From positions 253,853 through 317,852 of the forward strand of contig CAVSFU010000009.1 of the NCBI GenBank assembly GCA_963727365.1: a DNA stretch of 64,000 bases. The letters are read 5' to 3'. Origin of the DNA: Paraconexibacteraceae bacterium (GTDB lineage Bacteria; Actinomycetota; Thermoleophilia; Solirubrobacterales; Solirubrobacteraceae). The position numbers and the translations under genes were made by a program. Of this stretch, positions 1 through 64,000 are shown piece by piece; position 1 is the stretch's first letter; the number at the start of each line of letters is the position of its first letter. Below the pieces are notes generated by a model. It was not told the origin of the DNA. It searched no databases and saw only the letters and a list, made by a program, of their open reading frames with translations.

Positions 1-1885
1 TTGTGACGACGTACTTCGTGACGTCGCCGACGAAGTCGTCCAGTGGCCCGCCGCGGCCGCCGAGCAGCGCGCCGCCGCGGATGCGCGACGGTGCCTCGGC
101 CGCGAGCACGATCGCCTCGACGCCAAGGCGCCGCGCCTGCTCGACGATCGCGCGCCCGGCGCGGCGCGCGCGCACGGTCGCGGTCTGGACCTCGACGCCC
201 TCGTACTCCTCCCCGATCGCCTTCGCCCGCCGCAGCGCGGCCCGCGCCCGCTCGCGCTGCGCGTCGGGCAGGCGCGCGTCGATCGGCAGGGACATCGGGA
301 TCTCGAAGACCCACAACGCCTCGATCGTCGCGCCGTCTGCGGTGTCGTACTCGTCCTGCATGTCACCGGCCAGGCGGCCCGCGGTCTGGACGATGTCGTC
401 GTCCAGCGGCGTCCCGAAGATCGGCACGAGGATCGAGCCGAACTCGGCCTCCAGCGGCTTGTCCCCGCGCAGCGCCGCGGCAGGGACGGTAACGCGCTCG
501 AGCAACGGCTTGTCCGTCGCGCCACGGTAGATCAGGTAGAGCGCGATGCCGCCGACCATCCACCCGGCGCCGACGTAGCGCGCGCCGTCGTGGTAGACGA
601 CGACGCTCAGCCACGCAGCCGCCGCCAGCAGGCAACCGATCACGGCCGGCAGCGGCAGGTCGCCCGCGCCGACCCGCAGGTTCACCGGCATCCGGTAGGG
701 CCGCTTACGCGTCGGCTCGCGGTAGCGCAGCACGACGACAGAGAGGTGCGCGAGCGTCAGCGCCAGCAGTGCCCCGAAGGCGTAGATGCCCGTCAGCGCG
801 TCGAGGTCCTCGGGGATCGCCAGCGCCGCGGCAAACAGCGCGCCGAGCGCGATGAACACCCACGGTGTCCCCCAGCGCTTGTGCAGCCGGCCCAGGCGCG
901 ACGGGATCTGGCGGTTCAGCGACAGCGCGTAGGCCAGTCGCGACAGCCCGAGCATCGCCGAGTTGGCCGCGCCGACAAGCGTCAGCGTCGCCGCCGCGGC
1001 CAGCGAGTACTTGAGGATGTCCGCGAGCGTGCTCTGGCTGAGCGACTCGACGATGCCGATGATCGGGTCCTCGAGATGTTGCGCGGAGACCTGCTCGTTG
1101 CCCGGCAACGCGGTGACCGCGACGATCGCGATGCCGACGTAGACGACCGCGACGCTCGCCGTCGCGCTGGTAATCAGCCGCCGCAGCCCGGCTCCGCGCA
1201 CACCGACCTCGCCGGCGAGCCCCGATGCCGACTCCAGTCCCGTCAGCACGACGGTCGCGACGCCGAGCGCGAAGATCGCGTCGTCCCATTGCGGTGCGGT
1301 ACCGAGGTCGATCGGGTCGACGAGGCCGTCCCAGGTGAAGAACGTCAGCAGACCCGCGACGACGAGCGCGAGCTGCAGGACGATGTCCACCACCACGAGC
1401 ATCGCGAGACGCTCCGCGCGCCGGCGGCTGAAGCCGCGGGTCGTGCGGATCGCGACGAGCGCGATGATTCCCAGCGACATCACGATCTCGACGCCGCCTT
1501 CGTCCAGCGGCGACCAGAACGTCGCGGCGTAGTGCGTCGCGCAGACCGCGCAGACCGCGATCAGGATCAGGTAGTCGAGCAGGATCGCCCAGCCGGCGAT
1601 GAAGCTGACGAGCTCGTTGAACGCGTACCGCGCGAAGACCGTCGCGCCGCCGCGATCCTGGTGCAGCGAGGCGCCCTCGACGTACGTCATCGCGGCGAGC
1701 CCGAAGAACACGGTCGCGGCGAGGAAGACGACCGGTGTCAGCCCGAGCGCGTGGTCCACCACCACGCCGAGCGAGAAGTAGACGGCGCTGGCCAGCGACA
1801 CCCAGACGATCGCGAAGAGGACCGGTGAGCCGAGCCCGCGCTCGAGGCCCTCGCTCAGCGTCGGCAGCTCGCGCTCGTCAGCCAC
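1..1885 (-). CDS. APC-superfamily amino acid permease with a C-terminal universal stress protein (USP) domain. The 3' end runs off the window.
   Basis: Absent from the ORF track because no stop lies in the window. Manual translation from GTG 1885 gives VADERELPTLSEGLERGLGSPVLFAIVWVSLASAVYFSLG..., followed by many TM segments. The tail reads ...VEAIVLAAEAPSRIRGGALLGG..FVGDVTKYVV, which is USP-like. It is a paralog of 2083..3981. Confidence 0.8.
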   Translation of the reverse strand, partial: MADERELPTLSEGLERGLGSPVLFAIVWVSLASAVYFSLGVVVDHALGLTPVVFLAATVFFGLAAMTYVEGASLHQDRGGATVFARYAFNELVSFIAGWAILLDYLILIAVCAVCATHYAATFWSPLDEGGVEIVMSLGIIALVAIRTTRGFSRRRAERLAMLVVVDIVLQLALVVAGLLTFFTWDGLVDPIDLGTAPQWDDAIFALGVATVVLTGLESASGLAGEVGVRGAGLRRLITSATASVAVVYVGIAIVAVTALPGNEQVSAQHLEDPIIGIVESLSQSTLADILKYSLAAAATLTLVGAANSAMLGLSRLAYALSLNRQIPSRLGRLHKRWGTPWVFIALGALFAAALAIPEDLDALTGIYAFGALLALTLAHLSVVVLRYREPTRKRPYRMPVNLRVGAGDLPLPAVIGCLLAAAAWLSVVVYHDGARYVGAGWMVGGIALYLIYRGATDKPLLERVTVPAAALRGDKPLEAEFGSILVPIFGTPLDDDIVQTAGRLAGDMQDEYDTADGATIEALWVFEIPMSLPIDARLPDAQRERARAALRRAKAIGEEYEGVEVQTATVRARRAGRAIVEQARRLGVEAIVLAAEAPSRIRGGALLGGRGGPLDDFVGDVTKYVVT

Positions 1886-2069
1886 GACGCGCCACGTAGA
1901 GCCGGCCGGCGCCGGCGGCGACGAACAGCAGTCCGAGCAGGACACCCACGGCCAGTGGCCCGCCGCCGCGTGCGATCGTCGAGATCACCATCACGATCCC
2001 GATCACGACCATCGCGCTGGAGAGCGTCTTGGTCGCTGCGCCGTGCAGTTTGTCGGGAGGCTCGGACAA
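1878..2069 (-). CDS. Small hydrophobic membrane protein (44-63 aa) between the two permease genes.
   Basis: The ORF reads MVVIGIVMVISTIARGGGPLAVGVLLGLLFVAAGAGRLYVARRG, giving two TM helices. Its stop overlaps the GTG of the downstream permease (GTGGCTGA). The start could be TTG 2069 or an internal ATG. Confidence 0.45.
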   Translation of the reverse strand: MSEPPDKLHGAATKTLSSAMVVIGIVMVISTIARGGGPLAVGVLLGLLFVAAGAGRLYVARRG

Positions 2070-2082
2070 GGGCTCGGGAAGG

Positions 2083-3981
2083 CTACGCCGGACGCCGCTT
2101 GGCCGCGGTCTCCGGGTCGGTCTGGAGGATCACGCGGGTCGGCCGCTCCGCGAGCACGGTCTCGATCGTCTTGCCGAACACCGACCCACCGCTCCCACGC
2201 GCGGGCAGCGGCATCACGATCGCCTGGGCGCGCATCTGCTGGGCGGCGTTGATGATCTGGCGCCCGGCGCCGCCGGCGCGGACCTTGATCCAGCGCCCGG
2301 TGACCCGCCGGCCGCCGACGAGCTTGGCCTGCTCGATCACGGCCTGCGCCGCGAGCTCCTGCTCGGGCAGGTCGGCGTTCAGCGGCGACGACGCGGGCAC
2401 CGTGATCGTGACGAGCACGTGGATGCCGCGGCGCCGGCGCGCCGCGACGCGCGCGGCTGTGGCGATCGCGCCCGGGGAGAACGACTTCGCCTCCAACGCG
2501 ACGAGCACCGACTCGTACTCGGCCTCGTGGTCGACGACCGGTTGCGGGATCGCGACCTTCGTCGTCGTCGTGAGGTCCAGCCCGTGGCGGCGGCGGTAGA
2601 CCGGGTAGACGATGCAGCCGAGCAGCAGCCAGCCGATGCCGGCAGCGGCGACGTCGAGGTGCAGCAGCGTGACGACCAGGAACGCAAGCCCCGTGCCAAG
2701 GCCGCCGAGCACGGCAAACAGCGGCAGCTTGCGCCCGGCGACCGTGATGATGCCCGGCCCGCGGAAGGGGCGTTCCTTGTCGGGCTGGGTCAAGCGCAGT
2801 CGCACCACGGCGGCGTGCGCGATCGTGAACGACAGCATCGCCCCGAACGCGTAGATATTGCCGAGGAAGTCGGCCTTGCCCGGGATCATCGCCAGGCACG
2901 CGACCGCACCGAACAGGAGGATCCCGACCCACGGCGTGCCGAACTTCGGGTGCAGCTGGCGCAGCCGGTCGGGCACCTGGCGGTGCAGGCCCATCGAGTA
3001 GACCAGGCGCGAGACGCCGATGATGCCGGCGTTCGTCGCGATGAAGAGGATCGTCGCGGCGAGCAGGCCAACGTAGATCTCCCCCGGCGCCTGCAGGAAA
3101 CCGAGGTCCATCTCCTTCACGACGCCGAGCACCGGGTCGCCCGCGAAGCCGCCCTCCTCCTCGGAGAGCCCGAGCTTGGTGACGTACTCGCCGTCGGCGT
3201 TCTGCGTCACCGGCAGCGCGCTGAGCGCGACCATCGGCAGCAGCGCGTAGATCGCAAAGACGGCGATCACGACGCGGTTGATCGCCGCGGGGATCGTCTT
3301 CGTCTCGTCCTTGGCCTCCTCGGCCATGTTCGAGATCGTCTCGATGCCGGTGTAGGCGATCATGCCGATCGGGATCGCCAGAAAGAAGTCCTTCCACGAC
3401 GGCGCGACACCGAAGTCGATGTTGTCGACGAGCGTCCCGGGGTCGAAGACGAGAAACAGCCCGACCATCACGAGCAGCAGCTGCGTCGCGAAGTCGATCA
3501 CCGCGAGCGCCACGTTCACGCCGGCCGACTCCTTCACGCCGATCACGTTCACGAGGCTCAGCAGGATCACGACGCCGATCCCGAAGAAGATGTCGCCGGG
3601 CGCATGGCGCAGGGCCTCGACGCCGATGATGCTGCCGAGGTAGTGGGGCACGAAGAACGCCGAGATGGCGATCGTGATGATGTAGTTGAGCATCTGGCCC
3701 CACGCGGCGACGAAGGACCAGAACTCGTTGAACGCGTGGCGCGCGAAGGAGCTCGAGCCGCCCGCCTCCGGGTACATCGCCGTGGCCTCGGCGTAGGTGG
3801 AGGCCGTCAAGTAGAAGATGAAGCCGGTGATCACGAAGACCACCGGCGTCAGCCCGAGGGCGAAGCTCGCGACGAGGCCGAGCGCGTAGTAGATCGATGA
3901 CCCGACGTTGCCGTACGCGGTGGCGGAGAGGGCATTCACCCCCAGCACGCGCTGGAGGCCGTGGAGTCGGCGCTCGGCCAA
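2083..3981 (-). CDS. APC-superfamily amino acid permease fused to a C-terminal USP domain.
   Basis: 632-aa ORF with N-terminus NALSATAYGNVGSSIYYALG and about 12 TM segments. The C-terminus reads YESVLVALEAKSF...GIHVLVTITVP...AIVMPLPARGSGGSVFGKTIETVLAERPTRVIL, which is USP-like. The start is TTG. Confidence 0.85.
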   Translation of the reverse strand: MAERRLHGLQRVLGVNALSATAYGNVGSSIYYALGLVASFALGLTPVVFVITGFIFYLTASTYAEATAMYPEAGGSSSFARHAFNEFWSFVAAWGQMLNYIITIAISAFFVPHYLGSIIGVEALRHAPGDIFFGIGVVILLSLVNVIGVKESAGVNVALAVIDFATQLLLVMVGLFLVFDPGTLVDNIDFGVAPSWKDFFLAIPIGMIAYTGIETISNMAEEAKDETKTIPAAINRVVIAVFAIYALLPMVALSALPVTQNADGEYVTKLGLSEEEGGFAGDPVLGVVKEMDLGFLQAPGEIYVGLLAATILFIATNAGIIGVSRLVYSMGLHRQVPDRLRQLHPKFGTPWVGILLFGAVACLAMIPGKADFLGNIYAFGAMLSFTIAHAAVVRLRLTQPDKERPFRGPGIITVAGRKLPLFAVLGGLGTGLAFLVVTLLHLDVAAAGIGWLLLGCIVYPVYRRRHGLDLTTTTKVAIPQPVVDHEAEYESVLVALEAKSFSPGAIATAARVAARRRRGIHVLVTITVPASSPLNADLPEQELAAQAVIEQAKLVGGRRVTGRWIKVRAGGAGRQIINAAQQMRAQAIVMPLPARGSGGSVFGKTIETVLAERPTRVILQTDPETAAKRRPA

Positions 3982-4007
3982 GGCGCCGCAGTCTAATGCG
4001 GCGCCTT
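3980..4007. terminator. Perfect 11-bp stem with a 6-nt loop, lying between the MFS 3' end and the permease 5' end.
   Basis: The sequence is aaggcgccgca-gtctaa-tgcggcgcctt. It has no clear U-tract and overlaps the TTG start of 2083..3981. Confidence 0.35.
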
Positions 4008-4021
4008 GTCCAAGCGGTATC

Positions 4022-5455
4022 TCAGTCCCTGGCGAGCGCGGGTACGGCCTCGCGGCGAATGCCGACGAGCCCGCTCAGAGCGACGAGCATGCCGAGCAGC
4101 GCGACGCCCGTGACGACACCGATCGCGGGACGGATGCCATCGAGGATCGCGGCGTCACCCTGCCCCTGGCTTGCGATCACCGCGGTCACGACGGAGACGC
4201 CGATCGCGCCGCCGAGCTGGAAGGACGCCTGCACGAGGCCCGACGCCAGACCCTGCTCGTGATCGGCGACACCGTCGGTGGCCTGCATGTTGAACGACGG
4301 GAACGACAACGCGAAGCCGATGCCGAGCAGCAGGATCGTCGGCAGGATCACGAGCGCGTAGGAAGGCGACGCGTCGATCCGCAGGAAGAGCGCGTAGCCG
4401 ACGACGAACGCGATCGCGCCGCCGAGCAGAAGCGTCTGCGTCCCGACGCGGTCCACGAGCGGCCCGATCCGCGGCGCGCCGAACGCGACGAGCAGACCCG
4501 CGGGCAGGAACGCCAGCGCTGTCTCGAGCGCGGTCCAGCCCAGCAGCGACTGCATGTAGAGCGTCGCGACGAACTGGAACCCGATGTACGCGCCGAAGAC
4601 CGTCATCGCACCCAGGTTGGCGCGGACGATCGACCCGCTGCGCAGCAGTCCCAGGCGCACGAGCGGCTGCTTGGAGCGCGTCTCGATCTGCAGGAACGCG
4701 GCAACCAGCGCGGCGACGATCGCAAACGACGCGACGATCGTCGGTGAACCCCAGCCGCTGTTGGGTGCCTCGACGACCGTGCGGACGAGCAGCAGCATCG
4801 CGCCCGTGATCGCGACGGCGCCGGCGATGTCGTAGTGGCGGCGCTGCACGGACGGCTTGTCGGCGTCGATGAAGCGCGGGACCAGGAACAGCAGCGCGAG
4901 CGCGATCGGGCCGGGCACCACGAACGTCCAGCGCCAGCCGATGGTGGTCAGCAGGCCACCGAGGATCAAGCCCATCGAGAAGCCGGACGCGCCGACGCCG
5001 GTGTAGATCGCCAGCGCCTTGTTGCGCGCAGGCCCTTCAGGGAACGTCGTCGTGATCAATGAGAGCCCGGCCGGCGCGGTGAACGCAGCGGCGACGCCCT
5101 TGATGATGCGCGTCGCGACGAGCAGCGTGCCGTCGGAGACGAACGCACCGAGCAGCGAGGCGACGGCAAAGACGCCGAGCGCGTAGATCAATACGCGGCG
5201 ACGGCCGAGCAGGTCAGCGGCGCGTCCGCCGAGCAACAGCAGGCCGCCGTAGCCGAGCACGTAGCCCGAGACGATCCACTGCAGCTGTGAGGTGGAGAGC
5301 CCGAGGTCCGACTCGATCGAGGGCAGCGCGACGCCCACCATCGAGACGTCGAGCCCGTCGAGGAACAGGACGCCGCAGAGGATGATCAGCGCGCCCCAGA
5401 GGCGCGCATCCCATCGTCCCTCGGCGACGTCGGAAGAAGTTGGGGAAGAAGCCAT
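4022..5455 (-). CDS. MFS transporter, DHA2/EmrB-like 14-TMS drug:H+ antiporter family.
   Basis: The motifs LDGLDVSMVGVALPSI and GGRAADLLGRRRV are present, with about 14 TM segments. Start is placed at MASSPTSS (5455). The track ORF extends to 5497, which runs into the AT-rich promoter region. Confidence 0.85.
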   Translation of the reverse strand: MASSPTSSDVAEGRWDARLWGALIILCGVLFLDGLDVSMVGVALPSIESDLGLSTSQLQWIVSGYVLGYGGLLLLGGRAADLLGRRRVLIYALGVFAVASLLGAFVSDGTLLVATRIIKGVAAAFTAPAGLSLITTTFPEGPARNKALAIYTGVGASGFSMGLILGGLLTTIGWRWTFVVPGPIALALLFLVPRFIDADKPSVQRRHYDIAGAVAITGAMLLLVRTVVEAPNSGWGSPTIVASFAIVAALVAAFLQIETRSKQPLVRLGLLRSGSIVRANLGAMTVFGAYIGFQFVATLYMQSLLGWTALETALAFLPAGLLVAFGAPRIGPLVDRVGTQTLLLGGAIAFVVGYALFLRIDASPSYALVILPTILLLGIGFALSFPSFNMQATDGVADHEQGLASGLVQASFQLGGAIGVSVVTAVIASQGQGDAAILDGIRPAIGVVTGVALLGMLVALSGLVGIRREAVPALARD

Positions 5456-5470
5456 GCGTCGAGACTCTAG

Positions 5471-5482
5471 ATGCACGTGCAT
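5471..5482. promoter_or_regulatory. Perfect 12-bp palindrome ATGCACGTGCAT in the MFS/MarR divergent intergenic region; candidate MarR operator.
   Basis: The sequence is self-complementary. A second weak palindrome, AATGTcaACATT, lies at 5506-5517. This is the only AT-rich stretch in the area. Confidence 0.4.
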
Positions 5483-5546
5483 GTATTTCGGATGCAATTG
5501 TTTCTAATGTCAACATTTGCGGAATCTTGATACCGTGTAAGGGCTG

Positions 5547-5924
5547 ATGAGCACCACGCGCGAGATCACTGAGGTATGGCGAGACATGCGCTGTGGCTAT
5601 TCGCGCGTGCTCAACGCCCTGGAGCGCGCGCTGCAGGCCGAGCACGGGATCTCCGCCACGGAGTACGAGGTGCTCGAGCACCTCGCCGTCGCCGAGAAGG
5701 ACCAGCGGCGCATGCAGGAGCTCTCCGAGGCAGTCAACCTCAGCCAGAGCGCGCTCTCGCGCCTCGTCGGCCGCCTGGAGTCCGAGGGCCTCGTCTACCG
5801 CTCGATCTGCACCGAGGACCGGCGCGGGATCTTCACGTGCCTGACGGACGAGGGCCGCGCCCGCTACCAGGCCGCGCGCCCGACGCAGCGCCAGGTGCTC
5901 GCGGCCGAGCTGCACGATCGCTGA
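5547..5924 (+). CDS. MarR family transcriptional regulator.
   Basis: 125 aa with a winged-HTH region, YEVLEHLAVAEKDQRRMQELSEAVNLSQSALSRLVGRLESEGLV..DRRG. It is divergent from the MFS pump. Confidence 0.9.
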   Translation: MSTTREITEVWRDMRCGYSRVLNALERALQAEHGISATEYEVLEHLAVAEKDQRRMQELSEAVNLSQSALSRLVGRLESEGLVYRSICTEDRRGIFTCLTDEGRARYQAARPTQRQVLAAELHDR

Positions 5925-5925
5925 A

Positions 5926-6738
5926 CCCCTCGTCATCGCCCACCGTGGCGCGTCCGCGTACCGCCCGGAGCACACGCTGGCTTCCTACGAGCTCGCGGCG
6001 CGCATGGGCGCCGACTACATCGAGCCCGACCTCGTGTCGACGAAGGACGGCGTGCTGGTCGCGCGCCACGAGCCGCAGATCGGCGGCACGACCGATGTTG
6101 CCGACCACCCCGAGTTCGCTTCACGCCGTCGCGACGGCGACTGGATCGTCGAGGACTTCACGCTCGCCGAGCTGAAGACGCTGCGCGCGAAGGAGCGCCT
6201 TCCCGAGCTGCGGCCGCAGAACACCAGCTACGACGGACAGTTCGAGATCCCGACGTTCGACGAGGTGCTGGCGCTACGCAAGCGCATGTCGCGCGAGCTC
6301 GGCCGCACGATCGGCGTCTATCCCGAGACGAAGCATCCATCGCACTTCTCGGCGATCGGTCTCGACCTCACTCCCCCACTGCTCGCGGCGCTGGACGACG
6401 AGCAGGACGTCTTCATCCAATCCTTCGAGGACGGCAACCTGCGCGACTTCCACGCTCGCGGTGTGCCGTGGCCGCTGGTGCAGCTGCTGATCCCCGGCCA
6501 GCCGTTCGACGTTGCCGAGATCGCGGCCTACGCGGCGGCGATCGGGCCGCACTTCTCAGTCGTCGACGAGCGGCTCGTCGCGGACGCGCACGCTGCGGGT
6601 CTCGCCGTCCACACGTGGGTCTTCCGCGCCGAGGACGCGGACATGGCCGGCGAGCTGCGGCGCTGCCTCGCGGCCGGGGTTGACGGCGTGTTCACCGACA
6701 ACCCCGACCTTGGAGTCGGAGCTAGAGACAGACGGTGA
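5926..6738 (+). CDS. Glycerophosphodiester phosphodiesterase (GDPD family); start codon unresolved.
   Basis: In-frame PLVIAHRGASAYRPEHTLASYELAARMGADYIEPDLVSTKDGVLVARHE carries the HRG and E.D motifs. That conserved N-terminus lies upstream of the first ATG (6004). No ATG, GTG or TTG occurs in frame after the stop at 5842-5844. Confidence 0.8.
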   Translation, partial: PLVIAHRGASAYRPEHTLASYELAARMGADYIEPDLVSTKDGVLVARHEPQIGGTTDVADHPEFASRRRDGDWIVEDFTLAELKTLRAKERLPELRPQNTSYDGQFEIPTFDEVLALRKRMSRELGRTIGVYPETKHPSHFSAIGLDLTPPLLAALDDEQDVFIQSFEDGNLRDFHARGVPWPLVQLLIPGQPFDVAEIAAYAAAIGPHFSVVDERLVADAHAAGLAVHTWVFRAEDADMAGELRRCLAAGVDGVFTDNPDLGVGARDRR

Positions 6739-8456
6739 TCGGTTTGCCGAGCAGGTCCAGCCCGACGTAGAGCAGGTTGCAGCGCCGGAACGTGAACGTG
6801 CGTGTCGCCGGCGTCGGGTCGACGTTGCCGGCGCCGTCGATCGCGCGGACCGCGAACGTGTGCGTGCCCGGGCCGATGCCGCCGATCGTCTTCGGGGACG
6901 TGCACGGCTGCGAACGCGGCGTTGTCCAGTCGGCACTCGAACGTCGCGCCGGCCTCGGACGTGAACGTCCAGGTCTGCGTCGTCGTCGGGTTCGTGCTGT
7001 GCACCGTGCCCGTCGGCCCGCCGGTGATCGTCGTGTCGGGCGGCGTCGCGTCGACCGTGAACGTCACCGACGCAGGCGTGGCGTCGACGTAGCCGTCGGC
7101 GTCGATCGCGCGCACCTCGACGGTGTGCGTGCCGGTGCCGAGCGTCGGCTGGTAGGGCGACGTGCAGGCGCTGAAGTCACCCTCGCCGACGACGCGGCAC
7201 TCGAACGTCGAGTTCGCTTCGTCGGAGGTGAGCGTGATCGACGGCGCGTTCGTGGGCTGCGCGGGCCCGTCCGTCGTCGTCTGCGGCGGGTTGGTCTCGT
7301 ACGCGCCCGCGTCGCAGGCCTCGCCCTCCGGGCGCGGCTCGCCGCGCGCGTCGGTCGTCGGGCAGCTCGCCCCGCCGAGGTCGATCGCGGGGCTGCCGGG
7401 CAGCGGGCGGTACAGCCAGACGCCGCTGTGCTGGCCGATCGAGGACATCTTCGGGTCGGCGTTCGTCCCGAAACCGCACGTGTTGTGCGGCCACTCGATG
7501 TTGCCGCCGCCGTCGACGATCGCGCCTCCGAAGACCGTGTTGCACGGCGGCGAGGTCGCCGGGGCGGTCGAGTCGTTGTCGGTGACGATCGTGTCCGTGA
7601 CGTTGATCGTCGCGGTGCCACCTCCGCTCGCGAGCGTGAACAGCGCAGTGCCCGGCTGGGTCCCGCTGCCGCCGTTGTCGGCGAACGTCGACGAGGCGAC
7701 GTCGGCGACACCGCTGTCGGTGCCGCTGTTGAGGACGGCAAGGCCGCCGATGGCGTTGCTAGCGCGGTTGTTTGCGAAGGTGACGTTCTCGTAGGTCCAC
7801 GTGCCACCGGCCTGCTGCATCCCGGCACCGCTGGTCGCGGAGTTGCTCAGGAACGTCGTCGCGCGAACCGTGCCGGTCGCGCTGGTCGCGTGCATCCCGC
7901 CGCCGGTGGACCCGGTGTTGAGGGCGAGCAGCGCACGGTTGAGGTGAGCCTGTCCACCGATCGCGTGGATCGCGCCGCCGGGGCCGTTGGCGGCGTTGAA
8001 CGTGAGCGTCACGTCGTTGAGGCGCAGATCGCCGATGAACGACAAGACGGCCCCACCGCCCTGGCCGCTACCGGTCAGGCGGCCGCCGCCGATGGACAGC
8101 TCGTTGAGCACGAGCTGCGTGTTGGTGACCGCCAAGATGCGGAAGGGCGCGACGGCGGCGCCGCTGCGTTCGATCGTCGCGCCGTGGCCGTTGACCGTCA
8201 GCGGCGCGGTGACGATCGGCAGGCCGATCCCGCCGGCGGCGGGGTCGACGGGGTTCGTCAGCGAGAACGTGCACGGCGATGCGTCGGCGATCTCGATCGT
8301 GTCGGCGCCGGCGGTCGCGTTGGCATCCGTGATCGCGTTGCGCAGCCCGGTGACGTCACCGCACGCCACGTTGATCGTCGCTGCTGACGCCTGCTGTGCC
8401 ACCGCGCCGCAGCCGATGATCGCCAGCAGCGTGACGACGTTCCCCAACCTGCGCAT
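6722..8456 (-). pseudogene. Secreted right-handed beta-helix (pectin-lyase-fold/Pmp-repeat-like) protein with two C-terminal Ig-like FEC modules; frame broken near 6905.
   Basis: It has a signal peptide, MRRLGNVVTLLAIIGCGAVAQQASA, and GGAI/GGG-type repeats. The modules read FECRVVGEGDFSACTSP..HTVEVRAIDADG and FECRLDNAAFAA|CTSPKTIGGIGPGTHTFAVRAIDGAGNVDP. The second module is only readable after a 1-nt shift, and the true stop is then at 6722. Confidence 0.75.
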
Positions 8457-8535
8457 CCCGGGCCCCCTGCCCTCGCTCTCACGAAGCAGGCTAACACGAG
8501 AAGGGCGGTCTTTCGACCGCCCTCCCCGGCACCTC

Positions 8536-10647
8536 TCAGAACTGTCCGTCGGCGATCAGGTGATGATCGGGATGATCAGGATCGCGACGATGTTCGCGAC
8601 CTTGATCATCGGGTTGATCGCCGGGCCGGCGGTGTCCTTGAAGGGGTCGCCGACGGTGTCGCCGGTGACCGACGCCGCGTGGGCCAGCGTGCCCTTGCCG
8701 CCGAACGCGCCGTCCTCGATCAGCTTCTTGGCGTTGTCCCACGCACCGCCGCCGGCGGTCATCAGGACGGCGAAGAAGAAGCCGACGACGATGACGCCGA
8801 TCAGCAGGCCGCCGAGGGCCTGCCACGTCGATGAGGCCGACGATCGTCGTCATCACGATCGGGATCAGCGACGGGATGATCATCTCGCGCTGGGCAGCCT
8901 TCGTGACGAGGTCGACGCAGGCGCCGTAGTCGGGCTGCTCGGTGCCGTCCATGATCCCGGGCTTCTCGCGGAACTGGCGGCGGACCTCCTCGACGACGGC
9001 GCCGCCGGCGCGGCCGACGGCCTCCATCGACAGCGCCGCGAACAGGCAGACCATCATGCCGCCGAGCATCAGGCCCATGAGCACGGCCGGATCGCCGACG
9101 TCGAACACGAGCTCTGCGCCGCTGAGACCCTCTTCCGCGAGCTCCAGACGGAACGCGGCGAACAGCACGACGGCCGCGAGCACGGCCGAGCCGATCGCGT
9201 AGCCCTTGGTGACGGCCTTCGTCGTGTTGCCGACCGCGTCGAGCGGGTCGGTGACGTTGCGGACCTCTTCGGGCAGGTCCGCCATCTCGGCGATGCCGCC
9301 GGCGTTGTCGGTGATCGGCCCGAACGCGTCGAGCGCGACGATGAGGCCGGTCAGCGAGAGCTGGCCCATGACGGCGATGCCGATGCCGTAGATGCCCTCC
9401 GTGCCGCCGCCCGCGAGCTTCCACGAGCCGAGGATGCCGAGCACGATCACGATTGCCGGCAGCGCCGTGGCCTGCAGGCCCTGCGCGAGGCCCTGGATGA
9501 TGTTCGTCGCGTGGCCGGTCTCCGACGCCTTCGCCGTCGACTTGACCGGGGGGAAGCGCGTCGACGTGTAGTAGTCGGTGATCACGAACAGCAACGCCGT
9601 CACGGCGATCCCGATCAGCGCGCAGAGGTACAGGTCAGACCAGGACGGCGCCTCGATCGCGCCACCGGCGCTGCCGAGGTCGAGCCCGTCGACCATCCAG
9701 TTGGTGATCGGCAGGAACAGCAGCGCGGCGATCAGGCCCGAGGCGATCAGGCCCTGGTAGAGCGCGCGCTCGACGCCGCCGCCCTCGGTGGTGCGCACGA
9801 AGAACGTGCCGACGACCGAGGCGAGGATCGCCGCACCACCCAGCACCAGCGGGTACAGCGCGACTGCCGTTGCGTCGGCCGCGCCGAACGTCAGGACGCC
9901 GAGCAGCATGACGGCGACCGCGGTAACCGCGTAGGTCTCGAACAGGTCAGCGGCCATGCCGGCGCAGTCGCCGACGTTGTCGCCGACGTTGTCGGCGATC
10001 ACGGCCGGGTTGCGCGGGTCGTCCTCGGGGATGCCGGCCTCGACCTTGCCGACGAGGTCGGCGCCGACGTCAGCGGCCTTCGTGAAGATGCCGCCACCCA
10101 GACGGGCGAAGACGGAGATCAGCGAGCCACCGAAGCCAAGGCCGATGAGCGCGTCGACGGCCTCCTTCGGGGTGCGATCGAACGCCCAGGTCAGCAGGCC
10201 GTAGTAGCCGGCGACGCCGAGCAGCGCCAGGCCGACGACGAGCATGCCGGTGATGGCGCCGCCGCGGAACGCGACCTGCAGCGCCGGGCCGACCCCGCCG
10301 CGCGCCGCTTCAGCGACACGCGCGTTGGAGCGCACCGACACGTTCATGCCGATGAACCCGGCGGCACCGGAGAGCACACCACCGACTACGAAGCCGGCGG
10401 CGACGTAGCCGTCCTGGATGAAGATCAGAGCGATCGTGAGCACGACGCCGACGCCGGCAATCACCTGGTACTGGCGCGTCAGGTAGGCCTTTGCGCCTTC
10501 CTGAACGGCAGCAGAGATGCGCTGCATCTCCGCGTTGCCGGGTGACAGCGCGAGCAGCGACTGCGTCGTCAAGAGTCCATACGCCACAGCGACAGCCGCG
10601 CAGACGAGCGCGACAACAACACCGTGGTCGATGAGGAAGTCAGTCAA
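8536..10647 (-). pseudogene. hppA: Membrane-bound H+-translocating pyrophosphatase; one extra nucleotide near 8820 splits off the conserved C-terminus.
   Basis: The motifs [20 protein letters not shown] and [19 protein letters not shown] are present. The C-terminal block [59 protein letters not shown] reads in another frame (track ORF 8556..8762). Confidence 0.9.
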
Positions 10648-10712
10648 GGAAGCCTCCGCAGAAAGTCATCTGGACGTGCCGGCCCCCGGGACATGTGGTC
10701 CGGCACGGCGAA

Positions 10713-10734
10713 GGCCGGACGCAGGCGTCCGGCC
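10713..10734 (-). terminator. GC-rich hairpin downstream of the DUF1844 gene.
   Basis: The sequence is ggccggacgc-ag-gcgtccggcc, with only a weak T-run on the minus strand. A second stem lies at 10676-10706. Confidence 0.3.
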
Positions 10735-10775
10735 CTAAGCGGCGCCGATCCTACCCGGAACGGCGGCGAAATGGC

Positions 10776-11207
10776 CTACTGGCCGGGCACCCAGAGGCGC
10801 CCGCTGCCTTGTGCGGGCCCTGTCCCTGGGGTGCCCTGCTGACCCTGCGGTTCGTCTGCAGACGGCTCACCGCCCGCCGGCGGCTGTCCGCCGCTGAGTT
10901 GGACGTAGGCCAGCTGCAGCTGGCTGATCGCCTCGCGCAGCGCCGCGCCGTCGGGTCCGAGGCGGTCCTCGACGAGCGGCAGCAGGGAGCGGGCGCCGTC
11001 GACGGCCATCTTCACCTGGTCGGGATCGCGCTCGTCCTCGGTGCCCGGAGCCAGGCCGGCCTTGCGACCGCCGAGGTTCAGCAGCGAGACGATCGTCTGC
11101 AGCACGACGTCCTCGACACGTAGCTGCTTGAGCTGCGCCTCGTAGGCCGCCGCCAGCTCCTCTTCGGAGGGCGGGTTGTTGGGGTCGAAGGGCGGCTGGT
11201 CGCTCAT
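10776..11207 (-). CDS. DUF1844-like small acidic protein.
   Basis: It reads MSDQPPFDPNNPPSEEELAAAYEAQLKQLRVEDVVLQTIVSLLNLGGRKAGL...DQVKMAVDGARSLLPLVEDRLG..LREAISQLQLAYVQ. It has a 4-nt overlap with the upstream gene. Confidence 0.7.
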   Translation of the reverse strand: MSDQPPFDPNNPPSEEELAAAYEAQLKQLRVEDVVLQTIVSLLNLGGRKAGLAPGTEDERDPDQVKMAVDGARSLLPLVEDRLGPDGAALREAISQLQLAYVQLSGGQPPAGGEPSADEPQGQQGTPGTGPAQGSGRLWVPGQ

Positions 11208-12346
11208 GTGGCTGGCACCTCGGGTGCGTATGTGGCCTGTGTCTCCGCGACGGACGCCGCGAAAACCTCGTGGAGGGTATGCCCTGCAGCGAGCGCGGCG
11301 CGTTGGCGCTGCGCGCCGTTGCGCTCGGGGAACGCCGGATTGATGGCGATCTCCGCGCGGACGGGGGCCGTCCACTCCAGCAGGCGGTCCACCGCGGCGC
11401 GCGCAGGCAGCGTCGCCGAGGTGTCGAGATCGATCAGCTCGCCGTCCATGCCATGGCGGATCGCGCGCCAGAAGTTCTCCTCGACCAGCCGGCGCGGGTG
11501 GTCGATCCACGGCACGCCCTCGTCGACGTCGCGCGCGGCCTGCGCGACGGTTGCGACGATCATCTCGCTCAGGGCCTCGGACTCCGCAGCGGTGCCCTGC
11601 GCGTCACAGATGCGCACCTCGACCGTGCCGAAGGAGAAGTGCGGGCGGATGCTCCACCAGACCTGCGTGTACTCGACGATCGAGGCCGTGCGGTAGAGGA
11701 AGTCGACGTAGTCGCGATACCCCGCCCAGCCGCCGTAGGCATCGGGAATCCCGCAGCGCGGGAACGTCTTCGTGAACGCCTGCGTGCGCGCGGTGTGCAG
11801 GCCAGCGTCGCGCGCGTCGAGGAACGGCGAGTTGGCGCTGAGCGCCAGCAGCGTCGGCAGCACCGGGCGCAGGCGGTCGCAGACGCGGATCGCGCGGTCG
11901 ATGCCGCGCACGCCGACGTGGACGTGCAGCGAGAACGTGTTGTTGCGCCGCGCGACGTACTGCAGCCCGTCGACGACGCGGCGGTAGTGCTCGGTGTCGA
12001 TGTTGCGCTGGTCGCGGTAGTCGCTGAACGGGTGCGTGCCGGTCGCCCCGAGGGCGGTCTCGTGGCGGCGCGCGTGCGCGAACAGCTGGCGGCGATAGTC
12101 GCGCTGGGCGGCGATCGCGGCGTGGATGTCCTCCCCGCGCATCGAGCGGATCTCGATCTCGCTGGAGATCAGCTCGCCGGCGATCGACGTCGCGAGCGGC
12201 TCCACGGCCGAGGCCGCCAGCTCCTCGTAGCGCGGCGCCAGCTCGAGCGACCCCGGGTCGAGCGTCTGGAACTCCTCCTCGATCCCGACGGTGCGATCGG
12301 TGGAGTCCGCAAACGCGGTCTCGACGGCGTCAGGGTCGAACGTCAC
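11204..12346 (-). CDS. Carboxylate-amine ligase, YbdK/GCS2 (glutamate-cysteine ligase family 2).
   Basis: The motifs GIEEEFQTLDP, SSEIEIRS, NNTFSLHVHVGV and VWWSIRPHFSFGTVEVRICDAQ are present. A GTG start at 12346 overlaps the rex stop. Confidence 0.85.
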   Translation of the reverse strand: MTFDPDAVETAFADSTDRTVGIEEEFQTLDPGSLELAPRYEELAASAVEPLATSIAGELISSEIEIRSMRGEDIHAAIAAQRDYRRQLFAHARRHETALGATGTHPFSDYRDQRNIDTEHYRRVVDGLQYVARRNNTFSLHVHVGVRGIDRAIRVCDRLRPVLPTLLALSANSPFLDARDAGLHTARTQAFTKTFPRCGIPDAYGGWAGYRDYVDFLYRTASIVEYTQVWWSIRPHFSFGTVEVRICDAQGTAAESEALSEMIVATVAQAARDVDEGVPWIDHPRRLVEENFWRAIRHGMDGELIDLDTSATLPARAAVDRLLEWTAPVRAEIAINPAFPERNGAQRQRAALAAGHTLHEVFAASVAETQATYAPEVPAT

Positions 12347-12993
12347 GTCAGATAGAAGTAGAGCGCGTAGAGCAGGTCGACAGCCGGGCTGGACGTGTGG
12401 ACCGTGACCTCCGGCGGCACCTGCAGCAGCGCCTCGGAGTAGTTGAAGATGATCTTCACGCCGGCCTCGACGAGGTCGTCCGCGAGGATCTGCGCGGCGG
12501 CACTGGGCACTGCCAGCACGCCGACGACGATGTCCTCGTCCTCGACGATGCGGCTGAGGTCGTCGACCGGGCGCACCTGGTGGGTGCCGACGCTCATCCC
12601 GACCTTCTTGGGGTCGGCGTCGAAGATCGCGACGACACGGAAGCCGTGGTCGGCGAACACGTCCGAGGAGGCGATCGCGCGGCCGAGGTGGCCGGCGCCG
12701 AACAGCGCGATGTTGTGCTGCCCGGCGGTCCGCAGGATCTTGCGGATCTGGCTGAGCAGCGCGTCGACGTTGTAGCCGACGCCGCGCTTGCCGAACTTGC
12801 CGAAGCCCGAGAGGTCGCGGCGGATCTGCGTGGAGTTGACCTTCGTCCAGGACGACAGCTCCTGCGAGGAGACCGTTTCCTTGCCCTCGCGCTTGGCCTG
12901 CGTGAGGACCTGCAGGTAGCGCGCCAGGCGCGCGGCGACGCCAACCGAGAGCTTCTCGGGGATCGCCGCGTCGTTGAGGTCTGTCTGCGTCAT
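12343..12993 (-). CDS. rex: Redox-sensing transcriptional repressor Rex.
   Basis: The sequences RLARYLQVL, SSQELSSWTKVNSTQIRRDLSGFGKFGKRGVGYNV and the Rossmann motif IALFGAGHLG are present. Confidence 0.92.
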   Translation of the reverse strand: MTQTDLNDAAIPEKLSVGVAARLARYLQVLTQAKREGKETVSSQELSSWTKVNSTQIRRDLSGFGKFGKRGVGYNVDALLSQIRKILRTAGQHNIALFGAGHLGRAIASSDVFADHGFRVVAIFDADPKKVGMSVGTHQVRPVDDLSRIVEDEDIVVGVLAVPSAAAQILADDLVEAGVKIIFNYSEALLQVPPEVTVHTSSPAVDLLYALYFYLT

Positions 12994-13008
12994 GCGCGAT
13001 CGCGCACT

Positions 13009-13284
13009 CTAGCCGTCGGTCCGATCCGCAGGGTCGAGCGTTTGGGGGCATTGACCCCCGTGGGGCCTACGCAACCTTTCCTGAAGATCGGCTTCGTCGA
13101 CGAAGAACTCGTAGAGCTCCTCACCGTCAAGCGTCACCACGGGAATGCGCTCCAAATAGCGCTTGAACAGGTCGTCGTCGGAATTTATGTCGATTTCGTC
13201 GAAAGCGACAGAAAACCGCTGGAGCACCGCGCGCGCGTCGTCGCAGAGGTGGCAACCGGGCTGCCCGTAGAGCACGAACCTCAC
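13009..13284 (-). CDS. Glutaredoxin-like protein (DUF836/thioredoxin fold).
   Basis: It reads VRFVLYGQPGCHLCDDARAVL...IPVVTLDGEELYEFFVDE, with a CxxC motif. It has a GTGA overlap with the tsaD stop. Confidence 0.75.
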   Translation of the reverse strand: MRFVLYGQPGCHLCDDARAVLQRFSVAFDEIDINSDDDLFKRYLERIPVVTLDGEELYEFFVDEADLQERLRRPHGGQCPQTLDPADRTDG

Positions 13285-14264
13285 AGGTCGCGCTCCCCGG
13301 TCGCGTAGGCGTCGAGGGCCAGCGCGGCAGCCGGATCGAGCGCGGTGGTGAAGCGTGCCGCGCTGGCGATCATCGCGGCGTTGTCGGTGCACAGCTCGCG
13401 CGGCGGGACCTTGACGGTGCCCGCCAGCGACGCGAGCCGCTCGCGCAGCGGGCCGTTGGCAGCGACGCCGCCGCCGATCGCCAGGCGATCCAGGCCCGTC
13501 TGCTCGAGCGCGCGCGACACGCGCGTGGCGAGCGTCTCGACGATCGCGTGCTGAAAGGACGCCGCGAGGTCGGGCTTGCGGGCCTCGGCCTCGTCGCCGA
13601 GGTCGCGCACGGCGTACAGCAGCGCGGTCTTCAGACCGCTGAAGGAGCAGTCCAGGCCACGCACGCCCTTGGCCTGCGGGAAGTCGAACGCCCCCGGATC
13701 GCCGTCGCGGGCCAGGCGCTCGAGGTGCGGGCCGCCCGGAAACGGCAGGCCGAGCAGGCGCGCGCCCTTGTCGAAGGCCTCCCCCGCCGCGTCGTCGAGC
13801 GTGCGGCCGAGCACCTCGAAGCCGTCGTGCTCGGTGACGTGGGCGATGAACGTGTGCCCGCCAGATGCGATCAGGCAGACGAACGGCGGCTCGAGCGGGT
13901 CGGGCTGGAGGAAGTTCGCGGCCACGTGGCCCTGCAGGTGGTCGACGGCATAGAGCGGCAGCTCGCGTGCCGCGGCGATGCCCTTGGCGGTGCTGACGCC
14001 GATCAGCAGCGCGCCGACGAGCCCCGGGCCTTGCGTGACGGCGATGCCGTCGAGGTCGTCGTAGCTTGCGCCGGCGCGCGCGAGCGCGTCGTCGACGACG
14101 AGGTTGAGCAGCTCGAGGTGGTGGCGCGAGGCGACCTCGGGGACGACGCCGCCGTAGCGGTCGTGGATCTCCTGGGAGGAGATGACGTTTGCGCGGATCT
14201 CACCGTCGCGCGTGACGACGGCCGCGCAGCTGTCGTCGCAGGAGGTCTCCAGCGCGAGGATCAC
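13281..14264 (-). CDS. tsaD: tRNA N6-adenosine threonylcarbamoyltransferase TsaD.
   Basis: The motifs ILALETSCDDSCAAVV, VVPEVASRHH, GPGLVGALLIGV, ASGGHT and CTDNAAMIA are present. The GTG start is at 14264. Confidence 0.93.
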   Translation of the reverse strand: MILALETSCDDSCAAVVTRDGEIRANVISSQEIHDRYGGVVPEVASRHHLELLNLVVDDALARAGASYDDLDGIAVTQGPGLVGALLIGVSTAKGIAAARELPLYAVDHLQGHVAANFLQPDPLEPPFVCLIASGGHTFIAHVTEHDGFEVLGRTLDDAAGEAFDKGARLLGLPFPGGPHLERLARDGDPGAFDFPQAKGVRGLDCSFSGLKTALLYAVRDLGDEAEARKPDLAASFQHAIVETLATRVSRALEQTGLDRLAIGGGVAANGPLRERLASLAGTVKVPPRELCTDNAAMIASAARFTTALDPAAALALDAYATGERDL

Positions 14265-14767
14265 GACGGGCTCGGGGTGACGGGGCCCGAGTTGGGCACG
14301 TCGTCGAGGCTGCCCTGCTGGGTGCCGGGGGTACGCCACATGATCAGGGCGTCTTCACCGTTGTCCTGGTAGTAGCGGCGGCGGACGCCGGCGGAGAGGA
14401 AGCCGTAGCCCTCGTAGAGCTTGATCGCGGGCATGTTGGAGACGCGGACCTCGAGCGTGTAGCGCGCGTCCTCGCCGATGCGCGCGAGGACCTCGTCCAG
14501 CAGCGCCGTGGCGATGTGCTCGCGGCGGCGCGCCGGTTCGACGGCGATGTTCATCACGTGCCAGACGACGTCGTAGCGGCTGCAGATGCAGTAGCCGACG
14601 ATGCGATCCTCGCGCCAGGCGGCAAGGCAGACACCGCTGGGCTTGGAGACCTCGAGCACGAACATCGCCAGCGACCACGGCGTCGGAAACGCGCGGCGCT
14701 CGATCGCGATGACCTGCGGGAGGTCGGCGTAGGTGAGGCGGCGGATGTCGAGGGCGACGGTGGCCAT
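14261..14767 (-). CDS. rimI: Ribosomal-protein-alanine N-acetyltransferase RimI (GNAT).
   Basis: It carries the GNAT core VMNIAVEPARRREHIATALL and LEVRVSNMPAIKLYEGYGF. It sits between tsaB and tsaD. Confidence 0.88.
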   Translation of the reverse strand: MATVALDIRRLTYADLPQVIAIERRAFPTPWSLAMFVLEVSKPSGVCLAAWREDRIVGYCICSRYDVVWHVMNIAVEPARRREHIATALLDEVLARIGEDARYTLEVRVSNMPAIKLYEGYGFLSAGVRRRYYQDNGEDALIMWRTPGTQQGSLDDVPNSGPVTPSPS

Positions 14768-14771
14768 GGCG

Positions 14772-15425
14772 TCAACTTCGCGGCTTCGCGTCGGGCGCCC
14801 TCACGTACTCCGGCAGGAGCGCGTCGCGGTCGGCCGGCGGCGCCTCGGCGGCGAGCCGGCAGAGCGCGCGCGGGTCCAGCCGGTGCAGCGAAGAGTCGTC
14901 CGGGGGGATCACGACGCCGGCAGCGTGCAGCTCAGCGCGGAATTTTACTGCCCCGTCCCCCACTGCCAGCCACGGATCGCCGCCCTGCACGACGTCTGCC
15001 AGTGCCTCCGGCTTGACGGCGGCGGGATCGGCGAGCGGTCGGCCGTCGCGGTGCGCTGCGACGAACGCCTCGCCGCGGCGCGCATCGAGCACCGCCAGCA
15101 CCTGCCCGTCCTGCTGCGCCAGGGCTGTCAGCGTCGGGATCGCGGCAAGCTGCGCCCCCGTCCCCTGCGCCAATGCCCGCGCCGTGGCGACGCCGATGCG
15201 CAGGCCGGTGAAGGTGCCGGGACCGACGCCGACGCCGATGCGCTGCACGTCGGCGAGCCGCAGGCCGGCCTCGGCAAGGAGCGCATGCGCCAGCGGCAGC
15301 AGCTGCACGGCGTGACCTGGCCGTTCGCCCTCAGCCGGCGTGTGGCGCGCGCCGCGCAGCTCCTCGCCGACCTGCAGGCCGACGACGGTCTCCGGCGTCG
15401 CGGTGTCGAACGCCAGGACGATCAA
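14772..15425 (-). CDS. tsaB: tRNA threonylcarbamoyladenosine biosynthesis protein TsaB.
   Basis: It reads MIVLAFDTATPETVVG...GVGVGPGTFTGLRIGVATARALA. Confidence 0.88.
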   Translation of the reverse strand: MIVLAFDTATPETVVGLQVGEELRGARHTPAEGERPGHAVQLLPLAHALLAEAGLRLADVQRIGVGVGPGTFTGLRIGVATARALAQGTGAQLAAIPTLTALAQQDGQVLAVLDARRGEAFVAAHRDGRPLADPAAVKPEALADVVQGGDPWLAVGDGAVKFRAELHAAGVVIPPDDSSLHRLDPRALCRLAAEAPPADRDALLPEYVRAPDAKPRS

Positions 15426-15832
15426 GGGCGCTCGATCTCGACTGTCCGGCGATCGCCGCCGGCGTGCGCGAGCGTCACGCGTGCGGCCACACGCGTGCCG
15501 AAGTCCGCCACCTCAGGCCACTCGACGAACGCGATGTGCTGCTCGTCGACGTAGTCCTCGAGCAGCGCGGGGTCCTCGTCATCCAGGCTTGCCAGGCGAT
15601 GCAGGTCGAGGTGGCTGATCGGCACGTCGCCGTCCTCGTAGCGGCGCCCGATCGTGAACGTCGGGCTCGTCACCGCGCGCGTGACGCCGAGCGCACGCAG
15701 CGCGCCACGCACGAACGTCGTCTTCCCCGCCCCGAGATCACCGTGGACCAGGACGACGTCGCCAGGCTTCAGCGTCGCCGCCAGCTCGGCGCCGAGCGCC
15801 TCGGTGCGCTCAGGATCTTCAGAAACGACCAT
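15422..15832 (-). CDS. tsaE: tRNA t6A ATPase TsaE.
   Basis: It has the P-loop LVHGDLGAGKTTFVRG and the motifs SPTFTI and HLDLHRL. Confidence 0.9.
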   Translation of the reverse strand: MVVSEDPERTEALGAELAATLKPGDVVLVHGDLGAGKTTFVRGALRALGVTRAVTSPTFTIGRRYEDGDVPISHLDLHRLASLDDEDPALLEDYVDEQHIAFVEWPEVADFGTRVAARVTLAHAGGDRRTVEIERP

Positions 15833-16127
15833 CGGGCGCGCGCAGGCGCAGGCCGATGCCGCTCATCAGCAGCGCCATGCCCAGCAGTGCCAGCACGCGC
15901 GGATCGCTGCCGGTGTTGGGCAGGTTGCTGCTCGACGGGCTCGTGGTGCTCGTCGTCGTGTCCGTCGATGGCGGCGGGGGCGGCGCGGGGGTCGTCTCGG
16001 TCGCGGGCGCGGTCGGCGACAGCGGCGGGACGCCGGAGGGATCCTCCTGCGCGAGGGCAGCGCTTGGTGCTCCGGCGAGCATCAGGGCTGCTCCGAGCAG
16101 CGCGATGATGCGACGCGGGGAGTGCAC
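15819..16127 (-). CDS. Small secreted Pro/Thr/Ser-rich LPXTG cell-wall-anchor protein.
   Basis: It has a signal peptide, IIALLGAALMLAGAPSAALA, and a PT-rich spacer. These are followed by LPNTG, the hydrophobic stretch VLALLGMALLMSGIGL, and a basic tail. Confidence 0.7.
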   Translation of the reverse strand: MHSPRRIIALLGAALMLAGAPSAALAQEDPSGVPPLSPTAPATETTPAPPPPPSTDTTTSTTSPSSSNLPNTGSDPRVLALLGMALLMSGIGLRLRAPDGRF

Positions 16128-16200
16128 TGCGCGGGCATTCTACGGATAGCCTCGACCGATCGAGATCCTGCTGCTCACCGAAGACGCGAGCGCGCCGCGG

Positions 16201-17754
16201 TTGGAGCGCGAGGTCGCGATCTGGCGCGCCGAGGGGCACGGCGTGACGGTCGTCGCCGCGCGCTCGCGGCTGGCCGCAGCGCGGGCCTCGCGGGACACGC
16301 AGGCCGACGTCGTCGTGGAGGACATCGACGGGCGTTGCTTCCTGACGCCGCTGTGGTGGTGGCTTGAAACGCCGGTCGTGGCAATGGCCGACGACGTCGA
16401 GGCGGCGCGCGAGCGCCTGCCCGTGCGGGCGTTCTACGGCAGCACCGAGCTGCTGACACACGACACGCTCGACACGCTGCTCGAAGCCGCGTCGGCGGGA
16501 CGGCCGGGCCTGCGCGAGCGCGTGCTGGGGTCGGACACCGGCAAGGCCGCGGGTCTCGCGGCCGCGACGCTGGCCAACAACGCCATCCAGCTGATCTTCA
16601 CGGTGATCGTCACGCGCGTGCTCGGGAAGACCGACTACGGCGCGCTGGCGGCGCTGATCTCGGCGTTCCTGATCCTGATGGTCGGTGGCCAGGCGCTGCA
16701 GGCCGCGGCGGCGCGCGAGGTCGCGCGGCGCAACCTCGGAGACCATGCGGCGTTGCGCACGACGCTCGACGGCTGGGTGCGGACGCTGCTGGTGCTGACG
16801 CTTGCCGCCAGCGCGGTCGGCGTCGCGGTGCGCGAGCCGCTGGCGGCGCTGATCGGCGTCGACGACCACCCGTGGGGCGCGGCGGCGCTGCTGCCGACCG
16901 GCGGGCTCTGGATGTTGCTGTCGCTGCAGCGCGGCGTCCTGCAGGGCCTGCACGCGTTCAAGCCCGTGGCCATGAGCCTCTTCGCCGAAGCCGGCGCGCG
17001 GCTGGCGGTCGGCGTCGTGCTCGCGGTCGCGGCGGGCGTCACCGGCGCCTATCTGGCGACCCCGCTGTGCTTCCTGATCACCTCGATCTGGCTGCTCGTC
17101 GCGATCGACCGGCGGCTCGGGGCGCCGACGCGCCTGCCACGCGTGCCGACGCTGCGCTCGCTGATCGGCGACGGCTGGGTCCCGATCGTCGGGCTCGCGC
17201 TGATCGCCGTGCTGCAGAACATCGACGTGATCATCGCCCGCCACCAGCTCGGGCACGACCCTGCCGGGTCCTACGCGGTCGCGGCGGTCGCCGCGAAGGC
17301 GGTGGTCTGGGTCGCGATCGGCATCGGACTGCAGCTGCTGCCGCACGCGACGACGCTTGCCGCCGCGGGCGAGGACGCGCGCCCAGCGCTGCTGCGTGCG
17401 CTCGGGGTGATGGCCGTGATCGCCACGCCGGCGATGCTGATCTTCGCCGTCGTCCCCGCGACCGTCCTGCGTGTCACGTTCGGGCCGGACACCGTCGACG
17501 GCGCCGACGCGCTGACGCTGCTGGGGCCGGCGATGACGCTGCTGGCCATCACCTACCTCTGCGCGCAGTACCTCTTTGCGCTGGGACACGTGCGCTTCCT
17601 CTGGGCGCTGGCGGTCGTCGCCGTCGCCGAGGTCGTGGTGCTGCTGGCAGGCTCGTTCTCGCTGACGGGCTTCGCCGCGATGGTGCTGTGCGTGCAGGCG
17701 GCCGCAGCCGCGGCGCTGATGCTCGTCGCGTGGCGCTCAGCCGCCAGCCGGTGA
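16201..17754 (+). CDS. MOP-superfamily (Wzx-like) polysaccharide/lipid-linked oligosaccharide flippase with an extra soluble N-terminal region of about 100 aa.
   Basis: It has 12 or more TM segments, including ATLANNAIQLIFTVIVTRVLGKTDYGALAAL and AVAAKAVVWVAIGIG. The N-terminal reading frame stays open back to 16150 (IEILLLTED...), so the TTG start at 16201 is uncertain. Confidence 0.75.
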   Translation: MEREVAIWRAEGHGVTVVAARSRLAAARASRDTQADVVVEDIDGRCFLTPLWWWLETPVVAMADDVEAARERLPVRAFYGSTELLTHDTLDTLLEAASAGRPGLRERVLGSDTGKAAGLAAATLANNAIQLIFTVIVTRVLGKTDYGALAALISAFLILMVGGQALQAAAAREVARRNLGDHAALRTTLDGWVRTLLVLTLAASAVGVAVREPLAALIGVDDHPWGAAALLPTGGLWMLLSLQRGVLQGLHAFKPVAMSLFAEAGARLAVGVVLAVAAGVTGAYLATPLCFLITSIWLLVAIDRRLGAPTRLPRVPTLRSLIGDGWVPIVGLALIAVLQNIDVIIARHQLGHDPAGSYAVAAVAAKAVVWVAIGIGLQLLPHATTLAAAGEDARPALLRALGVMAVIATPAMLIFAVVPATVLRVTFGPDTVDGADALTLLGPAMTLLAITYLCAQYLFALGHVRFLWALAVVAVAEVVVLLAGSFSLTGFAAMVLCVQAAAAAALMLVAWRSAASR

Positions 17755-18480
17755 GGGACCGACGCTGCGCAGCTTGCGCACGTCGGCGGCCTCGCTGTCG
17801 CTGACGGCCGGGCCGCCGAGCTCGGCAAGCGCGCGCTCCAGCGCACCGATGCGCTGGGAGAGGCCGCGGATCGCGTCGGCGACGGGATCGGGCAGGTGGA
17901 CCCAGTCGGCGTCGGGGCCTTCGGGCTTGCGGCCCTCGACGCGCACGACGTGGCCGGGGTTGCCGACGACGGTGGCGTGCGGCGGCACGTCGGTGACGAC
18001 GACGGTGTTCGCGCCGACCTTCGAGCCGTGGCCGATCGTGATCGGGCCGAGCAGCTTGGCGCCCGAGCCGACGGTGACGTTGTCCTCGATCGTCGGGTGG
18101 CGCTTGCCGGTCGCAAAGCCGGTGCCGCCGAGCGTGACGCCCTGGTAGAGGGTGACGTCGTCGCCGATCTGGGCGGTCTCACCGATCACGACGCCCATCC
18201 CATGGTCGATGAACAGGCCCTCGCCGATCCGCGCCGCGGGGTGGATCTCGATGCCCGTCGCCGTCCGCGAGACGTACGCGAGCATGCGCGGAGCCACCGG
18301 CACGCCGTGCTCGTGCAGGGCATGCGCGACGCGATGGGCAAGCAGCGCCTGCACTCCGGGCCACGACGCAAGGATCTCCGTGGCGGGAACACCGCGTGCA
18401 GCGGGATCGCGCTCGTGGGCGGCCCGAACGTCGCGACGGATCTCGCGCAGCACACGGGACAGGGTGCCGAGGCCGAACAT
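17737..18480 (-). CDS. cysE: Serine O-acetyltransferase.
   Basis: It reads MFGLGTLSRVLREIRRDVRAAHERDPAA...GIEIHPAARIGEGLFIDHGMGVVIGETAQIGDDVTLYQGVTLGG, a hexapeptide-repeat region. Confidence 0.92.
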   Translation of the reverse strand: MFGLGTLSRVLREIRRDVRAAHERDPAARGVPATEILASWPGVQALLAHRVAHALHEHGVPVAPRMLAYVSRTATGIEIHPAARIGEGLFIDHGMGVVIGETAQIGDDVTLYQGVTLGGTGFATGKRHPTIEDNVTVGSGAKLLGPITIGHGSKVGANTVVVTDVPPHATVVGNPGHVVRVEGRKPEGPDADWVHLPDPVADAIRGLSQRIGALERALAELGGPAVSDSEAADVRKLRSVGPSPAGG

Positions 18481-18504
18481 CGTCCTCGATACGGTACAGG
18501 CCGC

Positions 18505-19113
18505 ATGTCGCTGCCTCGCGTTCTCATCCTCCACGGCTGGCAAGGCAACGACGCGGGGCACTGGCAGACGTGGCTTGCTGAGGAGCTCACGCGCGCCGGC
18601 GCGGAGGTCCTCTACCCCGACCTGCCGGAGTGCGACACGCCCTGTCCGGACCGCTGGGGGTCGGCGGTGCACATGCATCTGCGTGCGCTTGCCGCGGAGC
18701 CCGGCGAGCGCGTCGTCGTCTGCCACTCGCTCGGGTGCGTGGCGTGGTTGCGCGAGGCTGCGCGGATCCTGCCGAAGTACCGCGTCGACCGCGTCGTGCT
18801 GGTCGCGCCGCCGTGTCCGGGCGCGAAGGTCCCGGAGCTGGCGCGCTTCTACCCGACCAACGCCGACGCCGAGGCCGTGCGCGAGGTCGCTCGGCACACG
18901 CGCCTGGTGTGCTCGGACGACGATCCGTACTGCCCCGGGCGTGGCGCGCCCGAGCACTGGGGGCGTCCGCTCGAGCTGGTCGTCGACGTGCTGCCCGGCC
19001 AGGGTCACCTCAACCTCGAGTCCGGGCACGGGCCGTGGCCGGAGATGCTCGACTGGTGCCTCGGGCGCCGGGAGGCGCTGGACTACGGCGCGAAGAAGGG
19101 TGCGCTGACGTAG
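18505..19113 (+). CDS. RBBP9/YdeN-family alpha/beta serine hydrolase.
   Basis: It reads VLILHGWQGNDAGHWQTWL...VVVCHSLGCVAWL...GHLN. The 3' end overlaps the cysK 3' end by 31 nt. Confidence 0.75.
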   Translation: MSLPRVLILHGWQGNDAGHWQTWLAEELTRAGAEVLYPDLPECDTPCPDRWGSAVHMHLRALAAEPGERVVVCHSLGCVAWLREAARILPKYRVDRVVLVAPPCPGAKVPELARFYPTNADAEAVREVARHTRLVCSDDDPYCPGRGAPEHWGRPLELVVDVLPGQGHLNLESGHGPWPEMLDWCLGRREALDYGAKKGALT

Positions 19114-19997
19114 CGCTCGCCGCTGTCGGGCAGGATCGTGATGATCCGCCCACCGCGCTGCCGCGCGACCGCCTGCGCGGCGTGCAGTGCGGCGCCGCAG
19201 GACACGCCGCCGAGCACGCCTTCGGTTCGCGCGCACGCCTGGGCGGCGGCGACAGCGTCGTCGTCGGAGACCGTGATGATCTCGTCGATCAGGTCGCGCT
19301 CGAGCACGGGCGGCACGAAGCCCGCGCCGATGCCCTGGATGTGGTGTGGGCCGGGCGCGCCGCCCGACAGGACGGCCGAGCGTGCGGGCTCGACGGCGAC
19401 GACGTGCAGCTTGGGGTTGCGTGCCTTGAGGAAGCGCGCGCAGCCGGTGATCGTGCCGCCGGTGCCGACGCCCGCGACGAGCACGTCGACGTCCTCGTCG
19501 AGCTGGCGCCAGATCTCAGGCCCCGTCGTCTGCTCGTGGGCCAGCGGGTTTGCCGGGTTGGAGAACTGCTCCGGCAGGAAGACGTCGTCGCTCTGGGCCA
19601 TCGCGCGCGCCGCCGCGACGGCCTCGTTCATGCCACCGAGCGACTCGACGACGTCGACGCGCGCGCCGTAGAGCCTCAGCAGCGCCTCGCGCTCGCGGCT
19701 CATGCCCTGCGGCAGCGTCAGCACGAGCTCGTAGCCCTTTGCGGCGCAGACGAACGCCAGCGCGATGCCGGTGTTGCCGCTTGTTGCCTCGACGATCGTC
19801 GAGCGGCCCGGCTCGATGCGCCCCTCCTGCTCGGCGGCCTCGATCATCGCGACGCCGATGCGGTCCTTGACCGATCCTCCGGGGTTGTAGGCCTCGAGCT
19901 TGCCGAAGATCTGGGCGCGCTCCGGGGCGAGCCGCGTCAGCTCCACCACCGGCGTGTTGCCGACGAGATCCGAAACGGAGGTCGGGATTCCTCCCAT
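19083..19997 (-). CDS. cysK: Cysteine synthase A (O-acetylserine sulfhydrylase).
   Basis: The motifs GNTPVVEL, NPGGSVKDRIG, TSGNTGIALA and GVGTGGTITG are present. Confidence 0.95.
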   Translation of the reverse strand: MGGIPTSVSDLVGNTPVVELTRLAPERAQIFGKLEAYNPGGSVKDRIGVAMIEAAEQEGRIEPGRSTIVEATSGNTGIALAFVCAAKGYELVLTLPQGMSREREALLRLYGARVDVVESLGGMNEAVAAARAMAQSDDVFLPEQFSNPANPLAHEQTTGPEIWRQLDEDVDVLVAGVGTGGTITGCARFLKARNPKLHVVAVEPARSAVLSGGAPGPHHIQGIGAGFVPPVLERDLIDEIITVSDDDAVAAAQACARTEGVLGGVSCGAALHAAQAVARQRGGRIITILPDSGERYVSAPFFAP

Positions 19998-20077
19998 TCG
20001 TGCAGCCTAGCCGTGGATCCGCGCCATTACCTCGCACGTAAGCGACGCCGCGCGGCACGGCGGCTAGCCTCGCCGCC

Positions 20078-20482
20078 ATGACCGGACCAGAGGTAATGCG
20101 CCAGTTCGTCCCCAACTCCCCCTTTGCCGCGCAGCTCGGCATCGAGCTGATCGACGTCGGCGACGACGGGGCGCGCCTGCGCCTGCCCTGGCGTCCCGAG
20201 CACGCGACGGTCGGCGACGTCGTGCACGGCGGCGCGATCTCGACGCTTGCGGACATGGCCGTGATGGCGTCGGCGTGGGCCACCGACGACGTGCCCGCCG
20301 ACCTGCGCGGCGTCACCGTCTCGCTGACCGTGAACTTCCTCGACGCTGCGCGCGCAGAGGACCTCGAGGCGCGCGGCCAGGTCGTGCGCCGCGGGCGCTC
20401 GCTGACGTGCTGCGAGGCCGACGTGCTCGGTGCCGACGGCCGCATCGTCGCGCGCGCCCTGGGCACCTACAAGGTCGGCTGA
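20078..20482 (+). CDS. PaaI-family hotdog-fold thioesterase.
   Basis: It reads FAAQLGIELIDVGDDGARLRLPWRPEH...VVHGGAISTLADMA. Confidence 0.85.
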   Translation: MTGPEVMRQFVPNSPFAAQLGIELIDVGDDGARLRLPWRPEHATVGDVVHGGAISTLADMAVMASAWATDDVPADLRGVTVSLTVNFLDAARAEDLEARGQVVRRGRSLTCCEADVLGADGRIVARALGTYKVG

Positions 20483-20490
20483 CCGCGCGG

Positions 20491-20853
20491 CTACTCCGGC
20501 AGGGTGATGAACAGCGTCTCGCGGACCGTGTCGCCGATTCTGCGCGTGCGGTGGCCCTTGCCGCTGGTGTCCTCCACCAGCACCACGCTGCCCGGCCCGA
20601 ACCGCCGCGTCTCGCCGTCTGACACCGTGACCTCAGACTCGCCGCTGAGGCCGACGATGAGCTGGCGCCGCGGTGCGGTGTGCGGCTCGTCGGGGAACTC
20701 CTCGGTGACGCGGCGGAACCGCAGCTCACGGACGTCCAGCGGCGCGGAGATCAGCCACGCCGCGCCGGCGTAGCGCTCCGTGGCCATCTCCGGCGACAGG
20801 TCCTCGAAGTGCGTCTCGCCGTGCTCGTCGCTGTAGATCCGGACGTAATCCAT
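20491..20853 (-). CDS. Cupin-domain protein of unknown function.
   Basis: This 120-aa ORF has good GC3 codon bias and a beta-rich pattern, GESEVTVSDGETRRFGPGSVVLVEDTSGKGH. Confidence 0.6.
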   Translation of the reverse strand: MDYVRIYSDEHGETHFEDLSPEMATERYAGAAWLISAPLDVRELRFRRVTEEFPDEPHTAPRRQLIVGLSGESEVTVSDGETRRFGPGSVVLVEDTSGKGHRTRRIGDTVRETLFITLPE

Positions 20854-20878
20854 CCTGGGACTTGTACGCGATCCGGCG

Positions 20879-21541
20879 CTACTCGTCGGGATACAGCGTC
20901 CGGATGAGTAGCGCGGCTGCAGCCGCGCCCACGAGCTGCGCGAGCACGAAGCTCGGCACCGAGGCAGGTGCGATGCCGGCGAACGTGTCGCTGAACATCC
21001 GGCCGACGCTGATCGCGGGGTTCGCGAAGCTCGTCGAGCTGGTGAACCAATAGGCGGCGCCGATGTAGGCGCCGACGGCCGCGGGTGCGGCGGCGTGGCG
21101 TGCGGTGCGAACGAGGCTGAAGATCACGAGCAGCAGGCCGACGGTCGCGATCGCCTCGGCGAAGAGATGTGCGCCGCTGGCGCGGTGCGTCTCGCTGATG
21201 CTGACGGCGGCAAGCTCGAACATCGCGTTGGCGGCGACCGCGCCGGTAACGCAGCCGGCGACCTGCGTCGGCACGTAGGCGGCCGCGTCGCGCCAGGAGA
21301 TGCCGCCGAGGTGGGCGTCGACGAGCGAGACCACCGGGTTGAAGTGCGCGCCGCTCACCGCACCGAACATCAGGATGATCGCGAACAGCCCCGCCGCGGT
21401 CGCCGCGGCGTTCTCGAGCAGCTGCAGGCCGCGGTCGTCGGAGAGGTTCGCGGCCGCGATGCCCGACCCGATGACGAGCGCGGCGAGGAACGCCGAGCCG
21501 AGGAACTCGGCGAGCAGACGGCGCGGCAGCGGTGCGGTCAC
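20879..21541 (-). CDS. MIP-family aquaglyceroporin in the ars operon (AqpS-like).
   Basis: It carries SGAHFNPVVSL and FANPAISVGR, the NPV/NPA pair, and six TM segments. The GTG start at 21541 overlaps the arsC stop. Confidence 0.85.
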   Translation of the reverse strand: MTAPLPRRLLAEFLGSAFLAALVIGSGIAAANLSDDRGLQLLENAAATAAGLFAIILMFGAVSGAHFNPVVSLVDAHLGGISWRDAAAYVPTQVAGCVTGAVAANAMFELAAVSISETHRASGAHLFAEAIATVGLLLVIFSLVRTARHAAAPAAVGAYIGAAYWFTSSTSFANPAISVGRMFSDTFAGIAPASVPSFVLAQLVGAAAAALLIRTLYPDE

Positions 21542-21927
21542 GACAGCTCCGCAAGCAGCTCGTCGATGCGGCCTGCGATCTCGTCGCGCGTGGCACGGAC
21601 CGCGTCGAGCGCCTGCCCCTTGGGGTCGTCGAGCTCCCAGTCGAGGTAGCGCTTGCCTGGGATGTAGGGACAGGCGTCGCCGCAGCCCATCGTGACGACG
21701 ACGTCGGCCCACTCCGCCAGCTCACGCGTGAGCAGCTTCGGCGTTTCTGCGCGGATGTCGAGGTCGAGCTCGTCCATCGCCTCGGCAACCTCGGGGTGGA
21801 CGCGGTCAGCCGGCTCGCTGCCGGCCGAGCGCGCCTCGTGGGCGCCGTTGGCGGCGCGGTTGAAGAGCGCTTGGCTCATCTGCGAGCGCCCCGCGTTGTG
21901 GACGCAGACGAAGAGGACTTGGGTCAC
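21538..21927 (-). CDS. arsC: Arsenate reductase, LMW-PTPase type.
   Basis: It reads VLFVCVHNAGRSQMSQALF (CX5R loop) ...GCGDACP...DDPKG. Confidence 0.9.
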   Translation of the reverse strand: MTQVLFVCVHNAGRSQMSQALFNRAANGAHEARSAGSEPADRVHPEVAEAMDELDLDIRAETPKLLTRELAEWADVVVTMGCGDACPYIPGKRYLDWELDDPKGQALDAVRATRDEIAGRIDELLAELS

Positions 21928-21945
21928 GGTGCGCGATCGTATCTA

Positions 21946-21974
21946 TTGACAAGTCTCTATTCAATCGGTATTCA
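21946..21974 (+). promoter_or_regulatory. Sigma-70-like promoter for arsR: TTGACA, 17 bp, TATTCA. It predicts a leaderless or near-leaderless transcript.
   Basis: The -35 element is at 21946-21951 and the -10 at 21969-21974. The arsR ATG is at 21982, so there is no room for an SD sequence. This is the only AT-rich segment nearby. Confidence 0.5.
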
Positions 21975-21981
21975 TATATCG

Positions 21982-22335
21982 ATGGCTGTCGATCTGGAGC
22001 TTGCCCCGAAGACCAAACGACCGAAGGGCGAGCGCTGCTGCGAGCCCGTCGTCTACCCCGATGTCGAGCGCGAGCAGGCCGCCCGTATCGCCGCGGTCGC
22101 AAAGGCGCTCGGCGACCCAATCCGCCTGCAGCTCGTCGACGTGCTGCGCAAGCACGCCGGCAAGGTCTGCGTCTGCGAGCTCGTGCCGCTGTTCGACGTC
22201 TCGCAGCCGACGCTCAGCCATCACCTCAAGAAGCTGCGCGAGGCCGGGATCGTCGATTCCGAGCGCCGCGGCCTGTGGGCCTACTACTACGTCCTCCCCG
22301 AGTCCCTGAAGGAGATCTCGACATGGCTGAGCTGA
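21982..22335 (+). CDS. arsR: ArsR/SmtB-family metalloregulator.
   Basis: It reads LGDPIRLQLVDVLRKHAGKVCVCELVPLFDVSQPTLSHHLKKLREAGIV. It contains the CVC site plus an N-terminal CC pair. Confidence 0.92.
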   Translation: MAVDLELAPKTKRPKGERCCEPVVYPDVEREQAARIAAVAKALGDPIRLQLVDVLRKHAGKVCVCELVPLFDVSQPTLSHHLKKLREAGIVDSERRGLWAYYYVLPESLKEISTWLS

Positions 22336-23105
22336 CCGACACCGAGCTGCGCGAGCACGTCCGCACGCGCTACACCGACGCCGCCCTGCGGATGGCCGAC
22401 CGCGACGCCACGGCCGGTTGTGGCTGTGGCTGCGAGTCCACTGAGGGCGGCTGCTGCGACGCCGGGCCTGCTGTCTTCGGCGGCGACCTCTACGCCGATG
22501 CCGACGTCAGCGGTGCGCCCGACGCTGCGGTGAGCGCGTCGCTCGGCTGCGGCGTCCCGACCGCGGTCGCCGATCTCGCGCCAGGCGAGACCGTCCTTGA
22601 CCTCGGCTCGGGTGCAGGCGCCGACGTCCTCATCTCGGCGCAGCGCGTCGGGCCGAGCGGGCGTGCCTACGGCCTGGACATGACCGACGAGATGCTCGCG
22701 CTCGCGCGCGCCAACGCGGCCGCTGCCGGTGCCGACAACGTCGAGTTCCTCAAGGGCTACATCGAAGAGATCCCGCTCCCCGACGACAGCGTCGACGTGG
22801 TCATCTCCAACTGCGTGATCAACCTGGCTGCCGACAAGCAGCAGGTGCTACGCGAGGTGGCGCGCGTCCTGCGTCCGGGCGGGCGTTTGGCTGTTTCCGA
22901 CGTGATCGCCGACAGCGACATGGACGACGCGACCCGTGCCGACATGAGCGAGTGGACCGGCTGCATCGCCGGCGCGCTCGGACGCGAGGAGTACAACGCT
23001 GCGCTCGCGAGCGCGGGACTCGGCGAGATCGAGATCCGCGAGACCCACCGCGTGCACGAGCACGCGGCGTCGGCGATCATCCGCGCCCGGAAGGAGGCGT
23101 CATGA
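22323..23105 (+). CDS. arsM: Arsenite S-adenosylmethionine methyltransferase.
   Basis: The N-terminus is Cys-rich (GCGCGCESTEGGCC). The SAM motif VLDLGSGAGADV and the sequences VISNCVINL and WTGCIAGAL are also present. Confidence 0.88.
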   Translation: MAELTDTELREHVRTRYTDAALRMADRDATAGCGCGCESTEGGCCDAGPAVFGGDLYADADVSGAPDAAVSASLGCGVPTAVADLAPGETVLDLGSGAGADVLISAQRVGPSGRAYGLDMTDEMLALARANAAAAGADNVEFLKGYIEEIPLPDDSVDVVISNCVINLAADKQQVLREVARVLRPGGRLAVSDVIADSDMDDATRADMSEWTGCIAGALGREEYNAALASAGLGEIEIRETHRVHEHAASAIIRARKEAS

Positions 23106-23263
23106 CGATTCAAGACCTGCTCGTCGCCGAGGCTCGCCGTGCGGCGACCGCGCGCGTCGCGGCGCGCTGCTGCGGCCGTCCCGCCACGGCCCGTCCCCCC
23201 GCCCGCACGTTCGCGCTGCGCCGACCGCGCCTGTGGGTGCGTCCGGCGCGAGCCTGCTGCTGA
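23102..23263 (+). CDS. Hypothetical 53-aa Arg-rich peptide with two vicinal Cys pairs.
   Basis: It reads MTIQDLLVAEARRAATARVAARCCGRPATARPPARTFALRRPRLWVRPARACC. It has an ATGA overlap with the arsM stop, and its own stop is 1 nt before the next ATG. GC3 is high. I recognise no homology. Confidence 0.3.
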   Translation: MTIQDLLVAEARRAATARVAARCCGRPATARPPARTFALRRPRLWVRPARACC

Positions 23264-23264
23264 G

Positions 23265-24101
23265 ATGGCCGCGATCAACCTCCACGACCCGCAGACGCTC
23301 TACCGCCACTGGGAGGCCGAGCAGTGGAACCCGTTCACGATCGACCTCACGCGTGACGTCGAGCACTGGGCGGCGATGGAGGACCGCGGGCTGTACGACT
23401 TCGTGCTCGGCTCGCTGATGGTCGCCGAGGAGCGCATCACCACGAAGTTCTCCGGGCTGGTCGGCGCGCACGGCAGCGAGGAGGAAGCGACGTTCCTCGC
23501 GACCCAGCAGGTCGACGAAGCGCGCCATATGCAGTTCTACGCGCGCTTTCAGGACGAGGTCGTCGGCGAGCCGACGGCGATCGCCGCCCACGTCGAGCGC
23601 GCGCGGGAGCAGATCTCCCCCGCGTTTCGCACGATCTTCGACGACAAGCTCGTCGCCGCGCACGACCGCTTGGTGGCCGACCCAGCTGACCGCGAGGCGA
23701 AGGTCGCCTTCGTGACGATGTACCACCAGGTGCTCGAGGGAACGCTCGGCCTGACGACCTTCGAGTTCTCGACGCGCCTGCTCGAGCGCGAGGGCCTGCT
23801 CCCGGGCTTCCGCGAGGGCTACGCGAAGATCCACCACGACGAGCACCGCCACATCGGTTACGGCACGTGGTTCCTGCGCCAGGCGGTTGCCGACGACCCC
23901 GCGATGGGCGACGTCGTCCGCGCGACGCTGCGCGACCTCCTCCCCGCCGTCGCCGACTCGCTGCAGACGCCCGAGGGCACGGACGCGTCCGTCCTGGGCG
24001 CGACGACCGACGAGCTGCGCTCCTTCGCGCTCAACGGCCTGACGCGGCGGTTGAGCATCATCGGCGTGCCGATCGAAACGCTCGCGGACTCGCTCCCATA
24101 A
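23265..24101 (+). CDS. Ferritin-like diiron protein of the ribonucleotide-reductase R2-like family.
   Basis: Two E..H motifs are present: QQVDEARHMQFY and KIHHDEHRHIGYG. MVAEERI and YHQVLEGTL provide further carboxylate positions. Confidence 0.7.
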   Translation: MAAINLHDPQTLYRHWEAEQWNPFTIDLTRDVEHWAAMEDRGLYDFVLGSLMVAEERITTKFSGLVGAHGSEEEATFLATQQVDEARHMQFYARFQDEVVGEPTAIAAHVERAREQISPAFRTIFDDKLVAAHDRLVADPADREAKVAFVTMYHQVLEGTLGLTTFEFSTRLLEREGLLPGFREGYAKIHHDEHRHIGYGTWFLRQAVADDPAMGDVVRATLRDLLPAVADSLQTPEGTDASVLGATTDELRSFALNGLTRRLSIIGVPIETLADSLP

Positions 24102-24117
24102 TAAGACTGAGTCTCAT
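24101..24117. promoter_or_regulatory. 8-1-8 near-perfect palindrome ATAAGACT-G-AGTCTCAT immediately upstream of the COG0523 gene; candidate metalloregulator (Zur/Fur-family-like) operator.
   Basis: 7 of 8 arm positions are complementary. It sits in an AT-rich island 11 nt before the GTG at 24129. Confidence 0.35.
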
Positions 24118-24128
24118 CTTGCGATACG

Positions 24129-25334
24129 GTGCAGGTGATGCTCGACACCCGCCTCCCCGTCACCGTGCTCTCCGGCTTCCTCGGCGCCGGCAAGACGACG
24201 CTGCTCAACCACGTCCTCGCCAACCGCGAGGGACGGCGGGTCGCCGTGATCGTCAACGACATGAGCGAGGTCAACATCGACGCCGCGCTGGTGCGCGACG
24301 GCCTGCGGCGCGTCGACGAGCAGCTCGTCGAGCTGACCAACGGCTGCATCTGCTGCACGCTGCGCGAGGACCTGCTCATCGAGGTCGGCCGCCTCGCGGA
24401 CGCGGGTCGCTTCGACTACCTGCTGGTCGAGTCGACCGGGATCTCCGAGCCGCTTCCGGTCGCCGAGACGTTCACGTTCGCCGACGAGCACGGTCGCTCG
24501 CTGTCGGACGTGGCGCGACTCGACACGATGGTGAGCGTCGTCGACGGCCGCGCGTTCCTCGACGATCTCGGCTCGCTTGACGACATCGCGCAGCGTGGCG
24601 AGGCGCTCGGCGAGGACGACGAGCGCACCGTGGTCGACCTGCTCGTCGACCAGGTCGAGTTCGCCGACGTGCTCGTGATCTCCAAGTGCGACGTCACCGA
24701 TCCGGATCGCATCCGCCGCACCGAGGAGGTGCTCCGCGTGCTGAACCCACGCGCCGAGGTGGTCCGCGCTGCCAACGGCGCGGTCGACCTCGACACCGTC
24801 CTCGACACCGGCCGTTTCGACTTCGACCAGGCCAGCGAGGCCCCTGGCTGGCTTGCCGTCCTGCGCGGCGACGAGCAGCCCGAGACCGACGAGTACGGCA
24901 TCCGCAGCTTCGTCTACCGCGCGCGTCGACCGTTCCACCCCGCCCGCCTGCACGACGCGGCCAACGAGGCGTGGCCCGGCGTGCTGCGCTCCAAGGGCCA
25001 GTTCTGGCTTGCGTCGCGACCGTGGTTTGCGGGGCTGTGGTCTTCGGCCGGCGGCGTGCTCTCGCTCGGCCGCGCGGGGTTGTGGTGGTCTGCGGTCCCG
25101 CGCGAGCACTGGCCCGCCGAGGCCGTCGCGCACATCGACGAGTTCAGCGAGGAGCCCTGGGGCGACCGCCGTCAGGAGATCGTCTTCATCGGCGACGAGA
25201 TGGACGAGCCGTCGATCCGCGCGCGGCTCGACGCCTGCCTGCTACGTGACGACGAGCTCGCCGAGGGCGATGCGCGTCGTGGCTGGGACGTCGCGGACCC
25301 ACTGCCCTCCTGGGGCGAGCCGGTCCGGGCTTAG
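24129..25334 (+). CDS. COG0523 (CobW/YeiR/ZigA-like) metal-chaperone GTPase.
   Basis: It has the P-loop [16 protein letters not shown], the CICC metal motif ([13 protein letters not shown]), ESTGISEP, and a CobW_C-like tail. Confidence 0.9.
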
Positions 25335-26202
25335 CCCGGCGGCGACGCGAGGTCGCACACCGCCGCTGCCTGGGCGACCGGATTGGCGAGGCGGCGTTCG
25401 GCGGCGGGGCTGTCGATGCTGCCGCTCGCGAGCACGTCGGTGACGCGGTCGTCGGACACGATCACCCTGAGCCCGCGAAGCACGCACTCCAGCCGCTGGG
25501 GCGCGATGCCGTCGACCTCTTCGCCGACGAGCCGCTCGAACGCCTGACGCAGCAAGGAGATGCCTGCCGCGGCGCGACAGCGCGCGAGCCACCGATACGT
25601 CGTCGTCAAGCCCGCGCGTCGTGCACCCAGGACGGAGTAGGCAAGCCGCGTCACTTCGGAGTCCGACATCCGATCGGCGCTGCGTCGCACGCAGCGCTGG
25701 ATGACGTCCCGCTCGCTCGCTGCGGTCGCCTGCAGGTGTCCGGCGACGGTCGCTCCTAGCTGACCGCGCAGGAGGTCGGCGTCGAAGCCATCGACGCGCC
25801 AGCCCCCACGCTCGTAGCGCAGCGTCAGCGTGCCCGCGATGCGGTCGCCGTCGCCGGTGTTCAGCCCGACACGCGTGCGCGCGCGGTCGCCGTCGACGGT
25901 GGCTCCCATGACGCTGGCTTGCGCAGGGATGTCGGGCATCCCTTCGCCGAGGACGCGCACGCAGCGAGCGACGTCGCCGTAGATGCGCACGGTCAACCGC
26001 CGGGTCAGCACATGGCGGCAGCGACGGCCAGCATCGAACGTCTGCAGCGCGCTCAGCGCCGCTCCACGCACCTCCGCGTCGCGCGTCGGTGGCGGGGTGG
26101 GCGAAACGTCGTCGTTGTCACGCCGCCGCCGCCACAAGCGGCGAGCGACACCGCGACCACGATCCAAGGAAGTTCGCGAGCGCACGGCGCGTAGTGAAGC
26201 AC
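25331..26202 (-). pseudogene. Putative lipoprotein; the signal peptide and mature part are in different frames (shift near 26120).
   Basis: The frame from GTG 26202 reads VLHYAPCARELPWIVVAVSLAACGGGG, which contains a lipobox. The rest, DNDDVSPTPPPTRDAEVRGAALSALQTF...RYERGGWRVDGFD..., reads in another frame. It resembles the N-terminus of lipoprotein 52123..52794 (VIGGCGGRDNDD). Confidence 0.5.
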
Positions 26203-26218
26203 CGCTACCGTCACACCG

Positions 26219-27022
26219 GTGGCCGCCCAGACCGAGCAGGAGCCCCAGACCGCGGGCGAGCTCATCCGCTTCTGGCGCACGCGGCGCGGGCTCAGCCAGC
26301 TCGAGCTGTCGCTGGATGCAAACGTCTCCACGAAGCACCTGAGCTTTGTCGAGACCGGCCGCTCCCGTCCTGGTCGCCAGCTCCTGACCCACCTGGCCCA
26401 GCACCTCGATCTGCCGATCAGCGAGCGCAATCGCCTGCTGCTGGCGGGCGGCTACGCGCCTCCCTACTTGGAGGGCCCCTACGACGGCGACGTGATGCAG
26501 CCGCTGCGCGAGTCGCTCAGCCGGCTGCTCGAGGCGCACGAGCCGAACCCGGCGCTGATCGTCGACGGGCTCTGGAACCTGATCGACTCCAATCGCGCCG
26601 CTTCGCTGCTCTGGGACGGCGTCGACCCCGAGCTCCTCGAGCCACCGATCAACCTGCTGCGCCTCGGCGTTCACCCGGGCGGCCTGCCGCGGATCTCGTC
26701 GATGACCGCCGCGTGCAACGCGCCGCTGATCCACCGGCTCAAGCGCCGCAGCCGCGAGGACGCCGATCCCGCCCTCGCCAAGCTCATCGAGGAGGTCGAG
26801 TCCTACCTCCCCGACGAGCCGCCGGACGGAGTCGCCACCCAGCCGGTGGTCTCGCTCAAGCTGCAGACAGCCGTCGGCGAAGTCGAGCTGTTCACGGTCA
26901 TCGCCACCCTCGGAGCCCCGCTCGACGTCACGGCCGCGAACCTCGCGATCGAGACCTTCCTGCCGATGAACCCCGAGAGCGCAGCGCGGCTGGCTGAGCT
27001 GATGCGGCGCGATCAGATGTAG
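26219..27022 (+). CDS. XRE-family HTH regulator with an MmyB-like C-terminal ligand-binding domain.
   Basis: It reads LIRFWRTRRGLSQLELSLDANVSTKHLSFVETGRSRP...ERNRLLLAGGY...VIATLGAPLDVTAANLAIETFLP. Confidence 0.85.
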   Translation: MAAQTEQEPQTAGELIRFWRTRRGLSQLELSLDANVSTKHLSFVETGRSRPGRQLLTHLAQHLDLPISERNRLLLAGGYAPPYLEGPYDGDVMQPLRESLSRLLEAHEPNPALIVDGLWNLIDSNRAASLLWDGVDPELLEPPINLLRLGVHPGGLPRISSMTAACNAPLIHRLKRRSREDADPALAKLIEEVESYLPDEPPDGVATQPVVSLKLQTAVGEVELFTVIATLGAPLDVTAANLAIETFLPMNPESAARLAELMRRDQM

Positions 27023-27405
27023 TACATCGCCGCGCCCGCGGCGCGTGTCTCGCGCTCGACGAGCTCGGCGATCGTGATCTTGCCGAGCACCTCGCGGGCC
27101 GCGGCGGCGGCTTCCTCGAAGACGCCCTCGGCGTCGCGGCCGAGCGGGCCGTCGAGCAGCTCGATGATCTCGAGCACGGTGATCGTCGACGGGTCGCGGC
27201 CGAACGAGTAGCCGCCCTTCACCCCGCGCTGGGACTTCAGGACACCCGCGCGGCGCAGCGTCGCGAAGAGCTGCTCGAGGAACTGGACGGGGATGTCGCG
27301 GCGGCGGGCGAGCTCGCCGATCGGCACCGGCCCGGGCTCGCCGGAGCGCCCCAGCTCAGTGAGCGCTTTGACGGCGTAAGGGCTCTTGGTCGTGATCGAC
27401 AGCAT
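27013..27405 (-). CDS. Rrf2-family transcriptional regulator.
   Basis: It reads MLSITTKSPYAVKALTELG...PIGELARRRDIPVQFLEQLFATLRRAGVLKSQRGVKGGY. Confidence 0.88.
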   Translation of the reverse strand: MLSITTKSPYAVKALTELGRSGEPGPVPIGELARRRDIPVQFLEQLFATLRRAGVLKSQRGVKGGYSFGRDPSTITVLEIIELLDGPLGRDAEGVFEEAAAAAREVLGKITIAELVERETRAAGAAMYYI

Positions 27406-27428
27406 CGTCCTAGGGTGTCGACCACTGT

Positions 27429-27770
27429 ATGGCAACTCTCGGCCGCTTCGCCCCGCCGATCGCCCTCATGGGGCTGATCTTCTACCTCTCCGCCCAACCC
27501 GATCTCAACAGCGGCCTGGGCACGCTCGACACGATCCTGCGCAAGGGCGCGCACATGGCCGAATACGGCGTGCTGTTCCTGCTCTGGCGCCGCGCGACGG
27601 GCAACTCAGCGCTTGCGGCTGCGATCGCGCTCGGCTATGCCGCAACCGACGAGTACCACCAGACGTTCGTCGACGGCAGGCACGGCAGCGCGGTCGACTG
27701 GGCGATCGACGCCACCGGCGTCGCGCTCGCCGCCGCAGCGGTTAGAGCCAGCCGCGCTCGGTCGCGATGA
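27429..27770 (+). CDS. VanZ-family membrane protein.
   Basis: It reads LMGLIFYLSAQP...KGAHMAEYGVLFLLW...YAATDEYHQTFVDGRHGSAVDWAIDATG. Confidence 0.8.
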   Translation: MATLGRFAPPIALMGLIFYLSAQPDLNSGLGTLDTILRKGAHMAEYGVLFLLWRRATGNSALAAAIALGYAATDEYHQTFVDGRHGSAVDWAIDATGVALAAAAVRASRARSR

Positions 27771-28812
27771 GCACGGCCTGCGCGCGGTCCACGGCGCCGA
27801 CCTTGCCGTAGATGTTGTGCAGGTGCGTGCGCACCGTCGACGTCGACAGCGAGAGCTCCAGCGCGATCTGCTTGTAGACCTTGCCCTCGGCCAGGCGCTT
27901 GAGCACGTCGACCTCGCGCGCCGACAGCGGGCACGGGTCGATCTGGCGGGTGCGGCCCGAGCTGGGGTACGGCAGGTCGTACATCACCGAGCGCAGGTCG
28001 CTCGGCCCGAGGCCGATCGCGCGCGCGGTCTTCAGCAGCTCCGACGGCGCCACCGCGCCACCTTGTGCGTAGTGGGCAAGCATGTCCGCCAGCCGCACGA
28101 ACGCGGCCTCGCCGGTCGCGTCGTCGGCGTGGTGGCGCTCGATGACCGACGCGATCGACTTCGGCAGCCCCCAGCGGCGCGCGAGCACCCCGCCGACAAG
28201 CGCGTGATCGACGCCGAGCTCACGGCGCTCACGGTGGATGCGCTCCTCCGGCGTGCGCGCGCCCTCGTGGACCTTGGCCGGATAGCCGGCGTAGGCGTGC
28301 AGCAGCACGAGCTTGCCGATGTCGTGCAGCAGCGCGGTGACCATCAGGCGGTCGCGGTGCTCGTAGTTGGCCGCCGTGGCGAGGCGGTCGGCGGCGCGCT
28401 GGGTGGCGACGCCATGCAGGCGGAAGCGCTCGGGCGCCGCGTCCCACACAGCGGTGCGCTCGAAGAAGTCGAACGTCCGCGCACGCGTGGCAAGCGAAGC
28501 CACGGACTCGGGCGAGAGGACCTCGACGGCCTGCACGATCGACTCGACGCGGCCGCGGGACTTGCCCTCGAGCTGGTTTGCAAGCCGCAGGACGGCGATT
28601 ACGAGCGCGACATCGGACTCGACGGCGCCGACGACGTCGCTGACGGAGTGGCGCTCCGCGCTGACCACACGCAGCAGCCGGTTGCGTGACTCAGCCAGCG
28701 CCGGGAACGCCTCGAGGGCCTCGAACGCCGCCGTCAGACGGCGACCGTGGCCCTCGTTGTGGTGGCGGGCGACAGGCTGAGGGGCGGGCGACGGCACGGG
28801 CAGAGTGCTCAC
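27742..28812 (-). CDS. HDOD-domain protein fused to a LuxR/GerE-type HTH.
   Basis: The HDOD/HD-like part reads FPALAESRNRLL...ALLHDIGKLVLL...LGVDHALVGGVLARRWGLP..IERHH. The C-terminus reads LSAREVDVLKRLAEGKVYKQIALELSLSTSTVRTHLHNIYGKVG. Confidence 0.8.
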   Translation of the reverse strand: MSTLPVPSPAPQPVARHHNEGHGRRLTAAFEALEAFPALAESRNRLLRVVSAERHSVSDVVGAVESDVALVIAVLRLANQLEGKSRGRVESIVQAVEVLSPESVASLATRARTFDFFERTAVWDAAPERFRLHGVATQRAADRLATAANYEHRDRLMVTALLHDIGKLVLLHAYAGYPAKVHEGARTPEERIHRERRELGVDHALVGGVLARRWGLPKSIASVIERHHADDATGEAAFVRLADMLAHYAQGGAVAPSELLKTARAIGLGPSDLRSVMYDLPYPSSGRTRQIDPCPLSAREVDVLKRLAEGKVYKQIALELSLSTSTVRTHLHNIYGKVGAVDRAQAVLIATERGWL

Positions 28813-28850
28813 TTGTTGCCTATCGGCACTCCTGGACGGATGGTTGAGTG

Positions 28851-30179
28851 CTACTGCGGCAAAGCCGCATCGATGCGGCGCAGCGACTCATCTCGACCGA
28901 GCACCGCGAGCGTCTCGAAGATGCCGGGCGACACCGTCGTGCCCGCCAGCGCGACGCGAATCGGCTGGAAGACGTCCTTCGGCTTGGCGCCACGCGACTC
29001 CACGACGCCACGCAGCGCCGCGTCGATGCTTTCCACGTCGAACGGCTCGACCGCGGCCAGCGCGGCGCGCGCGTCGGCCAGCGCCGCGCGGTGCTCATCG
29101 GACGTCAGGAACTTCTCGCGCGCCTTGGCGTCGTCGCCCGGGCCGTCGTAGATGAAGCCGGCCAGCGGCCAGAAGTCCGCCAGCGTCTGGACCTTCTCCG
29201 CGCTGATCTCGACCGCCGGACCGAGCCCCGAGCGGCCGCTGTAGGCCTCGATCCGCGCCGTCAGCTCGTCGAGCGGCAGCTCGCGGATGTAGCGGCCGTT
29301 CATCCAGCGCAGCTTCTGCTCGTCGAAGCGCGCCGGGTTCTTCGCCACGCGCGTGATGTCGAAGCGCCGCACGAGCTCGTCGCGCGAGACGATCGTCTCG
29401 TCGTCGGTGTCGCCCCAGCCCAGCAGCGCGATGTAGTTGAGGACGGCCTCCGGCAGGTAGCCGGCGTCGCGCAGCTCCTGCACGGACGCCGCGCCGTGGC
29501 GCTTGGAGAGCTTCTTGCCGTCCGGCCCGTGCAGCAGCGGCAGGTGGGCAAAGCGTGGCGGCGTCGCGCCGAGCGCCTGGTAGACGAGCAGCTGCTTGGG
29601 CGTGTTGGACAGGTGGTCCTCGCCGCGCACGACGTCGGTGATCTCGGCGTCGAGGTCGTCGACGGCGACCGCGAAGTTGTAGAGCGCCGTCCCGTCCGCC
29701 CGTGCGATGACGGGGTCGTCGAGATGCGCGCCGCGGAACGTGGTGTCACCGCGGATCAGATCCTCGACGACGAGCTCGGCGTCATCGGGGACGCGCAAGC
29801 GCACGGCGCCGGAGTCCTCGGCCTCGCCGCGAAAGCCGGCGGCCGCGCCGTGGATCTCCTTGTAGGCCTTGACGTCGTCGGCAGTGGCGGCCGAGTGGTA
29901 CGCGTGACCGTCGGCCAGCAGCTGCGCGAGGACCTCGCCGTGGCGGTCGCCGCGGCTGACCTGCGAGATCGGGCCCTCGTCGTAGTCGAGCCCGAGCCAC
30001 TCGAGCGCGTCGAGGATCTGCGCGACGTTCTCAGGCGTCGAGCGCTCGCGGTCGGTGTCCTCGATGCGCAGCACCAGCGTCCCGCCGGTGTTGCGGGCCA
30101 TCAGCCAGTTGTAGAGCGCCGTGCGCGCGCCGCCGATGTGCAGCGCGCCGGTGGGGCTGGGAGCAAAGCGGACCCGCAT
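28851..30179 (-). CDS. gltX: Glutamate--tRNA ligase.
   Basis: It reads RVRFAPSPTGALHIGGARTALYNWL (HIGH motif), RIEDTD and KLSKRHG (KMSKS-like). Confidence 0.95.
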   Translation of the reverse strand: MRVRFAPSPTGALHIGGARTALYNWLMARNTGGTLVLRIEDTDRERSTPENVAQILDALEWLGLDYDEGPISQVSRGDRHGEVLAQLLADGHAYHSAATADDVKAYKEIHGAAAGFRGEAEDSGAVRLRVPDDAELVVEDLIRGDTTFRGAHLDDPVIARADGTALYNFAVAVDDLDAEITDVVRGEDHLSNTPKQLLVYQALGATPPRFAHLPLLHGPDGKKLSKRHGAASVQELRDAGYLPEAVLNYIALLGWGDTDDETIVSRDELVRRFDITRVAKNPARFDEQKLRWMNGRYIRELPLDELTARIEAYSGRSGLGPAVEISAEKVQTLADFWPLAGFIYDGPGDDAKAREKFLTSDEHRAALADARAALAAVEPFDVESIDAALRGVVESRGAKPKDVFQPIRVALAGTTVSPGIFETLAVLGRDESLRRIDAALPQ

Positions 30180-30204
30180 CGAGCGGCCACGCTAGCGTGA
30201 AGCC

Positions 30205-31068
30205 GTGCTCATCGGCGCCCACGTCTCCCCCGCCGGCGGTCCCGCCAAGGCCCTCGCGCGCGGCGAGGAGCTCGGCGCCCAGGCGATCCAGATCTTCAAC
30301 CAGAGCCCGCGGCAGTGGAAGCCGACGGTGTACAAGGAGGAGACGATCGCCGAGTACCACGAGGCGCTTGCGGACAGCAGCATCGAGTCGCTGCTGATCC
30401 ACGCCGTCTACCTGCTGAATCCCGGCAGCGACGACCCCGATTTCCGCGAGAAGACGCTGGAGTCGCTGGCCGCGTCGCTGCGCGCCGGCGACGCGCTCGG
30501 CGCCGACGCGGTGGTGCTGCACGCCGGCAGCGCGAAGACCGGCGACGTCGGCGAGGCGATCGCGCGCGCCGGCGAGCTGATCCGCGAGGCGCTGGCGGAG
30601 TCCGACCGCTGCCCGCTGCACCTGGAGAACACCGCGGGCGCCGGCGGCACCCTCGGGCGCTCGTTCGAGGAGCTCGCGGCGCTGTTCGACGCCAGCGGCG
30701 GCGACAAGCGCCTCGGCCTGTGCCTGGACTCCTGCCATCTGCTTGCCTCGGGCTACGACGTGCGCACGCCTGCGAAGCTCGCGGCGGTGCTGGACGAGTG
30801 CGACCGCGAGGTCGGCCTCGCGCGGCTTGGGTCGCTGCACTACAACGACTCGAAGGTCGCGCTCGGATCGAACGTCGACCGCCACGCCGTCACGGGCGAG
30901 GGCGAGATCGGCCTGAAGGGCACGCAGGTGTTCCTGTCGGAGCCGCGCTTCGACGGCCTCCCCTGTGTGCTCGAGACGCTCAGCGACGAGCGCGAGGACG
31001 TGCGCCTGTGCTGGGACCTGCGCAAGAAGGGCTTGGCCGCGCGCAAGCGCGCCGCTAAGCGGGCTTGA
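30205..31068 (+). CDS. nfo: Deoxyribonuclease IV (endonuclease IV).
   Basis: The sequences LIGAHVS, IQIFNQSPRQW, VLHAGS, HLENTAG, CLDSCH and NDSK are present. Confidence 0.92.
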   Translation: MLIGAHVSPAGGPAKALARGEELGAQAIQIFNQSPRQWKPTVYKEETIAEYHEALADSSIESLLIHAVYLLNPGSDDPDFREKTLESLAASLRAGDALGADAVVLHAGSAKTGDVGEAIARAGELIREALAESDRCPLHLENTAGAGGTLGRSFEELAALFDASGGDKRLGLCLDSCHLLASGYDVRTPAKLAAVLDECDREVGLARLGSLHYNDSKVALGSNVDRHAVTGEGEIGLKGTQVFLSEPRFDGLPCVLETLSDEREDVRLCWDLRKKGLAARKRAAKRA

Positions 31069-31684
31069 GCAGGACCTCGAGCGCGCGCTGCTTCGCCGCG
31101 TCTGAGGCCTTCTCCGCGGAGCCGCTGTCAAACGGCGGCTGCGGGTCGTACTCGATGCCGAGTTGAATCGCTTCGGCGATCTCCTGGCCGTGGACCTCGG
31201 CGGTCAGCGACAGCGCCATGTCGATCCCCGCCGACACGCCGGCGCCGCTGATGAACTTGCCGTCGAAGACGACGCGGTCGACGACGGGCTCGACATCCAG
31301 CGTGCGCAGGAACTCGCGCGCAGCCCAGTGTGTCGTCGCGCGGCGGCCGGCTGACACGCCAGCTTTGGCGTACACGAGCGCGCCGGTGCAGGCCGACGCC
31401 ATCCACGTCGCGCCCGGCTCGACGTCGCGCACCCACTGCAGCAGCGCCTCGTTGTCCAGCGGGCCGAGTGGCTTGCCGCTGCCCGGCATGACGACGACGT
31501 CGGGGTCGCGCAGTGTCTGCGGCGAGTCGGTCGGCAGCATCGCCAGCCCGCGGTCGGTCTTCACCGGGCCGTCGTTGGTCGCGAGGAAGTGGATCTCGGC
31601 GCCCGGCCATGCACTCATGACCTCGTAGGGACCGATCAGGTCGAGCGCGGTGAAGTCGTCGTAGAGGACGTAGGCGATCTTCAT
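31055..31684 (-). CDS. DJ-1/PfpI-family protein.
   Basis: It reads MKIAYVLYDDFTALDLIGPYEV...WMASACTGALVYAKAG...GAGVSAGIDMAL. Its ATG shares a base with the GntR stop. Confidence 0.85.
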   Translation of the reverse strand: MKIAYVLYDDFTALDLIGPYEVMSAWPGAEIHFLATNDGPVKTDRGLAMLPTDSPQTLRDPDVVVMPGSGKPLGPLDNEALLQWVRDVEPGATWMASACTGALVYAKAGVSAGRRATTHWAAREFLRTLDVEPVVDRVVFDGKFISGAGVSAGIDMALSLTAEVHGQEIAEAIQLGIEYDPQPPFDSGSAEKASDAAKQRALEVLLKPA

Positions 31685-32343
31685 CAGCGCAGCGTCGCAG
31701 ACTCGAGCGGCCGGCTCAGCAGGACGCCGGCAGCGAGCGCCGCGGCGTCCTCGTCCCCGCCCTCCAGCGCGGCGGCGAGCGCCTCGAGCTGGGCGTCGTC
31801 CTCGGGACCGGGCGTCAGCAGTGCGGCGAGCTGCTCGCGGCCCTCGAGCCCGGCCACGAGCGTGTTGAGGGCCAGGCGGTAGGCGATGTTGCCGGCGCCG
31901 TCGACGATCGCGCTCCAGAGCTGTTCGTGCACCGGCGTGCGGTCGGGCGCCTCGATCACCTCGCGCGCGAGCGCCGCGGCTGCCGCGCGTGTGCTGTCGG
32001 GTCCACGGCGCGCGCAGAGGCGTGCCGCGTCGACGCCGATGGAGGCGCGCATCTCGACGATCGCGCGCGCCAGCTGCGGTGCGAGCTCCTTCTCGCGCGC
32101 GAGGTCGATCAGCAGGTCCAGGCCGGCGTCCGCGCGCCAGTCGCGCACGCGCGTCGCGCCGCCCTGGGACACCTGCACCAGGCGCGCCTGCTGCAGGCGG
32201 TTGAGCGCCTCGCGAACGGCGTGGCGGTTCACCGACAGGCGCTCGGCGAGCTCGCGCTCTGAGGGCACGGCGTCTCCGGGCGCCAGCGCGCCGGTGAGGA
32301 TCTGCTCGCGCAGCTGCGCGTGGACGGAGTCGGAAAGGCGCAC
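31684..32343 (-). CDS. GntR-family (FadR-type) transcriptional regulator.
   Basis: It reads PSERELAERLSVNRHAVREALNRLQQARLVQVSQGGATRV, followed by an all-helical FCD-like C-terminus. Confidence 0.88.
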   Translation of the reverse strand: MRLSDSVHAQLREQILTGALAPGDAVPSERELAERLSVNRHAVREALNRLQQARLVQVSQGGATRVRDWRADAGLDLLIDLAREKELAPQLARAIVEMRASIGVDAARLCARRGPDSTRAAAAALAREVIEAPDRTPVHEQLWSAIVDGAGNIAYRLALNTLVAGLEGREQLAALLTPGPEDDAQLEALAAALEGGDEDAAALAAGVLLSRPLESATLR

Positions 32344-32362
32344 TTGCAGCGGCCCACGCTAG

Positions 32363-32397
32363 CTGGTACAACCAGTTCGTGCAACTGGTTGTACCAG
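32363..32397. promoter_or_regulatory. Perfect 15-5-15 inverted repeat. Each arm is itself a GntR-type CTGGT-N3-ACCAG box. Candidate GntR operator in the divergent promoter.
   Basis: The sequence is CTGGTACAACCAGTT-cgtgc-AACTGGTTGTACCAG. It ends 1 nt before the ATG at 32399 and lies 20 nt from the gntR start. Confidence 0.6.
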
Positions 32398-32398
32398 C

Positions 32399-33304
32399 AT
32401 GGTCGATCTGATCCTCGCGGCGATCCCGGCGTTCGTGCTGCTGCTGGCGGTCGAGTTCTTCACGCTGCGCGTCGCCCACCGCGACGAGCACGTGGGCTAC
32501 GAGCTGCGCGACAGCCGCACGAGCCTGACGATGGGGCTCGGCAACGTCTTCATCAACCTCTGGTGGAAGCTCGTGGTGCTCGCGATCCTCGCGGCGCTCT
32601 ACGAGCTCTCTCCCCTGCGCCTGGACGCCGGCGACTGGTGGGTCTGGGTACTGCTGTTCTTCGCGGACGACTACTCCTACTACTGGTACCACCGCGCCGG
32701 GCACCGCGTGCGGATCATGTGGGCCAGCCACGTCGTCCATCACTCCAGCGAGCACTACAACCTCTCCACGGCGCTGCGCCAGACCTGGACGCCGTTTCAG
32801 AGCGTGCTCTTCTGGGCGTGGATGCCGCTCGTCGGCTTCGCGCCGTGGATGATCCTGCTGGCCCAGAGCTGGAACCTGCTCTACCAGTTCTGGATCCACA
32901 CGGAGGCGATCGGCAAGCTCCCGCGCTGGTTCGAGGCGGTCTTCAACACGCCGAGCCACCACCGAGTGCATCACGGCTCACAGGCGCAGTACCTCGACAA
33001 GAACTACGCCGGGATCCTGATCCTGTTCGACCGCCTGCACCGGACGTTCGAGCCGGAGCGCGAGCGCGTGCGCTACGGGCTGACGACCAACATCGCCACG
33101 TTCAACCCCGTGCGCGTGGCGTTTCACGAGTACGCGTCGATCTGGCACGACGTACGCGGCGCGCGCACCTGGCGCGACCGCGCCGGCTACCTGCTGCGCG
33201 GACCCGGCTGGGCGCCAGCGTCAGACGACGTCGCTGGAGTAGAAGCGCAGCACCAGCAGCTTGCGCGGGTCGGCGGCGACGGTGCAGCGCAGCGCGCCGT
33301 CTGA
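32399..33304 (+). CDS. Fatty acid hydroxylase/sterol desaturase-family membrane diiron enzyme.
   Basis: It has the histidine boxes YWYHRAGH, HVVHHSSEHYN and HHRVHHG, plus TM segments. Confidence 0.85.
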   Translation: MVDLILAAIPAFVLLLAVEFFTLRVAHRDEHVGYELRDSRTSLTMGLGNVFINLWWKLVVLAILAALYELSPLRLDAGDWWVWVLLFFADDYSYYWYHRAGHRVRIMWASHVVHHSSEHYNLSTALRQTWTPFQSVLFWAWMPLVGFAPWMILLAQSWNLLYQFWIHTEAIGKLPRWFEAVFNTPSHHRVHHGSQAQYLDKNYAGILILFDRLHRTFEPERERVRYGLTTNIATFNPVRVAFHEYASIWHDVRGARTWRDRAGYLLRGPGWAPASDDVAGVEAQHQQLARVGGDGAAQRAV

Positions 33305-33368
33305 GCCGCGACCTGCCGCTGATCTCGAGCCCGTCGTCGCTGTGCCGATCCTGCCAGCATCGCTGGCC

Positions 33369-34559
33369 ATGGAGGAGATTCTCGGCGAGATCGACGACTT
33401 CATCGCGCGGGAGGTCGAGCCGCTCGAGCGCGAGCACCCGCAGTTCCTCGACCACCGCCGCGAGTTCGCGCGCACGGACGTCGAGCGCGACGGTGCCCCC
33501 ACCGCGGAGTGGGAGCAGCTGCTGCGCGAGGTGCGCCGGCGTGCTGACGCGGCGGGGCTGCTGCGCTTCGCGCTGCCCGCCGACCTGGGTGGGCGCGACG
33601 CGACGAACCTGCAGATGGCGATCGTGCGCGAGCACCTCAACCGCCGGCCGATCGGGTTGCACAACGACCCGCAGTCCGAGGCCTCGATCATCGGCAACTT
33701 CCCGACGGTGATCCTGCTGCACGAGTTCGGGACCGGCGCGCAGCGCGAGCTGATCGAGCCGTGCATCACGGGTGCGGCGGGCGTCGCGTTCGGGCTGACC
33801 GAGCCCAACCACGGCTCTGACGCCACGTACCTGGAGACGACCGCAGTGCGCGATGGCGACGAGTGGGTCATCAACGGGACCAAGCGCTTCAACACCGGGA
33901 TGCACGTGGCCAGCCACGACCTGGTGTTCGCGCGTACGTCGGGCGAGCCGGGTGAGCCGCGCGGGATCACGGCGTTCCTCGTCGAGCGCGAGGCGCTGGA
34001 GATCGAGATGTACTGGTGGACGCTGAACATGCCCTCAGATCACGCCGAGGTGCACCTCCGCGACGTCCGAGTCGGGGACGACGCGATCCTCGGCGAGGAG
34101 GGCCTCGGCCTCGCATTGGCGCAGCGCTTCGTCCACGAGAACCGGATCCGCCAGGCCGCCTCCTCGCTCGGGGCCGCCGTCTTCTGCGTGATCGAGGCCG
34201 CGCGCTACGCCAAGGGACGCGTCACGTGGGGCAAGCCGCTCTGGCGCAACCAGGCGATCCAGTTTCCGCTGGCCGAGCTCTGGACCGACTGCGAGCTGCT
34301 GCGCGGCCTGATCCACACGACGGCGTCCGAGCTCGACGCCGGTGAGATCACGCCGCACGTCGCGATGGTCAACTACCGCGCCAACCGCCTCGCCTGCGAG
34401 GCGGCCGATCGTGCGATCCAGGTCTGCGGCGGCATGGGTTACACGCGCCACATGCCCTTCGAGCACATCTACCGCCACCATCGCCGCTACCGCATCACCG
34501 AGGGCAGCGACGAGATCCAGCTGCGCAAGATCGCGCTGGATCTGTTCGGTGGGCTCTAG
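33369..34559 (+). CDS. Acyl-CoA dehydrogenase family protein.
   Basis: The sequences FGLTEPNHGSDAT, WVINGTKRFNTG, GGMGY and YRITEGSDEIQ are present. The ATG is placed at 33369 (MEEILGEIDDF). Confidence 0.88.
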   Translation: MEEILGEIDDFIAREVEPLEREHPQFLDHRREFARTDVERDGAPTAEWEQLLREVRRRADAAGLLRFALPADLGGRDATNLQMAIVREHLNRRPIGLHNDPQSEASIIGNFPTVILLHEFGTGAQRELIEPCITGAAGVAFGLTEPNHGSDATYLETTAVRDGDEWVINGTKRFNTGMHVASHDLVFARTSGEPGEPRGITAFLVEREALEIEMYWWTLNMPSDHAEVHLRDVRVGDDAILGEEGLGLALAQRFVHENRIRQAASSLGAAVFCVIEAARYAKGRVTWGKPLWRNQAIQFPLAELWTDCELLRGLIHTTASELDAGEITPHVAMVNYRANRLACEAADRAIQVCGGMGYTRHMPFEHIYRHHRRYRITEGSDEIQLRKIALDLFGGL

Positions 34560-37500
34560 CTGACGGCGGCCGCGGCCGCGGCCGCGGGCTCGGCGGGCGC
34601 CGGCTCAACCACAGGCGCCGGGAGCGGCGGAAGGATCCGCTCGAGCTCGGCCCGCAGGCTCGGCAGCTTGCGCAGATCGACGCGGTAGCCCTCGCCGAAG
34701 CGCAGCACGCGCTGGCCCATCGACGTCTCCAGCTCGAGCACGAACTCGCTCTCGCCGCGGTGGTTGCTGAGCGTGTGCTTCAGCTCGTCGATCGCGCTGG
34801 CCGGCAGCGCGCGGGCGTCAACCCGCCAGGTCAGCACGGGTGGGCCCGTCGGCAGCGCCGCGATCTCCTCGCGCGCCGCCTCGACCTCCGCGTCGCTGGG
34901 CGCAAAAGGGGTGATCTCTTGCGCTTTGAAGATCGTTCCCTTGTCGTCCTTTGCCAGCTGGCCGCGGATCGTGACGACGTCGTCGACCTTCGGCTCCATC
35001 TCTGCGAGGACGTTCTCGAAGACCATGATCTCGATCTGCCCCTCGAGGTCGTCGAGCGTCGCGAACATCAAGAGCTTGCCCGCGCGCGATTTCAGCTTGC
35101 GCGCGGTCGAGATGATGCCGCCGACGGTGAGCCACTCGCCGTCCTTGCGGTCGGGCAGCTCGGCGAGCGTCACGTCGCACGCGACGCGCAGCGCCGGCAG
35201 CACGGCCTTCAGCGGATGCGTCGACAGGAAGAGGCCGATCGCCTCCTTCTCGTGCGCGAGCAGCTCGCCCTGCTCGAATTCCTCCGACGGGATCGGCGGA
35301 TGCGACGGTGCAGCAAACGCCGCGGCCGCGCCGTTTCCACCGCTCATGTCGCCGAGGTCGAAGATCGAGCCTTGTCCGATCTCGGCGTCCAGCTGCGCCT
35401 TCTGCCCGGAGGCCTGCGCCTGCTCGAGCACCGCGAGCATCCCCATGCGCGTCGCGCCGGTGGAGTCGAACGCACCGCACTTCACGAGCGCCTCGATCGC
35501 CTTCTTGTTGACCGCGCGTGGGTCGACGCGCTCGCAGAAGTCCCAGATCGACTCGAACGGCTTCTCCTCGCGGGCGGACTTGATCGCCTCCACCGCCGCG
35601 TAGCCGACGCCCTTCACCGCGTCGAGCCCGAAGCGGATGCTGCCCTCGGCGACGACGAACTCGTGATCTGACGCGTTGACGTCGGGCGGCAGGATCGCGA
35701 TCCCGAGCTCCTCGCAACGCGCCACGAAGAACGGGACCTTGTCCTTGGTCGACATCACCGAGCTGATCAGCGCGGCCATGTACTCGGCCGGGTAGTTCGC
35801 CTTCAGCCAGGCCGTGCGGTAGGAGATCAGCGCGTAGCACGCAGCGTGGGAGTTGTGGCTGACGATGCCGTTCGCGACGTAGTTGAGCGGCCCGTCAGGG
35901 TCCATCTCGACGTCGTAGGTCATCCGCTCGCCAGCGAACTCGATCGCCACGATCGGGTCGCCGTTCTCTACGTGAGCGGTGGCGAGATGACGCTCGACCT
36001 TGAAGCGGAAGTCTTCGGGCGTCACGACGACATACGGCAACTCGCCGTACTTGTCGGCGAAGAAGGCAGGAGACCGGTCCATGCCGTCCATCTCCCAATA
36101 GACCCCATCGAGGTAGAAGTCGCAGACGCGGCCGCCGGGAAGCACCTTGTGCATCTCGAAGTCCACGCCGAGATCGATGAGCCACTCGCACATCTCGCGC
36201 TCCGGCCAGCTGGCGCACCACATTCCGTTCGATGCGATCGAGCAGTGGCCGTAGCCGGGGCCGGTGCCGTACGCGGTGGCAACTGTCGCCAGCGAGCGCT
36301 CCATCTGCGCGGTCCGCCACGCGGGGTCGTTGGCCCAGAGCCAGCGCACGCGCTCGTGCATCGCAGCGGCTCCGATCCGCCTGATATGTGGATGCAGCTC
36401 GTGCATCCGCTTCATGTGCGCGACCTTGTCCTCCTGCGGGCGCGAGGCCTGGTACTCGCGCATCCGGACCGCCGCGCGTCGGTCCTGCTCCTTGCGCTCG
36501 GGCCGGCGAGCGAGCTTGCGCATCGTTTCGCGGCGCGCCGCGCGCTGACGGTCGCTGACCATCGGCAACGTGATCAGCTCGGTCCCGACGCGCATCGCGC
36601 CGACCTCGAGATACCCCTCCGTCGTGAGCAAGCGGTGCTCCGCGGTGACCTTGATCTGTCGCCCGCTCTCACAACGCACGTGATACACGGGCTTGCGACC
36701 CGTCTTGACGATGCGGGTTACGCCGTGGGACCGAACCTCACCATCGGCCCACATCGACATGAGGCGTTTCGGCTGGAGGCGAAACGCCTCGCTCAGCCGG
36801 ACGCGCGTGCCGTCCTCGAGGACGACACGAGTGTCGCCGGTGGCGCACTTGTTGAACGAGTAGTCAGCCGATTTCTCGTTGGTCGTCCACAGCCAGTCGA
36901 TCACGTGCGGCGCGAGGCCCGACGCGCCACAGCCCGAGCGGAACTCGGGCTCGAGCTCGGCCATCGCGGCGCGGTTCTTCTTGCCGATTGCCTTGCGCAG
37001 GTCGTCTGCCTTGGCGCCCGAGAAGCCGGCGAGCTCCTTGGAGATCTGCATCGCCTGCTCCTGATACAGGATCACCCCGTAGGTGCCGCCGATGATCGGC
37101 GCCAGGCGGTCGTCGGGGATCGAGACGAGCTCTCGGTTGCGCTTGCCGCGTGCGTAGGTCGGGATCTGGTCCATCGCCCCTGGCCGGTACAGCGCGACGA
37201 GCGCGACGAGGTCGTCGAACTCCGTCGGGCGAACCTGCTTGAGGGCGTTCTGCATGCCCTCGGACTCGAACTGGAAGACGCCGACCGAGTCGCCCCTGGC
37301 GAGCATCTCGTAGGTCTTGGCGTCGTCCATCGGCAGCGTGTCCATGTTCGGGCGCTGGCCCGAGGAGCGGGCGATGATGTTGAGCGCGTCCTCGATCACG
37401 TCGAGGTTGCGCAGCCCGAGGAAGTCCATCTTCAGCAGGCCGAGATCCTCGACCGGCTTCATCGAGAATTGCGTGACCTGCTTGTAGACCTTGTTGCCGT

Positions 37501-39124
37501 TTTCGTCGGTGGAGTTGGCGTCGGCGAGCTGCAGCGGCACGACGTCGGTGAGCGGCATGCCCGCGATCACGACCGCGGCGGCGTGGATCGAGTTGTTGCG
37601 GACGATGCCCTCGAGGCCGCGCGCGACGTCGACGATCTGCTTGGCGGTCGGGTCGGAGTCGTAGGCGCCGCGCAACGGCTGGCCCTCGGCGAGGCAGTCC
37701 ACGAACGACGGCGCGCGGCCCTGCTCGGGATCCGGGATCAGCTTCGCGAGGCGATCGCCCACCCCGTAGTCGTGGCCAAGGACGCGCGCCGCGTCGCGCG
37801 TTGCCGCGCGCGGGAACATCTTGCCGAAGGTGATGATCTGGGCGACCGACTCGCGCCCGTACTTCTCGACGACGTACTGCATCACGCGCTCGCGGCCACG
37901 CACCGAGAAGTCGATGTCGATGTCCGGCATCGACACGCGCTCGGGGTTGAGGAAGCGCTCGAAGAGCAGGTCGTACTTCAGCGGGTCGACGTCGGTGATC
38001 AGCAGCGAGTAGGCGACGATGCTGCCGGCCGCCGAGCCACGGCCCGGGCCGACGGCGATGCCGTTGTCCTTGGCCCACTTGACGAAGTCCCAGACGATCA
38101 GGAAGTAGGCGTTGAAGCCCATCCGGTCGATGACCTCGAGCTCCATCTCCGCACGCTCGACCGCGTGGGCAGGCGGCGGGCTGCCGTAGCGCTTGGCCAG
38201 ACCGGTGAAGACCCGCTCGCGCAGGTACGCGCGCTCGTCCTGCCCCTCGGGCAGGAACCGCGGGATCAGCTGCTTGCCGAGCTCGATCTCCACGTCGCAG
38301 CGCTCGGCGATCTCCAGCGTGCTCTGCAGCGCCTCAGGCCACTCCGCGAACGCCTGCGCCATCTCCTCGGAGCTCTTGAGGAAGAACTCGTTGGTGTCGA
38401 AGGTCATCTTCGGCGCGGCGAGCGTGGACTTCGTCTGCACGCACAGCAGCGCCGTGTGGTGGTGGTAGTCCTCCTTGCGGAGGTAGTGCACGTCGCCGGT
38501 GCCGACGAGCTTGCCGCCGAGCTCACGCGCGATCTTCACGATCCCGGTGTTGGCGATCTCCTGGTCGCCGATGCCGTTCTTCTGGACCTCGAAGTAGACG
38601 TTGTCGCGGCCGAACGCGTTGATGAGCTCTGAGACGTGGGCGCGGGCGTCGTCCTCGCGGCCGTCGACGATGCGGCTGGCGAAGCGGCTGGCAAGGCAGC
38701 CGGTGAGCGCGATGATGCCGCTGGAGCGCTCGGCGAGCTGGGCCATGTCCAGCGCGGGCTTGCCACGGTGCAGCCCCTCGAGGAAGCCGTCGGAGGACAG
38801 CTTGACGAGGTTGCGGTAGCCCTCGTTGGTGGCCGCCAGCAGCGTGAGGTGGTTGCGCTCGATCTTGCGGCCGGACCCCGGCGCGGGATGGTCGGCGTGA
38901 TCGTCGACGTAGTAGATCTCGCAGCCGATGATCGGCTTGATGCCGGCCTTCTTGCACGCCTTGTAGTGCTCGACGGCGCCGTTCATGACGCCGTGGTCGG
39001 TGAGGCCGAGCGCCGGCTGGCCGAACTCGGCGGCGCGCGCCGCGAGCGCTTCGATCTTGCACGCACCGTCGAGCAGCGAGTACTCGGAGTGGACGTGCAG
39101 ATGGGCGCAGGACGGGGTGGTCAC
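34556..39124 (-). CDS. dnaE: DNA polymerase III alpha subunit, intein-containing precursor (1522 aa; 1190 aa after splicing).
   Basis: It has the PHP motif HLHVHSEYSLLDG and the sequences PDIDIDF, GLLKMDFLGLRNL and VFQFES. The conserved FNKSHAA motif is split as DYSFNK|C...HN|SHAACYAL. Confidence 0.95.
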   Translation of the reverse strand: MTTPSCAHLHVHSEYSLLDGACKIEALAARAAEFGQPALGLTDHGVMNGAVEHYKACKKAGIKPIIGCEIYYVDDHADHPAPGSGRKIERNHLTLLAATNEGYRNLVKLSSDGFLEGLHRGKPALDMAQLAERSSGIIALTGCLASRFASRIVDGREDDARAHVSELINAFGRDNVYFEVQKNGIGDQEIANTGIVKIARELGGKLVGTGDVHYLRKEDYHHHTALLCVQTKSTLAAPKMTFDTNEFFLKSSEEMAQAFAEWPEALQSTLEIAERCDVEIELGKQLIPRFLPEGQDERAYLRERVFTGLAKRYGSPPPAHAVERAEMELEVIDRMGFNAYFLIVWDFVKWAKDNGIAVGPGRGSAAGSIVAYSLLITDVDPLKYDLLFERFLNPERVSMPDIDIDFSVRGRERVMQYVVEKYGRESVAQIITFGKMFPRAATRDAARVLGHDYGVGDRLAKLIPDPEQGRAPSFVDCLAEGQPLRGAYDSDPTAKQIVDVARGLEGIVRNNSIHAAAVVIAGMPLTDVVPLQLADANSTDENGNKVYKQVTQFSMKPVEDLGLLKMDFLGLRNLDVIEDALNIIARSSGQRPNMDTLPMDDAKTYEMLARGDSVGVFQFESEGMQNALKQVRPTEFDDLVALVALYRPGAMDQIPTYARGKRNRELVSIPDDRLAPIIGGTYGVILYQEQAMQISKELAGFSGAKADDLRKAIGKKNRAAMAELEPEFRSGCGASGLAPHVIDWLWTTNEKSADYSFNKCATGDTRVVLEDGTRVRLSEAFRLQPKRLMSMWADGEVRSHGVTRIVKTGRKPVYHVRCESGRQIKVTAEHRLLTTEGYLEVGAMRVGTELITLPMVSDRQRAARRETMRKLARRPERKEQDRRAAVRMREYQASRPQEDKVAHMKRMHELHPHIRRIGAAAMHERVRWLWANDPAWRTAQMERSLATVATAYGTGPGYGHCSIASNGMWCASWPEREMCEWLIDLGVDFEMHKVLPGGRVCDFYLDGVYWEMDGMDRSPAFFADKYGELPYVVVTPEDFRFKVERHLATAHVENGDPIVAIEFAGERMTYDVEMDPDGPLNYVANGIVSHNSHAACYALISYRTAWLKANYPAEYMAALISSVMSTKDKVPFFVARCEELGIAILPPDVNASDHEFVVAEGSIRFGLDAVKGVGYAAVEAIKSAREEKPFESIWDFCERVDPRAVNKKAIEALVKCGAFDSTGATRMGMLAVLEQAQASGQKAQLDAEIGQGSIFDLGDMSGGNGAAAAFAAPSHPPIPSEEFEQGELLAHEKEAIGLFLSTHPLKAVLPALRVACDVTLAELPDRKDGEWLTVGGIISTARKLKSRAGKLLMFATLDDLEGQIEIMVFENVLAEMEPKVDDVVTIRGQLAKDDKGTIFKAQEITPFAPSDAEVEAAREEIAALPTGPPVLTWRVDARALPASAIDELKHTLSNHRGESEFVLELETSMGQRVLRFGEGYRVDLRKLPSLRAELERILPPLPAPVVEPAPAEPAAAAAAAVS
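35852..36847 (-). mobile_element. Intein (332 aa, DnaE residues 760-1091) with a non-LAGLIDADG, PD-(D/E)XK-like insert domain.
   Basis: Block A is CATGDTRVVLEDG, block B is VTAEHRLLT, and blocks F/G are MTYDVEMDPDGPLNYVANGIVSHN followed by +1 Ser. The central region reads SWPEREMCEWLIDLGVDFEMHKVLPGGRVCDFYLDGVYWEMDG. The length is an exact multiple of 3. Confidence 0.9.
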
Positions 39125-39191
39125 CGGTCTCTCCCAGAATAGGTTGCGGCCCGGATGGCGCCCCAGGCATTCCCCGCTCTCTCCGCGCTTT

Positions 39192-39908
39192 TCACGAGCG
39201 CGGCTTGAGCAACCGGCGCAGCAGCGAGCGGCGCGGCTGGGGCGTGGCGACGGCCGGCGCGATGTCGGCGGCCGGCGGCTCGTCGTCGGTCAGCGGCGGG
39301 CGCTCGGCGCGCAGGCGCTCGGCGGCGCGGCCGAGGTCGTCCACGAGCGCCGGCGTGGCGACCGTGCGCGTCGCCACGGTTGCGGCGGCGCGGCCGGGTG
39401 TGGCGGCCAGGCGCAGCGCGTCGAGCGTGCGGCCCACGCCCGCGACGGCGTCGGCGAGCTGGCCTCTCAGCGTCTCCTCGATCTGCAGGCGGCGGTCGAG
39501 CTCGTGTTGCAGCAGGACGATCTCGGCAGCGGTCTCGGAGCGCTCGTCGCGGTAGTGGCGGTGCAGCTCGGCGAGCTCCTCCTCGAGGGCGGCGGCGCGC
39601 TCCTCGGCGGCGGCCAGGTCGCGGAGTGCGGCGGCGACCTCGTCCTCAGCGTCGATGCGGCCCTGCTCCTCGGCGAACGCCTGCTGGCGTGCGACGGTGA
39701 GCTGGCGCTCAGCCTCGGTCAGGCGATCGGCGAGCGTGTCGCGCTCGCGGGCGGCATCGTCGAGCTGGGACTCGGCGTCTGACAGGCGCCGCTCGAGCGA
39801 GACGACGGCGCGCTCGGCGTCGGCGGCGCGCGCCTTGAGCGCGTCCTCCCCACGCTCAGCTCTGGCTGCGCGGCGCTCTGCGAGAACGGCTGGATCGACG
39901 ACCGACAT
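39192..39908 (-). CDS. Coiled-coil protein of unknown function (Ala/Glu/Arg-rich).
   Basis: It reads MSVVDPAVLAERRAARAERGEDALKARAADAERAVVSLERRLSDAESQLDDAARERDTLADRLTEAERQL..., with a heptad-like pattern. The call is weak because high-GC shadow ORFs look similar. Confidence 0.45.
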   Translation of the reverse strand: MSVVDPAVLAERRAARAERGEDALKARAADAERAVVSLERRLSDAESQLDDAARERDTLADRLTEAERQLTVARQQAFAEEQGRIDAEDEVAAALRDLAAAEERAAALEEELAELHRHYRDERSETAAEIVLLQHELDRRLQIEETLRGQLADAVAGVGRTLDALRLAATPGRAAATVATRTVATPALVDDLGRAAERLRAERPPLTDDEPPAADIAPAVATPQPRRSLLRRLLKPRS

Positions 39909-40035
39909 CGTCGCCGACGGTACGCGTCGGGGCGGACGGAGCGGGCGTCTTAGCGCACGCGCCAGGGAGGCCCGCGTGGACGACGCGGGACCGGCCGGCC
40001 GAGCGACGCAGTACGCGACTAGGCTTCGCCGCCGA

Positions 40036-41312
40036 ATGAGCACCGAGCAGCGCACCGAGAACACCCGCACCGCCAGCTACCTCGCCGAGAAGGGCGAGGT
40101 GTCCAAAGTCCTCTTGCTCTACTCAGGAGGCCTGGACACGAGCGTGATGCTCAAATGGATCCAGGACGAGTACGAGGCCGAGGTCGTCGCGTGCACGGTC
40201 AACCTCGGCCAGCCGGGTGAGGACTACGACGTCGTCAAGGGCAAAGCCATGCAGCTCGGCGCGGTCGCCGCCGAGGTCATCGACGCGCGCGACGAGTTCG
40301 CCAACGACTTCCTCGTCCCGGCGATCAAGGCCAACGCGATCTACGGCCTTGCCTACCCGCTCTTCACCGCCCTCGGCCGTCCGCTGATCGCGAAGATCGC
40401 CGTCGAGCAGGCCCGCAAGCACGGCTGCGACACGATCGCCCACGGCTGCACCGGCAAGGGCAATGACCAGGTCCGCATCGAGGCGACGGTCGCGACGCTC
40501 GCGCCCGAGCTGAAGGTGATCGCGCCGGTGCGCGGCTGGCAGATGGGCCGCGAGGAGGAGATCGCCTACGCGCGCGAGCACGGCATCCCCGTCAAGGGCG
40601 GCGTCGAGCAGACGCCGTACTCGATCGACGACAACCTCTGGGGGCGCCGTCAGAGGGCAAGTGGATCGAGCAGCTCGACCGCGCGCCCGAGGACGACGTC
40701 TTCGAGCTCGTCACCCGCCCCGAGGAGCGCCCGACGAGCCCGAGACCGTGACGGTCGGGTTTCGAACGGGGCGTCCCGGTCGCGTTCAACGGCGAACGGC
40801 TGGGCCTCGTCGAGCTGATCACCAGCGCGCAGGACGTTGGCATCAAGCACGGCGTCGGGATCGTCGACCACATCGAGGACCGCATCGTCGGCCTCAAGGT
40901 CCGCGACATCTACGAGGTCCCGGCGGCGACGATCATTCTCAGCGCGCACGCCGAGCTCGAGCGCCTCGTCGGCACGATCCACCAGAACCAGTTCAAGGGC
41001 GAGCTCGACCGCAAGTGGGGTTACCTCGTCTACGCCGGTCTGTGGTGGGAGCCCCTGCGCGCCGATCTCGACGCCTACATGGACTCCGTCAACCAGCAGG
41101 TGACGGGCACGATCGGCTTGAAGCTCTACAAGGGATCCTGCCGCGTGGTCACGCGCGAGTCGCCCAACGCCGTCTATGACGCACAGCTCGCCACGTTCGA
41201 GACCTCAGGCGGCTTGTTCGCCCAGCAGGCCTCGCCGGGTTTCATCGAGCTGTGGTCGCTGCAGTCGCGCTTGGCACACCAGATGCGCCAGCGCAACGCC
41301 GGCAACGAATAG
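40036..41312 (+). pseudogene. argG: Argininosuccinate synthase with three frame shifts (about 40648, 40732 and 40760).
   Basis: The first segment reads VLLLYSGGLDTSVMLKW...AHGCTGKGNDQVR...YSIDDNLWGR. It is followed by SEGKWIEQLDRAPEDDVFELVTRPEERP, then DEPETVTVG, then FERGVPVAFNGERL...GIVDHIEDRIVGLKVRDIYE...LYKGSC. These segments read in frames 1, 0, 2 and 0. Confidence 0.9.
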
Positions 41313-41337
41313 CCCCGCGGGCATCGCCACGACGCGC

Positions 41338-42783
41338 TCACGAAACGTTCCAAAGGACGCTGGTCTGGTCCCCCAGCCGCGCGCGCAGCTGCGCCCCGCG
41401 GGCGACGCGCATCGGGCGCAGGAAGACGCGGTTGCCGTCGGGGCGCACCGTCGTCAGGCGCTCCCAGCGCCCCCGCTTGCGCACCTCGATCGTCACGACC
41501 CCTGCACCCGGCGCCTTGCCCCACAGCCGCGCGACGCCGTCGGCGAAATACGCGGCGAACGGGAACCGGTAGGCCTGCAGCGCCGGCTTCGGCTTGTCCT
41601 GCGCCGGAGTCGCACCGCGCATGAACACGCCCGACTGGAACGTCGCCGCAAACGACGGGTCGGGCGTGTCGTCGCGAAGCCGCCACCAGAGGACCGTGTC
41701 GACGCCCGATCTCCAGAGCACGTACATCGCGCCGGCCAGGTAGTGGGCGTGGACGCCGAGTGTCAACCCGTCCGGGTCGGGACGGCTGTCCCACGCCACC
41801 TCGGTGACCCACAGCGGCTTGGCTCGGTTCGGACGGACCGTGCCCAGCCGCCGCGCACGCGCGAGCGGCGTGGTGATCTTCGCGAGGTCGGGCATGCTGA
41901 TGTCGTCGGCGTTAAGTGCCTTGCGCCGCGGCGACCCCGGCGTGTACGGATGATGGGCAGCGACGTCGAAGCGGACGACCCGCGAGCATGCGCGCCGGCC
42001 GCTGCGGGTCACGCACAGCAGGTCACGCCAGAAGCGTGCCGGCTGCATGCGCGAGTCGCCGGCCTTCAGGTCGCCGAACGGCGAAGTCCCCGCCGTCACG
42101 ATCGTGTTCGACGGCGCGACTGCCTTCATCCCCGCGTAGAACGCGTTGAGCAGGTCGCGGTAAAGACCCGGGCTGCGCGACCGGTAGCCGCCCTGCGTGC
42201 GTTGCCACTGGGGCGCCAGAAAACCCGTCAGGTTGGGCTCGTTCCACACTTGCCATGCCTTGACGCGCGGCAACGCGATTCCGGCGTTGCGCGGGTCGGG
42301 GTAGCTGCCCGAGTAGCGCCGGGCGACTGCGGTCGCGAAGGCGCGTAGCGCAGTGGCCGACGGGCGCCAGCTGCCGATCGGGATCCTGTCGCTGCTGTGT
42401 GCCGGACGCCCCGGTCCCTCGGCCCAGCGGGGCGCGAAGACCACCACAGGCAGCGCGCGCATGCCGGCGCGAGCGATCGCCCGGATCACCTCGTCGGCGT
42501 GGTCCCAGCGGTAGCCGCTCCACCCGGGATCCGCTGCCACCGCGGGTGACGGCGGGCGCTTCGGAGCGACGTCGCTCCACCGCAACTCGACCCGCAGCAC
42601 GGACGCGCCTGCGCTCTTGGCGTGCTCGAGGTTGGTCGCGACGTCCGCCGCCGGCAGGTCGGTGAACGCCTCGTCGTCGGCGAAGCCGAGCGTGAGGCCG
42701 CGCTCGGCGAGCGCCACCGGCGCCGTCGCCAGCAGGAACGTCACGACCAGCGGCGCGACGACCGCAGCGCGCAACCCTCTCAC
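41338..42783 (-). CDS. Secreted clan GH-A (GH5/GH39-like) glycoside hydrolase-like protein.
   Basis: It has the signal peptide MRGLRAAVVAPLVVTFLLATAPVALA. The sequences WQVWNEPN (acid/base NEP motif) and LWVTEVAW (nucleophile-like TE) are also present. Confidence 0.7.
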   Translation of the reverse strand: MRGLRAAVVAPLVVTFLLATAPVALAERGLTLGFADDEAFTDLPAADVATNLEHAKSAGASVLRVELRWSDVAPKRPPSPAVAADPGWSGYRWDHADEVIRAIARAGMRALPVVVFAPRWAEGPGRPAHSSDRIPIGSWRPSATALRAFATAVARRYSGSYPDPRNAGIALPRVKAWQVWNEPNLTGFLAPQWQRTQGGYRSRSPGLYRDLLNAFYAGMKAVAPSNTIVTAGTSPFGDLKAGDSRMQPARFWRDLLCVTRSGRRACSRVVRFDVAAHHPYTPGSPRRKALNADDISMPDLAKITTPLARARRLGTVRPNRAKPLWVTEVAWDSRPDPDGLTLGVHAHYLAGAMYVLWRSGVDTVLWWRLRDDTPDPSFAATFQSGVFMRGATPAQDKPKPALQAYRFPFAAYFADGVARLWGKAPGAGVVTIEVRKRGRWERLTTVRPDGNRVFLRPMRVARGAQLRARLGDQTSVLWNVS

Positions 42784-43316
42784 GCGCTACGCCTGCGCCG
42801 CAGCAGCGCGAACGCAGCAAACCCCGCGGCCGCGACGATCACCACGATCGGGATGATCGTGCCCGCGTCATCGCTGCCGCCACCCGCGGCTGCGGACCCG
42901 ACGCTGCCCGCCACGGAGCCGCCCGAATCCGACTCGTCGTCGCCCTTCGCGCTGGCGCCTGAGGCATCGGCGCGCGTTCCGTCCACGAGCTTCTCGACGG
43001 CCTTGCCGTCGCGTCCCTTCTCCTTCAGCCGCTTGCGCTCAGCCTCCGACAGCGACGATCCCGACTCGGTGGCCGGCGCCGACTCGGTCGTGCTGTCGTC
43101 GCCGCTCGGCTTGTCCTCGTCGTGCTTGCCGGCACCGGTGCTGCCGCCGTCGGCCGTCGGCACGGACTCCTGGTACTCGCTGACCCCGGCGTTGCCGGGT
43201 GGCGAGTTGGTCTGGGCCTGCGCGGCAGGCGCTGAGGCTGCGAGCAGTGCGGTGAGGAGGGTGAGCCGCCGAAAAAAGGTCACGTTGATGCAGTACGGGC
43301 GACGGGGCCGAGCCAT
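42780..43316 (-). CDS. Secreted Asp/Ser/Gly-rich protein with a C-terminal TM anchor.
   Basis: It has the signal peptide RRLTLLTALLAASAPAAQA and an acidic low-complexity body. The C-terminus reads IIPIVVIVAAAGFAAFALLRRRRSA. It has a 4-nt overlap with the downstream hydrolase. Confidence 0.6.
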   Translation of the reverse strand: MARPRRPYCINVTFFRRLTLLTALLAASAPAAQAQTNSPPGNAGVSEYQESVPTADGGSTGAGKHDEDKPSGDDSTTESAPATESGSSLSEAERKRLKEKGRDGKAVEKLVDGTRADASGASAKGDDESDSGGSVAGSVGSAAAGGGSDDAGTIIPIVVIVAAAGFAAFALLRRRRSA

Positions 43317-43358
43317 GACAATGTCGAGGCAAGAACGTTCGCGTGCGTATATCCGAAG

Positions 43359-45335
43359 GTGACCGCGACAACCGCCAGCACGCGGCCCTTCGGGCTCGCC
43401 GGTGGGCGCCTTCCGCACCCGCGCGAGCTGGCCGGCTGGACGCTCGGGTTCGTCCCGGTCGTCCTACTCGCCTTCCAGGGCGGTGGCTATGACCCGGTCG
43501 TCTCCGGGCAGGCGGGCGTTGCGCTGTGGTGGATCGTCGTGTTCGGCGTCGCGGCCGGTGTTTTGACGGCGCGCTTGTCGCGCGCGAGCCTCGCGGTCGC
43601 CGCGCTGCTGCTGGCGTTCGTCGTCTGGACCGGCCTCTCGGCGACCTGGTCGGAGAGCGCCGAGCGTTCGGTTGCCGAGCTCGGGCGCACGGCGACCTAC
43701 GGCGGTGCGCTGCTGCTGGCGCTGCTGGCCGCCCGTGAGCTGCGCGCGGGCGCGATGCTCGACGGCGTCGCGCTCGGCATCGCGACGGTCGCGGTGCTGT
43801 CGTTCCTGTCGTGGCTGCAGCCGGCGTGGTTTCCGGCCGATGACCTCGCGGTCGTGTTCGCCGACGACCCGCACCGCCTGGCATACCCGCTGAACTACTG
43901 GAACGGCCTGTCGGCGCTGTTGGCGATCGGCGTCCCGTGCCTGCTGCGCGTCTGCGTCTCGGCACGCTGGCTGGCGGCGCGCGCCGCTGCCGGCGCCGTA
44001 CTCCCGCTGTTGCTGTGCGCGATCTACTTCACCGGCTCGCGCGGCGGCGTGCTCGTGCTGGCGACCGCCGTCGTGGTGTGGCTCGTGCTCGCCCCGGCGC
44101 GCTCGGGCCAGCTGCTGATGCTCGCGGCCGTTGCGCTGCCGTCGATCGTGCTCGTCGCCGCTGCGGGCGCCCGCGACGACCTGACCAAGGGCCTCGGCAC
44201 GCCGCTTGCCGTTAACCAGGGCGACGAGCTGCTCGTGATCGCCGTGATCGCCGCCGCCGCGGCGGCGTGCCTCGTCGCTGCCGCGGCGCTCGTCGTTCGC
44301 CACGTGCAGCTGCCGGCGTTCTCACTCGCCGGCAAGCCGTGGGCCCTGGCTGGCATCGCGGTCGTGGCGATCGCGACTGCCGCAGCGGGCGCGTCACCCA
44401 TGCTGGACCGCTGGCGCGAGTTCAAGACGCCGCCTGAGCAGGCGCAGTCCTCAGCGCGCGTCAGCGTCGGCGAGCGGCTCGGCAGCGCCTCGGGCAACGG
44501 CCGCTACCAATCCTGGCAGGCGGCGTGGGCGCAGTTCGAGCACAGGCCACTCGGAGGGACGGGCGCGGGCACGTTCGAGTACTGGTGGGCGCGCAACCCG
44601 AAGACGACCGAGTACATCCGCTCGGCGCACAACCAGTATGTGCAGGCGCTCGGTGAGACCGGCCTCGTGGGCGGCACCCTGTTCGCCGGCGCGCTGCTGG
44701 CGGCCGCGGGCCTAGGCCTCGCGCGCCGCGTGCGCGCCCGCGGCGCACCCGAGCAGGCGACCGCGCTGGCCGCAGCGCTCGCCGGTTTCGCGACGTTCCT
44801 CGTCGCGCTCGGCTACGACTGGGTCTGGGCGATCCCCGTGATCCCGATCACCGCGCTGCTGCTCGCCGCCGTTGCCGTGCAAGGTCGCGAACCCGCCGCA
44901 TCCGCCTCCGTAACGAGACCGACGACGCAGCGCGACCGCGGCTGGCCGTTCGCGCCGCGCTCGTGGTCCTCGGCGCTCGTCGGCGTGGCGGCGGTCTCCG
45001 TGCCGCTGGCCGGCGATCGCGACCTACGCCGCAGCCAGCAGCAGTTCCGCGCGGACCACCCCAGCGCCGCGCTGCGCAGCGCTCGCACCGCGGCGCGCCT
45101 ACAGCCCTACGCGGCCCGGCCGCTGCTGCAGCAGGCACTGATTCTCGAGGCACAGGGCGACGTCGCCACTGCCGTGCCGCTGATCGCGAAAGCGACGCGG
45201 CGCGAGCCGACGAACTGGCGGCTGTGGATCGTGCGCGCGCGCGTGCTCGCCAAGGCCGGCCAGATCGACGCCTCCGTGGCAGCCGCCGCGCAGGCGCGCC
45301 GCCTGAACCGCAACTCCAGCCTCGTCGCCGGATGA
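43359..45335 (+). CDS. O-antigen ligase/polymerase-like (Wzy_C) membrane protein with a C-terminal TPR region.
   Basis: It has many TM segments plus FTGSRGG and the periplasmic loop GNGRYQSWQAAWAQFEHRPLGGTGAGTFEYWW...SAHNQYVQALGETGLVG. The TPR-like tail reads AARLQPYAARPLLQQALILEAQGD. Confidence 0.8.
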   Translation: MTATTASTRPFGLAGGRLPHPRELAGWTLGFVPVVLLAFQGGGYDPVVSGQAGVALWWIVVFGVAAGVLTARLSRASLAVAALLLAFVVWTGLSATWSESAERSVAELGRTATYGGALLLALLAARELRAGAMLDGVALGIATVAVLSFLSWLQPAWFPADDLAVVFADDPHRLAYPLNYWNGLSALLAIGVPCLLRVCVSARWLAARAAAGAVLPLLLCAIYFTGSRGGVLVLATAVVVWLVLAPARSGQLLMLAAVALPSIVLVAAAGARDDLTKGLGTPLAVNQGDELLVIAVIAAAAAACLVAAAALVVRHVQLPAFSLAGKPWALAGIAVVAIATAAAGASPMLDRWREFKTPPEQAQSSARVSVGERLGSASGNGRYQSWQAAWAQFEHRPLGGTGAGTFEYWWARNPKTTEYIRSAHNQYVQALGETGLVGGTLFAGALLAAAGLGLARRVRARGAPEQATALAAALAGFATFLVALGYDWVWAIPVIPITALLLAAVAVQGREPAASASVTRPTTQRDRGWPFAPRSWSSALVGVAAVSVPLAGDRDLRRSQQQFRADHPSAALRSARTAARLQPYAARPLLQQALILEAQGDVATAVPLIAKATRREPTNWRLWIVRARVLAKAGQIDASVAAAAQARRLNRNSSLVAG

Positions 45336-45535
45336 CCGACCCTGAAGCCGAGATCACTCAGCGCCTGACCGACGCGCGCCCTGACCCGCCGATGACGCTG
45401 GCGGCGGAACTGCGTCGGCGGATCGTCGCGACGGCAGTCAGCGTGCCGGGCCGGCCGCCGGATCTATGGGCGCGGGTGGCGCTGCTAGCCGCGTGTGGCC
45501 TTGCGCTGCTCGCCGTCGCGTTGCTGCTCGCCTGA
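45332..45535 (+). CDS. Small single-pass membrane protein (67 aa).
   Basis: It has an ATGA overlap with the ligase stop and reads ...RPPDLWARVALLAACGLALLAVALLLA. It overlaps the 3' tail of the sigma-factor ORF in antisense by about 98 nt. Confidence 0.4.
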   Translation: MTDPEAEITQRLTDARPDPPMTLAAELRRRIVATAVSVPGRPPDLWARVALLAACGLALLAVALLLA

Positions 45536-46030
45536 CGCGCTCGAGCTCAGCGCGCAGGCCGCGCAGCGTGCGCGACAGGATCTGCTGGACGTTGGCCACG
45601 CTGAGGCCGAGCAGCTGCGCCAGCTGCGGCGTCGTCAGGTCGGCCCCGAAGCGCAGCGCGATGATCTCGCGCTCGCGCACCGGCAGGCGCCGCAGCGCAG
45701 CCAGCAGCGCTGGGTCCGAGAAGCCACGCAGCTCGGGCGCGGGCTCTGCCCCCGGGCCGTCGCCCGAGCCGAGCGGCTCGTTGCGCCGGCTCTTGTCGGC
45801 GCGGTAGTGGTCGATCACGAGGTTGCGCGCGATCGCCAGCAGCCACGCCTTCAGCGGCGCGCGCTCGGGGTCGTAGCGCGGCCACGCGCGCAACGCGCGC
45901 TCGAATGTCGTCTGCGTCAGCTCCTCGACGTCGTCGAGGTTCGAGAGCCGGTAAACAGGAAGCCGTGGACGTCGGCAAGGTGCTCGTCGTAGGCGCCCGC
46001 GAAGGTCGGATGGTCGGCGCGGCGGGCCAT
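45438..46030 (-). pseudogene. ECF-type RNA polymerase sigma-70 factor; frame broken near 45955.
   Basis: The sequence MARRADHPTFAGAYDEHLADVHGFL is in one frame. The rest, YRLSNLDDVEELTQTTFERALRAWPRYDPERAPLKAWLLAIARNLVIDHYR ... REREIIALRFGADLTTPQLAQLLGLSVANVQQILSRTLRGLR, is in another. Confidence 0.8.
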
Positions 46031-46086
46031 CGAGACCGGATTAGACTAGCGGCCTCAGGCGTTGCCGGTGACGGGCGCCGGCTCGC

Positions 46087-47145
46087 ATGGACATCCTTCT
46101 CCCGGCTCACTACAGCGTGTTCTCCGGCGGGATCGCGACGCTTGCGCGCGGTCTCTTGCACGCGTTGCCGCGCTACGCCGGCCCCGATGTTCACATCGTC
46201 GTTCCGCCGCTACCACCCCATCGCGGTGCCCTCACGCGGACCGCCACGGCGCGCTCGGCGCTCGCGCGGCTGCGCTACGAGCAGGTCGCGCTCGCACACG
46301 CCGCACGACGCGCCGACAGCGTCCACCTCGTGGACGCGCGACCGTTGGTCGCGTCGCGGACGCCGTTCGTCCTGACCGTCCACGACGTGTCCTACCTCGA
46401 CCATCCCGAGTGGTACCCGCCGGCCGTCGTCCGCTACAAGGCGCTATTGCTGCGCGCGGCGCTGATGCGCCGGCCCGCGGCAATCGTCTTCGACTCGTGC
46501 TTCGGGCGCGACCGCCTGCTGCGTCACCACGGCCGTCTCGCCGGGCGCTCGCGGCTGGCCGTGATCCCGCCCGGCCTCGAGCCGCCGCCGCCGGACGTGG
46601 CGCCGCTGGCCGCGACGCGGCCGTACTTCTTGACCGTCGGCGCGATCGAGCCGCGCCGCAACCACCTCACGCTGCTGCGCGCGTTTCGTCACGCTCGCGC
46701 GCAAGGACTCGAGCTGGACTGGATCATCGCCGGCCCCGCCGGGCACGGATCGGAGCCGATCGTCGCCGGGCTGCGCGGCACCCCCGGCGTCGACCTGCGC
46801 GGCATGGTCACCCAGGAGCAGCTCGAACGGCTCTACCGTGGCGCGCTGTTTCACGCGACGCCGTCGCTGGCCGAGGGCTTCGGCTACCCGCCGCTCGAGG
46901 CGATGGCGCGCGGTGTGCCGGTGCTGTGCTCGCGTGGCTCGGCGCTCGACGAGACCATCGGCGACGCGGGTGTGCGCGTCGACGCGACCGATACGGCCGC
47001 CTGGGCGGCGCAGTTGCAGGCGCTGCAGGACGACGGAGCACTGCGCGAGTCGCTGTCCGCTGGCGGACTCGAGCAGGTCTCACGCTTCGCCTGGCGCGGC
47101 GCCGCCGAGGCCCTGCTGGACCTGCACCGCAGCATCGGTGGGTGA
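46087..47145 (+). CDS. Glycosyltransferase family 4 (GT-B).
   Basis: It reads ...YFLTVGAIEPRRNHLTLLRAF... and PSLAEGFGYPPLEAMARGVPVLCS, the EX7E region. Confidence 0.88.
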   Translation: MDILLPAHYSVFSGGIATLARGLLHALPRYAGPDVHIVVPPLPPHRGALTRTATARSALARLRYEQVALAHAARRADSVHLVDARPLVASRTPFVLTVHDVSYLDHPEWYPPAVVRYKALLLRAALMRRPAAIVFDSCFGRDRLLRHHGRLAGRSRLAVIPPGLEPPPPDVAPLAATRPYFLTVGAIEPRRNHLTLLRAFRHARAQGLELDWIIAGPAGHGSEPIVAGLRGTPGVDLRGMVTQEQLERLYRGALFHATPSLAEGFGYPPLEAMARGVPVLCSRGSALDETIGDAGVRVDATDTAAWAAQLQALQDDGALRESLSAGGLEQVSRFAWRGAAEALLDLHRSIGG

Positions 47146-48283
47146 CCAGCAGCACCGGAGCCTGTATAAACGCGGCTATTCGTCGCGCGCTGAGGATCGG
47201 CCCCCTCGAAATCGATGACACGAGCCCGTGCTTCGTCATCGCCGAGATCGGCCACAACCACCAGGGCTCCGTCGAGACCTGCAAGAAGATGTTCGACGTC
47301 GCCGCCCGCTGTGGCGCCGACGGCGTGAAGCTGCAAAAGCGCGACAACCGCACGCTCTTCACGCGCCGGATGTACGACAAGCCCTACGAGAACGAGAACT
47401 CGTACGGACGCACCTACGGGGAGCATCGCGACTTCCTGGAGTTCGGCCGCGCCGAGTACCTCGCGCTGAAGGAGCACGCGACGCACCTCGGGCTGATCTT
47501 CTTCTCAACCGCGTTCGACGTCTCCAGCGTCGACTTCCTCGAGGAGATCGACCTCCCGGCGTACAAGGTCGCTTCGGCCGACGTCACGAACCTCCCCTTG
47601 CTGCGGCGCCTCGGCCAGACCGGCAGGCCGGTGATCTTCTCGACCGGCGGGGCCCAAATCGAGGACGTGCGCCGCGCCCACGACATCCTCGCGGCCACCA
47701 CCGGCGACATCGCGGTGCTGCAGTGCACGGCCGGCTACCCGGCCGCTTGGGAAGAGCTCGACCTGCGCGTGATCGACACGTACCGGCGGATGTTCCCGAC
47801 ACCGTCGCCGGCCTCTCCAGCCACGACAACGGCATCTCCATGGCCGTCGCCGCCTACACGCTCGGCGCGCGCATCGTCGAAAAGCACTTCACGCTGGACC
47901 GCACGATGCGCGGCACCGATCACAAGTTCTCGCTGGAGCCGCAGGGGCTGACGAAGCTCGTGCGCGACCTCGGGCGCGTGCACGTCGCGCTCGGCGACGG
48001 CACCAAGCGCGTCTACGACAGCGAGATCAAGCCGATCACGAAGATGGCCAAGACGCTCGTCGCGGCGCGCCCGCTCGCGGCCGGCCACGTCGTCAGCGCT
48101 GAGGACATCGCGCTGCGCTCGCCCGGTGGCGGGCTCGACGGACGCCACTACGACGCGTTGATCGGCACGCGGCTGGCGAGGCGACTTGCCGAGGATCAGC
48201 CGTTTCCCACGTCGTTGGTCGAGCCGAGCGCGCGTGACAACGGCGCGCGCAGCGACCTGGCGACGCGCGCTCCGGCGGACTGA
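47142..48283 (+). pseudogene. NeuB-family ulosonic/nonulosonic acid synthase of the animal NANS-like type with a SAF domain; frame broken near 47796.
   Basis: The first segment reads CFVIAEIGHNHQGSVETCKKMF..GADGVKLQKR...YENENSYGRTYGEHRDFLEF...KVASADVTNLPLL. After RMFP there is a -1 shift into DTVAGLSSHDNGISMAVAAYTLGARIVEKHFTLDRTMRGTDHKFSLEP. The GTG at 47142 overlaps the GT4 stop. Confidence 0.85.
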
Positions 48284-48288
48284 CCGGG

Positions 48289-50103
48289 GTGCAGCTGCGC
48301 TACGTCCCAGCCGGCGAGCTCGAGCGCCTGCGCGCGCTTGAGGACCCCGACGAGCGCATCGCCGCACTGGCCGACGCGTGCCGGATCAACACGCTCTACA
48401 TGATCAAGCGCGCGGGCTCAGGCCACATCGGCACGAGCTTCAGCGCGATGGAGATCCTCGTGCTGCTGCACGCCGAGCTGCTGCGCCCCGGCGATCGCGC
48501 GTTCTCCTCCAAGGGCCATGACGCGCCCGGGACCTACGCCGTCCTTGCCGCGACCGGGACGATCGCGCTGGACCGCATCCATACGCTGCGGCGCCTCGGC
48601 GGCCTGCCGGGCCATCCCGACGTCGTCGCAATGCCCGAGATGGTCACGAGCACCGGCTCGCTGGGCATGGGAGTCTCGAAGGCGCGCGGCTTCGTCCTTG
48701 CCGATCGCATGGCCGGGCGCAGCGGACGCGTCTACGTCATCACCGGCGACGGCGAGCTGCAGGAGGGGCAGTTCTGGGAGTCGCTGCAGCCGACCGCCAA
48801 CCGCGGACTCCACGAGATCACGGTGATCGTCGACCACAACAAGCTGCAGTCCGACACGTGGGTCTCACAGGTCTCCGACCTTGGCGACCTCGAGGCGAAG
48901 GCTGCCGCGTTCGGGTGGGCGGTAGCGCGCTGCGATGGCCACGATGTTGGCGCGCTGCGCGCGACGCTGGCGTCGCTGCACGCCGAGGATCGTCCGCAGC
49001 TGCTGATCGCTGACACGGTCAAGGGGCGCGGGGTGTCGTTCATGGAGCCCCGCGAACTGCCTGTCGCCGGCGACGCGCTGTACGGCTTTCACTCCGGCGC
49101 GCCGAGCGACGAGGACTACGAGAACGGAGTGGCGCAGCTGCACGCACGCCTCGGCACGGTCACGCTCGCCGACGCGCCGCCGGCCGACCCGCCGCCCGCG
49201 CCGCCCGCACGCCCGCAGCGGCTCGTCGCGGCGTACGGCGAGGCGCTCGCGCAGGCTGGCGCGCGGCGCGCGGACCTTGTCGCGATGGACGGCGACCTCT
49301 ACCTCGACACGGGACTGATCGCGTTTCGCGCGGCGCATCCGGATCGCTACCTCGAGTGCGGGATCGCCGAGCAGGACATGGTCAGCCAGGCCGGCGCGAT
49401 GGCGCTCGCAGGGCTGCTGCCGGCGGTGCACTCGTTCGCGTGTTTCCTCGCGCCGCGCGCCGACGAGCAGATCTACAACAACGCCAGCGAGGGCACGAAG
49501 GTCCTCTACGCCGGCTCGCTCGCCGGCATCGTTCCTGGCGGCCCGGGTCACTCCCACCAGTCGGTGCGTGACATTGCGATCTTCGGCTCGGTCACCGGGA
49601 TGGCGCTGATCGAGCCGTTCTGCGAGGCAGAGGCGACCAGCGCCGTCGCGTGGGCCGTCGACGAGGCGACCGGACCGGTCTACATCCGCCTTGTCAGCGT
49701 GCCCTGGGATCTCGGCTTCGAGGTTCCTGCGTTGACCTTCGTCGCGGGGCGCGGCAACGTGCTGCGCCCGGGGAGCGATGTGATGTTCGTCACGACAGGA
49801 CCGGTGATGGTCTCGCAGGCGTGGGCGGCGGCCGACCTGCTGGCGGCTGAGGGCACGTCGGCAGGTGTGATCGCGCTGCCGTGGCTGCGCGGCGTCGACG
49901 GCGCGTGGCTTGCGGACGCGGTCGGTGGCGCGGCCGTCGTCACGATCGACAACCACGCCCTCGATGGCGGCCAAGGCGCGGCACTGCCCGCGACGCTGCG
50001 CCTCGGCATCGACCGCGTTCCAGCGTGCGGGCGCAACGACGAGGTGCTGCGCGCACACGGACTCGACGCGGCGGGGATCGCCGAGGCGGTGCGGGCGCTG
50101 TGA
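48289..50103 (+). CDS. Transketolase-family enzyme with fused N- and C-terminal halves.
   Basis: The sequences GSGHIGTSFS, SKGHDAP, TGSLGMGVS, ITGDGELQEGQFWE, IVDHNKLQSD and ECGIAEQDMV are present. Confidence 0.88.
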   Translation: MQLRYVPAGELERLRALEDPDERIAALADACRINTLYMIKRAGSGHIGTSFSAMEILVLLHAELLRPGDRAFSSKGHDAPGTYAVLAATGTIALDRIHTLRRLGGLPGHPDVVAMPEMVTSTGSLGMGVSKARGFVLADRMAGRSGRVYVITGDGELQEGQFWESLQPTANRGLHEITVIVDHNKLQSDTWVSQVSDLGDLEAKAAAFGWAVARCDGHDVGALRATLASLHAEDRPQLLIADTVKGRGVSFMEPRELPVAGDALYGFHSGAPSDEDYENGVAQLHARLGTVTLADAPPADPPPAPPARPQRLVAAYGEALAQAGARRADLVAMDGDLYLDTGLIAFRAAHPDRYLECGIAEQDMVSQAGAMALAGLLPAVHSFACFLAPRADEQIYNNASEGTKVLYAGSLAGIVPGGPGHSHQSVRDIAIFGSVTGMALIEPFCEAEATSAVAWAVDEATGPVYIRLVSVPWDLGFEVPALTFVAGRGNVLRPGSDVMFVTTGPVMVSQAWAAADLLAAEGTSAGVIALPWLRGVDGAWLADAVGGAAVVTIDNHALDGGQGAALPATLRLGIDRVPACGRNDEVLRAHGLDAAGIAEAVRAL

Positions 50104-50537
50104 TCGTCGCGGCCGACGAACTCGCGGGCCTCGCCGGGACGGTGTCGATGGTCGACGGCGGCTTCGATCCGATCCACGACGGCCACGTGCGCTATTTCGC
50201 CGCTGCTGCGGGGCTCGGGCAGCCGCTGCTCTGCAACCTCTCCCCCGACAGCTGGGTGGCCGCCAAGCATCCGCCGCTGTTGACGCAGGATCAACGCGCA
50301 GTCGTCCTCGACGCGTTCCGCGACATCGCCTACGTGCACGTCTCCTCGGGCACGACCGTGGACGTGCTCGACCGGTTGCGGCCGCGATATTACGTCAAGG
50401 GCGCCGACTGGCGTGGGCGTCTCCCCGACGCGGAGCAGGAGCTGTGCGACCGCGTCGGGATCGAGGTCGTCTATCTCGACACCGTCACCAACTCCTCAAC
50501 GGCGCTGCTGAACGAGTTCCTCGCGCGCAACGCATGA
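50100..50537 (+). CDS. Cytidylyltransferase-like nucleotidyltransferase (RfaE domain II/TagD-like).
   Basis: It reads VDGGFDPIHDGHVRYF, an HxGH-type motif, and is about 145 aa. It has a GTGA overlap with the transketolase stop. Confidence 0.75.
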   Translation: MIVAADELAGLAGTVSMVDGGFDPIHDGHVRYFAAAAGLGQPLLCNLSPDSWVAAKHPPLLTQDQRAVVLDAFRDIAYVHVSSGTTVDVLDRLRPRYYVKGADWRGRLPDAEQELCDRVGIEVVYLDTVTNSSTALLNEFLARNA

Positions 50538-51440
50538 TCGACTGCGTCGTCAGCCACCATCTGAACGGCTACGCATCGGGCGTGGCGCGCTTCAACGAGC
50601 TGCTCGCCGAACATCTCGCCGTCCCACTGCTCGGCCTGGCGGATCCCGCGATCGCGCAGCTGCGCCGGCCGCTTCTGTCGTTCAAGGTCTCCGAGCTGGA
50701 TGACGCCGGCGCAGCCACCGTCCGCGCGCTGCTGCGCCGCGTCGACGCCGCAGCTCTACCTGCACAGCTGGGATGACATGCCGCTCGAGCGCGAGCTCGT
50801 CGCCGCCGCGACCCGCGTCTGGGCGGGCAACCTCGCGGTCCGTGCCGCGATCACCGAGCTGCATGACGACGTGCGCAACGCGTGGACGCCCGGCTTGATC
50901 ACCGACTGCCGCGTGATCCCGCCGGCAGAGATCACCGTCTTCTCGTTCGGGATGGCGCACAAGATCCAGACCGATCACTTCCTGCGCCTGCGCGAACTGC
51001 TCGAACGGTCCGGGCGCAGTTACGTCGTGCTCGTCTCGTCGGCGACGCACGCGACGTCCTCACCACGCGAGGACCGCGCGGTCCACGACCGCATGCACGA
51101 GCTCTTCCCCACGCGCCTGTACTTCCTCGGGACGCTCTCGGATCTCGCCGTCTACAACCACCTGCGCGAGGCGACGTACTTCGCCTCGTTCTTCCCCGGC
51201 GGCGTGCGGGCGAACAACACGTCCGTCGCCGCGGCGATGGAGCACGGCGCGGTCGTGATCACCAACCTCGACGAGTTCTCGCCGCCGTCGATGGTTCACA
51301 TGCAGACAGTGATCGACGTGCAACAGGCCGAGGAGCTTCCTGACGACTTGCTGACGCTTCGGCGGATCAGCGCCAACGCGATCGAGGTTGCCCGCACGCG
51401 CAGCTGGGAGCACCTCGCGCTCGAGATGAGGACGCCATGA
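50534..51440 (+). pseudogene. GT-B-like glycosyltransferase-like protein; frame broken near 50740.
   Basis: The sequence MIDCVVSHHLNGYASGVARFNELLAEHL...SELDDAGAATVRALLRR is in one frame. The rest, LYLHSWDDMPLEREL...FFPGGVRANNTSVAAAMEHGAVVITN, is in another. It has an ATGA overlap upstream. Confidence 0.6.
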
Positions 51441-52126
51441 ACGAGGTCATCGCCGAGTACTTCCTCGACCAGGTCACGGCTTTTGAGGAGGCGGTCCACG
51501 CCCAGCAGGCGACCGACGCCGACCACTATGACGAGAGCTACTTCGCCGACTCGTGGCGCGACGACGACAACCGCTACGACCTCGAGACGCGCCGCCGCCT
51601 GGAGGCGCGCAACCCGGCGCTGATCAAGGAGGTCTTCGCGCCCGTGAAGGTCCTCGACGTCGGTTGCGGGCCGGGCTTTCTCATGTACTTCCTCCACGAG
51701 CTCGGGGTCGACGTGCGCGGGATCGACTACGCCGACGCGTCGCTGACGCTCGCTCCGCCGGAGATCCGCGATCGCATCACGATCGCCGAGACCTCGGACT
51801 TCGCGTTCGCCGAGCGCGAGTTCGACCTCGTGATCTGCCGCGAGGTCTTCGAGCACCTCACCGTCCTGCAGGTGCGCGAGTCCGTGCGCCGGATCTGCCA
51901 GGCGTCGTCACGCTTCGTCTACATCACGACCCGCTTTCACCCCGACCCGGCGTCGCTGCTGGATTTCACGACGCAGTTCGACGTCGACCCGACGCACATC
52001 ACGCTGATGTCGAAGGACCTGCTGCGCGTGCTGTTCGTGCTGGAGGGCTTCCGCCGGCGGGCAGACCTCGAGCAGCGGATGGACTGGGCCGGCAAGAACC
52101 GCGTGCTCGTCTACGAGCGCGCCTAA
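51437..52126 (+). CDS. Class I SAM-dependent methyltransferase.
   Basis: It has motif I, VLDVGCGPGFL, and motif II-like DLVICREVFEHL. Confidence 0.85.
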   Translation: MNEVIAEYFLDQVTAFEEAVHAQQATDADHYDESYFADSWRDDDNRYDLETRRRLEARNPALIKEVFAPVKVLDVGCGPGFLMYFLHELGVDVRGIDYADASLTLAPPEIRDRITIAETSDFAFAEREFDLVICREVFEHLTVLQVRESVRRICQASSRFVYITTRFHPDPASLLDFTTQFDVDPTHITLMSKDLLRVLFVLEGFRRRADLEQRMDWAGKNRVLVYERA

Positions 52127-52794
52127 CCGGTCGTCGCGGTCTGCGGCGTCGTGGTCGTCGGCGTCGTCGTCGTCGGCTCCGCGCTCGGCGGCGGTGCACC
52201 GGCGATCGCGTCGAACTGCTGCTGCAGCGCGGTGGCAGACGCGACCGCCTCCGGCGACTCTTGCTTGGCCGCGGGATCGATCTGGCGCTGGCGCCGCGCG
52301 CGCACGACGGCGAACACGGCGTCTGAGAGGAACGAGTCATAGACGATCCTCCACTTGCCTTCGCTGCGGCGGACGATGAACGAGGCGTTGGCGGGCGCGC
52401 CCTCCGGCGCGACGCGCTGGACGAGCAGGATCGTTCCCGTGGGCGTCTTGCGCACGCCGCGTACGCGGAGCTTCGCCTGCGCGTAAGCCGGAGCGGCCTG
52501 CCGCAGCGCGGCGACCAGCACGGTGCGCCCGACAGCCGCGGCGAGGCGCTTGCTGTAGAGGTCGGCCGCGCCCGGTACCGCGCCGAAGCGCAGCAAGCGC
52601 GACATCTCGCGAACGGTCGCCTGCGGCCCGCTGCTTTCGAGCGGACGCCCGAGGTCCTCGGGTTGCTCGGCGGTCGTGCTCGCAGGGCTGGCCTGCTTGG
52701 TCGCCAGCGGATCGGCGTCGTCGTTGTCGCGGCCGCCACAGCCGCCGATCACGAGCGCCGCGAGGACGAGGTGGGTTGCTCGGGTCCGCATCAC
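52123..52794 (-). CDS. Lipoprotein of unknown function.
   Basis: It reads MMRTRATHLVLAALVIGGCGGRDNDD, which contains a lipobox. The C-terminus has a Thr/Pro-rich tail. Confidence 0.65.
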   Translation of the reverse strand: MMRTRATHLVLAALVIGGCGGRDNDDADPLATKQASPASTTAEQPEDLGRPLESSGPQATVREMSRLLRFGAVPGAADLYSKRLAAAVGRTVLVAALRQAAPAYAQAKLRVRGVRKTPTGTILLVQRVAPEGAPANASFIVRRSEGKWRIVYDSFLSDAVFAVVRARRQRQIDPAAKQESPEAVASATALQQQFDAIAGAPPPSAEPTTTTPTTTTPQTATTG

Positions 52795-54179
52795 GGCACG
52801 AGGCTAACCGCTGGGCTCATCGCCGCCTCCAGCGACCCGGCGAGCGCGACGGCGTTGCCCATCGAGCGGTCGACGAGCACCGGCGATCCGGGAAGGCAGG
52901 CGCGCATCGCGGCGTGCAGGAACTGCGCAGTGCGCTCGTCGTCAGGGCGGAAGTCCAGCAGTTGCGGCACCGCCGTGCGGATATCGCGGAAGTCGTGGAC
53001 GTCGAGTGTCACGCCATATCCGGAGTAGAACGGCCTGCCGAGCGTCATCACCGGCTTTGCGTGCAGCAGCGCCTCGAGCCCGACGGTCGAGCTGATCACG
53101 GCGACCGCGGCGGCGCGTGCGATCAGGTCCTGCGAGCCGACGTGGGGGCCAACGAGGCGGACGTTGCGCATGCGCTTGAGCTTGCGCAGCATCGCGATGC
53201 GGTTGTGCCCGATCGACATCGGGTGCTCCTTGACCACGAGGTCGTAACCGTGGGGCAGCGCGCGCGCAACCTGCTCGATCAGCGCGACCTGGTCGGCGCA
53301 ATGCGGGATCACGCGCTTGAGCTTGTAGTCCTCGACGACGTGCAGCGGGAAGTAGACGTAAGGGCGCGACCCGTCCGGCGCCGGCTCGTACATCCCACGG
53401 ACGGCGCGCGCACGCAGCGCGTCGCGCCCCTCGGCGGCGAGCCAGTGCGCCGGTCGCAGGTAGGGATTCTCCTGGTCCTCGAGCGCCTTGACGGCGAAGT
53501 GGCGCAGGACGAGGCGAAGGCGCCGGCTGCTGACCTCGATCGCGCGGTGATCGCGGATCGGCCGGTCGCGCGCGATGTACTCCGCGCTGAAGCGCTCGAG
53601 CTCGGCGCGCTCCTGCGGCTCGAGCGGGCGCAGGGCGTCGCGCGGGACGATCGGCCCCTCCATCGAGTTCACGTAGAGGCGCAGCGGGTCGGGGAAGATC
53701 GTGTAGAAGAGAAACAGCACCGGCACGTCGCGGTCGAGGGCCACGAGGTGCGCTGCGGTGCGGATCGTCTCGTTGCCGACCTCGGGGACGACGACATCCG
53801 GCCGGACCTCGTCGAAGAGCGCTTCCATCGCGCGCACGTGACGCACGGTGCGCTGCACCGCCCACGCCTCCGGCCGGTGGTCGCAGACGAAATCGGTGCG
53901 ATAGATGTCTCGGAACGTCGGGACGTCGTACTGCGCGGTGATGCGCGCAGCGTCGGTTTCCGCGTCCAGCTCCCCGATCGCCGCCATGCGGTCGACGAGC
54001 GCCGTCGCGGTCTCGCCACGCGCGCGCAGGCGGCGCGCCGCGTGGCGTGAGTAGGTCACGTGCGTGACGCGGTGCCCGCGGCGACGCAGCTCGGCGCCGA
54101 CGTGGCCGTAGAACCACGACTCGACGTGCTGCAGCGTGACGAAGAGGAAGTGCTGGGGCGGCGCGGAGGTTCGGTGCAT
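52791..54179 (-). CDS. Capsule_synth-family (KpsS/LipB-like) capsular polysaccharide biosynthesis protein; intact.
   Basis: The sequences YVYFPLHVVEDYKL, LVVKEHPMS and VISSTVGLEALLHAKPVMTLGRPFYSGYG are present. The family assignment is from remembered motifs. Confidence 0.7.
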   Translation of the reverse strand: MHRTSAPPQHFLFVTLQHVESWFYGHVGAELRRRGHRVTHVTYSRHAARRLRARGETATALVDRMAAIGELDAETDAARITAQYDVPTFRDIYRTDFVCDHRPEAWAVQRTVRHVRAMEALFDEVRPDVVVPEVGNETIRTAAHLVALDRDVPVLFLFYTIFPDPLRLYVNSMEGPIVPRDALRPLEPQERAELERFSAEYIARDRPIRDHRAIEVSSRRLRLVLRHFAVKALEDQENPYLRPAHWLAAEGRDALRARAVRGMYEPAPDGSRPYVYFPLHVVEDYKLKRVIPHCADQVALIEQVARALPHGYDLVVKEHPMSIGHNRIAMLRKLKRMRNVRLVGPHVGSQDLIARAAAVAVISSTVGLEALLHAKPVMTLGRPFYSGYGVTLDVHDFRDIRTAVPQLLDFRPDDERTAQFLHAAMRACLPGSPVLVDRSMGNAVALAGSLEAAMSPAVSLVP

Positions 54180-54206
54180 CGGTGGTGTGGCCTTCAGCCA
54201 GCCCGC

Positions 54207-56745
54207 TCAGTCGACCTCGACGAGCGAGACGCCGCGCGCGGCGAAGTACGCCTGCGTGCCCTCGTTGTAGATGCGGTTGAAGCGCGCGGCGCCGCGCGGC
54301 TTGGCCGCCTTGCCCTTCGTTGGCGCGCGCCATGCCTCGGCCGGTGTCACGGCCGGCAGCGCGGCGTCGACGTCGTCGCGAACGAACAGCGCGTTGGACG
54401 AGCCCGGCACGCTTCCGACGAGCCGGTACCCCTTGCGTCGTCCGACGCGCTCGAGCGCCGCGATGCTCGCGCCCCAGTAAGCCTTCGGGTGGCGAAACCC
54501 GCCCGACTCGTCGCGAGCCGCTCGATTGAAGTCGGCGGCATACGGGATCGTGACGGCGTCACTCGCGCCGAAGTACGGGTTGTACTCGCAGATCATGAAA
54601 CGCGGCCGAACCTCCAGCGCCTCCCAGATCCAGTAGTCGACGCCGTCGAGGTCGAGGCCGAGGTAGTCGAGGTCGCGGTCGAAACCGTGCTGCGCGAGGA
54701 GCTCGTTGACCGTCTCCGTCGTGATCCACGCGTGCTCGGCCTTTACGGGCAATCCCTCGAACAGGCCACGGGCGATCTCGACGAGTTCCTCGTTGCCGTC
54801 GAGCAGCAGAACGCCAAAGTCGAGGCCGGCAACGAGCACACCGGCGTTCCCGCCGTTTGCGCCACAGCCGATCTCCACGCCCCGGTGATGCTCGATGCCG
54901 ATCCGCCGGAAGACCTCCACGGTTACGCCGTCCTCGCCGTGCTGGGAGATGACGCGGTGGGCGTACTCGGCGAGCTCCAGCCCGGTCGGGCGCGCCTGCA
55001 GCTGCGCGACGGCATCGCGGACATCGGGGAGCACCGCCGTCCGCCGGCGCTCCATCTTCGACACGCTGCGCCGCTGTTTGCGCTCGACCGCCGCGGCCGG
55101 CGTCACGGGCTTCGGCGGCTTCGGCGACTTCTCGGGCTTCGGCGGCTTCTCGGCCTTCGGCGGCTTCTCGGCCTTCGGCGGCTTCTCGGCCTTCGGCGGC
55201 TTCCCGGCCTTCGGGGTCTTCGCCCGCTTCGCGTCGCGACGATGCTTTGCCCGCCGCCGGCGCCGTCGCTCGCGCGCGATCGACCGGCGCGCAGCGCGTG
55301 CCAGCACGCGACCGGTGACGCTGCGCCGCTGGCCGTTAGGGCTCTTGGCGTCCTTGCCTGCGGCGATCGCCTCGATCGCGTCGAGCATCCGCGGCGTCGC
55401 CGGCTCGTCGAGCCCGTACGGCCGGATGAACTCCTCGGTGAAGCGCCGGCTGCGTTCGCTTGACGACCTCCTCGGGATGCGGCTCGGCAAGGGCCGTCGG
55501 CAGCTGCGCGGCGTGCTCCTCGTAGGAGTTCGCGACGTGCAGCAGCCCACCCCCGGCGGTCAGCAGGTGGTGGAAGTGCAGCATGCCCTCCTGCGTCTCG
55601 CGGTAGCGGTCGGCCAGCACCGTGAACACGGGACGCCCGAGGATCGCCGCCTCGAGGAACGCGCTCGTGTTGACGCCCGCGACGGCGGCGGAGTAGTAGA
55701 TCGAGTCGAAGTAGTCCTGGCGCAGACTCGACGCTCGGTCGGGTTCGCGCCGTCGGCCGGGTACAGGTGACGTCTCGACTCGGCAACGACGCGAGTTCGG
55801 CGGCTCGTCGTCGACCAGACGGGTTCGCGGGATGCGGGCGAACGAGCACCTGCAGGTCGCTCAGCCCGCCGCGCTCGAGCTCGCGCACCCACTCGACGAC
55901 GTAGCCGGCCTCGTCGGGCGCGATGAACCCGGACGACCCGACGTAGAGCACGAACGGCCGGTCGGGGTCGAGGCCGACCGCGGCGGCGAACTCGCTCGCG
56001 CGAGCGGCTGGGCTCCCAGCCGAACCAGTGGTCGTAAGGCGACGGCGCCGGTGACGCGACGCGCTCGGCCGGGACGCCGTGCAGCTGCACCGCCTCCGTC
56101 GCGCTGCGTCCTCGTTCCAGACCGTGACGGCGTCGGGCAGCTCGTGGATCAGCCCCTTGTTCGTGAGGTTGTCCCAGCTCGCGACGCAGAGGCACGTCGG
56201 GATGCCGAGGTCGTTGGCGGCGCGCAGGTACTCGACCTGGACCGAGCCCGGCTCGAGCAGCGGCGTGACGAGCACGACGTCGGGCTCTGCGCTCGCGCGA
56301 GATAGCGCATCAGCGGCTCGCTCACCGGCGCGGCGGCTCGGCGGCGCGCTCGAGCGGCTGCAGAGCCGACTGCCCCGGCCGCGGGCAGCGACCGCGCGAT
56401 GCCGCGCGATCCGCGGCGGCGACGAAGCTCTCGGCGCGCCGTCGGAGCTTCGGCGCATCCGCTGAACTCCGGGTCGAGGTAGCGCATGTAGTCCAGCGCG
56501 AGGCGTAGCCGGCTGGCGATCCACGCCCAGTCGCTCCTTCGGCGGCCGCGGATGACGCGCCGCTCGTCATGCGCGGGTACTCGGCGACCAGCGCGTTCGC
56601 GAGGTCCGACGAGCCCGGGCAGGTTCTTCTTCTCGCGTCCGGTCGAGGCCATATGGACCTCGTGTCCGCGCTCGGCCAGCCCGCGCAGCGTCGACTCGAA
56701 GTTGCGGGCCTGGCCCGCATGCGACATGAAGAAGAGGATTCGCAC
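54207..56745 (-). pseudogene. Multidomain GT-B-like capsule/glycan biosynthesis protein joined by a Lys/Pro-rich repeat linker to a C-terminal SQHGEDG (FkbM-like) domain; roughly 10 frame shifts.
   Basis: The readable segments lie across three frames:
- VRILFFMSHAGQARNFESTLRGLAERGHEVHMA
- EPDVVLVTPLLEPGSVQVEYLRAANDLGIPTCLCVASWDNLTNKGLIHELPDAVTVWNED
- EFAAAVGLDPDRPFVLYVGSSGFIAPDE...VLVRPHPANP
- DYFDSIYYSAAVAGVNTSAFLEAAILGRPVFTVLADRYRETQEGMLHFHHL
- FTEEFIRPYGLDE...(EKPPKA)n...ISQHGEDGVTVE...LDLDGVDYWIWE. Confidence 0.6.
55108..55225. repeat. 18-bp tandem repeat (cttcggcggcttctcggc) with 3 perfect copies plus degenerate flanking copies. It encodes (EKPPKA)n on the minus strand.
   Basis: Perfect copies are at 55136-55153, 55154-55171 and 55172-55189. 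A copy with 1 mismatch is at 55190-55207. Confidence 0.9.
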
Positions 56746-57710
56746 GCGAGCCTTCCCTGCCGTAGGTCGCGGCAAAGCGCTCGACCTCGGCGAGCTCCGA
56801 GCGCCGAGGCGTCGACCGCGAAGTTGCGATCGACGAGCGCCTCGAGCGCCGCCGGCGAGACGTAGTTGTAGACGAAGATGTTGCGCGGCTTCTCGGTCGC
56901 GAAGCCGCCGCGGTGGAAGCCGCTCGTGTTGCAGAAGATCATCGAGCCGGCCGGCGCGGTGAACGTCTTCATGGCGGAGCTCGGCACGCGCTGGTCGAAC
57001 TCGTCGCCGGGCGGGTAGGTCTCGCCGGCGGGCTCCCACGGCCAGTCGTCGGCGTACGGGCCGCTGCGCGCGCTGCCCGGGACGTACTCGAACGGCCCGG
57101 TCCCCTCGTCGACGTCGACGAGGTAGACGAAGACCTTCACGAGGTGCTGGTCGTTGTAGTCGCGGTGCCAGCGCATCGAGCCGAGGCGGTCGGCCTCCGA
57201 GCCGCGCGGCGGCGTGTACCACTGGTCGGCGTAGCTCAGCTTCGACCACATCCGCAGGTAGCTGTTGACGATGTCGAGCATGCCGCGTCGACGCGCCCAG
57301 CTGCAGCCACGGGTTCTCGAGCGTCAGCGGCGCCTTCTTGAAGCGGCGGCCCATGAAGAACTTCTGCTTCTTGCGGGCTTGTCGGCTTGCCGGGCTTCGA
57401 GCGGCTTGGGCTTCGCCTTCGGTTCTTCGCAGCACGGCCGCGACCTTGGCCTCGATCTCGCGCGTGTAGGGCCGGCGTCGGCGCGCGAGCTGCGTCCCAC
57501 GAGTCCTCGACCAGAACAGCTCCGTCGAGTGCGCACGATCGCAGAAGCCGTCTCGCTCGAGCTCGTCGACGATATGCCGCTGCTGGACTCGTCGAGCTCG
57601 GGCACGTTCGCCGCGAAGCAGCTCACGGCTGGCGGGTTGCTCTCGACCTCGTCGTGGCGCTTGTAGGCGGCCCTGACCTCCTCGGGCGCGGCCTCCTTGA
57701 CCTTCGGCAT
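56746..57710 (-). pseudogene. PhyH-like Fe(II)/2-oxoglutarate dioxygenase with at least 3 frame shifts. No stop codon in any frame before the next gene's GTG.
   Basis: The readable segments are MPKVKEAAPEEVRAAYKRHDE..., then VQQRHIVDELERDGF, then MLDIVNSYLRMW...MRWHRDYNDQHLVKVFVYLVDVDEGTGPFEYVPGS...FCNTSGFHRGG. This gives the HxD...H triad. Confidence 0.6.
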
Positions 57711-57800
57711 TGCTGCGTCTCACTCTTGACTCGGCTGCGTCCGCGCACGCCGCCTGACATGCTGCACGCCGTGTGGCGCAGTCCAGCCGATCCCTGCTCG

Positions 57801-58863
57801 TCACGCCGCCGTCGAAACCACGCGTGACAAGCTCGACCAGCGGCAGATCGGTGTGGCGCAACGCGACGAAGTCGCCCCATCCGGGCCCGTCGAAGATCCC
57901 CTGCGCCAGCTCGTAGTGCCATGGACTGGGTGTGCGCCGCGATCGGTGCTGAAGCTGACAGAGGGGACGTCCAGGAACGGCGCCAGGTAGGAGAAGCCGC
58001 CGTAGGTCCCGACGAAGGCCTTGGCGTTGGCCGACGACCGCGGTCTGGATGGCGAGGTTGTCCTCGGGCTTGCAGCAGGTGGTCGATCGTGATGACGCCG
58101 CGGGCAGCTCGCCCTGGACGTCGCGGTGCTCGTCGAGCGCGAACGGGTTGCCGATCAGCACGACGTTCGGTGGTGCGGCTGCAGCGACTTGATGACGGCC
58201 GAGGCGAAGGCCGCGGCTCTCGGGAGTCTGGGGAACGAGTCGCGCGAGTAGAAGCGCACGGCGACGTAGTCGTCGGGAAGCGTCGGCGGCGACCGCCGAG
58301 CGGTCCGGCGGCGTCGATCGGCTGGTAGATCGAGGTCAGCCCCTCGACGGCGCCGTCCTCGCTCCGCGTCAGCGCGCGCGGGTAGGCGAGCTGATTGATC
58401 TTCAGGAAGCGGAAGTACGCCTGGTACATCACCGACGGATGCAGCACCGCGGCGTCCTCGATGCCGAGGTCGCGCTTGACGGCGCGCGAGCACGCGGTCG
58501 TCGAACTCGCGGACCTCGCGCTGCTTGTCGGCGATCGCGCGGTGCTGCGCGAAGTCCTCCGGCGGGAACAGCGAGAGGATGTCGACGTAGTGCGCGCTCG
58601 ATGCCCGCTCGACCAGCCCTGCGACGCCGCCGCGCGAGACGACGATCGAGCCGTCCGCGCAGCTCCGGGAACTCGTCACTGCACCAACGCAGCATCGGAA
58701 TCCAGTAGAGGAGCTCGAAGCCGACCTCGCCGGTGAACGGGCCGGCGATGCACCGGCCGGTCGCCCTGCGATCGCCTGCTCGACCTCGGCGCGCACGCGC
58801 GCGATCTCGTCGTCGAGCGTCGCGCGCTTCTTCTTTGCCGTCGGCCGGCCGTCGGCGCCTCAC
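57801..58863 (-). pseudogene. Paralog D of an uncharacterised GEVGFELLYWIP/TYGG-motif (GT-B-like) family; at least 5 frame shifts, boundaries approximate.
   Basis: The readable segments are:
- CIAGPFTGEVGFELLYWIPMLRW
- GSIVVSRGGVAGLVERASSAHYVDILSLFPPEDF
- LHPSVMYQAYFRFLK
- LPDDYVAVRFYSRDSFP
- VLIGNPFALDEHRD
- ANAKAFVGTYGGFSYLAPFLDVPSVSF
- HYELAQGIFDGPGWGDFVAL. Confidence 0.55.
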
Positions 58864-58910
58864 CGGGGGTTCGCCTCAGGCGTCTCACGTTTCGTCCAGA
58901 CTGCAGCGGC

Positions 58911-59976
58911 GTGCCTCGCGATCAAGCATCTGCCGCGGAGCATTTCGCATCTCGCAGCTGGGCGCACCTGCGAACCCGCGGTGTCGCCGGATTCACGCGC
59001 CTCGCCGGGCAGGAAGCGGTGCTGCGACTCCACGGCGCCGCCCTTCAGCCGCAGCTGCGCGGCGTGGCGCGCTCGAGGCGGCCATTGCTCGTCGGACCGT
59101 TCCTCGGCGAGGTCGGCTTCGAGGTCCTCTACTGGATTCCGCTCGTGCGGCGCCTGCTGACCGAGCACGACATCGCCCCCGAGCGCGTCGTCGTGATCTC
59201 GCGCGGCGACAGCGCAGGCTGGTATCGCGGGCTCGCCGACACCTACGTCGACGCACTCGACCTCTTCGCTCCCGAGGAGTTCACACGCCTACTGGCGGCG
59301 CGCCGCGGGCGGGCGGGCGACCAGAAGCAGGTCGGCGGCGCGGCGCTCGACCGCCGTCTGGCGCGGTTTGCCCGCGAGCGCGCAGCCCTCCCCCGCCGCA
59401 CGCTGCAGCTGCACCCACGGATCATGCACCTGCTGCTACGCGACGTCTGGGCCGGACGCCGTCCGCCGGCGGATGTCGCGTCGAGCGCTGCGATGGTCGC
59501 GCCTCGACGCACCGGACGCCGTTTCGCGGGCCGCGCTCAAGCTCTACGACAACGTCGCGTTCGCAGACACCGACGCCAACCGCCGCTGGATCGACGCATT
59601 CGCGGGGGAGCTGGCGCGCGCGCTGCCCGTGGTCGCCGCTGTCACCGAACAACCGGTCGACGGCCACAGCGACCTTGTGCCCTCGAACGTCGCGGTGCAG
59701 CGCGTCGACGTGCGCGCCAGCCTCGCGCACCACAGCGAGATCCTCGGCACGGCGCGCGTCGCGATCACCACCTACGGCGGGATGGCCTACGTCCCGATGC
59801 TCTACGGCGTGCCGACGCTCGCGTTGCGCGCCGACGACGGCGACAACCCCGTGCACCTCGCGGTCGCCGAGCTCGCGGCGCGTGCGCTCGCGACACCGTT
59901 TCGCGTCCTCGACATCCGCGGCACGACGCCGGCCGCCGCGGCCGCCGCCGCGCTTGCGCTGGCCGACGCGCGCTGA
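58911..59976 (+). pseudogene. Paralog E of the same family; at least 1 frame shift near 59470.
   Basis: The first frame reads LLVGPFLGEVGFEVLYWIPLVRRL...VVVISRGDSAGWYRGLADTYVDALDLFAPEEF...LQLHPRIMHLLLRDVW. The second reads KLYDNVAFADTDANRRWIDAF...ARVAITTYGGMAYVPMLYGVPTLAL...NPVHLAVAEL. Confidence 0.6.
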
Positions 59977-59999
59977 GGACCGGGTTAACCTTCGCCGCC

Positions 60000-60870
60000 A
60001 TGGCGCGCCTCGCTGCCACGACGCCGGCGCACGCCGCCCGCGAGGTGCGGGTCATCCAGGCGCGCCAGCCCGGCCCGCTCGCGCGACTGCGTGAGCTGTG
60101 GCAGAGCCGCCGCCTCGTGGTGTGGTTCGGGCGCACGTTCACCGAGCGCCTCTACGCGAACACGGCGCTTGGCTGGTGGTGGGTCCCGCTGCGCCCGCTG
60201 CTGGGCATCGTCCCCCGTGCGCTGATCTTCGGCGGCGTGCTGAACGCGCCGTCCAACGGGACGCCGTACCTGCTGTTCTTCCTCGTCGGGCTGGGCGCGT
60301 GGAACGTCATCGACCGCGCCTGGTACATGGGCACGCGCTCGCTGCAGATGAGCGCCAAGTACCTCAACAGCATGTACCTGCCGCGCCTGGTCCCGGTGTT
60401 CGCCGCGGCCGCGCCGGGGCTCGTCGAGCTCGTGCTCTACGCGGCCTTCGCGGTGCTGGCGGTCGCCTACATGACGACATTCGACGACGGCTGGCCGCTC
60501 GACCTCGCCGCCGATGCGGTGCTGCTGCTGCCAGCGGCGATCGTGCTGATCGTCGCCGTCGGCATCAGCCTGAGCCTGTGGACCGCGGTGCTCGGCACGC
60601 ACCTGCGCGACACGCGCTGGACGGTCCGCGCGGTCCTCGGCGTATGGATGCTGCTGACGCCGGTGATCTACCCGCTGAGCGCCGTCCCGGACGGCTACCG
60701 CACCGCGGCCGAGCTGAACCCGCTGACGGCACCGATGGAGATGATCCGCACGGCGCTCTTTGGGGTCGGCGACGTAACGTCGCTCGCCGTCGGCGTGACG
60801 ATCGGCTTCGTCGCCGTCGTCGGCGCGCTCGGGCTGGTGTGGTTCGGTCGCGCGGAGGCGACCGCGCTCG

Positions 60871-60878
<8 letters not shown>
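60000..60878 (+). CDS. ABC-2-type polysaccharide/teichoic-acid export permease (Wzm/KpsM/TagG-like).
   Basis: It reads LWQSRRLVVWFGRTFTERLYANTALGWWWVPLRPLL, followed by six TM segments and NPLTAPMEMIRTALFG. Confidence 0.85.
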
Positions 60879-62015
<1,137 letters not shown>

Positions 62016-62023
<8 letters not shown>

Positions 62024-63013
62024 GCAGGCGCTGCAGCTGCGTGGCGCCGACCAGCGTCAGCTCGGCGGCGTCGAGCGTGTCGACCAGCGCTCGCGCGACA
62101 CGGTGATGGACGAGTCCGTAGTCGCGCGACTCGAACACGCCGACGGACGAGACGCCGAGCAGCAGCGCGAGGTAGTTCAGTCCCCCATAGGTCGAGACGA
62201 GCGCGTCGGCCCTGGCGATCACGGCGCTTTGCAGCGCCAGGTTCGACGCCGGCTCGAAGCAGCCGGCGAGATCGACGACGTTCGCCGTGCGCGGGCAGCG
62301 CAAGCTCGACGTGGTCGTCGAGCTCTAGGCCGGTTCGCGCGAGGACGACCGGCACGTGCTCAGCGAGCCGCTCGATCAGCCGGCCGAACACCGCCGGCCC
62401 GAGGCCGTCAGCGGGCAGGACGCCGCTGGCGTACGGCTTGACGACGACGTAGCGCGGCGGCAGCTCGATCCCGGCGGGGGCGGGCGGGCGCGCGAGCGGC
62501 GCGAAGGTCAGCGCCGCCAGCAGGTGGCGCGGGCGACTCACGCTCGGTCCACGCAGGGCGAAAGCGCCGGTACATCGTCGAGGGGTGAAGGACGGCCGCG
62601 TCGGCTCAGCCCGAAGCGCTCGCGCGCGCGCGTCGACGGCCCGCCGCTCGAACGCTGTCATCGCAAGCTGCTTGCGCGACGCACCCGGGGGCGGCGAGGC
62701 GGCGCGCGACGACGTCTGCCGAGGGCACAGGTCGTGCAACTCGGCGTAGCGCGTGGCGACGTCGTCGTACCAGCCGGCGACACCGCCGCGCGACAGTGCG
62801 ATCGTGCGCTGCGGGATCGAGCAGCCCGCGGTCGCGCAGGGAGCGCAGGAACGGGACCCAATAGAGCAGCTCGAACCCGACCTCCGACGTCCACGGACCG
62901 ACGATCACGGGAGCATCCGTGCGCAGCGCACGACGGAGGTGCAAGGCCGCGGCGCGAGCGCCGCCGGCGACTTCGACGCGCTTGGCCAGGACGCGCACGG
63001 CGGTGCCCGGCAT
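62016..63013 (-). pseudogene. Paralog F of the GEVGFELLYW/TYGG family; at least 6 frame shifts.
   Basis: The readable segments are:
- MPGTAVRVLAKRVEVAGG...VIVGPWTSEVGFELLYWVPFLRSL
- IALSRGGVAGWYDDVATRYAELHDLCP
- AAVLHPSTMYRRF
- IELPPRYVVVKPYASGVLP...FGRLIERLAEHVPVVL
- NVVDLAGCFEPASNLALQSAVIARADALVSTYGGLNYLALLLGVSSVGVF. Confidence 0.55.
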
Positions 63014-63073
63014 CGGCGCAGTCTAGCGACGACGAGCGCGGCTCCGGAGCGTCCTGCGACCTATGATGGCTCA

Positions 63074-64000
63074 ATGCCGCAGGAAGACCGCGATGGCTTC
63101 TTCGAGCTCGCCGCGAGCCATACCTCTTATCTGAGCACCGCGGTGAATGGGGCGACGTACCTCATCCGGACCGAGGATCAGAACGTCGGCAGGTCGCTGT
63201 TCGTCAAGGGCGGCCGCAGCGAGATGCAGCTGCTGCGGCGCGCGCTAACGCTCGTGCGCGAGGCGCTCGGCGAGGACGCGCTCGACGGCACCGACTTCCT
63301 CGATGTCGGCGCGAACATCGGCACGACGACGGTCTCCGCGCTGCTCGACGGGCCGCTTCTCGGCGGCCGTCTGCTTCGAGCCGGAGCCGAAGAACATCGT
63401 CGACCTGCGGCTCAACCTGCTGATCAACGGGCTCGACGAGCGCGCAACCGCGCTCGGTGTTGCGATCTCCGACAGCATCGGCACTGCGCAGTTCGTGGCC
63501 AACACGCACTACAGCGGCCAGGGGTGGATCGCCACCGACGAGAGCCACCTCAGCCGCCTGACCGCCGACGACGAGACGATCTCGGTTCCGACGACGACGC
63601 TCGACGAGCTCGTCGCGTCCGGCGTCATCGCGTCCGACCGCGTCGGCCTGCTGTGGATCGATGCGCAGTCGCACGAGGGGCACATCCTCGCCGGAGCCAC
63701 GCGCTTGCTCGAGCAGGGCGTGCCGATAGTGCTCGAATGGCACCCGCGCGCGCTCGCCCGCCTCGGCGACCGCGAGGTCATCGAGCAGCGCGTCGCCGAG
63801 CACTACACGCACTTCATCGACCTGCGCCCTGCGACGGTGCCCGGTCAACCCAACTACCACCTTCACGAGTCCGCCGCGCTCGCGGACTATGTCCAGCCGT
63901 TCACGGACGGCAGCAGCCCGCGGAGCTACACCGACATCCTCATCATGCGGCTCCCCGCGGGCGTCGCCGAGGGTCTCGATGCGGCGGGAGCGATTGCGCG
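63074..64000 (+). pseudogene. FkbM-family methyltransferase; frame broken near 63352; the 3' end runs off the window.
   Basis: It reads MPQEDRDGFFELAASH...DFLDVGANIGTTTVSALLDG, then shifts into RFSAAVCFEPEPKNIVDLRLNLLINGL...SDSIGTAQFV...TTLDELV...LLWIDAQSHEGHIL. It is not in the ORF track because no stop lies in the window. Confidence 0.7.

Follow-up and report, generated by a model that had tools for sequence, protein, structure and literature searches.

The window (the whole stretch of 64,000 nucleotides that was analysed) contains on its minus strand, at 34556-39124, a dnaE open reading frame of 1522 aa, intein included, as deduced from the open reading frame list and its translation. The product scored 1241.8 bits against the NCBIfam equivalog PRK05673 (cutoff 1002), and the Pfam PHP, DNA_pol3_alpha, finger, HHH_6 and OB domains were all found in it. 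The PRK05673 match was composed of two stretches with a break at residue 760, in the interval between the end of the finger domain (residue 733) and the start of HHH_6 (residue 1141). In translation, the insert at 35852-36847 has a length of exactly 332 codons; it opens with CATGDTRVVLEDG, closes with VANGIVSHN and is flanked by DYSFNK on the N-terminal side and by SHAACYAL on the C-terminal side, which splits the fingers motif as FNK/SH. All the motifs quoted for this insert lie on the minus strand, and the plus-strand translation of the same coordinates is meaningless. No RNA genes were found within the window by tRNA and Rfam scans. The features of the locus are the following:

34556-39124, minus strand: dnaE precursor, DNA polymerase III alpha subunit plus intein, 1522 aa (open reading frame list, translation, PRK05673, Pfam domains).
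36848-39124, minus strand: N-extein, DnaE residues 1-759, ending in ADYSFNK (translation; the Pfam finger domain spans residues 573-733).
35852-36847, minus strand: intein, 332 aa, 38.1 kDa, from Cys1 to His331-Asn332 (translation; PF14890, TIGR01445 and TIGR01443 above their cutoffs).
36563-36847, minus strand: HINT N-terminal lobe, intein aa 1-95, blocks A and B (phmmer matches to solved intein structures).
36845-36847, minus strand: block A, Cys1 codon (position checked).
36644-36646 and 36635-36637, minus strand: block B, codons of T68 and H71, respectively (positions checked).
36272-36562, minus strand: basic helical module, intein aa 96-192, pI 11.6 (AlphaFold secondary structure of low confidence, computed pI).
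35960-36271, minus strand: nested nuclease core, intein aa 193-296, predicted restriction-endonuclease (PD-(D/E)XK-like) fold (AlphaFold, Foldseek, hhalign, conservation, dN/dS).
36200-36202, 36119-36121, 36092-36094 and 36086-36088, minus strand: putative catalytic codons of E216, D243, E252 and D254, respectively.
35852-35959, minus strand: HINT C-terminal lobe, intein aa 297-332, blocks F and G (TIGR01443 match at residues 310-332, conservation).
35912-35914 and 35852-35857, minus strand: block F, D312 codon, and block G, H331-N332 codons (checked).
34556-35851, minus strand: C-extein, DnaE residues 1092-1522 plus the stop codon, starting with SHAACYAL (translation; HHH_6 and OB-fold domains).
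35849-35851, minus strand: codon of the Ser+1 nucleophile.

An intein in the fingers region of DnaE

The Pfam model Intein_splicing (PF14890) aligned with residues 8-332 of the intein at E = 1.9e-11, its 44.4 bits exceeding the cutoff of 35.8, and the models for the N-terminal (TIGR01445, 38.8 against 24.5) and C-terminal (TIGR01443, 20.7 against 15.6) intein regions were also above their cutoffs. With phmmer, residues 4-97 matched the solved structures of DnaB, RecA and DnaE inteins. Among 79 homologous inteins, the splicing residues Cys1, T68-x-x-H71, D312, H331-N332 and Ser+1 are invariant, the length is uniform (329-336 aa) and no copy contains a stop codon. Judged from these signatures, the element is a contiguous class-1 intein at FNK|SH, as the sequence-only reading had proposed on the basis of Cys1, TxxH, HN and Ser+1, all of which were seen in the translation. 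Its observation that no LAGLIDADG or HNH signature lies between the splicing blocks was borne out as well, with no such match to Pfam, NCBIfam or PHROG models at E ≤ 10. The view that the segment is instead a lineage-specific DnaE insertion, or a misread LAGLIDADG or HNH intein, has no point in its favor. It is refuted by the intein profiles and the full set of splicing residues, by the precision of the in-frame insertion, which interrupts a conserved motif of the host that reads FN(K/R)SH in element-free alleles, and by the restriction-endonuclease fold recognized by Foldseek in the model, and we give it practically no credence. Because dnaE is essential and the reading frames are intact in 79 genomes, we infer that the intein splices autocatalytically.

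The insertion point (ADY-SFNK|intein|SH) lies 4 residues downstream of the site of the cyanobacterial split intein (KFAEY|CFNKS), which is the offset given when the element was first noticed. These linkers are the ones commonly known for the Ssp and Npu DnaE inteins. KFAEY and CFNKS have been described as the native linkers of the cyanobacterial split intein (bioRxiv 10.1101/196105), and inteins are already known from a hot spot in the fingers of Pol III alpha, where sites a-d and g fall within 75 residues (PMC4760082). The idea of a distinct point in a hot spot stands as regards the hot spot and the difference from the cyanobacterial site; FNK|SH may correspond to one of the lettered sites (b, c, d or g). 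The window intein and the cyanobacterial split DnaE intein (Ssp/Npu, Pol III alpha site 'a') share the host protein, the fingers hot spot, the class-1 type and Cys1. In contrast, the cyanobacterial intein is split, has no endonuclease, interrupts AEY|CFNK, uses Cys+1 and is confined to cyanobacteria, whereas the window intein is contiguous, includes a nuclease, interrupts FNK|SH, uses Ser+1 and belongs to five other phyla.

Fold, family and putative active site of the nested domain

The central domain of the intein had no match among the Pfam, NCBIfam or PHROG models, and neither the single sequence nor a close-family profile matched it to any PDB sequence. A first AlphaFold run, carried out on the whole central region with a shallow alignment of 17 sequences, reached a pLDDT of 58.6 and already indicated 3R3P; a second run, restricted to the core and based on a diverse 43-sequence alignment, yielded a pLDDT of 86.9 and a pTM of 0.77. 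The modelled core showed the succession helix, three strands, helix, strand and helix, that is, the alpha-beta-beta-beta-alpha-beta core of restriction endonucleases. In a Foldseek search of the PDB, the first match was 3R3P, the catalytic domain of I-Bth0305I (probability 1.0, E = 1e-3, TM 0.57/0.60, 96/98 residues), and the second was the DUF559 protein 3HRL (probability 0.94), followed by restriction enzymes, Hjc and DrdV. Against viral models, the matches were phage endonucleases, DUF559 proteins, endonuclease I, Holliday-junction resolvases and homing endonucleases. According to this model, the nested domain is of the PD-(D/E)XK or restriction-endonuclease fold, neither LAGLIDADG nor HNH, as had been suspected from the letters alone.

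The best profile link was to T7 endonuclease I (hhalign 93%, E = 3e-7, about 64 columns), which was also found when PDB sequences were searched with an HMM (E = 0.014); PF05367 (phage endonuclease I) matched one of the 43 family members, below threshold (E = 0.036). The window nuclease and T7 endonuclease I (PF05367; PDB 1M0D, 2PFJ) have in common the N-terminal GYG...S-x-x-E and the D and E-x-(K/D) positions, but only the first ~64 columns align, and K67 corresponds to an Asp in the window intein. T7 endonuclease I is a Holliday-junction resolvase, structure-specific rather than sequence-specific, and forms a domain-swapped dimer. The likeness to Vsr and DUF559 proteins, also part of the sequence-only reading, stood for the fold (3HRL, and numerous phage DUF559 proteins among the viral models matched) and for the pattern S-x-x-E...D-F...E-x-D-G, but not for membership of these sequence families: none of the 43 members matched PF03852 (Vsr) or PF04480 (DUF559) at E ≤ 1, and the hhalign comparison with E. 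coli Vsr gave 2.8%.

Vsr-like homing endonucleases of the 'EDxHD' type have I-Bth0305I (PDB 3R3P) as their prototype (PMC3239194, PMC2677866). The window nuclease could be a divergent member of this described family, in which case only its in-frame position would be new. Besides being the best structural match, with a TM of ~0.6 across the catalytic domain, I-Bth0305I acts in homing, has its catalytic domain C-terminal to the DNA-binding region and shares (S/T)PER on helix 1; its D196 on strand 2 and E206 on strand 3 correspond to D243 and E252, and in the hhalign alignment (E = 2.7e-4, 44 columns) TPER...VDFYLG...IEVNG is visibly like WPER...CDFYLDG...WEMDG. However, the probability of this alignment was 42%, below that of the profile link to T7 endonuclease I, 3R3P was not recovered from the PDB sequences by the profile HMM, even with a limit of E ≤ 10, and the Vsr model matches no family member. 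The Asp and Glu of the EDxHD motif are conserved, but the position equivalent to His213 is variable, Asp222 has no conserved counterpart and Asn208 corresponds to Asp254. In addition, I-Bth0305I and its relatives are encoded by free-standing open reading frames, located within group I introns, between the halves of split inteins or in antisense orientation inside inteins, whereas the window nuclease is translated in frame. Membership of the EDxHD family is, in our estimate, quite improbable; since its His and Asp are missing, the nuclease domain is, on these sequence comparisons, a separate, uncatalogued branch.

In both the hhalign alignment and the HMM search of PDB sequences, E216, D243, E252 and D254 aligned with E20, D55, E65 and K67 of T7 endonuclease I, and S213 with S17. 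E216, D243 and E252 occupy the positions expected of a PD-(D/E)XK core, on helix 1, strand 2 and strand 3, respectively, and an Asp stands in place of the catalytic Lys of ExK, which makes this an E-x-D variant. The acidic tetrad does not vary among the 79 genome copies, and 65 of the 77 representatives of the wider family retain it in full; ten of the other 12 are substituted in the tetrad and two are truncated at the N-terminal end. R258 and K266 of the core are also conserved, and Arg258 presumably stands where the DUF559 signature E-x-D-G-x-x-H has its His. Four cysteines specific to the subfamily (C202, C211, C220 and C242) may form a zinc site. Given the ExD and the lack of the Vsr/EDxHD His general base, the catalytic chemistry of the predicted nuclease is conjectural. 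The alignment of Lys67 of T7 endonuclease I with Asp254, the missing His and Asp of EDxHD and the failure of every nuclease family model to recognize the nested domain would fit a nuclease fold that is catalytically dead, an ExK-to-ExD variant serving as a DNA-binding or structural module in what would in effect be a large mini-intein. We consider this very doubtful, because the tetrad is not only invariant in the 79 copies but nearly so in free-standing and nested relatives at 25-30% identity, DUF559-type proteins also have E-x-D-G at the corresponding position, and neither a dN/dS of 0.08 nor a spread across phyla would be expected of a dead domain.

The basic module that precedes the core (aa 96-192) was predicted, with low confidence, to form five helices, and it is presumed to be a DNA-binding accessory region. 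A profile scan gave no family match for this module and detected no NUMOD motifs in it, a further difference from I-Bth0305I. NUMOD3-like repeats were discarded as a candidate, given that an HMM made from the WADPNSxYNSxE repeat of free-standing relatives had no significant match in the module. The same region weakly matched mIHF, a DNA-binding protein of mycobacteria (E = 0.9), which is a mere lead. In some family members the module is missing and there are only linkers of 21-32 aa (P0040, P0043, P0049).

Distribution, transfer and selection

In a genome scan with one genome per species, 101 stretches encoded a relative of the window intein. The nuclease domain is carried by ~60 clusters at 50% identity; the rarity attributed to inteins with this nuclease fold is thus true of the literature and not of nature. 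The 79 complete copies read (78 loci and the window) were all at one site, FNK|SH, in five or more phyla, the hosts being assigned by metagenome-bin labels to Actinomycetota, Chloroflexota, Armatimonadota, Rhodothermales and Vulcanimicrobiota. A word-indexed protein search returned only frameshift-fragmented gene calls from metagenomes. The same nuclease domain was found nested in SF2 helicase inteins and at another DnaE site, and its free-standing relatives, 177-301 aa long, have an HTH or a zinc finger at the N-terminus. Such nested and free-standing occurrence is typical of homing endonuclease families.

Between phyla, the inteins are ~63% identical, as against 39-42% for 600 flanking extein residues measured on the same contigs, and at the extreme (L070 and L071) the values are 80% and 44%. 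Between close relatives, the intein (88%) evolves faster than the extein (92%). When the spliced junction was used as the query, 118 of the best 120 matches had a contiguous FN(K/R)SH, and among alleles 79-84% identical to the window such intein-free ones were interleaved with others that carry the intein, a presence/absence polymorphism of which the spliced query gives the existence and not the frequency. The intein-free dnaE junction would read GCTGACTACTCGTTCAACAAG|TCCCACGCCGCCTGCTACGCG at the insertion site. In one Armatimonas copy (L077), the GC3 of the intein is 0.47 against 0.76 for the host gene. In most lineages the intein has taken on the base composition of its host, so most transfers are of older date, and long vertical persistence also belongs to the history of this intein. 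From these comparisons, the intein appears to have spread horizontally between distant bacterial phyla. Two scans of IMG/VR viral contigs with family profiles yielded no relatives that would point to a phage vector for the transfer.

The nuclease has the lowest dN/dS of the intein (0.077), against 0.13-0.18 for the splicing lobes and 0.175 for the helical module, values that are rough in absolute terms because dS (~1.1) is near saturation. This stronger purifying selection on the nuclease than on the splicing lobes could be read as a sign of domestication: in a fixed intein, such conservation could reflect a benefit to the host, and the element would persist for a regulatory effect on Pol III alpha, for instance under stress, exerted by conditional splicing or by DNA binding of the nuclease-like domain, with homing no longer driven by this domain. 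The amelioration of the composition in most lineages and the uniform length of the intein agree with this explanation, and selective retention of replisome inteins has been argued by Novikova et al. (PMC4760082). We regard it as unlikely, since the identity of the inteins across phyla is far above that of the exteins, the closest relatives include intein-free alleles and the copy in L077 is compositionally foreign. Also against domestication are the free-standing relatives, with the modular architecture typical of homing endonucleases, and the tetrad substitutions in some family members, which are expected of a homing cycle.

Proposed homing cycle and its significance

We consider it probable that this locus harbors a mobile contiguous class-1 dnaE intein in which an in-frame homing endonuclease of the restriction-endonuclease type (PD-(D/E)XK-like) is nested at the canonical HINT position; an intein that is still active in homing by means of this nuclease is the most likely reading. 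The cross-phylum spread, the sporadic distribution and the purifying selection point indirectly to homing as its function, in which an element-free allele would be cleaved site-specifically and would then undergo gene conversion. In the proposed cycle, the 1522-aa precursor would be translated, an N-S acyl shift would take place at Cys1, and the thioester would be attacked by Ser+1. Asn332 would then cyclise and the exteins would be joined, restoring the YSFNKSHAA fingers motif of the ~1190-aa Pol III alpha. The freed 38-kDa intein would bind an uninterrupted dnaE around TTCAACAAG|TCSCACGC through the basic helical module and probably also through the HINT surface. A metal-dependent cut would be made by E216 of helix 1, D243 of strand 2 and E252-x-D254 of strand 3, and R258 and K266 may provide the positive charge that Lys gives in classical ExK enzymes. 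Repair of the break from the intein-bearing copy would insert the intein. Because the target encodes a near-invariant polymerase motif, homing into very distant bacteria would be possible.

The predicted organization and cycle resemble those of the LAGLIDADG inteins, such as PI-SceI and PI-MtuI, and of the HNH inteins, in which the endonuclease is likewise in frame between the HINT lobes; the nuclease fold and the active site, in contrast, are different. According to recent surveys, the endonucleases found in frame in inteins are of two kinds, LAGLIDADG and HNH, and Vsr-like enzymes are placed only in split or antisense settings (bioRxiv 10.1101/2025.01.02.630785), and in the literature searched we found no description of a PD-(D/E)XK, DUF559 or restriction-fold nuclease inside a contiguous intein. 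Our judgment is evenly balanced on whether this is the first recognized class of contiguous inteins with an in-frame restriction-fold nuclease. Such a nuclease would be part of an uncatalogued family of the 'E-D-ExD' type, which has T7 endonuclease I, I-Bth0305I and DUF559 as relatives and is present also in free-standing form and in SF2 helicase inteins, and by targeting the universal FNKSH motif this nuclease could home across phyla.

If this is true, in-frame intein endonucleases would be of three types, LAGLIDADG, HNH and restriction-fold. Widespread in soil bacteria from several phyla, a third type would widen the known routes to intein mobility and support the repeated fusion of free-standing homing genes into inteins. 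The family would also offer a new small nuclease scaffold for engineering, compact and of monomer size, whose natural target, in an essential gene, is long. The intein also matters for annotation and phylogenomics, as many dnaE calls in databases are fragmented or over-long in its hosts. The element represents an unusually clean natural case of transfer between phyla inside an essential replication gene that is otherwise vertically inherited.

The intein and its insertion site in dnaE

The match of the dnaE product to the NCBIfam model PRK05673 (1241.8 bits vs. a cutoff of 1002) is split in two at residue 760, with the Pfam PHP, DNA_pol3_alpha and finger domains upstream of the insert and HHH_6 and the OB fold downstream of it. 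The gene and the parts of the insert are the following:

34556-39124, minus strand: dnaE, open reading frame for the 1522-aa DNA polymerase III alpha subunit (translation; PRK05673)
35852-36847, minus strand: intein of 332 codons, beginning CATGDTRVVLEDG and ending VANGIVSHN (translation)
Intein residues 96-192: basic helical module, pI 11.6, five helices predicted with low confidence
Intein residues 193-296: nuclease core, more strongly conserved than any other part of the intein

The sequence-only reading had placed a class-1 intein between FNK and SH, and its limits proved exact: on the minus strand, which carries the gene, the interval translates into 332 codons preceded by ...ADYSFNK and followed by SHAACYAL..., and on the plus strand its translation is meaningless. 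Pfam Intein_splicing scored 44.4 bits (threshold 35.8), TIGR01445 and TIGR01443 both exceeded their curated thresholds, the N-terminal 97 residues matched solved DnaB, RecA and DnaE mini-inteins, and the splicing residues are present. As had also been claimed, no LAGLIDADG or HNH model matched the intein, even at E≤10.

Comparison of the cyanobacterial split DnaE intein site, KFAEY↓CFNKS (native linkers quoted in bioRxiv 10.1101/196105), with ADY-SFNK↓SH bore out the proposal that the window intein is inserted four residues further downstream. Pol III alpha has a documented hot spot for inteins in its fingers region, sites a-d and g all falling within 75 residues (PMC4760082). The DNA flanking the insertion, GCTGACTACTCGTTCAACAAG↓TCCCACGCCGCC..., is well conserved across phyla because the FNKSH motif is encoded there. 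In four Armatimonadota loci (L067, L077, L078 and L079) the N-terminal junction is YAFNG↓C..., with Gly at position -1, and the polymerase would read FNGSH after splicing, without the otherwise near-universal Lys/Arg of FNKSH; FNR is present in Thermoleophilaceae alleles and in many intein-free relatives.

The nuclease domain

The region between the HINT lobes (residues 96-296) is composed of the helical module followed by the nuclease core. The module had no family match, and in some relatives it is absent, with linkers of 21-32 residues instead. The core shows a mean pairwise identity of 76% and the signature GPGYGxCSxASNGMWCASxPERxMCEWLIxxGxxFEMHKxLxxGRxCDFYFxGxYWEMDGMDRxxxxFxxKYGxLPYVVVTPEDF. 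The 79-genome subfamily conserves four cysteines, C202, C211, C220 and C242 (codons within 36122-36244, minus strand), of which two are invariant and the other two reach ≥90%; this conservation does not extend to the wider nuclease family. The cysteines may make up a structural metal site, perhaps for zinc, which Vsr also binds, or a disulfide pair.

The core was modelled with AlphaFold from A4, an alignment of 43 sequences of the wider nuclease family. The model is a confident one (pLDDT 86.9, pTM 0.77) and contains, in order, helix 22-34, strands 52-54 and 57-61, helix 68-75, strand 80-83 and helix 88-103, an arrangement that is the core of the restriction-endonuclease fold. Among PDB entries, Foldseek ranked first the I-Bth0305I catalytic domain (3R3P; probability 1.0, E 1e-3, TM 0.57/0.60, 96/98 residues) and second the DUF559 protein NGO0050 (3HRL; probability 0.94), with weaker matches to DrdV, AvaII, BglII, Hjc and a CdiA toxin nuclease. 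Viral models matched were those of phage endonucleases, DUF559 proteins, endonuclease I, Holliday-junction resolvases and annotated homing endonucleases, together with A7KV39, a viral protein whose length (266 aa) and accession indicate that it is probably I-Bth0305I itself. The PD-(D/E)XK-like domain read from the sequence is thereby corroborated, and its proposed likeness to Vsr/DUF559 holds for the fold (3HRL) but not for family membership: the Vsr and DUF559 Pfam models matched none of the 43 family members, and hhalign gave 2.8% for A4 against E. coli Vsr. Sequence profiles give another order than structure does: in hhalign, A4 gave 93% (E 3e-7) against T7 endonuclease I and 42% (E 2.7e-4) against I-Bth0305I; searched against PDB sequences, its profile matched 2PFJ (E 0.014), and the Phage_endo_I Pfam model matched one family member of 43 (E 0.036). 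The intein is real, and the earlier interpretation was essentially right.

In the T7 alignment, S213/E216, D243, E252 and D254 of the intein fall over S17/E20, D55, E65 and K67. The catalytic tetrad of T7 endonuclease I is E20, D55, E65 and K67, and 2PFJ has Ala at position 67. In the I-Bth0305I alignment, TPER...VDFYLG...IEVNG pairs with WPER...CDFYLDG...WEMDG of the nuclease family, so that D243 is matched by D196, E252 by the strand-3 Glu and D254 by N208. The family thus has the signature E...D...E-x-D-G-x-x-R...K. The 'EDxHD' motif is defined by His213 and Asp222 of I-Bth0305I, the enzyme characterised by Taylor et al. (PMC3239194), whereas neither residue has a conserved counterpart in the intein nuclease family; that the domain is simply a divergent EDxHD member, as the shared motifs might suggest, is less well supported. 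The four acidic residues (E216, D243, E252, D254) are invariant in 79/79 genome copies, and the tetrad is intact in 65 of 77 wider-family representatives. Ten of the other 12 carry a tetrad substitution (e.g., D243 to N/S/A, D254 to T/A/S), as expected if some copies are decaying, and two are N-terminally truncated; a catalytically dead nuclease-fold domain in the intein is the less well supported explanation. We assign the domain to the PD-(D/E)XK superfamily, near endonuclease I, Vsr-like homing enzymes and DUF559; it is a member of none of these families as currently defined, and Pfam, NCBIfam and PHROG contain no model for it.

Distribution, transfer and relatives

When one genome was scanned for each GTDB species, 101 stretches encoding a relative of the window intein were found. 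Eighty loci were kept, and a complete intein was readable in 78, the remaining two being cut at a contig end. All 78 occupy the same site, FN(K/R/G)↓C...HN↓SH, contain no stop codons, and measure 329-336 aa, except for one 300-aa deletion variant. Cys1, T68, H71, D312, H331 and N332 are invariant among the copies. Labelled hosts are Solirubrobacterales, Thermoleophilaceae, Gaiellales, Ktedonobacterales, Chloroflexia and Thermomicrobiales, as well as Abditibacteriaceae, Armatimonas, Rhodothermales/Rubricoccaceae and one Vulcanimicrobiota bin. The deletion variant (L065, a Solirubrobacterales MAG, ~1399-2298) has lost ~32 residues of the helical module and keeps the nuclease core and splicing blocks intact. 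Most database proteins for the intein (P0001-P0028, ENA metagenome gene calls) are frameshift-split dnaE fragments on long contigs, probably caused by indel errors of long-read assemblies; the C-terminus of P0004, CLLYTSPSPRD, is translated Nextera adapter sequence at a contig end.

We compared each intein with 300+300 flanking extein residues on the same contig, in 2278 locus pairs. Where exteins were >90% identical, inteins were 88% identical; where exteins were 30-50% identical (different phyla), inteins were 63% identical on average, with a maximum of 80%. In vertical descent the intein thus changes more quickly than its host gene, yet between phyla it is by far the more similar of the two, as for L070 and L071 (intein 80%, extein 44%), L053 and L064 (73% and 38%), and the window against Rhodothermales (65-67% and 37-39%). 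These identities are evidence that the intein has probably been transferred horizontally between phyla. Contiguous FN(K/R)SH occurred in 118 of the best 120 matches to a spliced 260-residue junction query, and, ranked by identity to the window (79-84%), these intein-free proteins are intermixed with spliced exteins from loci that carry the intein. The distribution is sporadic. A domesticated, regulatory intein is less well supported than one that moves by homing, which is most likely.

Median dN/dS was lowest in the nuclease (0.077) and higher in the helical module (0.175) and the two HINT lobes (0.18 and 0.135); with dS at ~1.1, near saturation, only the ranking of these values is firm. GC3 mostly tracks the host (window intein 0.88 vs. 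0.93-0.96). The only clearly non-ameliorated copy among those examined, in an Armatimonas sp. MAG (L077, ~3001-3999), has GC3 0.47 against 0.76 for its host gene (0.75-0.78 in the flanking dnaE) and GC 0.485 against 0.59, which suggests recent acquisition from a lower-GC donor. The window has an overall GC of 70.8%, and its whole length (1-64000) yielded no tRNA, tmRNA or Rfam family.

An exhaustive HMMER search over 1.84 billion representative proteins gave 105 matches to the nuclease domain. In about 60 of them, all Pol III alpha proteins, it lies inside an intein, in most cases at the window site. Two more Pol III alpha proteins (P0085, P0086) have it in an intein at a different finger-domain site, another protein, P0071, carries two inteins, one with this nuclease and one with an HNH nuclease, and two SF2 helicases (P0108, P0110) also carry the domain inside an intein. 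About 15 are free-standing proteins of 177-301 aa, in which HTH, zinc-finger or weak NUMOD3 regions precede a C-terminal copy of the domain; the rest, multi-stretch matches to repeat proteins, were set aside. Some metagenomic Pol III alpha proteins with this nuclease are very long (P0085, 1696 aa, ending in a uracil-DNA glycosylase domain; P0044, 2635 aa; P0041, 2193 aa; P0071, 1523 aa), and in some of them the N-extein match is broken up, suggesting further insertions. On two short, phage-like contigs (L084:1101-2881, L085:1-1265), the free-standing relatives P0091 and P0078 lie directly downstream of an ERCC4/XPF-type nuclease gene, overlapping its stop codon; the free-standing form may insert repeatedly at this position.

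A probable bifunctional homing intein

The evidence best supports a bifunctional homing intein. Class-1 splicing through Cys1, Ser+1 and Asn332 would restore Pol III alpha, and the freed 38-kDa protein would use its basic helical module, and probably the HINT surface as well, to recognise FNKSH-coding DNA that is uninterrupted. A putative metal site of E216, D243, E252 and D254 would make the cut, and recombinational repair would then copy the intein into the cut allele. R258 and K266 presumably have roles in this reaction, and the double-strand break may require one or two subunits.

Dassa et al. (PMC2677866) described Vsr-like homing endonucleases that are encoded by free-standing ORFs, located in group I introns or between the two halves of split inteins. 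According to a 2025 survey, in-frame intein endonucleases are LAGLIDADG or HNH, and Vsr-like enzymes were previously known only with split inteins, to which it adds antisense cases (bioRxiv 10.1101/2025.01.02.630785). The literature covered contained no other relevant report of DUF559 or restriction-fold nucleases within inteins; within these bounds, contiguous inteins with a restriction-fold endonuclease encoded in frame appear not to have been described before. The combination of an intein with a homing nuclease is in itself established biology; the architecture and the inter-phylum spread are noteworthy to specialists and directly testable.
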